Assembly (NCBI RefSeq): GCF_988242995.1
Contig: NZ_OZ547043.1
DNA length: 64,000 nt
Direction: 5' to 3' (one strand)
Made by a program: the position numbers and the translations under genes. The notes below the pieces were generated by a model. It searched no databases. It was not told the origin of the DNA and worked only from the letters and a program-made list of their open reading frames with translations. Below, piece by piece: positions 1 to 64,000 of this stretch. How positions within the stretch are numbered: the stretch's first letter is position 1; the number at the start of each line of letters is the position of its first letter.

Positions 1-272
1 TGGCGGTGCTAGCGAAGCGTCTGGAAGATCAGCAACGTAGCCGCGATCCGCAGCTGCAAGTGGTAACCAATAAAGCCATTGAGCTGAAAGGTCACAAAAT
101 GCAGCAGTTAGACAGCATTATCTCCGCGAAAGGCCAGACGGCGTACTCTTCCGTTATTCTGGGTAACGTGGGTAATCAACTGCTGACCATGCAAATTACG
201 CTGCCAGCTGACGATCAGCAAAAAGCACAGACCACCGCAGAAAACATCATTAATACGCTGGTTATTCAGTAA
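1..272 (+). CDS. dcrB: 3' end of dcrB-like periplasmic protein gene; start lies upstream of the window
   Basis: In-frame ORF ending at 272; position immediately upstream of convergent yhhS matches K-12 order dcrB-yhhS-yhhT-acpT-nikA. Identity by synteny and recollection only. Confidence 0.55.
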
Positions 273-275
273 GTT

Positions 276-1493
276 TTAAGATGATGAGATGGCCTCAGGT
301 GCTTCCACCGGAGGCCGTTTTTTTAATCGCCACGTCAGTAATAACGCGATTGCGACCAGTCCCGCCGCCGCCAGATAAATCACCGGTACGCCCGCCCAGC
401 TCATCACCAGCCCAGCCAGTGGTCCGGTCACGCCAAGCGATAAATCCATAAATACGGTGTAAGTTGCCAGCGCCGCCCCCTGATTTTGCTGCGGAACCGC
501 TTTTACCGCCACTACACCCAATGCAGGGAACACCAGCGAAAACCCTGCCCCCGCCAGTAAGACGCCGATTTTCGCCATCCACGGCATAGTCGCCACGCCA
601 ACCAGTAGCAGGCCGATTATCTCAACGCTAAAGCAAATCATCGCCACGTTTAAGCCGCCGATACGGTTAATACCATTAGGGAATAACAAACGCGTACCGA
701 CAAACGCACAGCTAAACAGCGTCAACGCGAAAGCCGCACCGTCCCAACCTTTAGCGTCATAAAACAGCGTGATAAAGGTGGCGATGACGCCAAATCCGGC
801 GGAAGCCAGTGCCAGCGCCATACCGTACAGCCAGACGCGCCCAAGCACCGCGCGAAACGGCAGCGGTTTGCCTTTACTGGCTTTTACCGTCGGACGCGGG
901 ATCGCCAACAAAATGGCCACCAGCGCCACGCCCATAATGATTAACGATAACGCCTGCAAGCCGCCCCAGTGATAAAACACGACACCTAACGGCGCACCCA
1001 TCGCCATCGCCCCGTAAGTGACAATGCCGTTCCACGAAATCACCCGCCCGATATGCAGCGAGCCAACCACGCCAACGCCCCACAGGGTCGATCCCGTTCC
1101 GGCAAAACTTTGCCCAATCCCAAGGATGACGCGTCCCAGGCAAAGTAATAACAGGCTGATGACGGGCAGACTGGCGGTTAATCCTGCCGTCAGATATCCC
1201 AGACCGCTCAAAAAGCAGCCGCATAAACCGAAGACGACAATCTTTTTGGGTCCCAGCAAATCGGCGTAACGTCCGGCATGAGGGCGGCTCAGCAAGGTGG
1301 CGAAATATTGCAGGCTGATAACCAATCCTGCCCAGAAAGCGCTAAAGCCCATCACATCATGGACATAGCCCGGTAATACAGCGAGCGGCAACCCGATGGT
1401 GAGGTAGCTGGCGAAGTTAAACATGACAATGGAGACAATGCGCAAATTCAGGCGCAATCCGTTTAGCGCAGGTTCGGCTACGGGTTCGGGCAT
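276..1493 (-). CDS. yhhS: MFS-family transporter YhhS (405 aa from internal ATG; ORF-track N-terminal extension rejected)
   Basis: Polytopic hydrophobic 12-TM-like protein; protein from MPEPVAEPALNGL matches remembered YhhS N-terminus; ATG confirmed at 1491-1493 (minus strand). Confidence 0.85.
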   Translation of the reverse strand: MPEPVAEPALNGLRLNLRIVSIVMFNFASYLTIGLPLAVLPGYVHDVMGFSAFWAGLVISLQYFATLLSRPHAGRYADLLGPKKIVVFGLCGCFLSGLGYLTAGLTASLPVISLLLLCLGRVILGIGQSFAGTGSTLWGVGVVGSLHIGRVISWNGIVTYGAMAMGAPLGVVFYHWGGLQALSLIIMGVALVAILLAIPRPTVKASKGKPLPFRAVLGRVWLYGMALALASAGFGVIATFITLFYDAKGWDGAAFALTLFSCAFVGTRLLFPNGINRIGGLNVAMICFSVEIIGLLLVGVATMPWMAKIGVLLAGAGFSLVFPALGVVAVKAVPQQNQGAALATYTVFMDLSLGVTGPLAGLVMSWAGVPVIYLAAAGLVAIALLLTWRLKKRPPVEAPEAISSS

Positions 1494-1624
1494 GAGGATC
1501 ACCACATTTTTACAACAGTGTTTCATTTTTACCACGTGCTGACGTGAAAATCAGCATTAAGAATCAGAATATTGCTGGCGTGACTCCCGCTACACTTAAT
1601 ACAAAAAGTCACAAGGAAGCCCCA

Positions 1625-2674
1625 ATGGAAACCCCTCAACCCGATAAAACGGGCATGCACATTCTGCTCAAGCTGGCCTCGCTGGTAGTGATCCTCGCGG
1701 GCATTCACGCAGCGGCAGATATCATTGTGCAGCTGTTACTGGCGCTGTTTTTTGCCATCGTCCTCAACCCGCTCGTCACCTGGTTTATTCGTCGGGGAGT
1801 ACAACGCCCCGTTGCCATTACGATTGTGGTGGTGGTGATGCTGATCGCACTCACCGCGCTGGTCGGCGTACTGGCGGCATCGTTTAACGAATTTATCTCT
1901 ATGCTGCCGAAGTTTAATAAGGAGCTGACGCGCAAACTTTTTAAATTGCAGGAGATGTTGCCTTTTCTTAATTTACATATGTCGCCGGAGCGAATGCTGC
2001 AGCGGATGGACTCGGAAAAAGTGGTTACCTTCACCACGGCGCTAATGACCGGGCTTTCCGGGGCAATGGTGAGCGTGCTTTTGCTGGTGATGACCGTAGT
2101 TTTCATGCTGTTTGAAGTGCGCCACGTCCCTTACAAAATGCGTTTTGCGTTGAATAATCCACAGATTCACATCGCCGGACTACACCGCGCCTTAAAAGGT
2201 GTTTCGCATTATCTGGCGTTAAAGACGCTACTCAGTTTATGGACGGGTGTCATCGTCTGGCTGGGGCTGGCGCTAATGGGCGTACAGTTTGCGCTGATGT
2301 GGGCAGTACTGGCGTTTTTGCTCAACTACGTGCCCAATATCGGCGCGGTAATTTCCGCCGTACCGCCAATGGTTCAGGTGCTGCTTTTTAATGGCGTTTA
2401 CGAATGTATTCTGGTCGGCGCATTGTTTTTAGTGGTCCATATGGTCATCGGCAATATTTTAGAACCACGGATGATGGGCCATCGCCTGGGGATGTCCACC
2501 ATGGTGGTATTTCTTTCATTGTTAATTTGGGGATGGCTGCTCGGCCCGGTAGGGATGCTACTTTCGGTGCCATTAACCAGCGTGTGTAAAATCTGGATGG
2601 AAACCACCAAAGGCGGTAGCAAACTGGCGATTTTACTGGGACCAGGCAGACCGAAAAGTCGGTTACCGGGATGA
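1625..2674 (+). CDS. yhhT: AI-2E/PerM-family membrane transporter YhhT (349 aa)
   Basis: Hydrophobic membrane protein; start chosen at METPQPDKTG (ATG 1625) rather than the upstream in-frame ATG; synteny. Confidence 0.8.
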   Translation: METPQPDKTGMHILLKLASLVVILAGIHAAADIIVQLLLALFFAIVLNPLVTWFIRRGVQRPVAITIVVVVMLIALTALVGVLAASFNEFISMLPKFNKELTRKLFKLQEMLPFLNLHMSPERMLQRMDSEKVVTFTTALMTGLSGAMVSVLLLVMTVVFMLFEVRHVPYKMRFALNNPQIHIAGLHRALKGVSHYLALKTLLSLWTGVIVWLGLALMGVQFALMWAVLAFLLNYVPNIGAVISAVPPMVQVLLFNGVYECILVGALFLVVHMVIGNILEPRMMGHRLGMSTMVVFLSLLIWGWLLGPVGMLLSVPLTSVCKIWMETTKGGSKLAILLGPGRPKSRLPG

Positions 2675-2728
2675 GGCGACAAGTGATACGATACGCACTT
2701 TCATTTTCCATTATACGTTGGCCCTGAT

Positions 2729-3316
2729 ATGTATCGGATAGTTCTGGGGAAAGTTTCGACCTTAAGCGCAGCTCCTCTGCCACCGGGTTTACGCGAGCAA
2801 GCACCGCAAGGTCCACGACGTGAACGCTGGCTGGCGGGGCGTGCATTGCTTTCGCACACGCTTTCCCCGCTACCGGAGATCATCTATGGCGAACAAGGCA
2901 AACCGGCATTCGCGCCGGAAACGCCGCTATGGTTCAACTTAAGCCATAGCGGTGACGATATCGCCCTGCTGTTGAGCGATGAAGGCGAAGTCGGCTGCGA
3001 TATCGAAGTGATTCGCCCGCGCGCCAACTGGCGCTGGCTGGCGAACGCCGTGTTCAGCCTCGGGGAACACGCTGAGATGGACGCCGTGCATCCTGATCAG
3101 CAACTGGAAATGTTCTGGCGCATCTGGACGCGCAAAGAAGCCATCGTTAAACAGCGTGGCGGCAGCGCCTGGCAAATCGTCAGCGTAGACAGCACCTATA
3201 ACTCCTCGCTGTCAGTCAGCCATTGTCAGCTGGAAAATTTAAGCCTGGCGATCTGCACCCCTACCCCCTTTACGCTCACCGCCGACAGTGTGCAATGGAT
3301 CGATTCAGTTAACTGA
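2729..3316 (+). CDS. acpT: 4'-phosphopantetheinyl transferase AcpT
   Basis: 195-aa ORF starting MYRIVLGKV, position directly upstream of nikA. Confidence 0.85.
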   Translation: MYRIVLGKVSTLSAAPLPPGLREQAPQGPRRERWLAGRALLSHTLSPLPEIIYGEQGKPAFAPETPLWFNLSHSGDDIALLLSDEGEVGCDIEVIRPRANWRWLANAVFSLGEHAEMDAVHPDQQLEMFWRIWTRKEAIVKQRGGSAWQIVSVDSTYNSSLSVSHCQLENLSLAICTPTPFTLTADSVQWIDSVN

Positions 3317-3340
3317 TCCGCCCACCCGACTGCCCATCTA

Positions 3341-3354
3341 TTGATCCAGAACAG
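3341..3354 (+). promoter_or_regulatory. possible FNR half-site-like sequence (TTGATccagAACAG) in nikA promoter
   Basis: Only partial match to TTGAT-N4-ATCAA; nik is known to be FNR-dependent. Confidence 0.25.
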
Positions 3355-3361
3355 GTAATCA

Positions 3362-3389
3362 GTATGACGAATACTTAAAATCGTCATAC
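3362..3389 (+). promoter_or_regulatory. NikR operator (GTATGA-N16-TCATAC) upstream of nikA
   Basis: Perfect dyad gtatga-(16 nt)-tcatac read directly, about 40 nt upstream of the nikA ATG. Confidence 0.7.
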
Positions 3390-3426
3390 TTATTTCCGCC
3401 ATCTATTTTAATCCATTGGGGTTACC

Positions 3427-5001
3427 ATGTTCTCTACACTCCGCCGCACTCTATTTGCGCTGCTGGCTTGTGCGTCTTTTATCGTCCATGCCGCTGCACC
3501 AGATGAAATCACCACCGCCTGGCCGGTGAATGTCGGGCCACTAAACCCGCACCTTTACACGCCTAACCAGATGTTCGCCCAGAGCATGGTTTATGAACCA
3601 TTGGTGAAATATCAGGCAGACGGTTCGGTGATCCCGTGGCTGGCAAAAAGCTGGACTCATTCAGAAGATGGTAAAACCTGGACCTTCACCCTGCGTGATG
3701 ACGTGAAATTCTCCAACGGCGAACCGTTTGATGCAGAGGCGGCGGCAGAAAACTTCCGCGCAGTGCTCGATAACCGTCAACGTCACGCCTGGCTGGAGCT
3801 GGCAAACCAGATTGTTGATGTCAAAGCACTCAGTAAAACAGAGCTGCAAATCACCCTGAAAAGCGCCTACTATCCTTTCCTGCAAGAACTGGCCCTGCCG
3901 CGCCCTTTCCGTTTTATCGCCCCCTCGCAGTTTAAAAACCATGAAACCATGAACGGGATTAAAGCGCCAATTGGCACCGGGCCGTGGATTTTGCAGGAAT
4001 CGAAACTGAATCAGTACGATGTCTTCGTCCGTAACGAAAACTACTGGGGCGAAAAGCCGGCGATTAAAAAGATCACCTTTAACGTGATCCCGGACCCGAC
4101 TACCCGCGCGGTGGCGTTTGAAACTGGCGATATCGACCTGCTGTACGGAAACGAAGGGTTATTACCGCTCGATACCTTCGCCCGCTTTAGCCAGAACCCG
4201 GCTTACCACACCCAACTGTCACAGCCGATCGAAACCGTGATGCTGGCGCTCAATACCGCCAAAGCCCCCACCAACGAGCTGGCCGTACGTGAAGCTCTTA
4301 ATTACGCGGTAAACAAAAAATCGCTGATTGATAACGCGTTGTATGGCACCCAGCAGGTCGCCGACACCCTGTTTGCTCCTTCTGTGCCCTACGCCAACCT
4401 CGGCCTGAAACCGCGCCAGTACGATCCGCAGAAAGCGAAAGCGTTGCTGGAAAAAGCCGGTTGGACGCTTCCTGCGGGCAAAGACATCCGCGAGAAAAAT
4501 GGTCAGCCGCTGCGCATTGAACTGTCGTTCATCGGCACCGATGCGTTAAGCAAATCGATGGCGGAAATCATTCAGGCTGATATGCGCCAGATTGGCGCAG
4601 ATGTCTCACTGGTTGGCGAAGAAGAGAGCAGTATCTATGCTCGTCAGCGCGACGGTCGTTTTGGCATGATTTTCCATCGCACCTGGGGCGCGCCATACGA
4701 TCCACACGCCTTCCTGAGTTCAATGCGCGTACCGTCGCACGCTGATTTCCAGGCACAGCAAGGATTAGCCGACAAGCCGCTGATTGATAAAGAGATCGGC
4801 GAAGTGCTGGCAACCCATGACGAAACGCAACGTCAGGCGCTGTATCGCGACATTCTGACCCGTCTGCATGACGAGGCGGTTTATCTGCCTATCAGTTACA
4901 TCTCGATGATGGTGGTATCAAAACCGGAGCTGGGTAACATCCCCTACGCGCCGATCGCCACCGAAATTCCGTTCGAACAGATTAAACCGGTGAAACCTTA
5001 A
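3427..5001 (+). CDS. nikA: periplasmic nickel-binding protein of nickel ABC importer
   Basis: 524-aa ORF with signal peptide; solute-binding-protein family 5; operon context nikABCDE-nikR. Confidence 0.95.
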
Positions 5002-5941
5002 TGTTGCGTTACGTATTACGCCGCTTTCTGCTGCTGATCCCGATGGTGCTCGCCGCCTCGGTGATCATTTTTCTGATGCTGCGCCTCGGCACCGGCGACC
5101 CGGCGCTCGATTATCTGCGTCTGTCTAACCTGCCGCCGACGCCGGAGATGCTGGCCTCTACACGCACCATGCTGGGGCTGGATCAGCCGCTGTATGTCCA
5201 GTACGGCACCTGGTTGTGGAAGGCGCTGCATCTTGACTTTGGTATCTCATTCGCCAGCCAACGCCCGGTGCTGGACGATATGCTGAACTTCCTGCCCGCC
5301 ACGCTGGAACTTGCAGGTGCCGCGCTGGTATTAATTCTGCTCACTTCCGTACCGCTCGGTATCTGGGCGGCGCGCCATCGCGATCGTCTGCCGGATTTCG
5401 CCGTACGTTTCATCGCGTTTCTCGGCGTGTCGATGCCCAACTTCTGGCTGGCGTTTTTGCTGGTGATGGCGTTTTCGGTATATCTGCAATGGCTACCCGC
5501 GATGGGCTACGGCGGCTGGCAGCACATCATTTTGCCTGCGGTTTCCATTGCCTTTATGTCGCTGGCGATTAATGCACGGCTACTGCGCGCCAGCATGCTG
5601 GACGTCGCCGGTCAGCGTCACGTCACCTGGGCGCGGCTACGCGGCCTGAATGACAAACAGACCGAGCGTCGTCATATTCTGCGCAATGCCTCGCTGCCGA
5701 TGATCACCGCCGTGGGGATGCACATTGGCGAACTGATTGGCGGGACGATGATTATCGAAAACATCTTTGCCTGGCCGGGCGTCGGGCGCTATGCGGTGTC
5801 GGCGATTTTTAACCGTGACTATCCGGTGATCCAGTGCTTTACGCTGATGATGGTGGTGGTTTTTGTGGTCTGTAATTTGATTGTTGATTTGCTCAACGCC
5901 GCGCTGGACCCGCGCATTCGTCGTCATGAAGGAGCCCACGC

Positions 5942-5945
<4 letters not shown>
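5001..5945 (+). CDS. nikB: nickel ABC transporter permease
   Basis: 314 aa, polytopic; 1-nt overlap with nikA stop. Confidence 0.93.
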
Positions 5946-8749
<2,804 letters not shown>

Positions 8750-8900
8750 CACCTACCAACGCGCCGTTATTTCCTGACGGCGCAGTAAATTCCTGCCAAA
8801 TATCGACTCACGTCACATTTTTTTGATCACGATTTGGTCCCTCAAAATGTGAGACGCTTCGATCCTCTTTTTCTCCCGTTCACCTACTATACGCTTGAAG

Positions 8901-8924
8901 TTGTCCATGATTGTCCATAGACAA
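8901..8924 (+). promoter_or_regulatory. candidate operator upstream of the GntR-family regulator: direct repeat TTGTCCAT x2 and palindrome TTGTC-cata-GACAA
   Basis: Sequence ttgtccatga ttgtccatagacaa read directly at 8901-8924, 15-40 nt upstream of the regulator start. Confidence 0.3.
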
Positions 8925-8938
8925 CTGTAAATGTTCAG

Positions 8939-9694
8939 GTGCGCGCCATGAAATCATTAAGTAAGTCGTCACAAATACCGCTCTATCAACAAGTGGTGGA
9001 GTGGATAAGAGAAAGTATTTATACCGGGGATTTGGTGGAAGACGATCGCATTCCTTCGGAATACCAGATTATGGATATGCTGGAAGTGAGTCGGGGAACC
9101 GTTAAAAAAGCAGTCGCCCAACTGGTAAAAGAAGGCGTGTTGATTCAGGTCCAGGGGAAGGGAACATTTGTCAAAAAAGAGAACGTGGCATATCCGTTAG
9201 GTGAAGGATTATTGTCATTCGCGGAATCGCTGGAAAGCCAGAAAATACACTTTACCACTGAAGTTATTACGTCACGGATTGAACCGGCTAATCGTTATGT
9301 GGCAGAGAAATTAAGAATAACGCCCGGTCAGGATATTCTTTACCTTGAGCGTTTACGTTCAATTGGTGATGAAAAAGCGATGCTGATAGAGAACCGTATC
9401 AATATTGAGCTATGCCCCGGCATCGTGGAAATCGATTTTAATCAACACAATTTATTTCCAACAATAGAAAGTTTGTCGCAAAGAAAAATTCGTTACTCGG
9501 AAAGTCGCTATGCCGCGCGATTAATTGGTAATGAACGCGGTCATTTTTTAGATATCAGTGAAGATGCACCCGTTTTGCATCTGGAGCAGTTAGTCTTTTT
9601 CTCCCGAGAGTTACCCGTTGAGTTTGGCAACGTCTGGTTAAAAGGAAATAAATATTATCTGGGTACCGTGCTGCAACGGCGGGAATTGAGTTAA
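8939..9694 (+). CDS. GntR-family transcriptional regulator (N-terminal winged HTH, C-terminal effector-binding domain)
   Basis: 251-aa ORF; N-terminus has typical GntR HTH (SEYQIMDMLEVSRGTVKKAVAQLVKEGVL); start could be 8939 or 8948. Confidence 0.75.
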   Translation: MRAMKSLSKSSQIPLYQQVVEWIRESIYTGDLVEDDRIPSEYQIMDMLEVSRGTVKKAVAQLVKEGVLIQVQGKGTFVKKENVAYPLGEGLLSFAESLESQKIHFTTEVITSRIEPANRYVAEKLRITPGQDILYLERLRSIGDEKAMLIENRINIELCPGIVEIDFNQHNLFPTIESLSQRKIRYSESRYAARLIGNERGHFLDISEDAPVLHLEQLVFFSRELPVEFGNVWLKGNKYYLGTVLQRRELS

Positions 9695-9706
9695 ATACAC
9701 TTTTTT

Positions 9707-10192
9707 ATGAGGAATAAAATGCAAGGCATACAGTTTCAGGAAAATTATATTCAACGACTTCCGGCAGGGTTAAGCGTTGAACAGATCATCCGTCAGTTAG
9801 CGCAACCGTTGGTTGCTGCTGAGCTGGTGGTCCCTGATTTTGCCGATCACGTACTGAAACGTGAGGCGACGTACCCAACAGGGCTGCCTACCGAACCGCC
9901 GTGCGTCGCTATTCCGCACACGGACCATAAACATGTCAGGCACAATGCAATTGCCGTCGGCATCCTGCCGGAACCGGTAGAGTTTGCCGATATGGGCGGC
10001 GATCCTGACCCCGTACCTGTCAGGGTGATTTTTTTGCTCGCCTTAAGCGAAAGTAATAAACAATTAAATGCCCTGGGCTGGATTATGGAGATGATTCAGG
10101 ATACGCCCTTTATGCGCGCCCTGCTTACGATGGAAACAACAGAAATACACACAGTAATCTTAAACAAAATGAAAGAACGAGGTGAAATATGA
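9707..10192 (+). CDS. PTS EIIA component, type 2 (galactitol/ascorbate-like)
   Basis: 161 aa; conserved phosphorylatable His context (VAIPHT); operon with EIIB/EIIC. Confidence 0.75.
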   Translation: MRNKMQGIQFQENYIQRLPAGLSVEQIIRQLAQPLVAAELVVPDFADHVLKREATYPTGLPTEPPCVAIPHTDHKHVRHNAIAVGILPEPVEFADMGGDPDPVPVRVIFLLALSESNKQLNALGWIMEMIQDTPFMRALLTMETTEIHTVILNKMKERGEI

Positions 10193-10470
10193 GTCAAACC
10201 ATTTTATTTGTCTGCGCCACGGGTATTGCCACATCCACGGCGGTAACAGAAAAAGTCATGGAATATTGTAAAGAGCACGGTCTTAACGTCAATTATTCCC
10301 AAACCAACGTTGCCTCTTTACCTGGAAATACTGACGGCGTAGCACTGGTAGTCTCAACGACTAAAGTGCCTTATGAACTCGACGTCCCGGTGGTTAACGG
10401 CTTGCCGATTATTACCGGTATTGGCGAAGAGAAAGTACTGGCGCAAATTGTTTCGATCCTTAAAAAGTAA
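10189..10470 (+). CDS. PTS EIIB component, galactitol family
   Basis: 93 aa; N-terminal active-site Cys motif (ILFVCATGIATS); 4-nt overlap with EIIA. Confidence 0.75.
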   Translation: MSQTILFVCATGIATSTAVTEKVMEYCKEHGLNVNYSQTNVASLPGNTDGVALVVSTTKVPYELDVPVVNGLPIITGIGEEKVLAQIVSILKK

Positions 10471-10546
10471 TTAATAATAATTAATTTCAACCCACTCCAT
10501 CAGGCGCTAACGCGAGGTGCGCTCTCGCCTGAAAAAGAGGTTTATT

Positions 10547-11905
10547 ATGAACGATATCGCGCATACCCTCTATAATATTGTGCAATATATATTGGGATTT
10601 GGTCCCACGGTAATGTTGCCGTTGGTGTTATTTATTCTTGCTCTCTTTTTTAAAGTAAAACCCGCTAAAGCCTTACGTTCGTCATTAACGGTCGGTATTG
10701 GTTTTGTCGGTATTTATGCCATTTTCGATATTCTTACCAGCAATGTCGGGCCAGCGGCCCAGGCGATGGTTGAACGCACCGGAATTAATTTACCGGTGGT
10801 GGATTTAGGCTGGCCGCCGCTTTCCGCTATTACATGGGGTTCGCCAATTGCCCCGTTTGTTATTCCCCTGACTATTCTGATTAACGTGGCGATGCTGGCG
10901 TTAAATAAAACCCGCACCGTTGACGTAGATATGTGGAACTACTGGCATTTTGCCCTTGCCGGTACGCTGGTTTATTACAGCACCGGCAGCCTGTTCTTTG
11001 GTTTGCTGGCAGCGGCGATTGCTGCGGTGGTAGTACTTAAACTCGCCGACTGGTCTGCGCCACTGGTACAAAAATACTTTGGCCTGGAAGGGATCTCTTT
11101 GCCGACGCTCTCTTCGGTGGTGTTCTTTCCGGTCGGTCTGTTGGTCGACAAAATCATCGACCATATCCCCGGCCTCAATCGTATTCATATCGATCCGGAA
11201 ACCGTACAGAAAAAGTTTGGCATATTCGGCGAACCGATGATGGTTGGTACTATTCTGGGCATTCTGCTCGGCGTAATTGCCGGATACGATTTCAAAAAAG
11301 TCTTGCTGCTTGGCATCAGCATTGGCGGTGTGATGTTCATCCTGCCACGCATGGTTCGCATTCTGATGGAAGGTTTATTACCGCTGTCTGAAGCCATTAA
11401 AAAGTATCTCAATGCCAAATACCCTGACCGTGACGATCTCTATATCGGCCTGGATATCGCCGTTGCCGTAGGTAACCCAGCGATTATCTCCACCGCCCTG
11501 CTGCTGACGCCAATCTCGGTCTTTATCGCGTTTGTCCTTCCGGGTAATGAAGTCCTGCCGCTTGGCGACCTTGCCAACCTGGCGGTAATGGCGTCGATGA
11601 TTGCTTTAGCCAGCCGTGGCAACATTTTCCGCACCGTTCTGGCGGCGATTCCGGTGATTATTGCCGATCTGTGGATTGCGACTAAAATCGCGCCGTTTAT
11701 TACCGGAATGGCGAAAGACGTTAATTTCAAATTTGCCGAAGGCTCCAGCGGCCAGGTCTCCAGTTTCCTTGATGGCGGTAACCCGTTCCGCTTCTGGCTG
11801 CTGGAAATCTTCAACGGCAATCTCATCGCCATTGGTCTGGTGCCGGTTATTGCCCTGGTACTGTATGGTATTTTCCGAATGACGCGGAGCACGGTTTATG
11901 CCTGA
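10547..11905 (+). CDS. PTS EIIC permease, galactitol (GatC-like) family
   Basis: Polytopic membrane protein of about 452 aa; start placed at ATG 10547 preceded by AAGAGG; ORF-track start 10517 is an in-frame extension. Confidence 0.75.
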   Translation: MNDIAHTLYNIVQYILGFGPTVMLPLVLFILALFFKVKPAKALRSSLTVGIGFVGIYAIFDILTSNVGPAAQAMVERTGINLPVVDLGWPPLSAITWGSPIAPFVIPLTILINVAMLALNKTRTVDVDMWNYWHFALAGTLVYYSTGSLFFGLLAAAIAAVVVLKLADWSAPLVQKYFGLEGISLPTLSSVVFFPVGLLVDKIIDHIPGLNRIHIDPETVQKKFGIFGEPMMVGTILGILLGVIAGYDFKKVLLLGISIGGVMFILPRMVRILMEGLLPLSEAIKKYLNAKYPDRDDLYIGLDIAVAVGNPAIISTALLLTPISVFIAFVLPGNEVLPLGDLANLAVMASMIALASRGNIFRTVLAAIPVIIADLWIATKIAPFITGMAKDVNFKFAEGSSGQVSSFLDGGNPFRFWLLEIFNGNLIAIGLVPVIALVLYGIFRMTRSTVYA

Positions 11906-13406
11906 TAACAGCGCAGCTATCGTTATCGATATTGGCACCACCAATTGCAAAGTCACCTGCTTTTCCTGCCTGGACGCAACGACGTTGGGCGCGCATAAAT
12001 TCGTGACGGCAAAACAGATCTCCCCACAGGGCAATGTCGATTTCGATATCGACGCCCTCTGGCAGGAGGTCCGCCAGGCGATAGCGCAACTGAACGCCGC
12101 TTCGCCGCTGCCAGTCAGGCGGATAAGCATTGCCAGTTTTGGCGAGTCAGGCGTGTTCCTTGACGAGCATGGCGAGATCCTGACGCCAATGCTGGCATGG
12201 TATGACCGTCGCGGTGAAGAGTATCTGGCTACACTTAGCGAGGCAGACAGTGCGGCACTTTATGACATTTGCGGGTTACCGCTGCACAGCAATTACTCTG
12301 CCTTCAAAATGCGTTGGTTGCTGGAACATTACCCACTGCGTAATCGCCGCGGCCTGCGTTGGCTACATGCGCCGGAAGTACTGCTCTGGCGGCTGACCGG
12401 CGAACAGCGCACGGATATCACCTTAGCCAGCCGCACGCTGTGTCTGGACGTGCGCAAAGGCGCATGGTCAGTGAAAGCGGCGGCGTTGTTACACGTTCCC
12501 TGTTCAGCATTTGCGCCATTGGTGCAGCCAGGCGAACACGCCGGATGGGTCAGCGAGTCGCTCTGCAAAACGCTTGGGTTCTCGCAACCGGTCAGCGTGA
12601 CGCTGGCCGGACATGACCATATGGTGGGTGCGCGAGCGTTGCAGATGATGCCGGGCGATATCCTTAACTCGACGGGGACCACAGAAGGTATTCTGCAACT
12701 GGATACACAACCGACGCTGGATGAACAGGCCAAACGTGACAAGCTGGCAAACGGCTGTTATTCGCTTGCAAACCAGTTCACCCTGTTTGCGTCGCTGCCC
12801 GTGGGCGGTTTCGCTCTGGAGTGGCTGCGTAACACGTTCCGGCTAACCGATGAGGAGATCGCCGCATCACTTACTCGCGGACATGCGGATTACCTGGCGG
12901 GGAACTGGTCGCTCGATGACATTCCCCTCTTTATTCCACATCTTCGCGGTTCGGGTTCGCCCTATAAAAATCGCCATACTCGTGGATTATTTTATGGGCT
13001 TGGCGATACGTTAAATATCGACATGTTAATTGCCAGCGTCTCACTGGGATTAACCATGGAATTTGCCAACTGCTTCGCCTGTTTTAATGTGCCTGGCACC
13101 AGCGCGTTAAAAGTGATAGGTCCGGCAACCCAAAATCCCCTTTGGCTGCAATTAAAAGCGGATATTTTACAGCGTCCGGTTGAAGCAATTGCATTTAACG
13201 AGGCGGTTTCTGTCGGAGCATTATTAACTGCCGCACCGGATATTCCACCGCCGCAAGTTACCATAGCCCAACGTTTGTTACCGAATCGGGCGAGATACCA
13301 TCAATTACAGCGTTATCAGCACAAATGGAAAAGCTGGTATCAGTTGAAATTACAGCAAGAAGGCGTGATGCCATTACACCATCGGGAGGAGCACTATGTT
13401 GAGTAA
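11898..13406 (+). CDS. FGGY-family carbohydrate kinase
   Basis: 502 aa; N-terminal AIVIDIGTTNCK actin-fold ATPase motif typical of FGGY kinases; overlaps EIIC end by 8 nt. Confidence 0.7.
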   Translation: MPDNSAAIVIDIGTTNCKVTCFSCLDATTLGAHKFVTAKQISPQGNVDFDIDALWQEVRQAIAQLNAASPLPVRRISIASFGESGVFLDEHGEILTPMLAWYDRRGEEYLATLSEADSAALYDICGLPLHSNYSAFKMRWLLEHYPLRNRRGLRWLHAPEVLLWRLTGEQRTDITLASRTLCLDVRKGAWSVKAAALLHVPCSAFAPLVQPGEHAGWVSESLCKTLGFSQPVSVTLAGHDHMVGARALQMMPGDILNSTGTTEGILQLDTQPTLDEQAKRDKLANGCYSLANQFTLFASLPVGGFALEWLRNTFRLTDEEIAASLTRGHADYLAGNWSLDDIPLFIPHLRGSGSPYKNRHTRGLFYGLGDTLNIDMLIASVSLGLTMEFANCFACFNVPGTSALKVIGPATQNPLWLQLKADILQRPVEAIAFNEAVSVGALLTAAPDIPPPQVTIAQRLLPNRARYHQLQRYQHKWKSWYQLKLQQEGVMPLHHREEHYVE

Positions 13407-24195: not shown

Positions 24196-24493
24196 TAATA
24201 CTTATATGTTCGATGATTTTAAGCACCGATACCATCCGGTCTTTTACCAAATAATGAAAAAGAATCCCTCCCTGGAAGATAATTGTAAAAAACAACAGAA
24301 TAAGAATTAATCTTAGGATAAATATTTATTTACCATGGCCTTTTGAACGCTGAAAAGTAGCGCTCTGCAAAGTAAATCCCGCTATAGTTATGCTATGCAT
24401 TTGTCTTTAATGATATCTCGTCATTATATTAACAGGCTGAAATTATCATTAATGCACATTTCAATATTAGCAGGGATACCTGAGGAGTTTAAA

Positions 24494-25546
24494 GTGAACA
24501 TATATATCGGGTGGCTTTTCAAATTAATCCCTTTAATTATGGGCTTGATTTGTATCGCGTTAGGTGGCTTTGTGCTGGAAAGTTCAGGGCAAAGCGAATA
24601 TTTCGTCGCGGGTCATGTGCTCATTTCTCTGGCAGCCATATGCCTGGCATTATTCACTACCGCATTTATTATCATTTCGCAGCTCACGCGCGGCGTTAAT
24701 ACGTTTTACAATACATTGTTCCCCATTATTGGCTATGCGGGGTCAATTATCACCATGATCTGGGGTTGGGCACTGTTAGCAGGCAATGATGTGATGGCAG
24801 ACGAGTTTGTTGCCGGCCATGTTATTTTTGGCGTTGGTATGATTGCCGCCTGTGTATCGACAGTGGCAGCGTCATCCGGTCACTTTCTGCTCATTCCCAA
24901 AAACGCAGCAGGGAGCAAGAGCGATGGAACACCGGTACAGGCTTATTCGTCATTAATCGGTAATTGCCTCATTGCCGTTCCCGTTTTACTCACCCTGCTC
25001 GGTTTCATTTGGTCTATTACGCTGTTACGTAGTGCCGACATAACTCCGCATTATGTCGCCGGTCACGTATTGCTTGGGTTAACCGCAATCTGTGCCTGTC
25101 TAATTGGCCTTGTTGCCACAATCGTCCATCAAACACGTAATACGTTCTCATCCAAAGAGCACTGGCTGTGGTGTTATTGGGTTATTATTCTCGGCTCAAT
25201 CACGGTGCTGCAGGGCATATACGTGTTAGTCAGCTCCGATGCAAGCGCCCGACTGGCTCCCGGCATTATCCTCATTTGCCTCGGAATGATCTGTTACAGC
25301 ATATTCTCAAAAGTCTGGCTACTGGCACTGGTCTGGAGACGTACCTGTTCGTTAGCCAACAGAATACCGATGATTCCCGTCTTCACCTGCCTGTTTTGCC
25401 TTTTCCTGGCATCGTTTCTTGCGGAAATGGCGCAGACCGATATGGGATATTTTATTCCTTCGCGGGTTCTGGTCGGTTTGGGAGCGGTATGCTTTACGTT
25501 GTTCTCAATCGTTTCAATATTAGAAGCGGGTTCTGCTAAAAAATAA
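24494..25546 (+). CDS. yhiM: inner-membrane protein YhiM (350 aa), GTG start
   Basis: Start GTG 24494 preceded by GAGGAG; polytopic membrane protein with repeated [FY]VAGHV motif; synteny. Confidence 0.8.
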   Translation: MNIYIGWLFKLIPLIMGLICIALGGFVLESSGQSEYFVAGHVLISLAAICLALFTTAFIIISQLTRGVNTFYNTLFPIIGYAGSIITMIWGWALLAGNDVMADEFVAGHVIFGVGMIAACVSTVAASSGHFLLIPKNAAGSKSDGTPVQAYSSLIGNCLIAVPVLLTLLGFIWSITLLRSADITPHYVAGHVLLGLTAICACLIGLVATIVHQTRNTFSSKEHWLWCYWVIILGSITVLQGIYVLVSSDASARLAPGIILICLGMICYSIFSKVWLLALVWRRTCSLANRIPMIPVFTCLFCLFLASFLAEMAQTDMGYFIPSRVLVGLGAVCFTLFSIVSILEAGSAKK

Positions 25547-25562
25547 TTGCAACGTACCGGAT

Positions 25563-25600
25563 AAAACCAGCGTTGATTATTTGCGTAACGCTGGTTTTTC
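25563..25600 (+). terminator. Rho-independent terminator after yhiM
   Basis: Stem ccagcgtt...aacgctgg followed by TTTTT. Confidence 0.7.
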
Positions 25601-25860
25601 TTAGGTATCATGAAATAACGCAGCATTAATGCATAGTGGTTAAGTATAAATAAACAGCAAAGTTGCTGATTTTTTCAACCTGTTCATATTTTATAAAGAT
25701 CTGGCCACTGGGGGAGTTTTAATCACCTTTCCTTCCACCTTATATTAAGCCTGGAGGGTTTCAGTTCACAGGCTCATTAGAAAATAATCACAAGATAACC
25801 ACTATCAAAATTAGCTCATTTTTAATGCGACCCTAATAATTTTCATCTTTAGATAATAGG

Positions 25861-27063
25861 TCAGGACGACTTCGCTTCGACCAAATCCTGCGCACAAGCC
25901 CACGCACTCGACCACGCCCACTGGAAGTTATAGCCCCCCAGCCAACCGGTGACGTCCATCACTTCGCCGATGAAGTACAGCCCAGGCACTTTGCGCGCTT
26001 CCATCGTCCGTGAAGAGAGTTCGTTGGTGTCCACGCCGCCGAGCGTCACTTCGGCAGTGCGATAGCCTTCAGTGCCGTTGGGTTGTACGCGCCAGTCGGT
26101 CAATGTGCTAATCAGTGCCTGTTGGTCACGTACGTTGAGCTGTTTTAGCGAGACATCCGGGATTTGCCCGAGTTGTTGTAAACGTTCAACCAACCGCTTC
26201 GGTAGATGAACCGCCAGTGTGTTTTTCAGGCTCTGATTCGGATGTGCATTACGCTGTTCATTCAGGAAGGTTTCGAGGTCCACATCCGGTAGCAGATTGA
26301 TACTGACAAATTCACCCGGTTGCCAGTAGCTGGAAATTTGCAACACCGCCGGTCCAGATAAGCCGCGGTGGGTGAAGAGTAAGTTCTCACGGAAAACGGT
26401 GCCGTTTTCAGCGGTAATCACGGAAGGCACCGCCACGCCTGCCAGCACCTGTAACTCTTCGAGCAACGGTTTATGCAGAGTGAATGGCACCAGACCCGCG
26501 CGGGTCGGCAGCACGTTGAGGCCAAATTGTTCGGCAATCTTATAACCAAACGGCGACGCGCCCAGCCCCGGCATTGACAGTCCACCGGTCGCGATGACTA
26601 GCTTTTCGCAACCGACAGTCATGCCGTTCAGTTCAAGCGTGAAGCCTGTATCATCCTTCTCCACGCTCAGCACTTCGCTACGCAATCTGAAGGTCACATT
26701 GCCCTTCTCGCACTCATCCACCAGCATGTCGACAATCTGCTGAGCGGAGTCATCGAAGAAGAGTTGCCCTAACGTTTTCTCGTGCCAGGCGATGCCGTGT
26801 TTATTGACCAGATCAATGAAATCCCACTGGGTAAAACGCGCGAGTGCAGACTTACAAAAATGCGGATTCTGGCTCAGATAAGCGCCCGGTTCGACATAAA
26901 GATTGGTAAAGTTGCAGCGCCCACCGCCAGACATGAGGATTTTGCGCCCTGGTTTTTTACCATTATCGATCAGCAGAACCCGGCGTCCTGCCTGACCTGC
27001 CAGCGCAGAACAGAACATACCCGCCGCACCAGCGCCTATAATAATGGCATCAAACCTTTCCAC
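25861..27063 (-). CDS. yhiN: FAD-dependent oxidoreductase YhiN (HI0933-like flavoprotein)
   Basis: 400 aa; N-terminal dinucleotide-binding motif DAIIIGAGAAGMFC. Confidence 0.88.
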   Translation of the reverse strand: MERFDAIIIGAGAAGMFCSALAGQAGRRVLLIDNGKKPGRKILMSGGGRCNFTNLYVEPGAYLSQNPHFCKSALARFTQWDFIDLVNKHGIAWHEKTLGQLFFDDSAQQIVDMLVDECEKGNVTFRLRSEVLSVEKDDTGFTLELNGMTVGCEKLVIATGGLSMPGLGASPFGYKIAEQFGLNVLPTRAGLVPFTLHKPLLEELQVLAGVAVPSVITAENGTVFRENLLFTHRGLSGPAVLQISSYWQPGEFVSINLLPDVDLETFLNEQRNAHPNQSLKNTLAVHLPKRLVERLQQLGQIPDVSLKQLNVRDQQALISTLTDWRVQPNGTEGYRTAEVTLGGVDTNELSSRTMEARKVPGLYFIGEVMDVTGWLGGYNFQWAWSSAWACAQDLVEAKSS

Positions 27064-27294
27064 GTTGCGCTCCTCTAAGAAAAAACGGGCGTGAATTGTA
27101 AAGATTCCTCAGTGGTCGCACCAGCATCAATATTACTAAAAGGAAGTATTTGCCTGAATTATATAAGATAATTATTTTTTGAGTGAAATCTATACAGGAG
27201 GCAAATCAAAAAAAGTCTATATTTCACTTTGCCCGCGCCGCGAAAGTCACTGATAATGCGCCGCGTTCATGTCCTCAAAATGGCGTAACGTCCT

Positions 27295-28794
27295 ATGCTA
27301 CATTTGTTTGCTGGCCTGGATTTGCATACCGGGCTGTTATTATTGCTTGCACTGGCTTTTGTGCTGTTCTACGAAGCCATCAATGGTTTCCATGACACAG
27401 CCAACGCCGTGGCAACCGTTATCTATACCCGCGCGATGCGTTCTCAGCTCGCCGTGGTTATGGCAGCGGTGTTCAACTTTTTGGGTGTTTTGCTGGGTGG
27501 TCTGAGTGTTGCCTATGCCATTGTGCATATGCTGCCGACGGATCTGCTGCTTAATATGGGATCGTCTCATGGCCTTGCCATGGTGTTCTCTATGTTGCTG
27601 GCGGCGATTATCTGGAACCTGGGTACCTGGTACTTTGGTTTACCTGCATCCAGCTCTCATACGCTGATTGGCGCGATCATCGGGATTGGTTTAACCAATG
27701 CGTTGATGACCGGGACGTCAGTGGTGGATGCACTCAATATCCCGAAAGTATTAAGTATTTTCGGTTCTCTGATCGTTTCCCCTATTGTCGGCCTGGTGTT
27801 TGCTGGCGGTCTGATTTTCTTGCTGCGTCGCTACTGGAGCGGCACCAAGAAACGCGCCCGTATCCACCTGACCCCAGCGGAGCGTGAAAAGAAAGACGGC
27901 AAGAAAAAGCCGCCGTTCTGGACGCGTATTGCGCTGATCCTTTCCGCTATCGGCGTGGCGTTTTCGCACGGCGCGAACGATGGTCAGAAAGGCATTGGTC
28001 TGGTTATGTTGGTATTGATTGGCGTCGCACCAGCAGGCTTCGTGGTGAACATGAATGCCACTGGCTACGAAATCACCCGTACCCGTGATGCCATCAACAA
28101 CGTGGAAGCTTACTTTGAGCAGCACCCTGCGCTGCTGAAACAGGCTACCGGTGCTGATCAGTTAGTACCGGCTCCGGAAGCTGGCGCAACGCAACCTGCG
28201 GAGTTCCATTGCCATCCGTCGAATACCATTAACGCGCTCAACCGCCTGAAAGGCATGTTGACTACCGATGTGGAAAGCTACGACAAGCTGTCGCTTGATC
28301 AACGTAGCCAGATGCGCCGCATTATGCTGTGCGTTTCTGACACTATCGACAAAGTGGTGAAGATGCCTGGCGTGAGTGCTGACGATCAGCGCCTGTTGAA
28401 GAAACTGAAGTCCGACATGCTTAGCACCATCGAGTATGCGCCGGTGTGGATCATCATGGCGGTCGCGCTGGCGTTAGGTATCGGTACGATGATTGGCTGG
28501 CGTCGTGTGGCAACGACTATCGGTGAGAAAATCGGTAAGAAAGGCATGACCTACGCTCAGGGGATGTCTGCCCAGATGACTGCGGCAGTGTCTATCGGCC
28601 TGGCGAGTTATACCGGGATGCCGGTTTCCACTACCCACGTACTCTCCTCTTCTGTCGCGGGGACGATGGTGGTAGATGGCGGCGGCTTACAGCGTAAAAC
28701 CGTGACCAGTATTCTGATGGCCTGGGTGTTTACCCTTCCGGCTGCGGTACTGCTTTCCGGCGGGCTTTACTGGCTCTCCTTGCAGTTCCTGTAA
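27295..28794 (+). CDS. pitA: low-affinity inorganic phosphate transporter PitA
   Basis: 499 aa polytopic protein starting [17 protein letters not shown]; synteny with uspB/uspA. Confidence 0.92.
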
Positions 28795-28809
28795 TCGCAC
28801 GCACCAAAA

Positions 28810-28842
28810 CGAGCGGGTCAGTTTACTGGCCCGCTTTTTTTA
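28810..28842 (+). terminator. Rho-independent terminator after pitA
   Basis: agcgggtcag...ctggcccgct stem followed by TTTTTTT. Confidence 0.75.
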
Positions 28843-28864
28843 TGCGTTATTTTTGCTGAATTGC

Positions 28865-29200
28865 TTAATGCCAAATCATCAATGCAATCAGACTGACCAC
28901 CACCAGACCACACAATGCGCTGGTCAGAATAAACTGCCGACGCACCCGCTCACAGCGGCGAATAAACTCATCATCGTGATGATCGCGATAACGTTGGGCA
29001 TAGATATACCAAACGAGACGCACCTGTTTGTTGGGTTGGCCATGTGAGGTAAAAAAGCCCCCTCCATCAACATATTGATAGAGCAATGGATCGCAGTTAC
29101 GCAGTACCACTAACAACGCGCGTAGTGATGAGAAATAGCGCGCCATGTTAACAATGCAAACGACACATAAAGCCCAAAATAATGCGACGGTGCTTATCAT
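28865..29200 (-). CDS. uspB: universal stress protein B
   Basis: 111-aa small membrane protein, divergent from uspA. Confidence 0.9.
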
Positions 29201-29590
29201 ACCTCCTCCCCGGCGACCTGCCCGCGGAGTTCCACCCCGGGGCTACCGCTCCCGATACGCTGCCAATCAGTTAACACCAGGTCCTGGAGAAACCGCTTTT
29301 GTGGTGACCAACATCCGAGCGGCTCTATAGATAGTGTAGGAGATCAGGTTGTTTTTTTTCCAGAAGGTTAACCACTATCAATATATTCATGTCGAAAATT
29401 TGTTTATCTAACGAGTAAGTAAGGCGGATTGACGGATCATCCGGGTCGCTATAAGGTAAGGATGGTCTTAACACTGAATCTTTACGGCTGGGTTAGCCCC
29501 GCGCACGTAGTTCGCAGGACGCGGGTGACGTAACGGCACAAGAAACGCTAGCTGGCCAGTCATCGACAACTTTATGGAAGGAGTAACACT

Positions 29591-30025
29591 ATGGCTTATA
29601 AACACATTCTCATCGCGGTCGATCTCTCCCCGGAAAGCAAAGTTCTGGTAGAGAAAGCAGTCTCTATGGCTCGCCCCTATAATGCGAAAGTTTCTCTGAT
29701 CCACGTAGATGTAAACTACTCTGACCTATACACCGGGCTTATTGATGTGAATCTGGGTGATATGCAGAAACGCATCTCTGAAGAGACACATCATGCGCTG
29801 ACCGAGCTTTCCACTAATGCAGGCTACCCAATCACTGAAACCCTGAGCGGCAGCGGCGATCTGGGCCAGGTTCTGGTCGATGCAATCAAGAAATACGATA
29901 TGGATCTGGTGGTTTGTGGTCACCACCAGGACTTCTGGAGCAAACTGATGTCTTCCGCACGTCAGCTGATCAACACCGTTCACGTTGATATGCTGATTGT
30001 TCCGCTGCGCGACGAAGAAGAATAA
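29591..30025 (+). CDS. uspA: universal stress protein A
   Basis: 144 aa starting [27 protein letters not shown]. Confidence 0.93.
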
Positions 30026-30050
30026 TCTTCCCTCTACGACGTGTTCCTGA

Positions 30051-30080
30051 ACGCCCGCATATGCGGGCGTTTTGCTTTTT
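30051..30080 (+). terminator. Rho-independent terminator after uspA
   Basis: acgcccgcat/atgcgggcgt perfect stem followed by tttgcttttt. Confidence 0.75.
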
Positions 30081-30340
30081 GGCGCGCCTTGTTACCTTGC
30101 AGCGTAAACACCTTATCTGGCCTACGGTCTGCCTACGCAATCAAAATCCCCTGCCAATACAACATTTAACACCATCATATTTTCCATCATTAGTGTGATC
30201 AGCTGGTTATTTTCTGTTGTAATAGTGTATTAATCTATTCACCGCATCAATATTAAGAATCTCTGACAGATGTAAACTTTTTCGCGCGTTATCCCTTACG
30301 CGTTCATACTTTTCAGGATGGTATTGGAAGGTTAATAAAT

Positions 30341-31810
30341 ATGAATACAACAACACCCATGGGGATGCTGCAGCAACCTCGCCCATTTTTCATGATCTTT
30401 TTTGTCGAGTTATGGGAGCGATTCGGCTACTACGGCGTGCAGGGCGTACTGGCGGTTTTCTTCGTTAAGCAGCTTGGATTCTCGCAAGAACAGGCTTTTG
30501 TCACTTTTGGTGCTTTTGCTGCGCTGGTCTATGGCCTCATTTCCATTGGCGGCTATGTCGGCGACCACCTGCTGGGGACCAAACGCACCATTGTCCTCGG
30601 AGCACTTGTGCTGGCGATTGGCTACTTCATGACCGGCCTGTCGCTACTTAAGCCTGACCTGATTTTCATCGCCCTGGGGACTATCGCTGTCGGTAACGGC
30701 CTGTTTAAAGCTAACCCAGCCAGCTTGCTTTCGAAGTGCTATCCGCCGAAAGATCCGCGGCTTGATGGCGCATTTACCCTGTTCTATATGTCGATCAACA
30801 TCGGCTCGTTGATAGCGTTATCGCTGGCCCCTGTGATCGCTGATAGATTCGGCTATTCAGTCACCTACAACCTGTGCGGTGCGGGATTAATTATCGCGCT
30901 ATTGGTTTACATCGCCTGTCGCGGAATGGTAAAAGACATTGGTTCTGAACCCGACTTCCGGCCGATGAGCTTCAGCAAACTGTTGTACGTGTTACTTGGC
31001 AGCGTGGTGATGATCTTCGTCTGTGCATGGCTGATGCACAACGTAGAAGTCGCCAATCTGGTGCTGATTGTTCTCTCCATCGTCGTCACCATCATTTTCT
31101 TTCGTCAGGCATTCAAGCTGGATAAAACCGGGCGCAATAAAATGTTTGTCGCCTTTGTCCTGATGCTCGAAGCGGTGGTGTTTTACATTCTCTACGCCCA
31201 GATGCCAACGTCGCTGAACTTCTTTGCCATCAACAACGTGCATCATGAAATTCTCGGCTTTTCCATCAACCCTGTCAGCTTCCAGGCGCTTAACCCGTTC
31301 TGGGTGGTACTCGCCAGCCCAATACTGGCAGGCATTTACACGCATCTGGGTAACAAAGGCAAAGACCTCTCGATGCCGATGAAATTTACTCTCGGCATGT
31401 TTATGTGCTCGCTGGGCTTTCTTACAGCCGCCGCTGCGGGAATGTGGTTTGCTGATGCACAAGGACTGACATCGCCATGGTTTATCGTGCTGGTGTACTT
31501 ATTCCAGAGCTTAGGTGAACTGTTTATTAGCGCCCTTGGCCTGGCGATGATTGCTGCCCTGGTGCCGCAGCATTTGATGGGCTTTATTCTCGGGATGTGG
31601 TTCCTGACACAGGCTGCCGCGTTCTTGCTGGGCGGCTATGTGGCAACATTTACCGCAGTACCAGACAACATTACCGATCCACTTGAGACGTTGCCCGTCT
31701 ATACCAACGTGTTTGGTAAGATTGGCCTGGTTACGCTGGGCGTTGCGGTGGTGATGCTGCTGATGGTGCCGTGGCTGAAACGAATGATTGCGACGCCCGA
31801 AAGCCATTAA
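30341..31810 (+). CDS. dtpB: proton-dependent di/tripeptide transporter DtpB (POT family)
   Basis: 489 aa, polytopic; POT-family N-terminal region ([17 protein letters not shown]). Confidence 0.9.
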
Positions 31811-31823
31811 TTATTCTTGCAGA

Positions 31824-31858
31824 AAGCAGGGTAGCGATAACGCTACCCTGCTTTACTT
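31824..31858. terminator. bidirectional hairpin between convergent dtpB and rsmJ
   Basis: aagcagggtagcg-ataa-cgctaccctgctt followed by T-rich run. Confidence 0.6.
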
Positions 31859-32611
31859 TTACACCGGCGTTCCGGCATAAATATCAAAGCGATGCCCTTT
31901 GGTCACTACCGCGTTTGGCGTGGCGACATTCGCCAGCGGCGGCGCGTAGTCCGGGCGCTTTACCACCACGCGTTTGGTCGCCAGCAAGCGTGCAGGCTCC
32001 AGTAATCCATCGGCATCAAGATCCGGCCCCACCAGCGACTGAAAGACACGCATCTCTTTTTTCACCAGCGCGCTTTTCTGCTTATGCGGGAACATCGGAT
32101 CGAGATAGACCACCTGCGGGCGCGGAGTAATATCGGTCAGCGCCGTCAGGCTGGAAGCGTGAATTAACTGCAACCGCTCCTGCAACCAGCCGCCGATTTC
32201 CGCATCCGCATAACCACGCGCCAGGCCGTCGTCGAGCAATGCGGCAACGACTGGATTACGCTCCAGCATCCGCACGCGGCAGCCGACTGAAGCCAACACA
32301 AAGGCATCGCGCCCAAGTCCTGCAGTGGCATCCACCACATCCGGCAAATAATCGCCTTTAATGCCCACCGCTTTCGCCACTGCCTCCCCACGTCCGCCGC
32401 CGAATTTGCGTCGGTGCGCCATCGCTCCGCCAACAAAATCAACAAAGATGCCACCAAGCTTCGGCTCATCACGCTTGCGCAGTTCCAGATGCTCCGGTGT
32501 TAACACCAGCGCCATCAGGTTGTCTTCATCGTGCTCCAGCCCCCAGCGGGCCGCCAGAACAGATAAGGCACCGTCTCCGGTGCCTGTTTCATCAATTAAG
32601 CAGATTTTCAC
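31859..32611 (-). CDS. rsmJ: 16S rRNA m2G1516 methyltransferase RsmJ (250 aa), GTG start
   Basis: Protein from (V)[13 protein letters not shown] matches remembered RsmJ; in-frame upstream extension in ORF track rejected because it overlaps prlC. Confidence 0.85.
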
Positions 32612-32618
32612 TGAATGA

Positions 32619-34661
32619 TCAGCCCTTAATGCCGTAATGCTCCAGCATCGCATCCAGTTGCGGTTCACGACCACGGAAGCGTTTGAACAGATCCATCGGC
32701 TCTTCTGAACCGCCACGGCTCAGAATGTTGTCGAGGAACGACTGTCCGGTTTCACGGTTGAAAATGCCCTCTTCCTCAAAGCGCGAGAAGGCATCTGCCG
32801 CCAGCACGTCGGCCCACAGGTAGCTGTAGTAACCTGCGGCATAACCACCGGCGAAAATATGGCTGAAAGCGTGCGGGAAACGGCCCCAGGATGGAGACGG
32901 TACTACGGCAACCAGTTTCTTGATTTCTGCCAGGGTTTCGAGGATTTTCGCCCCCTGCTCCGGGCGGAACTCGGCATGGAGGCGGAAATCGAACAGGCCG
33001 AACTCCAGCTGACGCAGGATAAACAGCGCCGCCTGGTAGTTCTTCGCCGCCAGCATTTTATCCAGCAACTCCTTCGGCAGCGGTTCGCCGGTTTCATAGT
33101 GACCGGAGATAAACGCCAGCGCCTCAGGCTCCCAGCACCAGTTTTCCATAAACTGGCTCGGCAGTTCGACCGCATCCCACGGCACCCCGCTGATCCCGGA
33201 TACACCGGCGGTTTCGATGCGGGTCAGCATATGGTGCAGGCCGTGACCGAACTCGTGGAACAGGGTGATCACTTCGTCATGGGTAAACAGCGCCGGTTTA
33301 CCATTTACCGGGCGGTTGAAGTTACAGGTCAGATACGCGACCGGTTTTTGCAGCGAACCGTCGGCTTTACGCATCTGGCCTACACAGTCATCCATCCACG
33401 CCCCGCCGCGCTTGTTTTCACGGGCATACAGGTCGAGGTAGAAGCTGCCGCGCAGTTCGTTGTTCTCGTCATACAGTTCGAAGAAACGTACATCCGGATG
33501 CCAGACATCAACATCTTTACGCTCTTTAGCGGTGATGCCGTAAATACGTTTCACCACTTCAAACAAGCCGTTAACCGCTTTGTTTTCCGGGAAGTACGGA
33601 CGCAGCTGTTCGTCACTGATGCTGTAGAGATGCTGTTTTTGTTTTTCGCTGTAGTAAGCGATATCCCACGGCTGCAACTCATCGACGCCAAATTCGGCTT
33701 TGACGAAGGCACGCAGTTGCGCCAGCTCTTTTTCGCCTTGTGGACGCGCGCGTTTTGCCAGATCGGTTAAGAAATCCAGCACCTGCTGCGGATTTTCTGC
33801 CATTTTAGTGGCAAGGGATTTAAAGGCGTAGTTTTCAAAGCCCAGCAGTTGCGCCAGTTCGTGACGCAGCGCGAGGATCTCTTCCATCACCTTGCTGTTG
33901 TCCCACGTACCGGCGTTCGGGCCTTGATCGGAAGCGCGGGTGCTGTAAGCACGATACATCTCTTCGCGCAGAGCCTGGTTGTCGCAGTAGGTCATTACCG
34001 GCAGGTAGCTTGGGATATCCAGCGTCAGCAAATAACCTTCCAGCTCTTTCGCTTCAGCCTGGGCTTTTGCCGCAGCCAGCGCGCTTTCGGGCATCCCCGC
34101 CAGTTCCGCTTCGTCGGTAACGAGTTTGGTCCAGCCCATTGTCGCGTCGAGAACGTTGTTGCTGTACTGGTTGCCCAGCTCGGAAAGACGAGTGGCAATC
34201 TCACCGTAACGCTGCTGTTTCTCTTTCGGCAGACCGATGCCAGAGAGTTCGAAGTCGCGCAGTGCGTTATCAACCGCTTTCTTCTGCGCCGTGTTCAGCG
34301 TGGCGTAATGATCGCCATCGCGCAGGTCGCGATATGCTTTATACAGCCCTTCATGTTGCCCTACCCAGGTGCTGTATTCCGACAGCAGCGGCAGAGTTTG
34401 TTCGTACGCTTCACGCAGTTCCGGGCTATTTTTCACCGAGTTCAGGTGGCTGACCGGGGAGAAGATACGCCCCAGCACATCGTCCACTTCCGCCAACGGC
34501 TGGCAGAGATTATCCCAGGTGTACGGTGCCCCTTGCGCTACTACGCGCTCCACATTTTCGCGGCAGTCGTTCAGCGCCTTAGTCACGGCTGGAACGACAT
34601 GTTCCGGGAGAATTTTAGAAAACGGAGGCAATTCAAAGGGAGTCAGTAACGGATTCGTCAT
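32619..34661 (-). CDS. prlC: oligopeptidase A (M3 family zinc metallopeptidase)
   Basis: 680 aa from [14 protein letters not shown]; zinc site HEFGH present. Confidence 0.93.
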
Positions 34662-34863
34662 TAGCGCAGTCCTGGTTAAAGAGGTTAAGGAAGCGCTCAA
34701 CAGGCGCTTTACATAATGTTTGTAGCATGGGGTTAAGTGTAGTGAATTTCAATGAGAAACGTTACGCTTTCGCGGCGGCGGCCTCTTTTCGGTATACTGT
34801 CCTGATAGGCTTTTGTGCGCCCCGAATACGGGCCGATTTTTACTTACCGGAACACCTTTACCC

Positions 34864-35706
34864 ATGCTCAGTTATCGCCACAGCTTTCACGCTGGCAACC
34901 ACGCCGACGTCCTTAAACATACCGTTCAGAGCCTGATCATCGAGTCGCTGAAAGAGAAAGATAAACCGTTTCTCTATCTCGATACCCACGCAGGGGCCGG
35001 GCGTTATCAGTTAGGCAGCGAACATGCCGAGCGTACCGGCGAATATCTCGAAGGTATCGCCCGTATCTGGCAGCAGGACGATTTGCCTGCAGAGCTGGAG
35101 GCGTACATCAATGTGGTAAAACACTTCAACCGTAGCGGTCAGTTGCGTTACTACCCCGGTTCGCCGTTGATTGCTCGTCAGTTACTGCGTGAACAGGACA
35201 GCCTGCAACTGACCGAACTGCACCCGAGCGATTACCCGTTGCTGCGTTCTGAATTTCAGAAAGACAATCGTGCGCGCGTCGAAAAAGCCGATGGTTTCCA
35301 GCAGCTTAAGGCCAAGCTGCCGCCGGTTTCCCGCCGTGGTTTAATCCTTATCGACCCGCCGTATGAAATGAAAACCGACTATCAGGCGGTGGTCAGCGGG
35401 ATAGCAGAAGGCTATAAACGTTTCGCCACGGGCACTTACGCACTGTGGTATCCAGTGGTGTTGCGCCAGCAAATTAAGCGCATGATCCACGACCTGGAAG
35501 CGACCGGCATTCGCAAAATTCTGCAAATTGAACTGGCGGTACTGCCAGACAGCGATCGCCGTGGCATGACCGCTTCCGGCATGATTGTGATTAATCCGCC
35601 GTGGAAGCTGGAACAGCAAATGAATAACGTGCTGCCGTGGCTGCACAGCAAACTGGTTCCGGCTGGTACCGGGCACGCCACCGTAAGCTGGATCGTGCCG
35701 GAGTAA
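34864..35706 (+). CDS. rlmJ: 23S rRNA m6A2030 methyltransferase RlmJ (280 aa)
   Basis: Protein from MLSYRHSFHAGNHADVLKH; catalytic DPPY motif (LILIDPPYE) present. Confidence 0.88.
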   Translation: MLSYRHSFHAGNHADVLKHTVQSLIIESLKEKDKPFLYLDTHAGAGRYQLGSEHAERTGEYLEGIARIWQQDDLPAELEAYINVVKHFNRSGQLRYYPGSPLIARQLLREQDSLQLTELHPSDYPLLRSEFQKDNRARVEKADGFQQLKAKLPPVSRRGLILIDPPYEMKTDYQAVVSGIAEGYKRFATGTYALWYPVVLRQQIKRMIHDLEATGIRKILQIELAVLPDSDRRGMTASGMIVINPPWKLEQQMNNVLPWLHSKLVPAGTGHATVSWIVPE

Positions 35707-35777
35707 TTGCAGCCATTGCTGGCACCTATTACGTCTCGCGCTACAATCGCGGTAATCAACGATAAGGACACTCTGTC

Positions 35778-37130
35778 ATGACTAAACACTATGATTACAT
35801 CGCCATCGGCGGCGGCAGCGGCGGTATCGCCTCCATCAACCGCGCGGCTATGTACGGCCAGAAATGCGCGCTGATTGAAGCCAAAGAGCTGGGCGGCACC
35901 TGCGTGAACGTCGGTTGCGTACCGAAGAAAGTGATGTGGCACGCGGCGCAAATCCGTGAAGCGATCCACATGTACGGTCCGGATTATGGTTTCGATACCA
36001 CTATCAATAAATTCAACTGGGAAACGTTGATCGCCAGCCGTACCGCCTATATCGACCGTATTCATACTTCCTATGAAAACGTGCTCGGTAAAAATAACGT
36101 TGATGTAATCAAAGGCTTTGCCCGCTTCGTTGATGCCAAAACGCTGGAGGTAAACGGCGAAACCATCACGGCCGATCATATTCTGATCGCCACCGGCGGT
36201 CGTCCGAGCCACCCGGATATTCCGGGCGTGGAATACGGTATTGATTCTGATGGATTCTTCGCCCTGCCGGCGCTGCCAGAGCGCGTAGCGGTTGTTGGCG
36301 CGGGTTACATCGCCGTTGAACTGGCGGGCGTGATTAACGGCCTCGGCGCGAAAACGCATCTGTTTGTGCGTAAACATGCGCCGCTGCGCAGCTTCGACCC
36401 GATGATCTCTGAAACGCTGGTCGAAGTGATGAACGCCGAAGGCCCGCAGTTGCACACCAACGCCATCCCGAAAGCAGTAGTGAAAAATGCCGATGGCAGC
36501 CTGACGCTGGAGCTGGAAGATGGGCGTAGTGAAACGGTGGATTGCCTGATTTGGGCGATTGGTCGCGAGCCTGCCAATGACAACATCAACCTGGAAGCCG
36601 CTGGCGTTAAAACCAACGAAAAAGGCTATATCGTCGTCGATAAATATCAAAACACCAACGTTGAAGGTATTTACGCGGTGGGCGATAACACGGGTGCAGT
36701 GGAACTGACACCGGTAGCAGTTGCAGCGGGTCGCCGTCTCTCTGAACGCCTGTTTAATAACAAGCCGGATGAGCATCTCGATTACAGCAACATTCCGACC
36801 GTGGTCTTCAGCCATCCGCCGATTGGGACTGTTGGTTTAACGGAACCGCAGGCGCGCGAGCAGTACGGCGACGATCAGGTGAAAGTGTATAAATCCTCTT
36901 TCACCGCGATGTATACCGCCGTCACCACTCACCGCCAGCCGTGCCGCATGAAACTGGTATGCGTTGGACCGGAAGAGAAGATTGTCGGAATTCACGGCAT
37001 TGGTTTTGGTATGGATGAAATGTTGCAGGGCTTCGCGGTGGCGCTGAAGATGGGGGCGACCAAAAAAGACTTCGACAATACCGTCGCCATTCACCCGACG
37101 GCGGCAGAAGAGTTCGTGACCATGCGTTAA
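35778..37130 (+). CDS. gor: glutathione reductase
   Basis: 450 aa; FAD-binding GGGSGG motif and redox-active CVNVGC disulfide motif. Confidence 0.95.
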
Positions 37131-37135
37131 ATGTT

Positions 37136-37168
37136 AAAGGGCAAAGAGTGGTGTGCTCTTTGCCCTTA
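37136..37168. terminator. hairpin between gor and dinQ 3' ends (putative bidirectional terminator)
   Basis: aagggcaaagag...ctctttgccctt; weak U-tract. Confidence 0.4.
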
Positions 37169-37183
37169 GCTACGTTTCCGCTA

Positions 37184-37267
37184 TCAGTTCAGAAGCTGAA
37201 GCAGGAAGCGGATCAGTTCCAGCAGCGCAATTAACGCCCCAAGAACGATGATTGCTTTATCAATCAC
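37184..37267 (-). CDS. dinQ: DinQ toxic inner-membrane peptide (27 aa), type I toxin
   Basis: Reverse-complement reading gives GTG ATT GAT AAA ... AAC TGA = (M)IDKAIIVLGALIALLELIRFLLQLLN, matching remembered DinQ. Confidence 0.8.
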   Translation of the reverse strand: MIDKAIIVLGALIALLELIRFLLQLLN

Positions 37268-37460
37268 CCGTTTTCTCCATGCGATGGAGTGAGAATGCAT
37301 CCGCTTACTCATCCACTGCCTGTCACGGCGCATGCCCCATTGTTAGATGTGGGCATTCTCACTCCGGCCAGAGCATCAGTTAACGGCACCACCCGTACTT
37401 CTGACCAGGACTTTGAAAGCGTTTATGCGCATTACCAGAGTGAAAATGCCTCAGAACTAA

Positions 37461-37476
37461 CTGGATAATCATACAG
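37461..37476 (-). promoter_or_regulatory. LexA box (CTG-N10-CAG) in dinQ promoter
   Basis: ctggataatcatacag read directly; adjacent overlapping CTGTAT repeats. Confidence 0.6.
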
Positions 37477-37540
37477 TACATACAGGTTATAAAACCAGCA
37501 TGTCCTTGCAATAGTTTCAGTATGGTATTAGCATTGATGC

Positions 37541-37623
37541 GTTAGATGATGGCATTCTCACTCCAGCCAGAGCCACCAACTCTGGGCTGCAAAGTAAAAA
37601 ACCGACGCGAAGTCGGTTTTTTT
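37541..37623 (+). ncRNA. agrA: AgrA small RNA (dinQ antisense-repeat sRNA) with intrinsic terminator
   Basis: Repeat gttagatgAtggcattctcactccAgccagagccaccaactc... shared with dinQ 5' region and agrB, ending in aaaaaaccgacgcgaagtcggttttttt; ends approximate. Confidence 0.65.
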
Positions 37624-37775
37624 ACGTCCGGATTCGGACAAGGCCTGGTACGGCAGCGACCCGATGAAAGTATATAAATCCTCTTTCACCAACATGTATA
37701 GCAAACTGTCCCTTCGCCAGCTGAAGAAATCGCTAACGCTTGCAATGTTAGCCACTGGCTAATAGTATTGAACCG

Positions 37776-37858
37776 TTAGATGTGGGCATTCTCACTCCGG
37801 CCAGAGCCACCAACTCAGGGCTGGAAAGTAAAAAACCGACGCAAAGTCGGTTTTTTTA
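37776..37858 (+). ncRNA. agrB: AgrB small RNA (antitoxin sRNA for dinQ) with intrinsic terminator
   Basis: Second copy of the repeat; gttagatgtgggcattctcactccggccagagc is identical to the segment at 37341-37373 in the dinQ leader; ends approximate. Confidence 0.65.
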
Positions 37859-38009
37859 CGTCCTGATTCAGACCTCCTTTCAAATGAATACCCAACTCAA
37901 AATTCACACCTATTACCTTCCTCTGCACTTACACATTCGTTAAACCATATATGTTTTTGACTTATCCGATTCGAAGAGAGACACTACCTGCAACAATCAG
38001 GAGCGCAAT

Positions 38010-38363
38010 ATGTCATTTCTGTTACCCATCCAACTGTTCAAAATTCTTGCCGATGAAACCCGTCTGGGCATCGTTTTACTGCTCAGCAAACTGGGAGAGT
38101 TATGCGTCTGCGATCTCTGCACTGCTCTCGACCAGTCGCAGCCCAAGATCTCCCGCCACCTGGCATTGCTGCGTGAATGCGGGCTATTGCTGGATCGCAA
38201 GCAAGGTAAGTGGGTTCATTACCGCTTATCGCCGCATATTCCAGCATGGGCGGCGAAAATTATTGATGAGGCCTGGCGATGTGAACAGGAAAAGGTTCAG
38301 GCAATTGTCCGCAAACTGGCTCGACAAAATTGTTCCGCAGACAGTAAGAACATTTGCAGTTAA
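38010..38363 (+). CDS. arsR: arsenite-responsive repressor ArsR
   Basis: 117 aa with metalloid-binding ELCVCDLC motif within the HTH region. Confidence 0.93.
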   Translation: MSFLLPIQLFKILADETRLGIVLLLSKLGELCVCDLCTALDQSQPKISRHLALLRECGLLLDRKQGKWVHYRLSPHIPAWAAKIIDEAWRCEQEKVQAIVRKLARQNCSADSKNICS

Positions 38364-38417
38364 AAAATTTATCTAAACACATATGTATTTGCACATGTGT
38401 TTTATCCGGGAGGCATT

Positions 38418-39707
38418 ATGTTACTGGCAGGCGCTATCTTTGTCCTGACCATCGTATTGGTTATCTGGCAGCCGAAAGGTTTAGGCATCGGCTGGAGTGC
38501 AACCCTCGGCGCAGTACTGGCGTTGGTTACGGGCGTGGTTCATCCGGGTGATATTCCGGTGGTGTGGAATATCGTCTGGAACGCGACGGCTGCGTTTATT
38601 GCCGTCATTATCATCAGCCTGCTGCTGGATGAGTCCGGCTTTTTTGAATGGGCGGCGCTGCACGTTTCACGCTGGGGCAATGGACGCGGTCGCTTGCTGT
38701 TTACCTGGATTGTCCTGCTCGGTGCCGCCGTTGCGGCCCTGTTTGCCAATGATGGCGCGGCGCTTATTTTAACGCCGATTGTCATCGCCATGCTGCTGGC
38801 TTTAGGGTTCAGTAAAGGCACTACGCTGGCGTTTGTTATGGCGGCCGGATTCATTGCCGATACCGCCAGCCTGCCGCTTATTGTCTCCAATCTGGTGAAT
38901 ATCGTTTCCGCAGATTTCTTTGGTCTTGGCTTTCGCGAATACGCATCGGTGATGGTGCCGGTGGATATCGCCGCAATTGTTGCCACGCTGGTGATGCTGC
39001 ATCTCTATTTTCGCAAAGATATTCCGCAGAACTACGATATGGCACTGCTGAAATCGCCCGCAGAAGCGATTAAAGATCCTGCTACGTTCAAAACTGGCTG
39101 GGTTGTTTTACTGTTTCTGCTGGTGGGATTTTTCGTCCTGGAACCGCTCGGCATTCCGGTAAGCGCCATTGCGGCAGTGGGCGCGCTGATATTATTTGCC
39201 GTCGCTAAACGCGGTCATGCAATTAATACGGGTAAAGTCCTGCGCGGTGCGCCCTGGCAGATTGTCATCTTCTCGCTCGGCATGTATCTGGTGGTTTATG
39301 GCCTGCGCAATGCCGGACTAACGGAATATCTTTCTGGCGTACTCAACGTGCTGGCGGAAAACGGCCTGTGGGCCGCGACGCTCGGCACCGGATTCCTCAC
39401 CGCCTTCCTCTCTTCTATTATGAACAATATGCCGACGGTACTGGTTGGCGCGTTGTCCATTGATGGCAGCACGGCATCTGGCGTTATCAAAGAAGCGATG
39501 GTTTATGCCAACGTGATTGGCTGCGATTTGGGGCCGAAAATTACCCCAATTGGTAGCCTGGCTACGCTACTCTGGCTGCACGTACTTTCGCAGAAGAATA
39601 TGACTATCAGCTGGGGATATTACTTCCGTACAGGGATTATCATGACCCTGCCTGTGCTGTTTGTGACGCTGGCTGCGCTGGCGCTACGCCTCTCTTTCAC
39701 TTTGTAA
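38418..39707 (+). CDS. arsB: arsenite/antimonite efflux pump ArsB (429 aa)
   Basis: Start at ATG 38418 preceded by GGGAGG; polytopic membrane protein. Confidence 0.92.
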
Positions 39708-39719
39708 TGAGATATTGAT

Positions 39720-40145
39720 ATGAGCAACATTACCATTTATCACAACCCGGCCTGCGGTACGTCGCGTAATACGCTGGAGATGATCCGCAACAGCGGTACA
39801 GAACCGACCATTATCTATTATCTGGAAACACCGCCAACGCGCGATGAGCTGGTCAAACTCATTGCCGATATGGGGATTTCCGTACGCGCGCTGCTGCGTA
39901 AAAACGTCGAGCCGTATGAGGAACTGGGCCTTGCAGAAGATAAATTTACTGACCATCAGTTAATCGACTTTATGCTTCAGCACCCGATTCTGATTAACCG
40001 CCCGATTGTGGTGACGCCGCTGGGAACTCGCCTGTGCCGCCCTTCAGAAGTGGTGCTGGAAATTCTGCCAGATGCGCAACAAGGCGCGTTCACCAAGGAA
40101 GATGGCGAGAAAGTGGTTGATGAGGCGGGTAATCGCCTGAAATAG
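39720..40145 (+). CDS. arsC: arsenate reductase ArsC (glutaredoxin-coupled)
   Basis: 141 aa starting MSNITIYHNPACGTSRNTL (catalytic Cys12 context). Confidence 0.93.
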   Translation: MSNITIYHNPACGTSRNTLEMIRNSGTEPTIIYYLETPPTRDELVKLIADMGISVRALLRKNVEPYEELGLAEDKFTDHQLIDFMLQHPILINRPIVVTPLGTRLCRPSEVVLEILPDAQQGAFTKEDGEKVVDEAGNRLK

Positions 40146-40147
40146 CT

Positions 40148-40175
40148 AAAGGGGGATATGCCCCCTTATTTGTTC
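40148..40175. terminator. hairpin terminator between convergent arsC and the ArsR-like gene
   Basis: aaggggg-atat-ccccctt followed by atttgttctt. Confidence 0.6.
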
Positions 40176-40486
40176 TTCGTGGCCCCTTCGCCATGTGTTT
40201 TGCTATTTACGCAGCACTCCTCGCGTAAGAATTCAATTATCGCTTCCAGCATTGCGTATTGCGAAACACACATCAGCGTTCGACTCTCACGGTTTTGTTT
40301 GACCAGCCCTACCGATACCAGTGCTGAAATATGGTGACTGAGTGTGGAGCCGGGTATCCCAAGCTGCTTTTGCAACTCACCGACCGGCAAACCTTGTTCC
40401 CCCGCTTTGACCAGGTGTTTGAATATGAACAAACGGGTCGGGTGACCTAGCTCTTTCAGCGCTTTAGCAACTTCTTCCAACTGCAT
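40166..40486 (-). CDS. ArsR/SmtB-family HTH regulator (second copy, atypical; C-terminal Cys pair)
   Basis: 106 aa; N-terminus ALKELGHPTRLFIFKHL typical of ArsR/SmtB; lacks the ELCVCDLC site but has EECC near the C-terminus. Confidence 0.75.
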   Translation of the reverse strand: MQLEEVAKALKELGHPTRLFIFKHLVKAGEQGLPVGELQKQLGIPGSTLSHHISALVSVGLVKQNRESRTLMCVSQYAMLEAIIEFLREECCVNSKTHGEGATKNK

Positions 40487-40508
40487 ATGACACCCCCTTT
40501 GTCTGGTT

Positions 40509-40569
40509 GATATTTCGATAATACCAGAAATATCTTGATCTGAATTTTATTTCGATTATTCTGGAAATA
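40509..40569. promoter_or_regulatory. two similar inverted repeats (GATATTTC-N10-GAAATATC and TATTTC-N10-GAAATA) in the divergent promoter; candidate operators
   Basis: Read directly at 40509-40534 and 40548-40569. Confidence 0.45.
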
Positions 40570-40593
40570 TAGATTTAATCAATGAGGTTGCGT

Positions 40594-41595
40594 ATGAATA
40601 GTTGGCTTGCGATGCTGCAAGATGCCGCAGAGATGTTTGTGTTTCTCGCCGTTGAGCTTTCTTTGCTGTTTATAGTGATTAGTGCCGGTGTGAGCCTGAT
40701 AAGACAAAAGGTGCCAGACCATAAAATCCAGCAGATGATGGGGGCCAGAAAAGGGAGAGGTTATCTCCTGGCTGCTCTGTTGGGAGCCGTTACCCCGTTC
40801 TGTAGTTGCTCGACAATCCCCATGTTACGTGGATTGTTATCAGCGAAAGCCGGGTTTGGTCCGACCCTCACTTTTTTATTTGTTTCACCGCTACTTAATC
40901 CCATTATCGTCGGGTTAATGTGGGTGACTTTTGGCTGGAAAGTTACCTTGTTGTACGCGATTATCGCCGCCGGCGTCTCCGTACTTGCCAGTATTATCCT
41001 GGATTCTCTGGGATTTGAACGTCATATCATTGCCAGTAAAAGCTCATCAGCAAATTGTTGTGCTCCAGCCAAAACTTCGCCAGGGACGACATATACGCCC
41101 ATAAAAGTGAGTTGCTGTAGTCCAGCGGCTAAAGTCATTGAGAAACCCGCAGTTAACTGTTGCAGTACCAAAGCAGTGGCAAGTATTAATCCCATAAAAT
41201 TAGCCATTAAAGATGCATTGCAGCAGTTTAAAGACGTACTGCCATATCTTGTGTTAGGGGTATTACTAGGCTCTTTTATTTATGGCTTTATCCCCTCACA
41301 GTGGATTGCCGCTCATGCAGGGGCAGATAATCCCTTCGCCATCCCGTTGAGCGCCGTTGTCGGTATTCCGCTGTATATCCGGGCAGAGGCGGTTATCCCT
41401 CTGGCATCAGTTCTGATGACGAAAGGCATGGGTCTGGGGGCATTAATGGCATTAATCATCGGCAGTGCCGGAGCAAGTCTGACGGAAGTGATATTACTTA
41501 AATCAATGTTCAGAATACCGATGATAGTTGCATTCCTGACGGTTATATTAGGTATGGCTATCTTGATGGGCTATTTGACTCAAATGCTATTTTAA
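40594..41595 (+). CDS. ArsP-like permease (putative organoarsenical/metalloid efflux permease) with TPFCSCS motif and Cys-rich loop
   Basis: Polytopic membrane protein; TPFCSCSTIP motif as I recall from ArsP; central soluble loop with three CC pairs; start at ATG 40594 (SD gagg) preferred over 40582. Confidence 0.65.
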   Translation: MNSWLAMLQDAAEMFVFLAVELSLLFIVISAGVSLIRQKVPDHKIQQMMGARKGRGYLLAALLGAVTPFCSCSTIPMLRGLLSAKAGFGPTLTFLFVSPLLNPIIVGLMWVTFGWKVTLLYAIIAAGVSVLASIILDSLGFERHIIASKSSSANCCAPAKTSPGTTYTPIKVSCCSPAAKVIEKPAVNCCSTKAVASINPIKLAIKDALQQFKDVLPYLVLGVLLGSFIYGFIPSQWIAAHAGADNPFAIPLSAVVGIPLYIRAEAVIPLASVLMTKGMGLGALMALIIGSAGASLTEVILLKSMFRIPMIVAFLTVILGMAILMGYLTQMLF

Positions 41596-42174
41596 ATAGA
41601 TGCCAGCAGTAAACTATAAGGAGCATTGTGAGTGCCTTATCCTTCTGAGTAGAAAATCATAGATAGGATAATCCTTAAAAATCACAAATAACTTAACTAA
41701 TGCTTTGAGAATGATGACGGATCCGTCAGTAAGTCATCAATCGACAATCACCACGCAATCATGCTTCTCTGACATTTTATCGGAGAAGCAATGTCTCTTT
41801 GTTTCAGTGCTATCCCCCCTTTTAAAGGGCAGATTTCAGTCGCCAATACAACACATTTTTAAATACACTTTAACCTGGTTCATTATTACACATCTAAAAC
41901 ATCACAAAAATATCACTTCACACACTATCGGTGAACATCATAACTTTTTAAAATGAGCGCTTTTTGATAGTTGTTAACGTTTTCCTTTACGATACTATCA
42001 CTGCCCTTTTTTTATACACAAATATTACCGGGTGGAAATGAAAGGGAAGTTAAAGGTAATTATATCAGGAAGATATGACGCATTGTGTTTATTTCCGCGT
42101 AGAAGAAAATCCATTCCTGCTCTAATTCTCCGATTTAAAAAATTTAGCGAAATAGATGAACAATAAGGAATGTT

Positions 42175-43398
42175 ATGTCAATTGACTTTACCCCAGGTAT
42201 GATAAATACATATCACGGCGATATTTATAACCGCACAACAGATACCGACAATGTTAAAACACCAGACACACCGATGTGGCCTTGTGATAATCAGGAAGAA
42301 CAGCAACCCATTAATTTTTCATTGTCTGAAGAAGGATATAACGCTGAACAATTTGATTTAGCGCAACAACAACTCCAACAAATTAATGCGTGCCACACGA
42401 ACACTACATATACAAATGCAGACTACTCAAAAGTTGTGGCTCAACTTGTAAGTCTTATTACTAACATTGAAACGATAAGTTCGACACCACTTACGCAACA
42501 GACACAATCAATACTTAATCAGATTAATAACATTAGATACGAAAAAAACAAAAGTGCTGAATGTCGAATCATTGTTGTCGCTAATCCTAAACCCGACAAG
42601 GCAATCATAACTAAAATTAGCGTAGAAGAGGGAATACCAGTAAGATTCAGTGTCCAAACCATGTTTTCAGATACTAATTTTATTGCTGAACAACAGGCTG
42701 ACTTACCTACTAATATAAAAGATATTCAAAACCTGTATCAAAAAATGACGAAGTTATATATTGAGCACAGTGAAAATAAAAACAGGATGAAAGTCTTTGC
42801 CGGAACCAACTTTATTGATTTCAATATGACAGGACAGAACCTGTCCGGGTTCGTTCTAACCTTGTCAAGGTTTTATTTCGAAGATCTACTTAATATAAAT
42901 TTCACTGACGCAAATTTAGGTGACACTATTTTTTCACATAAAGAACACCCTACCCCAAAATTATATAAAGACGAACAATATCTTGACAAACAAATCGAAG
43001 GTTTATTTTCAACATTATTAACCATTAATGACAACTTTTTACGAGCAAAAGCGGAAATTGCTTCGACAATAATTAAATTCTTAGAGGCCAGGATAACCAA
43101 TATTTCATACAATGACATATTAAAATATCAGCAAGAATTCAAAAAACAATGTTATAAGCAAGTTAAAGCCTTTACGACACTCTCCCGATACAATAAAATT
43201 CAAACATGGGCAGAAATGTCTGAATATCAATTCGAAGTATTTCAATACGAGACGCTTAACCCAAAAAAAATGTCATACGCACCTTATTTAAAGAGATCGC
43301 TACCTGATGAAAAAACTATAAATTATGGGGTGGAAATAGAAACACCATCTGGCAAAAGAATTCGCTTATCAAATCATTACCAGAATATAATCCCATAA
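42175..43398 (+). CDS. yhiS: uncharacterized protein YhiS, apparently intact (407 aa)
   Basis: Position between the ars region and slp; AT-rich, Asn/Ile-rich soluble protein. Confidence 0.6.
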
Positions 43399-43642
43399 TA
43401 TGAACATTAGCACTTTATAATCATTGAATAAAAATAGATTTTATGTACCTTTAAAAAAAGGCTATTTTATGGGGCGATGGATACTCATGTCACGCCCCAA
43501 AATTAACAGAATTAAACTAAACAGAAGGGATATAAACATCAGACAGGTTTACGTTACTATCAGGCATATCGCCTCAGAATCAGATGAAAACTATAAAGAA
43601 ATATCTATTATGGTTTTAATATTTGTTGATAAGGATAGTAAC

Positions 43643-44209
43643 ATGAACATGACAAAAGGTGCACTCATCCTCAGCCTTTCATTTTTGCTTGCCGCATGTA
43701 GTTCAATTCCGCAAAATATCAAAGGCAATAACCAACCTGATATTCAAAAAAGTTTTGTTGCTGTTCATAACCAGCCGGGGTTATATGTTGGTCAACAAGC
43801 GCGCTTTGGTGGGAAGGTTATCAACGTTATCAATGGCAAAACGGATACGTTGTTAGAAATCGCTGTATTACCGTTGGATAGCTATGCGAAGCCTGATATT
43901 GAAGCCAACTATCAGGGCCGACTGCTCGCCAGACAAAGCGGCTTCCTTGATCCAGTGAACTATCGTAATCACTTTGTTACCATCCTCGGTACCATTCAGG
44001 GTGAACAACCTGGCTTTATCAATAAAGTCCCGTATAACTTCCTCGAAGTGAATATGCAGGGCATCCAGGTGTGGCATTTGAGAGAAGTGGTTAATACCAC
44101 CTATAACCTGTGGGATTACGGCTATGGTGCATTCTGGCCGGAACCGGGCTGGGGTGCGCCTTACTACACCAACGCGGTGAGTCAGGTAACACCTGAGCTG
44201 GTCAAATAA
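43643..44209 (+). CDS. slp: starvation-inducible outer-membrane lipoprotein Slp (188 aa)
   Basis: Start at MNMTKGALILSLSFLLAAC (lipobox LAAC); ORF-track upstream extension rejected. Confidence 0.9.
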   Translation: MNMTKGALILSLSFLLAACSSIPQNIKGNNQPDIQKSFVAVHNQPGLYVGQQARFGGKVINVINGKTDTLLEIAVLPLDSYAKPDIEANYQGRLLARQSGFLDPVNYRNHFVTILGTIQGEQPGFINKVPYNFLEVNMQGIQVWHLREVVNTTYNLWDYGYGAFWPEPGWGAPYYTNAVSQVTPELVK

Positions 44210-44361
44210 CACCACCGAAAGATGCAGATGCTTTCTCAGCATCTGCATCATGCATTACATCAAATTAATACACAGTAAGCTAACTATTATTATAAGCCCT
44301 GTCCTGTTAATTACCTTTGGCAAACTGATTATAAAGTTAATGTCTGCACCAGGAGTCGGTT

Positions 44362-44892
44362 ATGTTTCTTATAATTACCAGGGATACGATGTTCTTCACC
44401 GCGATGAAAAACATTCTGAGTAAAGGTAATGTCGTTCATATACAGAACGAAGAAGAGATCGACGTAATGTTGCATCAGCATGCCTTCGTCATTATTGATA
44501 CATTAATGAATAATGTATTTCATTCTAATTTGCTCACTCAAATTGAACGATTAAAACCTGTCCATGTGATTATTTTCTCTCCCTTTAATATTAAACGCTG
44601 CCTGGGGAAAGTACCGGTGACCTTTGTTCCGCGAACTATCACCATCATCGACTTTGTCGCACTCATCAATGGCAGTTACTGCTCTGTGCCTGAAGCGGAT
44701 GTGTCCCTTTCGCGCAAGCAGCATCAGGTTCTGAGCTGCATTGCGAATCAAATGACAACGGAAGATATTCTGGAGAAACTGAAAATATCGCTAAAAACGT
44801 TCTACTGCCATAAACACAATATCATGATGATCCTCAATCTTAAGCGGATCAATGAGTTGGTACGCCATCAGCATATTGATTATCTGGTGTGA
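44362..44892 (+). CDS. dctR: LuxR-family regulator DctR (YhiF)
   Basis: 176 aa; C-terminal LuxR-type HTH; downstream of slp. Confidence 0.88.
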   Translation: MFLIITRDTMFFTAMKNILSKGNVVHIQNEEEIDVMLHQHAFVIIDTLMNNVFHSNLLTQIERLKPVHVIIFSPFNIKRCLGKVPVTFVPRTITIIDFVALINGSYCSVPEADVSLSRKQHQVLSCIANQMTTEDILEKLKISLKTFYCHKHNIMMILNLKRINELVRHQHIDYLV

Positions 44893-44952
44893 TCGATTGA
44901 TTAATATAAAGAGGCCCAGCAATAAATAGCCAGACCTCCCGTTAATTATACG

Positions 44953-45981
44953 TTATGCAGTAACGACTTCCGGTATCAGCGAAGCAATTTGCTTACGCCA
45001 TTGCGCTTGCTCCTGTTCGCCTTCTGTACGTTGACCATAAAGTTGCGCTATCTGCGTACCATCATGGGCAAACAATTCCAGACTGGTCACATAACCGTCA
45101 CTAGCAGGCTTACGGGTTACCCAGGTTTCAGCAATGCTCTCTTCTAATAGATGAAGAGTAAACGTCGGGTTAAAAATATTCAGCCAACTTTTCATTGGCA
45201 CCACTTTTTCTACCACGCCAGTGAAAATCTGTACGCAGCCACGGTTGCCAACAAACACCATGATTTCATTGCCATCCTGCTGTGCAGATTCAAGAATTTG
45301 CGCCAACGCACTGTTGGATACTTTGCAGGCCAAATCGTCTGCCACCAGATTGAACGCCTGTTGGCGCGTCAGGTTGTGGCGCTTGAGCAACGTAAAAAAC
45401 TGATGAACGTCGGTCATCGCCCGCCACTCTTGCTCAACCACACTGGCATCGGCTCGCATTTGAACGACTGGCGCATCACCGGCTTTTAACTCAAGCGACG
45501 TATTCTCATCGGTGATAAACCGTGCCAGAAGCTCACTCCATGCCGCCATATCGGTATTGTCGGTGGCATAAACTTTTAGTAATGCATCGCCCTGATGATC
45601 AAAGAACTGAATACTCTGACGTTCGCCACGAGTCGTATTTTCTTTGATGTGGAAAACACTGGCCCATTGATTGAGAAACAGACGCAAATCCAGCGCGCGT
45701 GGATTGAGGATCAATCCGGCATGTCCGTTCAAATGCTGGTTTGTGAACGCACCAACTTGCTCATGGACTGCATATTCATTACGGCAAATACATTTGGTCT
45801 CGCCAACACTTTCGAGCGCCGCCAGAATGTCACGGATATCGCCGCACATCCGCCACGCATCGTGCGTGACGCGCGCAAATGCCAGTTCTGCTTCGCTAAT
45901 ATTCATTAAACCTGCGATGTCACGCGCGTACTTTCCGGGATTTTGTTCTTTTAACTCAAGCCAGCGTGTGTAGTGGTTCAT
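44953..45981 (-). CDS. chuS: haem oxygenase / haem-degrading protein ChuS
   Basis: 342 aa; follows chuA in the same orientation. Confidence 0.85.
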   Translation of the reverse strand: MNHYTRWLELKEQNPGKYARDIAGLMNISEAELAFARVTHDAWRMCGDIRDILAALESVGETKCICRNEYAVHEQVGAFTNQHLNGHAGLILNPRALDLRLFLNQWASVFHIKENTTRGERQSIQFFDHQGDALLKVYATDNTDMAAWSELLARFITDENTSLELKAGDAPVVQMRADASVVEQEWRAMTDVHQFFTLLKRHNLTRQQAFNLVADDLACKVSNSALAQILESAQQDGNEIMVFVGNRGCVQIFTGVVEKVVPMKSWLNIFNPTFTLHLLEESIAETWVTRKPASDGYVTSLELFAHDGTQIAQLYGQRTEGEQEQAQWRKQIASLIPEVVTA

Positions 45982-46029
45982 TGTCTCTCTTCCTTCCAGA
46001 TAAATGCCCCGAAATATCGGGGCAGATGA

Positions 46030-48012
46030 TTACCATTGATAACTCACGAAAATTTTTCCATTACGACCATCCTGTGGGATGCCTTGCGGCGACCAGTACT
46101 CTTTGTCGAAGGCGTTGCCCAATACCAGAGTAGTGGTCATACCTTTGAGCGCCTGCTGCCCTTGATAACTGACGTAGAAATCATTCACACCATAGCCAGG
46201 TTGTTTGCTGTAGCTGCTGCTGATATGTGTTGAGCGATCGGCAAACGTACCGACCCAACCAACAGAGAAGCCACTGTGAGCGATCGGAATATTCAGGGTA
46301 CTGGTAACGGTATCCGGGTTAATGCTGGAGATATATTCCCCGGTATCGGTGTCTTTGCCGCGGGTACGGTTATAGGCCACATCAAGGCTAAACAGATCAG
46401 TGGTATATTTCGTCATCACATCCCAACCCCAGATTTTGGCGTTCGGGACGTTATACGACATAGTTGTCGCCGCCGCGAAATCGACGGTCGTGGAGATGTA
46501 ATCCTTCGCTTTGGTATCAAAGTAGCTGGCTTTAAATTCCAGGGCATCATTGGACAACATCAGGTCATCAAAACGCAGCCCAAAACCGTACTCCTGAGTT
46601 TCGTTAGTTTCCGGACGTAAGTTCGGGTTTGGCACCCAATAGTTGGTATAGAAGCGACCAATCGAGAAGTGCTTAGAATCGTTATACATTTCGCCCATCG
46701 TCGGGGCGCGGAATGCCTGGGCATATGAGCCAAATAACATCAGCCAGTTGGTCGGGTTGATAGTCATCCCCGCACGAGATGACCATTTGTCAGCATCAAC
46801 ATCTTTGTAGCCGTCGCTGCTACCGCGATAACTGTCATAGCGGGTTCCGCCAAGCAGGGTAATCGGCAGATCGCGTAAGGTGATCTCATCCTGTAGCCAG
46901 CCAGAGCTAAAATCGATTTTTGCTTGCGGGAAGCCCGTCGTCGCGCCGCCCGGATGTTGTTCCTGACGATAATACTCACCGCCATATGTCAGTAAGTGAG
47001 AAGCGAAACTGTCGGCAAATAGAGTGGAACGGTTCTCCAGCCTGGCTCCTTTTGTTATCTGTTCACGATACTCGCCGGAACTCCCCGTGTTTTGCGCATT
47101 AATACGGACTTCCGACCAGTAAATTTTTGCATCTGCATTTAACCAGTCGTTGCCCTGCGGGGCGAGTTTATAAGAAAGCTGCGCATCGCGTTGAATTGTT
47201 GAACGATCAACCATCGGGTTGCTGCTATCAGAAGCTTCAACGGTCTGCGGATTTTTTGGTTCACGCGCGTCGTTGTTGTAGTAACGCACTAAACCGCTCA
47301 GAGACTGGGCTGAATCAATTTGCCAGGTCCCTTTCGCCAGCATGTTATTAATGGACTCGTCATTCGGCGTGGTTTCACCATTGCTCTGGCGTAAATCACC
47401 CCGATCGCGACTGGACCAGGCCACAATACCATCCAGATTTTCAGTTCGCCCAAACGCGCTCGCGCCTAATCCCAGGCTATGGTCCCCCGTGCCGCCAGTA
47501 CCAAAGACACGAAAACCACTACTTTGTCCTTCCTGCAATAAATCTTTTGCATCGACCGTATCGTAGGAGATCACTCCACCCAGCGCGCCACTGCCATACA
47601 GTAATGCTGAAGGTCCGCGAACAATCTCAACACGCTTGATCAGCGCCGGATCAAGAAAAGTACCATTCAGGTGTCCGGTATCCGTTCCCTGGCGAACACC
47701 ATCGACAAGAACCAGCACGCCGCGATGATCATAGCCACGCATATTTACATCCTGACCGTTGGTTCGTCCGGTACCATCAAGAGTAATTCCAGGAACATGA
47801 CGCAGCAGATCGGAGGCTGAAGTAGCCGTTTGATTTTCAGGAGCGGAAGTGTCGATGACGCTGACCATCATAGGCGCTTCGAAGGAACTACGGGCATTCC
47901 CCGTTGCCGTAACGGTCATGGTTTCAGTAGCAAAAGCAAACGTTGGCAAGGTGGCAGAAACAGCCAAAGCCAACAAACTCAAACGCAACGAGGTAAATTG
48001 CGGACGTGACAT
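46030..48012 (-). CDS. chuA: TonB-dependent outer-membrane haem/haemoglobin receptor ChuA
   Basis: 660 aa; signal peptide, TonB-box-like ETMTVTA, C-terminal ...KIFVSYQW terminal Phe/Trp beta-barrel signature. Confidence 0.92.
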   Translation of the reverse strand: MSRPQFTSLRLSLLALAVSATLPTFAFATETMTVTATGNARSSFEAPMMVSVIDTSAPENQTATSASDLLRHVPGITLDGTGRTNGQDVNMRGYDHRGVLVLVDGVRQGTDTGHLNGTFLDPALIKRVEIVRGPSALLYGSGALGGVISYDTVDAKDLLQEGQSSGFRVFGTGGTGDHSLGLGASAFGRTENLDGIVAWSSRDRGDLRQSNGETTPNDESINNMLAKGTWQIDSAQSLSGLVRYYNNDAREPKNPQTVEASDSSNPMVDRSTIQRDAQLSYKLAPQGNDWLNADAKIYWSEVRINAQNTGSSGEYREQITKGARLENRSTLFADSFASHLLTYGGEYYRQEQHPGGATTGFPQAKIDFSSGWLQDEITLRDLPITLLGGTRYDSYRGSSDGYKDVDADKWSSRAGMTINPTNWLMLFGSYAQAFRAPTMGEMYNDSKHFSIGRFYTNYWVPNPNLRPETNETQEYGFGLRFDDLMLSNDALEFKASYFDTKAKDYISTTVDFAAATTMSYNVPNAKIWGWDVMTKYTTDLFSLDVAYNRTRGKDTDTGEYISSINPDTVTSTLNIPIAHSGFSVGWVGTFADRSTHISSSYSKQPGYGVNDFYVSYQGQQALKGMTTTLVLGNAFDKEYWSPQGIPQDGRNGKIFVSYQW

Positions 48013-48040
48013 AGCGATTCTCCATGAGGAAAATAAAAAA
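48013..48040 (-). promoter_or_regulatory. FourU-type RNA thermometer hairpin sequestering the chuA Shine-Dalgarno
   Basis: mRNA 5'-UUUUCC-UCAU-GGAGAA-3' about 7 nt upstream of the chuA AUG; U-tract pairs with GGAG. Confidence 0.6.
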
Positions 48041-48300
48041 TGCTGGCTGCCTGGGTTAATACCGGGGTGGCTGGCGAAAAATAAATTTATTTAAAATTCA
48101 GAGCGATAATATTCGCCGGGTGAGTTTACAGGCGTTTATATCCCATGAAATTGCCTGGTATCTCGGCAAATACGCAAAAGCACGCCCTCTTTGTCAGGCA
48201 AAACGATATGCCCCATCAGGAGTGAAGAGCGCTGTGCGTTATCCCTTGCAAATGCTATGGTTTTGTTATCCATATGGTCGTGTTTTGTTAAGCGCGAACG

Positions 48301-48323
48301 TGATAATGAGAATTATTATCGAT
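48301..48323. promoter_or_regulatory. Fur box (tgataatgagaattattatcgat) in chuA promoter region
   Basis: Close match to GATAATGATAATCATTATC consensus, about 290 nt upstream of chuA. Confidence 0.6.
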
Positions 48324-48652
48324 CAATTTTTTATGATCAAGCTTTTTTTTAACCGCCATTAACACAATAAACAGGGGGTTATGAAACTTATCCTGCGCCC
48401 TGGAAACCACTTTGTTTTTATGGTTATTCCCCCATGACCTCATCACTAAACTTTGTCGTTAACAGTGATAATTTTCTCTTCGCTTTGCTCTGCAAGCCTC
48501 GATATCTCTGGGTTCTCAGCTTTTTCCCGCGATGAAATTTAGTCGGTAACAAGAACGTTAGCTGACGAAGCATCTTGATAAAAATCAAAAATAAATACGC
48601 TTGTAACGCCTTGCGTATTGAATCGACGGTTGTATTTCATATATAACTCAAA

Positions 48653-48685
48653 TGATAATCATGATCATTCTCAATTTGATAAGAG
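48653..48685. promoter_or_regulatory. Fur box (tgataatcatgatcattctc plus adjacent aatttgataag) upstream of chuT
   Basis: Close match to Fur consensus immediately upstream of the chuT ATG. Confidence 0.6.
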
Positions 48686-48695
48686 TTCTCATATT

Positions 48696-49610
48696 ATGCC
48701 AAGGATCATCACCAGGCCGTTTCTTTTTTCCCCACTAACGTTATGTATTTCAGCCGTGGCCTCTGCCGCGAAGACCGCGGTAAAACGAAAAAAATTGTTT
48801 ACGGCAGTACTGGCTCTTAGCTGGGCTTTTAGCGTAACGGCTGCCGAACGTATCGTGGTCGCAGGAGGATCGCTGACGGAGCTAATCTACGCGATGGGCG
48901 CTGGCGAACGCGTGGTTGGTGTCGATGAAACGACATCTTATCCACCAGAAACCGCCAAACTGCCGCATATTGGCTACTGGAAACAACTCAACAGCGAAGG
49001 CATTTTGTCACTTCGCCCGGATAGCGTAATTACCTGGCAGGATGCCGGGCCACAAATTGTGCTCGACCAATTACGAGCGCAGAAAGTCAACGTCGTCACC
49101 CTGCCGCGTGTGCCTGCCACCCTTGAGCAGATGTACGCCAACATTCGCCAACTGGCAAAAACGCTACAGGTTCCTGAACAAGGCGAGGCGCTGGTGACAC
49201 AGATCAACCAACGCCTGGAGCGAGTACAGCAAAACGTGGCGGCCAAAAAAGCCCCGGTTAAAGCCATGTTTATTCTCTCCGCAGGCGGAAGTGCGCCACA
49301 GGTTGCCGGTAAAGGCAGCGTCGCGGACGCCATTCTTTCGCTTGCCGGAGCAGAAAACGTCGCAACCCACCAGCAGTACAAAAGCTACAGTGCAGAATCA
49401 CTGATTGCGGCCAATCCAGAAGTGATTGTCGTAACCTCACAAATGGTCGATGGCGATATTAATCGGCTACGTTCTATTGCCGGAATTACCCACACTGCCG
49501 CATGGAAAAACCAGCGCATTATCACCGTTGATCAAAACCTGATTCTGGGAATGGGTCCGCGTATTGCTGATGTCGTTGAGTCTTTACACCAGCAGCTTTG
49601 GCCGCAATAA
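48696..49610 (+). CDS. chuT: periplasmic haem-binding protein ChuT (304 aa)
   Basis: Start at MPRIITRPF downstream of Fur box; signal peptide; ORF-track start 48618 would place the Fur box inside the CDS. Confidence 0.85.
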   Translation: MPRIITRPFLFSPLTLCISAVASAAKTAVKRKKLFTAVLALSWAFSVTAAERIVVAGGSLTELIYAMGAGERVVGVDETTSYPPETAKLPHIGYWKQLNSEGILSLRPDSVITWQDAGPQIVLDQLRAQKVNVVTLPRVPATLEQMYANIRQLAKTLQVPEQGEALVTQINQRLERVQQNVAAKKAPVKAMFILSAGGSAPQVAGKGSVADAILSLAGAENVATHQQYKSYSAESLIAANPEVIVVTSQMVDGDINRLRSIAGITHTAAWKNQRIITVDQNLILGMGPRIADVVESLHQQLWPQ

Positions 49611-49629
49611 ATGGATTTAAATCAGACGA

Positions 49630-50967
49630 ATGAACGCAAATAACACCCTGGATCTCACGCCACATTTTGCTTTAGACGGTGATCAGCCATTTAAAGACAG
49701 GCGCGCCATGATGCCGTTTCGTGGAGCCATTCCGGTTGCCAAAGAGCAACTGGCACAGACCTGGCAAGAGATGATCAATCAAACGGCATCACCTCGTAAG
49801 CGACTGGTTTACCTACACATTCCTTTTTGTGCGACACACTGCACGTTTTGTGGCTTTTATCAGAACCGTTTTAATGAAGATGCGTGTGCTCATTATACCG
49901 ACGCCCTGATTCGTGAAATAGAAATGGAAGCGGACAGCGTATTGCATCAGTCAGCCCCCATCCACGCGGTCTATTTCGGTGGCGGCACGCCTTCCGCGCT
50001 TTCGGCACACGATTTGGCCAGAATTATCACCACATTACGAGAAAAGCTGCCACTGGCCCCTGATTGTGAAATCACTATCGAAGGCCGGGTACTGAATTTT
50101 GACGCTGAGCGAATCGATGCTTGCCTTGATGCAGGAGCAAACCGCTTCTCAATTGGTATTCAGTCGTTTAACAGCAAAATCCGCAAGAAAATGGCCCGCA
50201 CCTCGGATGGCCCAACCGCCATTGCGTTTATGGAAAGCCTGGTCAAACGCGACCGTGCAGCGGTGGTCTGTGACCTGCTGTTTGGCCTGCCGGGTCAGGA
50301 TGCGCAAACCTGGGGAGAAGATCTGACTATTGCCCGCGATATCGGTCTCGACGGCGTCGATCTCTATGCGCTCAATGTCCTGCCCAATACACCGCTGGGC
50401 AAAGCCGTGGAAAATGGGCGCACTACCGTGCCCTCTCCGGCAGAACGTCGCGATCTTTATCTGCAAGGGTGTGACTTCATGGACGAAGCCGGTTGGCGCT
50501 GCATCAGTAACAGCCACTGGGGCCGTACCACACGCGAACGCAATCTCTATAACCTGCTGATTAAACAAGGTGCCGATTGTCTGGCCTTTGGTTCCGGAGC
50601 CGGCGGTTCGATTAATGGTTACTCCTGGATGAACGAACGCAATCTGCAGACCTGGCATGAATCCGTCGCGGCAGGCAAAAAACCGCTGATGATGATCATG
50701 CGTAACGCCGAACGTAATGCGCAATGGCGTCATACCTTGCAGTCAGGTGTTGAAACAGCGCGTGTACCGCTGGATGAACTTACGCCACATGCCGAAAAAC
50801 TCGCGCCGTTACTGGCTCAATGGCACCAAAAAGGCTTAAGCCGCGATGCGTCAACTTGCCTGCGGCTGACTAATGAAGGTCGTTTCTGGGCAAGCAATAT
50901 TTTGCAGTCTCTTAATGAACTAATTCAGGTACTAAATGCGCCAGCGATTGTGCGTGAAAAACCATAA
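49630..50967 (+). CDS. chuW: radical-SAM haem-degrading enzyme ChuW (HutW family)
   Basis: 445 aa; CxxxCxxC radical-SAM motif (FCATHCTFCGF). Confidence 0.88.
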   Translation: MNANNTLDLTPHFALDGDQPFKDRRAMMPFRGAIPVAKEQLAQTWQEMINQTASPRKRLVYLHIPFCATHCTFCGFYQNRFNEDACAHYTDALIREIEMEADSVLHQSAPIHAVYFGGGTPSALSAHDLARIITTLREKLPLAPDCEITIEGRVLNFDAERIDACLDAGANRFSIGIQSFNSKIRKKMARTSDGPTAIAFMESLVKRDRAAVVCDLLFGLPGQDAQTWGEDLTIARDIGLDGVDLYALNVLPNTPLGKAVENGRTTVPSPAERRDLYLQGCDFMDEAGWRCISNSHWGRTTRERNLYNLLIKQGADCLAFGSGAGGSINGYSWMNERNLQTWHESVAAGKKPLMMIMRNAERNAQWRHTLQSGVETARVPLDELTPHAEKLAPLLAQWHQKGLSRDASTCLRLTNEGRFWASNILQSLNELIQVLNAPAIVREKP

Positions 50968-50979
50968 CAGGAGTGATTT

Positions 50980-51474
50980 ATGAGCCATGTCTCGTTACAA
51001 GAATTTTTGAAAACGGAGCCGGACGGTACGCTGGAGGTGGTAGCCGAACAATACAACACCACACTGCTGGAAGTAGTGAAAAACCTGCCCTCCTCAACCA
51101 TAGTGTCAGGCGATAAATTCGATACTGTCTGGGATACCGTCTGCGAATGGGGCAACGTCACCACGTTAGTACATACTGCCGATGTTATCCTCGAATTTAG
51201 CGGCGAACTGCCTTCGGGTTTCCACCGCCACGGCTATTTCAACCTACGCGGAAAGCACGGCATGTCCGGGCATATCAAAGCAGAAAACTGCACACATATT
51301 GCCTTGATCGAACGTAAATTTATGGGCATGGACACCGCATCCATTCTCTTTTTCAACAAAGAAGGCAGCGCAATGCTGAAAATCTTCCTCGGCAGGGATG
51401 ACCATCGTCAGCTCCTGAGCGAACAAGTCAGCGCCTTCCATGCTCTGGCAGCATCGTTAAAGGAACACGCCTGA
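50980..51474 (+). CDS. chuX: haem utilization protein ChuX
   Basis: 164 aa; operon position between chuW and chuY. Confidence 0.85.
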   Translation: MSHVSLQEFLKTEPDGTLEVVAEQYNTTLLEVVKNLPSSTIVSGDKFDTVWDTVCEWGNVTTLVHTADVILEFSGELPSGFHRHGYFNLRGKHGMSGHIKAENCTHIALIERKFMGMDTASILFFNKEGSAMLKIFLGRDDHRQLLSEQVSAFHALAASLKEHA

Positions 51475-52097
51475 TGACGCCGTGGCTACTCTTTGGCGCA
51501 GGCGGAAAAGGTGTGGGTGCCAGAACGCTTGAACTGGCGCTGGCAGAGCAACGTCCGGTCGTTGCTGTCGTTCGTCATGCCGATGCCGCCACGAAACTGG
51601 CGCAACAAGGCGTACAGGTTTTTACAGGCGACGCCTGTGATGCCAGCGTAGTCGCGGATGCTTGCCGCGCAGCTGGCCCGGATGCGCTTATCATCTCAAC
51701 AATGGGCGGAGCTCAGGATTATCTGGCGCACAGAACAGTGATTGATGAGGCCGAAAAGGCCGGCATCAGTCGCATGATTCTGGTGACCTCTTTGGGATGC
51801 GGCGATAGCTGGCCGTTTTTATCGGAGCGAGCAAAGGCTGCGTTTGGTCAGGCGGTACGGGAAAAAACGCTGGCGGAAAGCTGGTTGCAAACCAGCCAGC
51901 TTGATTACGCCATTCTCCGCCCTGGCGGTCTGCTTGATGGGGCGGCAACGGGCAAAGCACAACGGATACAAAATCAGGAGTGTCATGGTTTTGTTAACCG
52001 TGCCGATGTCGCCGCACATATCCATGAACTGGCAAATGCGCCAGCACTTAACCAGCAGGTCTACAGTCTGATTGAACCGGACCTGAAACCGGCGTGA
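51474..52097 (+). CDS. chuY: NAD(P)-dependent reductase ChuY
   Basis: 207 aa; N-terminal Rossmann GxGxxG (LLFGAGGKGVGA). Confidence 0.85.
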   Translation: MTPWLLFGAGGKGVGARTLELALAEQRPVVAVVRHADAATKLAQQGVQVFTGDACDASVVADACRAAGPDALIISTMGGAQDYLAHRTVIDEAEKAGISRMILVTSLGCGDSWPFLSERAKAAFGQAVREKTLAESWLQTSQLDYAILRPGGLLDGAATGKAQRIQNQECHGFVNRADVAAHIHELANAPALNQQVYSLIEPDLKPA

Positions 52098-52145
52098 TCC
52101 CCCGGCGCGGAATCTCCGCGCCGTAATGTCGTAACGGAGTTTTGC

Positions 52146-53138
52146 GTGCTCAAGGATTCACTCTCTTCCGCCAGGATCTTTATGGGGCTATCACTATTAT
52201 TGCTCGCTCTGGTGCTGTTCGGTGCCAGTCAGGGAGCGTTAAAGATCAGTTTTGATGCCCTTTTTGATGAGGAATACCGCGATATCTGGCTCAATATTCG
52301 TCTACCACGGGTTTTGCTGGCGGTGCTGGTAGGTGCAGCGTTGGCAACCGCCGGGGTAATTATGCAGGGGCTTTTTCGCAACCCAATGGCTGACCCTGGA
52401 TTACTCGGCGTCAGTAGCGGTTCTGCATTAATGGTTGGCGTTGCTATTGTGCTGCCCTTCTCCTTCCCAGTGGTGCTGGTGCTCTATGAGCAAATGGTGT
52501 TTGCCATTGCCGGAAGTTTAGTGGTCTGCACCATCATTTTTCTCATCACGCAGCGCCATCGCGATGGCAGCATGATGCAATTATTACTCGCCGGTATCGC
52601 CATCAATGCCCTGTGCGGCGCAGCGATCGGCATCCTGAGCTATATCGGCGATGAGCAGCAGCTACGACAACTCACATTGTGGATGATGGGCAATCTTGGA
52701 CAGGCGCAATGGCCGACGTTATTGGTTGCCAGTTCATTCATCCTACCGGCCATTATCGCAACAACTTGTCTCGCCGGAACGCTGAATTTACTGCAGCTCG
52801 GTGATGAAGAAGCCCACTACCTCGGCGTGAACGTTAAGCGTAAACGCCAGCAATTACTGTTAGTGAGCTCACTGCTCGTTGGTGCCGCCGTATCGGTAAG
52901 CGGCATTATCGGCTTTATTGGCCTGGTAATCCCGCATCTGATTCGCATGACTACCGGAGCAAATCACCGCTGGCTAATCCCTTGTTCCGCCCTCGCCGGA
53001 GCCTGTTTATTGCTGATGGCAGACACGCTTGCCCGCACGCTGGTACAGCCAGCAGAAATGCCCGTGGGATTATTAACCAGCCTGCTTGGTGGCCCTTATT
53101 TTATGTGGTTGATTCTGCGAAATCGGAGGATCACATGA
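52146..53138 (+). CDS. chuU: haemin ABC transporter permease ChuU
   Basis: 330 aa polytopic FecCD-family permease. Confidence 0.88.
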
Positions 53139-53905
53139 TCAGCGCCCAGAATCTGGTTTATAGCCTTCAGGGGCGGCGTCTGACTGATAATGTCTCGCTG
53201 ACTTTTCCCGGTGGGGAAATTGTTGCCATTCTCGGCCCTAATGGTGCGGGAAAATCTACGCTGCTTCGCCAGTTAACCGGCTATCTTCAACCTGATAGCG
53301 GCGAATGTCGGTTGTTTAATAAGCCATTAAATGAATGGTCGATTACTGAACTGGCGAAACACCGGGCCGTGATGCGTCAAAATAGCCACATGGCGTTTCC
53401 ATTCAGCGTACAAGAAGTTATCCAGATGGGGCGGCATCCGCATCGCACTGGTAATCAGGATAATGAAACAGCACAAATAATGGCGTTATGTGACTGTCAG
53501 GCGTTAGCAAACCGCGACTATCGGCAATTATCCGGTGGTGAACAACAGCGCGTGCAATTAGCGCGCCTGCTGGTGCAACTCTGGGAACCTACTCCCTCAC
53601 CGAAATGGTTATTTCTTGATGAACCAACTTCGGCGCTGGATATTCACCATCAGCAGCACTTGTTTCGTTTATTACGCCAGCTAGTTCACGAACGGCAGTT
53701 CAATGTTTGCTGCGTATTGCACGATCTAAATCTTGCCGCGCGTTATGCAGACCGTGTTGTATTAATGCAAAAAGGAAAGGTTATCGCAAATGGTAAACCA
53801 CAGGACGTATTGACACAGCAGGCGCTGACCATGCTTTACGGCGCGGATATTACCGTACTTAAAGATCCTGCCAGCCATTCCCCCCTGATCGTCCTCGATC
53901 ATTAA
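53135..53905 (+). CDS. chuV: haemin ABC transporter ATP-binding protein ChuV (256 aa)
   Basis: Start ATG 53135 overlapping chuU stop (ATGA), SD GGAGGA upstream; Walker [10 protein letters not shown], signature LSGGEQQR. Confidence 0.88.
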
Positions 53906-53910
53906 AACCA

Positions 53911-53938
53911 ACAGGAGTACCGCTCTGGTACTCCTGTG
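53911..53938. terminator. hairpin between convergent chuV and yhiD
   Basis: caggagtac-cgctctg-gtactcctg. Confidence 0.55.
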
Positions 53939-53956
53939 AATAAATAACTATAAAGA

Positions 53957-54604
53957 TTAGCTAATTGAAACGCCTTTCACCCCTGCCATACCTTTTAATA
54001 ATCGCAACAGGTCTTCTATCGACGTTGTGGCATGAAGCTGGATATCAATGGCGACCACTTCATGATCTTCATTTTCCTGCAACGAAACTAAATCAGTTTT
54101 TATTTTTTGCTGCTTAAACCAGTCGAGCATTGATACCGTATTACCGTTCACTAATGTCAGCTGTAAATGGTAATTTTTGTTCATCAGGCGGAAGGTTAAT
54201 TGATGGAAGACTTCCAGCACCAGCAAGGTCATCACTGAACCATAAATGCCCAGTTCGTACATACCACTGCCAATAACCATACCTATAGCGGCGGTCACCC
54301 AGATATCCGCTGCCGTCGTCAGACCTACAATATTTTGGTTACGAACGAGAATGTTACCTGCGCCGATAAACCCGACGCCCGTCACCACCTGAGCAGCAAT
54401 ACGGCTGGGGTCCAGTCCGACGTGATCTAAAGACAGCACGTCAGCAAAACCATATTTCGAAACAATCATAAACAGGGCGCTTCCCATGCCAATTAATACA
54501 TGTGTGCGTAACCCTGCTCCTTTGCCGCGCATTTGCCTTTCCATGCCAATAGCGCCACAGGCAATTGCTGCGAGTATAAGACGTATAATAAATTCTGCTG
54601 TCAT
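53957..54604 (-). CDS. yhiD: MgtC-family inner-membrane protein YhiD (215 aa)
   Basis: Start at MTAEFIIRL; MgtC-like hydrophobic N-domain; position next to hdeB. Confidence 0.85.
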   Translation of the reverse strand: MTAEFIIRLILAAIACGAIGMERQMRGKGAGLRTHVLIGMGSALFMIVSKYGFADVLSLDHVGLDPSRIAAQVVTGVGFIGAGNILVRNQNIVGLTTAADIWVTAAIGMVIGSGMYELGIYGSVMTLLVLEVFHQLTFRLMNKNYHLQLTLVNGNTVSMLDWFKQQKIKTDLVSLQENEDHEVVAIDIQLHATTSIEDLLRLLKGMAGVKGVSIS

Positions 54605-54667
54605 ATAAAAATGCAAAAAGGAGCAGCAAGATGGCTCAACTTGCTACTCCTTTTTACTTGTACCTCA

Positions 54668-54994
54668 TTAATTCGGCAAGTCATTAGATGCTTGATTTTT
54701 GAAGGTATACAAATTTTTCTGCGGATTTTTCTTGCAGTATTCGATCACTTTAGGAATTTGAGTGAGATCGGTTTCATTTAAAGTAACGGTATCGCCACCT
54801 TTATATACTGTTTCTTCATGCAGCATCCACCATGCAACCGGTGTCATTGCTTTTGGATTCAGATCAATAAATTCCTGGCAGGTCATATCTTTAGCGGATT
54901 CATTGGCTGCCAGCGCAGATTGTGCGTTCACCAGTGACAAAGCCGCTACAGCGCCCATAAAAATAAACGCTTTACGGAGAGATGAAATATTCAT
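54668..54994 (-). CDS. hdeB: periplasmic acid-stress chaperone HdeB (108 aa)
   Basis: Start at MNISSLRKAF; signal peptide; downstream of hdeA in hdeAB operon. Confidence 0.9.
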   Translation of the reverse strand: MNISSLRKAFIFMGAVAALSLVNAQSALAANESAKDMTCQEFIDLNPKAMTPVAWWMLHEETVYKGGDTVTLNETDLTQIPKVIEYCKKNPQKNLYTFKNQASNDLPN

Positions 54995-55109
54995 TTTGTA
55001 ACCCATTCAATATAGAGATTATATATGAACAGGCGGAATAGCTGCTTTTAAAGAAGATATTCCGGCCTGTTCAATATGCAAGGAAGTACGATGTAACGCA
55101 TTCCCGGAA

Positions 55110-55442
55110 TTACATATCTTTCTTAATTTTGTCCCACTCGCCTTTAACTTTATCTTTAAAGTTGGCTTGTTTATCCTGAGTACAAGCCTGAACGATAGCT
55201 GGGGTTACGGTTGCAATACCCTGAACATCTAAAACCGCATCTTCTGGTTTATCTTTGTTGTTCAGCGCTTCAGCAAAACCAACTGCAGTTGGCTGGAAGG
55301 ATTCGTCCACAGCCAGGAAATCTTCACAGGTCCAGGAGTTGACCGGTTTTTTGTTATCAGCTGCTTTTTGCGCATCCGCTGCATTGCTCACAACTGGCAG
55401 AAGAAGCAGACCACCAAGAATAACGCCTAATACTTTTTTCAT
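55110..55442 (-). CDS. hdeA: periplasmic acid-stress chaperone HdeA
   Basis: 110 aa starting MKKVLGVILGGLLLLPVVSNAADAQKAADN. Confidence 0.93.
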   Translation of the reverse strand: MKKVLGVILGGLLLLPVVSNAADAQKAADNKKPVNSWTCEDFLAVDESFQPTAVGFAEALNNKDKPEDAVLDVQGIATVTPAIVQACTQDKQANFKDKVKGEWDKIKKDM

Positions 55443-55696
55443 CGTAATATCCTCAACTATAAAGTGAAAGAGCCGTCACGAATCAATTTCGACACTGAGG
55501 TTATAACCTGGTTTTCTGTATATGTCATGTTGATGGAAAATATCAAAATCAGATATTTTTATTTCAATACAATGAGTTACAGATGCATCAGATACTGTAA
55601 TTAGGAAATTTTTATTAAATCGACTGCATTCTTAGACGCGTTTTTGGCATAGATTGATAGCAGGGGATTTTCTTCTTAATTTTATAGGGTGGTTCT

Positions 55697-56269
55697 ATGT
55701 TATATATAGATAAGGCAACAATTTTGAAGTTTGATCTGGAGATGCTGAAAAAGCATCGCAGAGCAATCCAGTTTATTGCCGTGTTGCTGTTTATCGTCGG
55801 GTTGCTGTGTATCAGTTTCCCGTTCGTCTCTGGCGATATTTTAAGCACAGTAGTGGGTGCATTATTAATCTGCTCGGGCATTGCGCTTATTGTCGGGTTA
55901 TTCAGCAACCGCAGTCATAATTTCTGGCCGGTATTATCCGGTTTCCTCGTCGCAGTCGCCTATTTATTGATCGGCTATTTCTTCATCCGCGCACCGGAGC
56001 TGGGCATTTTTGCCATTGCGGCATTTATTGCCGGTTTGTTCTGTGTTGCAGGGGTTATTCGCCTGATGAGTTGGTATCGTCAGCGTTCAATGAAAGGCAG
56101 CTGGCTACAGCTCGTTATTGGTGTGCTGGATATCGTCATTGCATGGATATTCCTTGGTGCAACGCCGATGGTGTCTGTAACTTTGGTTTCCACACTGGTG
56201 GGTATTGAACTGATATTTAGCGCCGCCAGCCTGTTCAGCTTCGCCAGTTTGTTCGTTAAGCAGCAATAA
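55697..56269 (+). CDS. hdeD: acid-resistance membrane protein HdeD
   Basis: 190 aa polytopic membrane protein divergent from hdeAB. Confidence 0.9.
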   Translation: MLYIDKATILKFDLEMLKKHRRAIQFIAVLLFIVGLLCISFPFVSGDILSTVVGALLICSGIALIVGLFSNRSHNFWPVLSGFLVAVAYLLIGYFFIRAPELGIFAIAAFIAGLFCVAGVIRLMSWYRQRSMKGSWLQLVIGVLDIVIAWIFLGATPMVSVTLVSTLVGIELIFSAASLFSFASLFVKQQ

Positions 56270-56286
56270 TTATTCCTGTTGTCACC

Positions 56287-56320
56287 CGGATCATAGTCAC
56301 TTGATGTGACTATGATCCGA
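56287..56320 (+). terminator. strong hairpin after hdeD (putative terminator)
   Basis: ggatcatagtcac-ttga-tgtgactatgatcc; no strong U-tract. Confidence 0.4.

Positions 56321-64000: not shown

Follow-up and report, generated by a model that had tools for sequence, protein, structure and literature searches.

The hairpin at the chuA/shuA start is very probably the published FourU RNA thermometer and closes a leader that probably derives from hemP

The hairpin immediately upstream of the chuA/shuA start codon in a stretch of 64,000 nt from contig NZ_OZ547043.1 (assembly GCF_988242995.1), here referred to as the window, is very probably a FourU-type RNA thermometer of this haem receptor gene. The element is already known, having been published and catalogued in Rfam, and the window carries another copy of it. 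By analogy, the gene in this window would be expected to respond to temperature like the published copies. The features at the start of the gene are as follows, with position 1 being the first letter of the window.

46030..48012, minus strand, chuA/shuA coding sequence for a TonB-dependent haem/haemoglobin receptor of 660 aa (open reading frame [ORF] and translation)
48041-48010, minus strand, Rfam RF02597 shuA_thermo element (cmscan), equal to nt -29 to +3, the minimal fragment sufficient for thermoregulation (Kouse 2013, PMC3660397)
48034-48017, minus strand, FourU hairpin AUUUUCC-UCAU-GGAGAAU (sequence, minimum-free-energy [MFE] fold, Rfam consensus structure, and pair probability)
48034-48028, minus strand, 5′ strand of the hairpin, AUUUUCC
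48027-48024, minus strand, loop of the hairpin, UCAU
48023-48017, minus strand, 3′ strand of the hairpin, GGAGAAU
48023-48020, minus strand, Shine-Dalgarno (SD) sequence GGAG, 7 nt 5′ of the AUG and wholly within the 3′ stem strand

The minus strand at the chuA start reads 5′-...CAGCAUUUUUUAUUUUCCUCAUGGAGAAUCGCUAUG-3′, and the sequence upstream of the 660-aa ORF, which is annotated as ChuA/ShuA in matching E. coli genomes and starts with the ATG at 48012-48010, is ...GGCAGCCAGCAUUUUUUAUUUUCCUCAUGGAGAAUCGCUAUG. The stem contains the pairs U48033-A48018, U48032-A48019, U48031·G48020 (a wobble), U48030-A48021, C48029-G48022, and C48028-G48023, so that the four consecutive U residues U48033-U48030 face A48018, A48019, G48020, and A48021 and the GGAG lies in the 3′ strand, which is the arrangement that defines a FourU element. 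A previous reading of this DNA made from its letters (the sequence-only reading) had correctly placed the hairpin at 48013-48040, leaving its strand (minus) unstated, and had described a 6-bp stem with one G-U wobble. All six pairs and the single wobble, U48031·G48020, are borne out by the sequence; however, the count was low, as a seventh closing pair, A48034-U48017, is added by both ViennaRNA and the Rfam consensus, giving a stem of 7 bp.

The same reading had likened the hairpin to the FourU thermometer of shuA/chuA, and this assignment holds. The cmscan match to RF02597 scores 60.1 bits, above the gathering score of 58 (E = 8.5e-9), spans the full model (positions 1 to 32), is identical to the family consensus at 32 of 32 positions, and includes the start codon, ending on the ATG at 48012-48010; temperature control has been published for the identical sequence. 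When positions 47900-48700 were scanned with cmscan at E <= 10, RF02597 was the only match, and the founding agsA FourU family was not matched. The FourU class is defined by motif and not by descent. As the motif is convergent, the missing homology to agsA is no argument against the mechanism. Comparison with the shuA thermometer itself (RF02597; Kouse et al. 2013, PLoS One 8:e63781) revealed the same 32-nt sequence, the same 7-bp structure, the same position at -29 to +3, and the same Fur-regulated long leader, with no detectable difference between the two.

Nucleotides -29 to +3 of shuA were reported to suffice for making reporter translation greater at 37°C than at 25°C, the mRNA level staying the same, and the 293-nt leader of UPEC chuA likewise gave more translation at the higher of the two temperatures (Kouse et al. 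2013, PMC3660397). In the shuA hairpin, the stabilizing exchange U-19C leads to repression at 37°C and the destabilizing exchange C-17A to derepression at 25°C; in the UPEC chuA leader, U-19C represses and U-19A derepresses (PMC3660397). In a 2021 correction of this work, spliced or incorrect blot panels were repaired and repeats of the experiments were supplied. The editor who was consulted let the conclusions from the reporters stand, but according to the correction, the native ShuA western blot (Fig 1) alone is hard to interpret and cannot confirm thermoregulation (PMC8168886). In an independent laboratory, the exchange U273A caused a 2.6-fold derepression at 25°C (Sy & Tree 2022, PMC9002310). 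Transferred to the window, U-19 and U273 turn out to be the same residue, U48031, which forms the wobble pair with G48020. The published temperature effects are modest, being 2- to 3-fold. The computed ΔG37 values for U48031C (-8.7), U48031A (-2.5), and C48029A (-1.7), compared with -6.1 for the wild type, follow the order of the published repression, derepression, and derepression, and the published mutants therefore fit the model.

In nearest-neighbour calculations at 20 to 60°C, the 32-nt element has the hairpin as its MFE structure, for which ΔG is -8.4 kcal/mol at 25°C, -6.1 kcal/mol at 37°C, and -5.1 kcal/mol at 42°C; the hairpin is closed at all three of these temperatures, and its predicted melting temperature (Tm) in this model lies near 78°C. 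The computed open fraction of the SD sequence rises from 0.0007 to 0.0025 and then 0.0047 at 25, 37, and 42°C, and the 3.6-fold increase from 25 to 37°C is of the same order as the published 2- to 3-fold effects. Folding at 25 versus 37°C had been put forward in the sequence-only reading as a way to check the thermometer. The hairpin does form, but it is predicted to be closed at both temperatures, so that the comparison does not discriminate; since no melting is predicted in the physiological range, the in silico temperature dependence is that of any hairpin. Hence, in silico temperature folding cannot establish thermometer function. The hairpin is, on the other hand, retained in the full untranslated region (UTR), where that reading had allowed for its loss: the core pairs have probabilities of 0.92 to 0.99 at 25 to 42°C in contexts of 323, 353, and 358 nt, the SD sequence is unpaired with a probability of <=0.02 in these full-leader contexts (323 to 358 nt), and a 306-nt leader fold contains the hairpin in its MFE as well as in its centroid structure. 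In one 80-nt context, its probability was only 0.4 to 0.7, with an alternative register competing.

The folding energy of the hairpin is unexceptional compared with that of shuffled sequences (z = -0.68 in a 51-nt context and -1.08 for -48 to +12). When 42 annotated genes surrounding the locus were ranked, in the closest complete genome, by the predicted cost of opening the ribosome binding site (RBS), chuA came fifth, with 9.6 kcal/mol at 37°C, mid-ranked genes requiring about 5.4 kcal/mol; the RBSs of 4 of the 42 neighbouring genes are equally or more occluded in silico. Conservation presents a different picture. The chu region is present in 2,236 of 5,426 complete E. coli genomes, and 2,216 of these 2,236 chuA-bearing genomes carry the 50 nt surrounding the hairpin without a single difference. 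The element is also invariant across five species-level lineages of Escherichia, whose adjacent leader sequences are 74 to 77% identical. Between the window and a B2-lineage strain, the start of the coding sequence is 97.7% identical and the region from -95 to -1 is 93.7% identical, with every difference lying upstream of -80, while identity in the leader from -291 to -96 is 74.1%. Rfam homology together with this conservation thus argues for more than chance, which the energy alone does not.

The hairpin lies at the end of a long leader, for which the following promoter features were identified.

48302..48340, minus strand, chuA promoter (promoter scan and sequence)
48340-48335, minus strand, -35 element TTGATC, 17 nt upstream of the -10 element
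48317-48312, minus strand, -10 element AATAAT, overlapped by the Fur box
48320-48302, minus strand, Fur box GATAATAATTCTCATTATC (sequence)

A chuA UTR of 291 nt has been mapped by dRNA-seq in EHEC (PMC9002310), and when this transcription start site is transferred to the window, it falls near 48303, as the promoter elements also indicate, giving a leader of about 291 nt. The Fur box placed about 290 nt upstream in the sequence-only reading was accordingly located at 48320-48302. The long structured 5′ UTR that had been deduced from it is indeed long, but a structured nature is not apparent, as the fold of the whole 306-nt leader does not surpass the folds of shuffled sequences (z = -0.17). In the proposed mechanism, iron limitation would relieve repression by Fur, and transcription from near 48303 would produce the 291-nt leader. 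At its 3′ end, AUUUUCC (48034-48028) would pair with GGAGAAU (48023-48017), so that the SD sequence becomes double stranded and 30S binding is disfavoured. The stem, being short, A/U-rich, and interrupted by one U·G wobble, would lose stability on warming from 25 to 37°C (about -8.4 versus -6.1 kcal/mol), and at host temperature, the ribosome-accessible open fraction would increase severalfold, yielding more ChuA at a constant mRNA level. It is from the modelled energies that we infer this shift in the open fraction.

In addition to shuA, several known systems are relevant here. The chuA hairpin resembles the FourU elements of Salmonella agsA (Waldminghaus et al. 2007), Yersinia lcrF, Salmonella htrA, and B. 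subtilis blyA in that four consecutive U residues pair with the SD sequence, and it shares with them a short hairpin with a noncanonical or wobble pair and repression of translation at low temperature. However, no sequence homology links it to these elements, and in chuA a lone hairpin of 7 bp closes a leader of 291 nt. In Yersinia enterocolitica, the orthologous receptor gene hemR1 (69% amino acid identity) also belongs to a Fur-regulated operon and has a U tract opposite the RBS (PMC6158557). Unlike that of chuA, the hemR1 hairpin is located in the hemP1-hemR1 intergenic region of a polycistronic hemPR transcript with an intact hemP and has a G-G mismatch, and HemR1 is not thermoregulated (Jaworska et al. 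2018, PMC6158557). A further thermometer, in the 5′ UTR of shuT, belongs to the divergent gene of the same locus, is found in the same window, and is likewise combined with Fur control (Wei et al. 2017, PMC5458455); it differs in being a single hairpin in a 42-nt UTR, in its thermometer class, and in the position of its Fur box at +1 to +19 (PMC5458455).

A comparison with other genera suggests where the long leader may have come from. A scan of a genome collection with ChuA gave 80 loci, and 73 loci from outside Escherichia were examined. At least 20 enterobacterial genera besides Escherichia have an intact hemP and, downstream of it, a leader of about 70 nt that hardly varies; the corresponding features of the window are as follows.

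48273-48136, minus strand, leader ORF of 45 aa (MDNKTIAFARDNAQRSS...), probably a decayed hemP/hmuP (ORF list and synteny)
48042..48076, minus strand, HPRE-like C-rich motifs CGCCAGCCACCCCGG (48076-48062) and CCCAGGCAGCCAGC (48055-48042) (alignment A1)
48006..48051, minus strand, conserved extended leader element (covariance model R1, folds, and alignment row)

All 73 non-Escherichia loci have an intact hemP/hmuP gene between the Fur-box promoter and the receptor gene, encoding a protein with the sequence ...LLGxEGRVIIEHDGQHYLLRQTxAGKLILTK and usually ending 66 to 103 nt before the receptor ATG. No intact hemP is found at the corresponding position in Escherichia, but the layout is collinear (Fur box, hemP, intergenic region), with the start TATGGATAACA being common to the 45-aa leader ORF and hemP and with a distance of 261 nt from the ORF start to the receptor ATG, compared with 246 to 268 nt for hemP elsewhere. 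Citrobacter HemP and the leader ORF of the B2 lineage can be aligned collinearly by blastp (52 aa with 29% identity; E = 0.002 in a small search space), and nhmmer matched the first ~55 nt of the leader ORF to hemP with an E value of 0.011 in a tiny search space. Furthermore, six Escherichia lineages each have their own point of truncation in the leader ORF, and the Citrobacter promoter-hemP-intergenic DNA matches E. coli solely over the 70-nt intergenic part, with 82 to 84% identity. Taken together, the collinear layout, the shared start, the weak protein match, the lineage-specific breaks, and the confinement of the Citrobacter match to 70 nt make it probable that the long 5′ UTR represents a decayed hemP.

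Several searches for hemP itself gave negative results. The 45-aa leader ORF had no Pfam match, an HMM of HemP found no match in the six-frame translation of the window, tblastn for HemP at the leader gave E values of >=0.05, and at blastn sensitivity, no hemP-like DNA was found in the 5,426 E. coli genomes. A global DNA alignment of hemP with the leader was no better than shuffles beyond the first 12 nt, although this alignment was crude and, with its ill-chosen scoring, slid off the ends, so that it is uninformative. No hemP is annotated in the E. coli chu locus, Shigella has been described as lacking a hemP homologue (Jaworska 2018, PMC6158557), and no paper in the literature searched describes remains of hemP ahead of chuA.

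Across genera, the last 70 nt of the leader up to the ATG are strikingly conserved as GCCAGCCACCCAGG-N-CCCAGGCAGCCAGCGCUUUUC...AUGGAGAGUUGCUAUGCC. Within this region, the C-rich motifs GCCAGCC...GCAGCCAGC are near-invariant across Enterobacteriaceae (alignment A1, 68 distinct sequences) and resemble the single C. violaceum example of an HmuP-responsive element (HPRE) quoted in PMC9131926. As cited there (Amarelle et al. 2019), the HPRE lies upstream of genes for TonB-dependent haem receptors, and GCCAGCC/CAGCCAGC repeats about 30 to 65 nt from the receptor start codon would be the feature shared with the HPRE, for which no Rfam family exists. In most genera, the HPRE-like motifs sit downstream of hemP/hmuP; in contrast, the window has no intact cognate hemP, only the probably decayed ORF being found at the syntenic position of a HemP/HmuP regulator, and its motifs are to be regarded as a candidate HPRE. 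The published CyaR site (PMC9002310) also falls within 48042..48076. In strain CU37RT-2, a natural deletion of 44 bp affects the HPRE-like region.

The conserved leader extends beyond the thermometer hairpin on both sides. GGCA (48051-48048) has a possible partner in UGUC (48011-48008), which includes the UG of the AUG, and AGC (48044-48042) has one in GCU (48015-48013). In addition, in a register termed "b," AUUUUUUAU (48041-48033) can pair with AUGGAGAAU (48025-48017), a helix that is homologous to the hairpin of other genera. The predicted fold outside Escherichia is an extended hairpin composed of GGCA/UGCC (which covers the UG of the AUG), AGCG/UGCU, and CUUUUC/GGAGAG, with an MFE of typically -14 to -20 kcal/mol, compared with -9.6 kcal/mol in E. 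coli, and the predicted cost of opening the RBS is 9.6 to 10.6 kcal/mol in Escherichia versus a median of 14.6 kcal/mol (range, 9.0 to 17.9) elsewhere. As the inner helices were misaligned through loop indels in the MAFFT alignment A1, from which RNAalifold recovered only the outer GGCA/UGCC helix, a covariance-model alignment was used instead. The model, R1, was built from nine Enterobacter-type sequences and matched 78 of 79 sources exactly once, in every case at the start of the receptor gene; in the window, it matched 48051-48006 (43.4 bits; E = 2e-9) and nothing else. In the R1 alignment, 93.8% of cells are paired, versus 44 to 58% with slid partners, and at one pair, C-G is replaced by U-A in 6 sequences. 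Because this alignment was fitted to the model itself and contains few two-sided changes, R1 supports the pairing only moderately.

The R1 alignment equates the E. coli tract AUUUUUUA with its homologue GCUUUUCA in other genera and puts the 5′ strand of the published FourU hairpin, UUUUCC, where those genera have a loop; E. coli could thus form two registers. The published proximal register is favoured by the mutational data and by folding of the full leader. In the loci sampled, RF02597 reaches its gathering score solely in Escherichia; outside it, Pseudocitrobacter scored 31 bits, and 11 other loci scanned gave no match.

The nucleotides of the hairpin have also been linked to other functions. 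An Hfq-CRAC signal peak lies at the chuA RBS and was connected by the authors to repression by RyhB and Esr41, CyaR, whose activation does not depend on the hairpin, pairs with a site about 15 nt 5′ of the SD sequence, Term-seq revealed a bicyclomycin-sensitive 3′ end at +271, and the region from +177 to +217, which corresponds to 48127-48087 in the window, is strongly repressive (PMC9002310). By coordinate transfer, the 3′ end at +271 is U48033, the first of the four U residues. An intrinsic (Rho-independent) terminator or attenuator was also considered and rejected, as no call was made at 48017-48041, the stem is A/U-rich, and the U run precedes the stem. We conclude that the Hfq, sRNA, and Rho functions coexist with the thermometer and do not replace it.

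Four other readings of the element were weighed against its role as a thermometer. It is unlikely, in our judgement, that the U tract and the SD sequence act primarily as a docking and decision site for Hfq, for sRNAs (RyhB and Esr41 at the RBS, CyaR upstream), and for premature Rho-dependent termination, with the hairpin and temperature being secondary. The Hfq-CRAC peak, the CyaR site, and the 3′ end at +271 (PMC9002310) would fit such a site, as would the conservation of the flanking C-rich, G-poor stretch at 48076-48042. However, activation by CyaR is retained in U273A and at 25°C and is hence independent of the hairpin, the Rho effect is about 1.4-fold and requires +177 to +217 instead of the hairpin (PMC9002310), the terminator scan calls no intrinsic-terminator-like site at the hairpin, and point mutants that alter stem stability act as a thermometer predicts even in the 32-nt construct, which lacks the upstream sites (PMC3660397). 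The same point mutants bear on whether the operative in vivo structure is not the published 7-bp hairpin but the extended register (AGC/GCU plus AUUUUUUAU/AUGGAGAAU plus GGCA/UGUC), which also covers the start codon. That register is the MFE structure in a 57-nt context (at 37°C, the sole temperature examined there) and in the 80-nt context (at <=37°C), it is the one to which the cross-genus model aligns the window, and the C-G to U-A covariation supports it as an ancestral form. Against this, the core pairs of the published register have probabilities of 0.92 to 0.99 in the full leader, the extended register is about 4 kcal/mol less stable in the 32-nt element, and it places U48031 and C48029 in a loop, yet mutants of these residues behave as the published register predicts (PMC3660397, PMC9002310); we therefore consider it very unlikely. 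A chance hairpin without a regulatory role, for which a folding energy inside the shuffled range and the similar occlusion predicted for nearby genes could be cited, can scarcely be credited given the RF02597 match, the invariance in >2,200 genomes beside a fast-evolving leader, and the contradicting stabilizing and destabilizing mutants from two independent laboratories (PMC3660397, PMC9002310).

The remaining reading concerns the ancestry of the thermometer, and we advance it tentatively, as more doubtful than probable. It holds that the thermometer is the Escherichia-specific, weakened descendant of a HemP-gated leader of about 70 nt with HPRE-like motifs and a hairpin sequestering the SD sequence and the AUG; in Escherichia and Shigella, hemP would have decayed into the long 5′ UTR, compensating G/C to A/U changes would have softened the hairpin, and temperature would have replaced HemP. 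The intact hemP of all 73 non-Escherichia loci, usually 66 to 103 nt before the ATG, the collinear Escherichia leader with its shared start TATGGATAACA, and the Citrobacter match (82 to 84% identity) confined to the intergenic 70 nt point in this direction, as do the near-invariant GCCAGCC...GCAGCCAGC with its resemblance to the C. violaceum HPRE as quoted in PMC9131926, the R1 results (a single match in 78 of 79 sources, 93.8% versus 44 to 58% pairing, and C-G to U-A exchanges in 6 sequences), and the lower RBS opening cost in Escherichia (9.6 to 10.6 kcal/mol versus a median of 14.6). However, the HPRE assignment relies on a sequence quoted second-hand (PMC9131926), the homology to hemP is weak (nhmmer E = 0.011 and blastp E = 0.002 in tiny search spaces, with no HMM or Pfam match), and the crude global DNA alignment is no better than shuffles past the first 12 nt. 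Moreover, the covariation is sparse in an alignment fitted to the model, some hemP-bearing genera have equally weak hairpins (opening cost, 9.0 to 10.4), and the FourU-like hairpin of Y. enterocolitica hemR1 is not thermoregulated (PMC6158557). The part of this reading that concerns synteny is fairly well supported; that HemP opened the hairpin and that its loss was compensated by weakening is something we only infer. It is of note that such a descent complements thermometer function and does not exclude it.

In summary, the identification of the hairpin as the FourU thermometer of chuA/shuA confirms only that a published virulence-associated riboregulator is recognizable from sequence by a reader without tools. 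If the decay of hemP is true, it would explain the origin of the puzzling 291-nt leader and why about 80 nt at its end have stayed fixed while the remainder diverges, and if the proposed descent is true as well, the locus would offer a testable case of a protein-gated leader that turned into an RNA thermometer after the loss of its regulator. For the bacterium, the thermometer would confine synthesis of the haem receptor to conditions that are iron poor and at 37°C, as found in the host.

Within the chuA leader (48303-48013, minus strand) lies a short ORF that occupies the position at which all 73 of the 73 non-Escherichia loci compared carry an intact hemP/hmuP gene, and it shares with this small regulator gene both the start, TATGGATAACA, and the spacing. 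The features of the leader and of the divergent shuT/chuT leader are as follows.

48136-48273, minus strand: 45-aa ORF MDNKTIAFARDNAQRSSLLMGHIVLPDKEGVLLRICRDTRQFHGI within the chuA leader
48102-48117, minus strand: terminator-like hairpin, GGCGAAUAUUAUCGCU, with a U-rich tract 3' of it, within 48087-48127
48042-48076, minus strand: near-invariant HPRE-like motifs CGCCAGCCACCCCGG and CCCAGGCAGCCAGC, a short distance 5' of the receptor ATG
48008-48051, minus strand: predicted register-shifted pairing AUUUUUUAU/AUGGAGAAU plus AGC/GCU and GGCA/UGUC
48654-48695, plus strand: 42-nt RNA-thermometer leader upstream of the shuT/chuT ATG at 48696

Each Escherichia lineage has the leader ORF disrupted in its own way, and its identity between E. 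coli lineages is just 74%. As judged from these sequence comparisons, it is probably a hemP pseudogene. The terminator-like hairpin is located at the end of this remnant and falls within the +177 to +217 segment of the chuA leader, which was described by Sy and Tree as strongly repressive and needed for the Rho effect.

About 25 enterobacterial genera (loci L003 to L081) share CGCCAGCCACCCCGG and CCCAGGCAGCCAGC in near-invariant form shortly before the receptor ATG. They resemble the HmuP-responsive element (HPRE) of haem receptor leaders from alpha- and beta-proteobacteria, and E. coli keeps both despite the loss of hemP. A natural exception is E. coli O16:H6 CU37RT-2 (NZ_CP082774.1; L085), in which a 44-bp deletion bounded by TTTATTTT repeats and equivalent to ~48084-48041 has removed both motifs and the distal U-tract. 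The FourU hairpin is kept in this strain, but with U48017C, giving a 6-bp stem, and its leader is no longer detected by R1, the covariance model of the extended leader hairpin. In the predicted fold, the register-shifted pairing likewise covers the SD and some of the AUG. Folding of short stretches (57 and 80 nt) gives this pairing as the MFE structure; folding of the full leader does not.

For the divergent gene shuT, an RNA-thermometer leader of its own, opened by the Fur box GATAATCATGATCATTCTC at +1 to +19, has already been published (Wei et al. 2017). Together with the first 15 nt of shuT (48654-48710), this leader folds with just -6.2 kcal/mol (z = +0.94); it has no match among the Rfam families.

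Leader positions -291 to -96 (within 48087-48303) differ by 26% between the window and the B2-lineage loci L083 and L084, a divergence equal to that separating E. coli from E. albertii, whereas the flanking chuA coding sequence differs by only 2.3% between the same lineages. This pattern points to two old alleles of the leader or to recombination. ERIC/IRU-like repeats of ~120 bp, with Rfam V_AS5 matches below threshold, are inserted in the leader of Escherichia sp. MOD1-EC7003 (L002, 1249-1373; 44.5 bits) and in the hemP-receptor spacer of Buttiauxella (L037, 1282-1402; 31.2 bits), showing that these stretches tolerate insertions. The greater part of the "unusually long 5' UTR" of chuA is taken up by the probable hemP pseudogene.

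Follow-up and report, generated by a model that had tools for sequence, protein, structure and literature searches.

The best-described relatives of the chuA/chuT control region are the shuT promoter of Shigella dysenteriae and the chuA promoters of pathogenic Escherichia coli. For shuT, 5'-RACE placed the start of transcription 42 nt before the ATG, reporters revealed iron- and Fur-dependence, EMSA demonstrated direct Fur binding, and a 19-nt Fur site that deviates from the consensus in three places was assigned to +1..+19, a position downstream of the start that the authors called unusual (Wei, Kouse & Murphy 2017, PMC5458455). The promoter fragment cloned in that study was a 62-nt insert consisting of 26 nt upstream of the putative promoter followed by 36 nt to -1, and the residues mutated in its leader were U15/U16 and G32/A31, with mutation of U15/U16 abolishing thermoregulation (PMC5458455). 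For chuA, differential RNA-seq in EHEC Sakai gave a 5'UTR of 291 nt, in a paper that also cites repression of the gene by Fur (PMC9002310). ChIP-seq of Fur combined with RNA-seq in the UPEC strain CFT073 listed chuAS and chuTWXYU among the direct Fur targets (PMC7157518). Here we compare these systems with the corresponding locus in a stretch of 64,000 nucleotides, referred to throughout as the window. The Fur box of shuA/chuA itself was reportedly described by Mills & Payne and by Torres & Payne.

The locus in the window belongs to a common E. coli type. The 851 bp around its two Fur boxes were 99.4% identical to E. coli O169:H41, and this stretch was found in 2236 of 5426 complete E. coli genomes. 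In the 99.4%-identical E. coli, the RefSeq names of the flanking genes are chuA and shuT/chuT, and the identities proposed in an initial annotation made from the letters of the window (chuA, chuS, chuT, chuW, chuX, chuY and chuU) agreed with that RefSeq annotation. On the minus strand lie chuS (44953-45981) and chuA (46030-48012); on the plus strand chuT-W-X-Y-U follow one another in the RefSeq order. The divergent intergenic region between chuA and chuT measures 683 bp, has a GC content of 0.39 against 0.49 for the 64-kb window, and carries the two Fur boxes 352 bp apart. Matches, rarity, conservation and positions of the boxes were computed in this analysis. Fur dependence, start sites, the shuT EMSA, ChIP-seq and the thermometers are published results on near-identical sequences, and sequence identity served to transfer the start sites mapped in S. 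dysenteriae and EHEC Sakai to the window. The RfaH ops element (GGCGGTAGnnTG) had no match with two or fewer mismatches in the intergenic region.

We scanned the window with the 19-nt Fur consensus GATAATGATAATCATTATC, which is palindromic, so that every site scores on both strands. The initial annotation had pointed to tgataatgagaattattatcgat at 48301-48323 and tgataatcatgatcattctc at 48653-48672 as close matches to this consensus, and both strings lie at these positions. Box 1, within the former 23-mer, has the core GATAATGAGAATTATTATC at 48302-48320 and matches at 17/19 positions; it is the chuA-chuS operator and spans about -17..+2. Box 2 occupies 48648-48672 and combines the core GATAATCATGATCATTCTC (48654-48672, +1..+19; 16/19) with an overlapping register at 48648-48666 (-6..+13; 15/19, that is, four mismatches), shifted by 6 bp as in the usual Fur arrangement. 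These were the sole sites in the 64 kb with three or fewer mismatches: counted on both strands, four matches were observed against 0.01 expected from 100 dinucleotide shuffles, none of which reached four. Apart from the two boxes, the next-best match in the window had five mismatches. With start sites taken from the literature on near-identical sequence, each box overlaps a core promoter or start site, box 1 covering -17..+2 of chuA and box 2 -6..+19 of chuT.

On the minus strand, a promoter scan identified the chuA promoter at 48312-48340 with a score of 9/12 (-35 TTGATC at 48340-48335, a 17-bp spacer and -10 AATAAT at 48317-48312), and this -35/-10 pair overlaps box 1. Alignment of the O157 and window chuA leaders showed no indels; given the 291-nt 5'UTR in EHEC, the chuA start site would thus fall inside box 1 at about 48303, with the -10 hexamer 9 nt away, a placement that is uncertain and good to about 2 nt. 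The resulting 5'UTR occupies 48013-48303 on the minus strand (291 nt) and ends in a FourU RNA thermometer. Rfam model RF02597 (shuA_thermo) matched 48010-48041 on the minus strand at 60.1 bits, against a gathering score of 58, immediately 5' of the chuA start codon, and this match fixes both start codon and leader. Beyond the shuA thermometer, the Rfam scan returned sub-threshold noise only.

The leader also varies between lineages. The window carries the non-B2 allele, and in the middle of the 5'UTR (48094-48290, minus strand) the window and O157 sequences diverge strongly from the B2/UPEC allele, with the flanking ends of the UTR invariant. Strains with either allele encode an identical ChuA protein (one RefSeq accession), and the segment may be an allelic or recombination block where sRNAs and Rho bind. 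We considered whether the 5'UTR could be a decayed small gene of the hemP type; its 45-aa ORF (48136-48273, minus strand) gave noise only and no HemP match in Pfam or NCBIfam, and the other frames are rich in stops. Farther upstream, at -68..-80 from the chuA start site, the motif AAACAGGGGGTTA at 48371-48383 has 11 of 13 columns invariant in six Escherichia lineages.

On the plus strand, the published description of shuT can be transferred directly to the window. It places +1 at 48654 and the Fur site at 48654-48672, and the 36 nt of the cloned promoter fragment reach back to 48618; because shuT U15 and U16 both correspond to T at 48668-48669, the register of the transfer is confirmed. The chuT promoter (48618-48647) consists of -35 TTGAAT at 48618-48623, an 18-bp spacer and -10 TATAAC at 48642-48647, and is collinear in alignment with the promoters of relatives in other genera. 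Its 5'UTR (48654-48695, plus strand, 42 nt) contains an RNA thermometer whose 5' arm, +14..+18, comes from Fur-box DNA and pairs with the SD sequence AAGAG at 48681-48685. In the predicted fold U15/U16 pair with G32/A31, the residues mutated in the shuT study. One stretch of DNA therefore acts both as Fur operator and, in the transcript, as anti-SD arm of an RNA thermometer.

Conservation was measured as the fraction of invariant columns over six Escherichia lineages, namely three E. coli alleles, two deep-branching E. coli and E. albertii. All 19 columns of box 1, 18 of the 19 columns of box 2 and all six of the chuT -10 were invariant, compared with 35% of the spacer at 48384-48556 and 50% of the mid chuA leader at 48094-48290. 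Both boxes and both promoters are held fixed while their flanks diverge. In each of 31 related loci spanning about ten genera, a Fur-like box occupied the equivalent place, 32-48 nt ahead of the start codon. A 41-mer spanning box 2 was the same as in the window in 1876 of the 2236 chu+ E. coli genomes and different in the other 360. The two variant genomes that were inspected carried T48675C, in the thermometer loop, and one of them also T48648C, between -10 and +1, with the 19-bp core intact in both.

These results identify the two boxes as real, already characterised Fur operators, known from S. dysenteriae, EHEC and UPEC. They confirm the observation and support its interpretation as Fur control of chuA and chuT. 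We hold with high confidence that the divergent chuA-chuS and chuT-W-X-Y(-U-V) units each have their own sigma-70 promoter and, on it, a separate Fur operator of the classical kind. When iron is sufficient, Fe2+-Fur dimers on box 1 would cover the chuA -10 and start site, and Fe2+-Fur on box 2 and its shifted register would extend from just past the -10 to +19 of chuT, so that binding of RNA polymerase or formation of the open complex would be blocked at both promoters, presumably by steric repression. Under iron limitation Fur would leave and both units would be transcribed, with translation then gated by the RNA thermometers in both 5'UTRs and chuT translated from the ATG at 48696. The proposal that the boxes are placed for iron-dependent repression of chuA-chuS and of chuTWXYUV held at the chuA-chuS and chuT promoters, where the published starts, carried over by sequence identity, fall at the boxes and where the ChIP-seq targets chuAS and chuTWXYU lie; a single chuTWXYUV unit, with chuUV co-transcribed from the chuT promoter, is at most putative, and one paper gives chuTWXY and chuUV as separate operons. 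The chuY-chuU gap (52098-52147) held no Fur-like site, the best match having nine mismatches, and hence no third Fur box before chuU; it carries a GC-rich hairpin, cccccggcgcggaatctccgcgccg.

Several other accounts of the boxes were weighed against Fur control. The intergenic region is AT-rich, as is the Fur consensus, so both matches could in principle be chance resemblances to which Fur does not bind. This is very improbable given the excess of matches over shuffled sequence, the invariance of the boxes between diverged flanks, and the published EMSA and reporters (PMC5458455) and ChIP-seq (PMC7157518). Somewhat less improbable, though still unlikely, is that box 2 is conserved mainly as the RNA anti-SD arm of the chuT thermometer, with Fur binding secondary. 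The predicted pairing of +14..+18 with the SD and the loss of thermoregulation on mutation of U15/U16 (PMC5458455) speak for such a role, but SD pairing uses just five of the 19 positions, yet 18 are invariant; the hairpin is no more stable than those of shuffled sequences (z 0.25); relatives with other UTR sequence retain a Fur-like box; and EMSA and Fur-dependent reporters attest Fur control at this site (PMC5458455). Both roles can coexist.

Two further readings concern which transcript or coding sequence the boxes belong to. Box 1 might drive a plus-strand transcript of a small ORF of 18 aa (48382-48438) rather than chuA, since a strong SD-like AGGGGG precedes the ATG at 48382 and the conserved AAACAGGGGGTTA motif lies just before it. 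We rejected this ORF as a gene: its ATG is lost in three of the six lineages and its peptide is altered by non-synonymous changes and frameshifts. With no plus-strand promoter found at box 1 by the promoter scan and the chuA start site mapping within the box, the reading has hardly any probability left. Equally improbable is translation of chuT from the TTG at 48618, where the ORF list opens the frame and which would bury box 2 inside the coding sequence. The frame is indeed open from 48618, and upstream in E. albertii too. However, the -35 hexamer, which other genera keep as such, begins with this TTG, and since transcription starts only at 48654, 36 nt further on, the TTG is not part of the transcript and cannot start translation. 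The ATG at 48696-48698, which the initial annotation had rightly preferred, on weaker grounds than these, is the RefSeq start in all three alleles inspected (304 aa) and the start used in the S. dysenteriae study. An SD, AAGAG, stands 10 nt before it and none before 48618, and both ATG and SD are collinear with their counterparts in a homologous receptor gene of other genera. Fur control of the two divergent promoters, with chuT starting at ATG 48696, thus remains the reading that we prefer.

Upstream of the chuT promoter the alignment of the Escherichia lineages brought out, as a third invariant block, a palindrome, TTGATAAAAATCAA (48575-48588, no strand; TTGAT-AAAA-ATCAA), that matches all 10 specified bases of the FNR consensus TTGAT-N4-ATCAA and is the sole perfect match in the window. 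In first-order Markov simulations, 0.11 perfect matches were expected in 64 kb and 0.003 in an intergenic region of 683 bp. All 14 of its columns were invariant in the six Escherichia lineages, and the 36-mer around it was identical in 2227 of the 2236 chu+ genomes. Across the window and the 31 related loci, TTGAY-N4-ATCAA occurred with at most one mismatch in all 32 sequences. The half-sites were kept while the N4 spacer varied, with more than 10 different spacers among the 32. The distance from the palindrome to the Fur core was 76-80 bp in all 32 sequences after correction for register; in Citrobacter amalonaticus the palindrome lies 1 bp nearer the -35, judging the alignment by eye. FNR activates from centres at -41.5 (class II) or at about -61.5, -71.5, -82.5 and -92.5 (class I), a rule reportedly set out by Wing et al. 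in 1995. The palindrome is centred at -72.5 from the RACE start of chuT, one base off the class I position -71.5, and we infer that it is a candidate class I FNR activator site of chuT.

An APEC study reportedly found chuA-lacZ expression to be lower in an fnr mutant and a 'chuA promoter' probe to be shifted in EMSA, and ascribed both to a different, weak site that it predicted. Neither the window nor any of three E. coli alleles contains that 'chuA' FNR site, TTGTAATGTTTCAA. Reading the palindrome instead as the class II site of a divergent minus-strand promoter to chuA is unlikely: the required -10 reads TTGTTA by eye, and the gene upstream of this promoter in Proteus points the same way as the operon. 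An anaerobic activating input to chuT-W-X-Y would come from FNR bound at about -72. ChuW is an oxygen-sensitive radical-SAM enzyme of anaerobic haem degradation, and the sRNA FnrS is reported to repress chuS, which encodes the oxygen-dependent ChuS, anaerobically; such an input would fit both. Full expression of chuT-W-X-Y would then need low iron (Fur off) together with anaerobiosis (FNR bound), mirroring the action of FnrS on ChuS. Direct FNR input, if real, would explain how aerobic (ChuS) and anaerobic (ChuW/ChuY) haem degradation are coordinated in the gut in E. coli and Shigella.

Other sequences flank the palindrome. Just upstream, GTTAGCTGACGAAGCATC at 48557-48574 was 78% invariant, against 35% in the spacer. 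In the relatives, the FNR box is followed directly by an NsrR-like 11-1-11 inverted repeat (about 757-781 in locus L009, with equivalents in L010-L036) of the form AAGATGCATT-N-...CATCTT; an example is AAGATGCATTA-T-TTCTACATCTT, which may be compared with AAGATGCATTTAAAATGCATCTT of ytfE. In Escherichia this repeat has decayed (window 48587-48612). The passages searched of the CFT073 NsrR ChIP-seq paper contained no chu peak.

A search with ChuT, taking one genome per species, returned 34 loci and bears on the origin of the chuT promoter. Outside Escherichia, the ChuT match starts at residue 29-51 (about 32 in most loci). In these relatives, the T gene begins with MKK directly after the stop codon of a TonB-dependent receptor of about 710 aa, only about 30% identical to ChuA, and T-W-X-Y follow. 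The first ~29 residues of Escherichia ChuT (MPRIITRPFLFSPLTLCISAVASAAK) are homologous to the signal peptide of the Citrobacter receptor (MLPRINNRPFFLSALTLCVSGAVSAAS), with 17 of 32 residues identical (E 6e-11). In an alignment of the upstream DNA, the FNR palindrome, -35, -10, Fur box, SD and ATG are collinear across genera. The ChuT leader (48696-48845, plus strand, 50 residues) accordingly divides into a receptor-derived signal peptide to about 48782, a junction at about 48783-48788, where CGA stands in place of the ancestral ATG, and then the signal peptide proper to ChuT; the leader has two hydrophobic segments split by KRKK. The ShuT structure PDB 2R7A begins at residue 49, so the crystallised protein lacks about 50 residues. 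One further locus returned by the search, L004 (JAIJJM010000641.1), is a 1.9-kb contig binned as a 'Collinsella sp.' metagenome-assembled genome with a ChuT 99% identical to that of the window, and is probably a mis-binned E. coli contig.

The simplest reading of these alignments is that Escherichia inherited a receptor-T-W-X-Y operon, deleted the receptor body and thereby joined the first ~29 receptor codons in frame to chuT, in which case ATG 48696 would be the ancestral receptor start codon. We consider it somewhat more probable than the contrary that the chuT region as a whole consists of the retained receptor promoter, Fur box, SD, ATG and signal-peptide codons, together with a deeply conserved FNR site at about -72. 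Two oddities of chuT, namely that its Fur box lies past the start site and that its leader is a tandem one of about 50 residues, would be explained by a receptor deletion. In the literature searched, whose coverage is incomplete without key subscription papers, neither an FNR box at chuT nor a receptor-gene origin of its promoter is described. Both are leads of modest interest. The Fur-box finding itself re-identifies textbook regulation of a virulence-associated haem-uptake locus, and its practical use lies in annotation, where ATG 48696 is correct and the mechanical ORF start at TTG 48618 is not.

Set beside known systems, both boxes resemble the classical Fur boxes of E. coli iron-uptake promoters, which are also palindromic and overlap core promoter elements, and box 2 shares their 6-bp-shifted register; its core, however, lies downstream of +1, whereas classical E. 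coli Fur boxes lie over -35/-10. The chuA side shows no material difference from the described shuA/chuA promoter, which is likewise Fur-repressed with a 291-nt 5'UTR ending in a FourU thermometer (Kouse 2013, PMC3660397; Sy 2022, PMC9002310). On the chuT side, compared through its published description, shuT of S. dysenteriae maps base for base onto 48618-48695 in its 42-nt 5'UTR, Fur site, U15/U16 and 36-nt promoter; that paper (PMC5458455) mentions neither an FNR palindrome 65 bp upstream nor a receptor-gene origin of the promoter. Both features come into view in comparison with Citrobacter, Kluyvera, Enterobacter, Klebsiella, Providencia and Proteus (L008-L036; homologous stretches at about 785-960 and 2900-3010), where control elements and signal-peptide codons are collinear with those of Escherichia chuT. 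In these relatives the homologous promoter drives the receptor and then the T gene, an arrangement from which Escherichia appears to have lost the receptor body.
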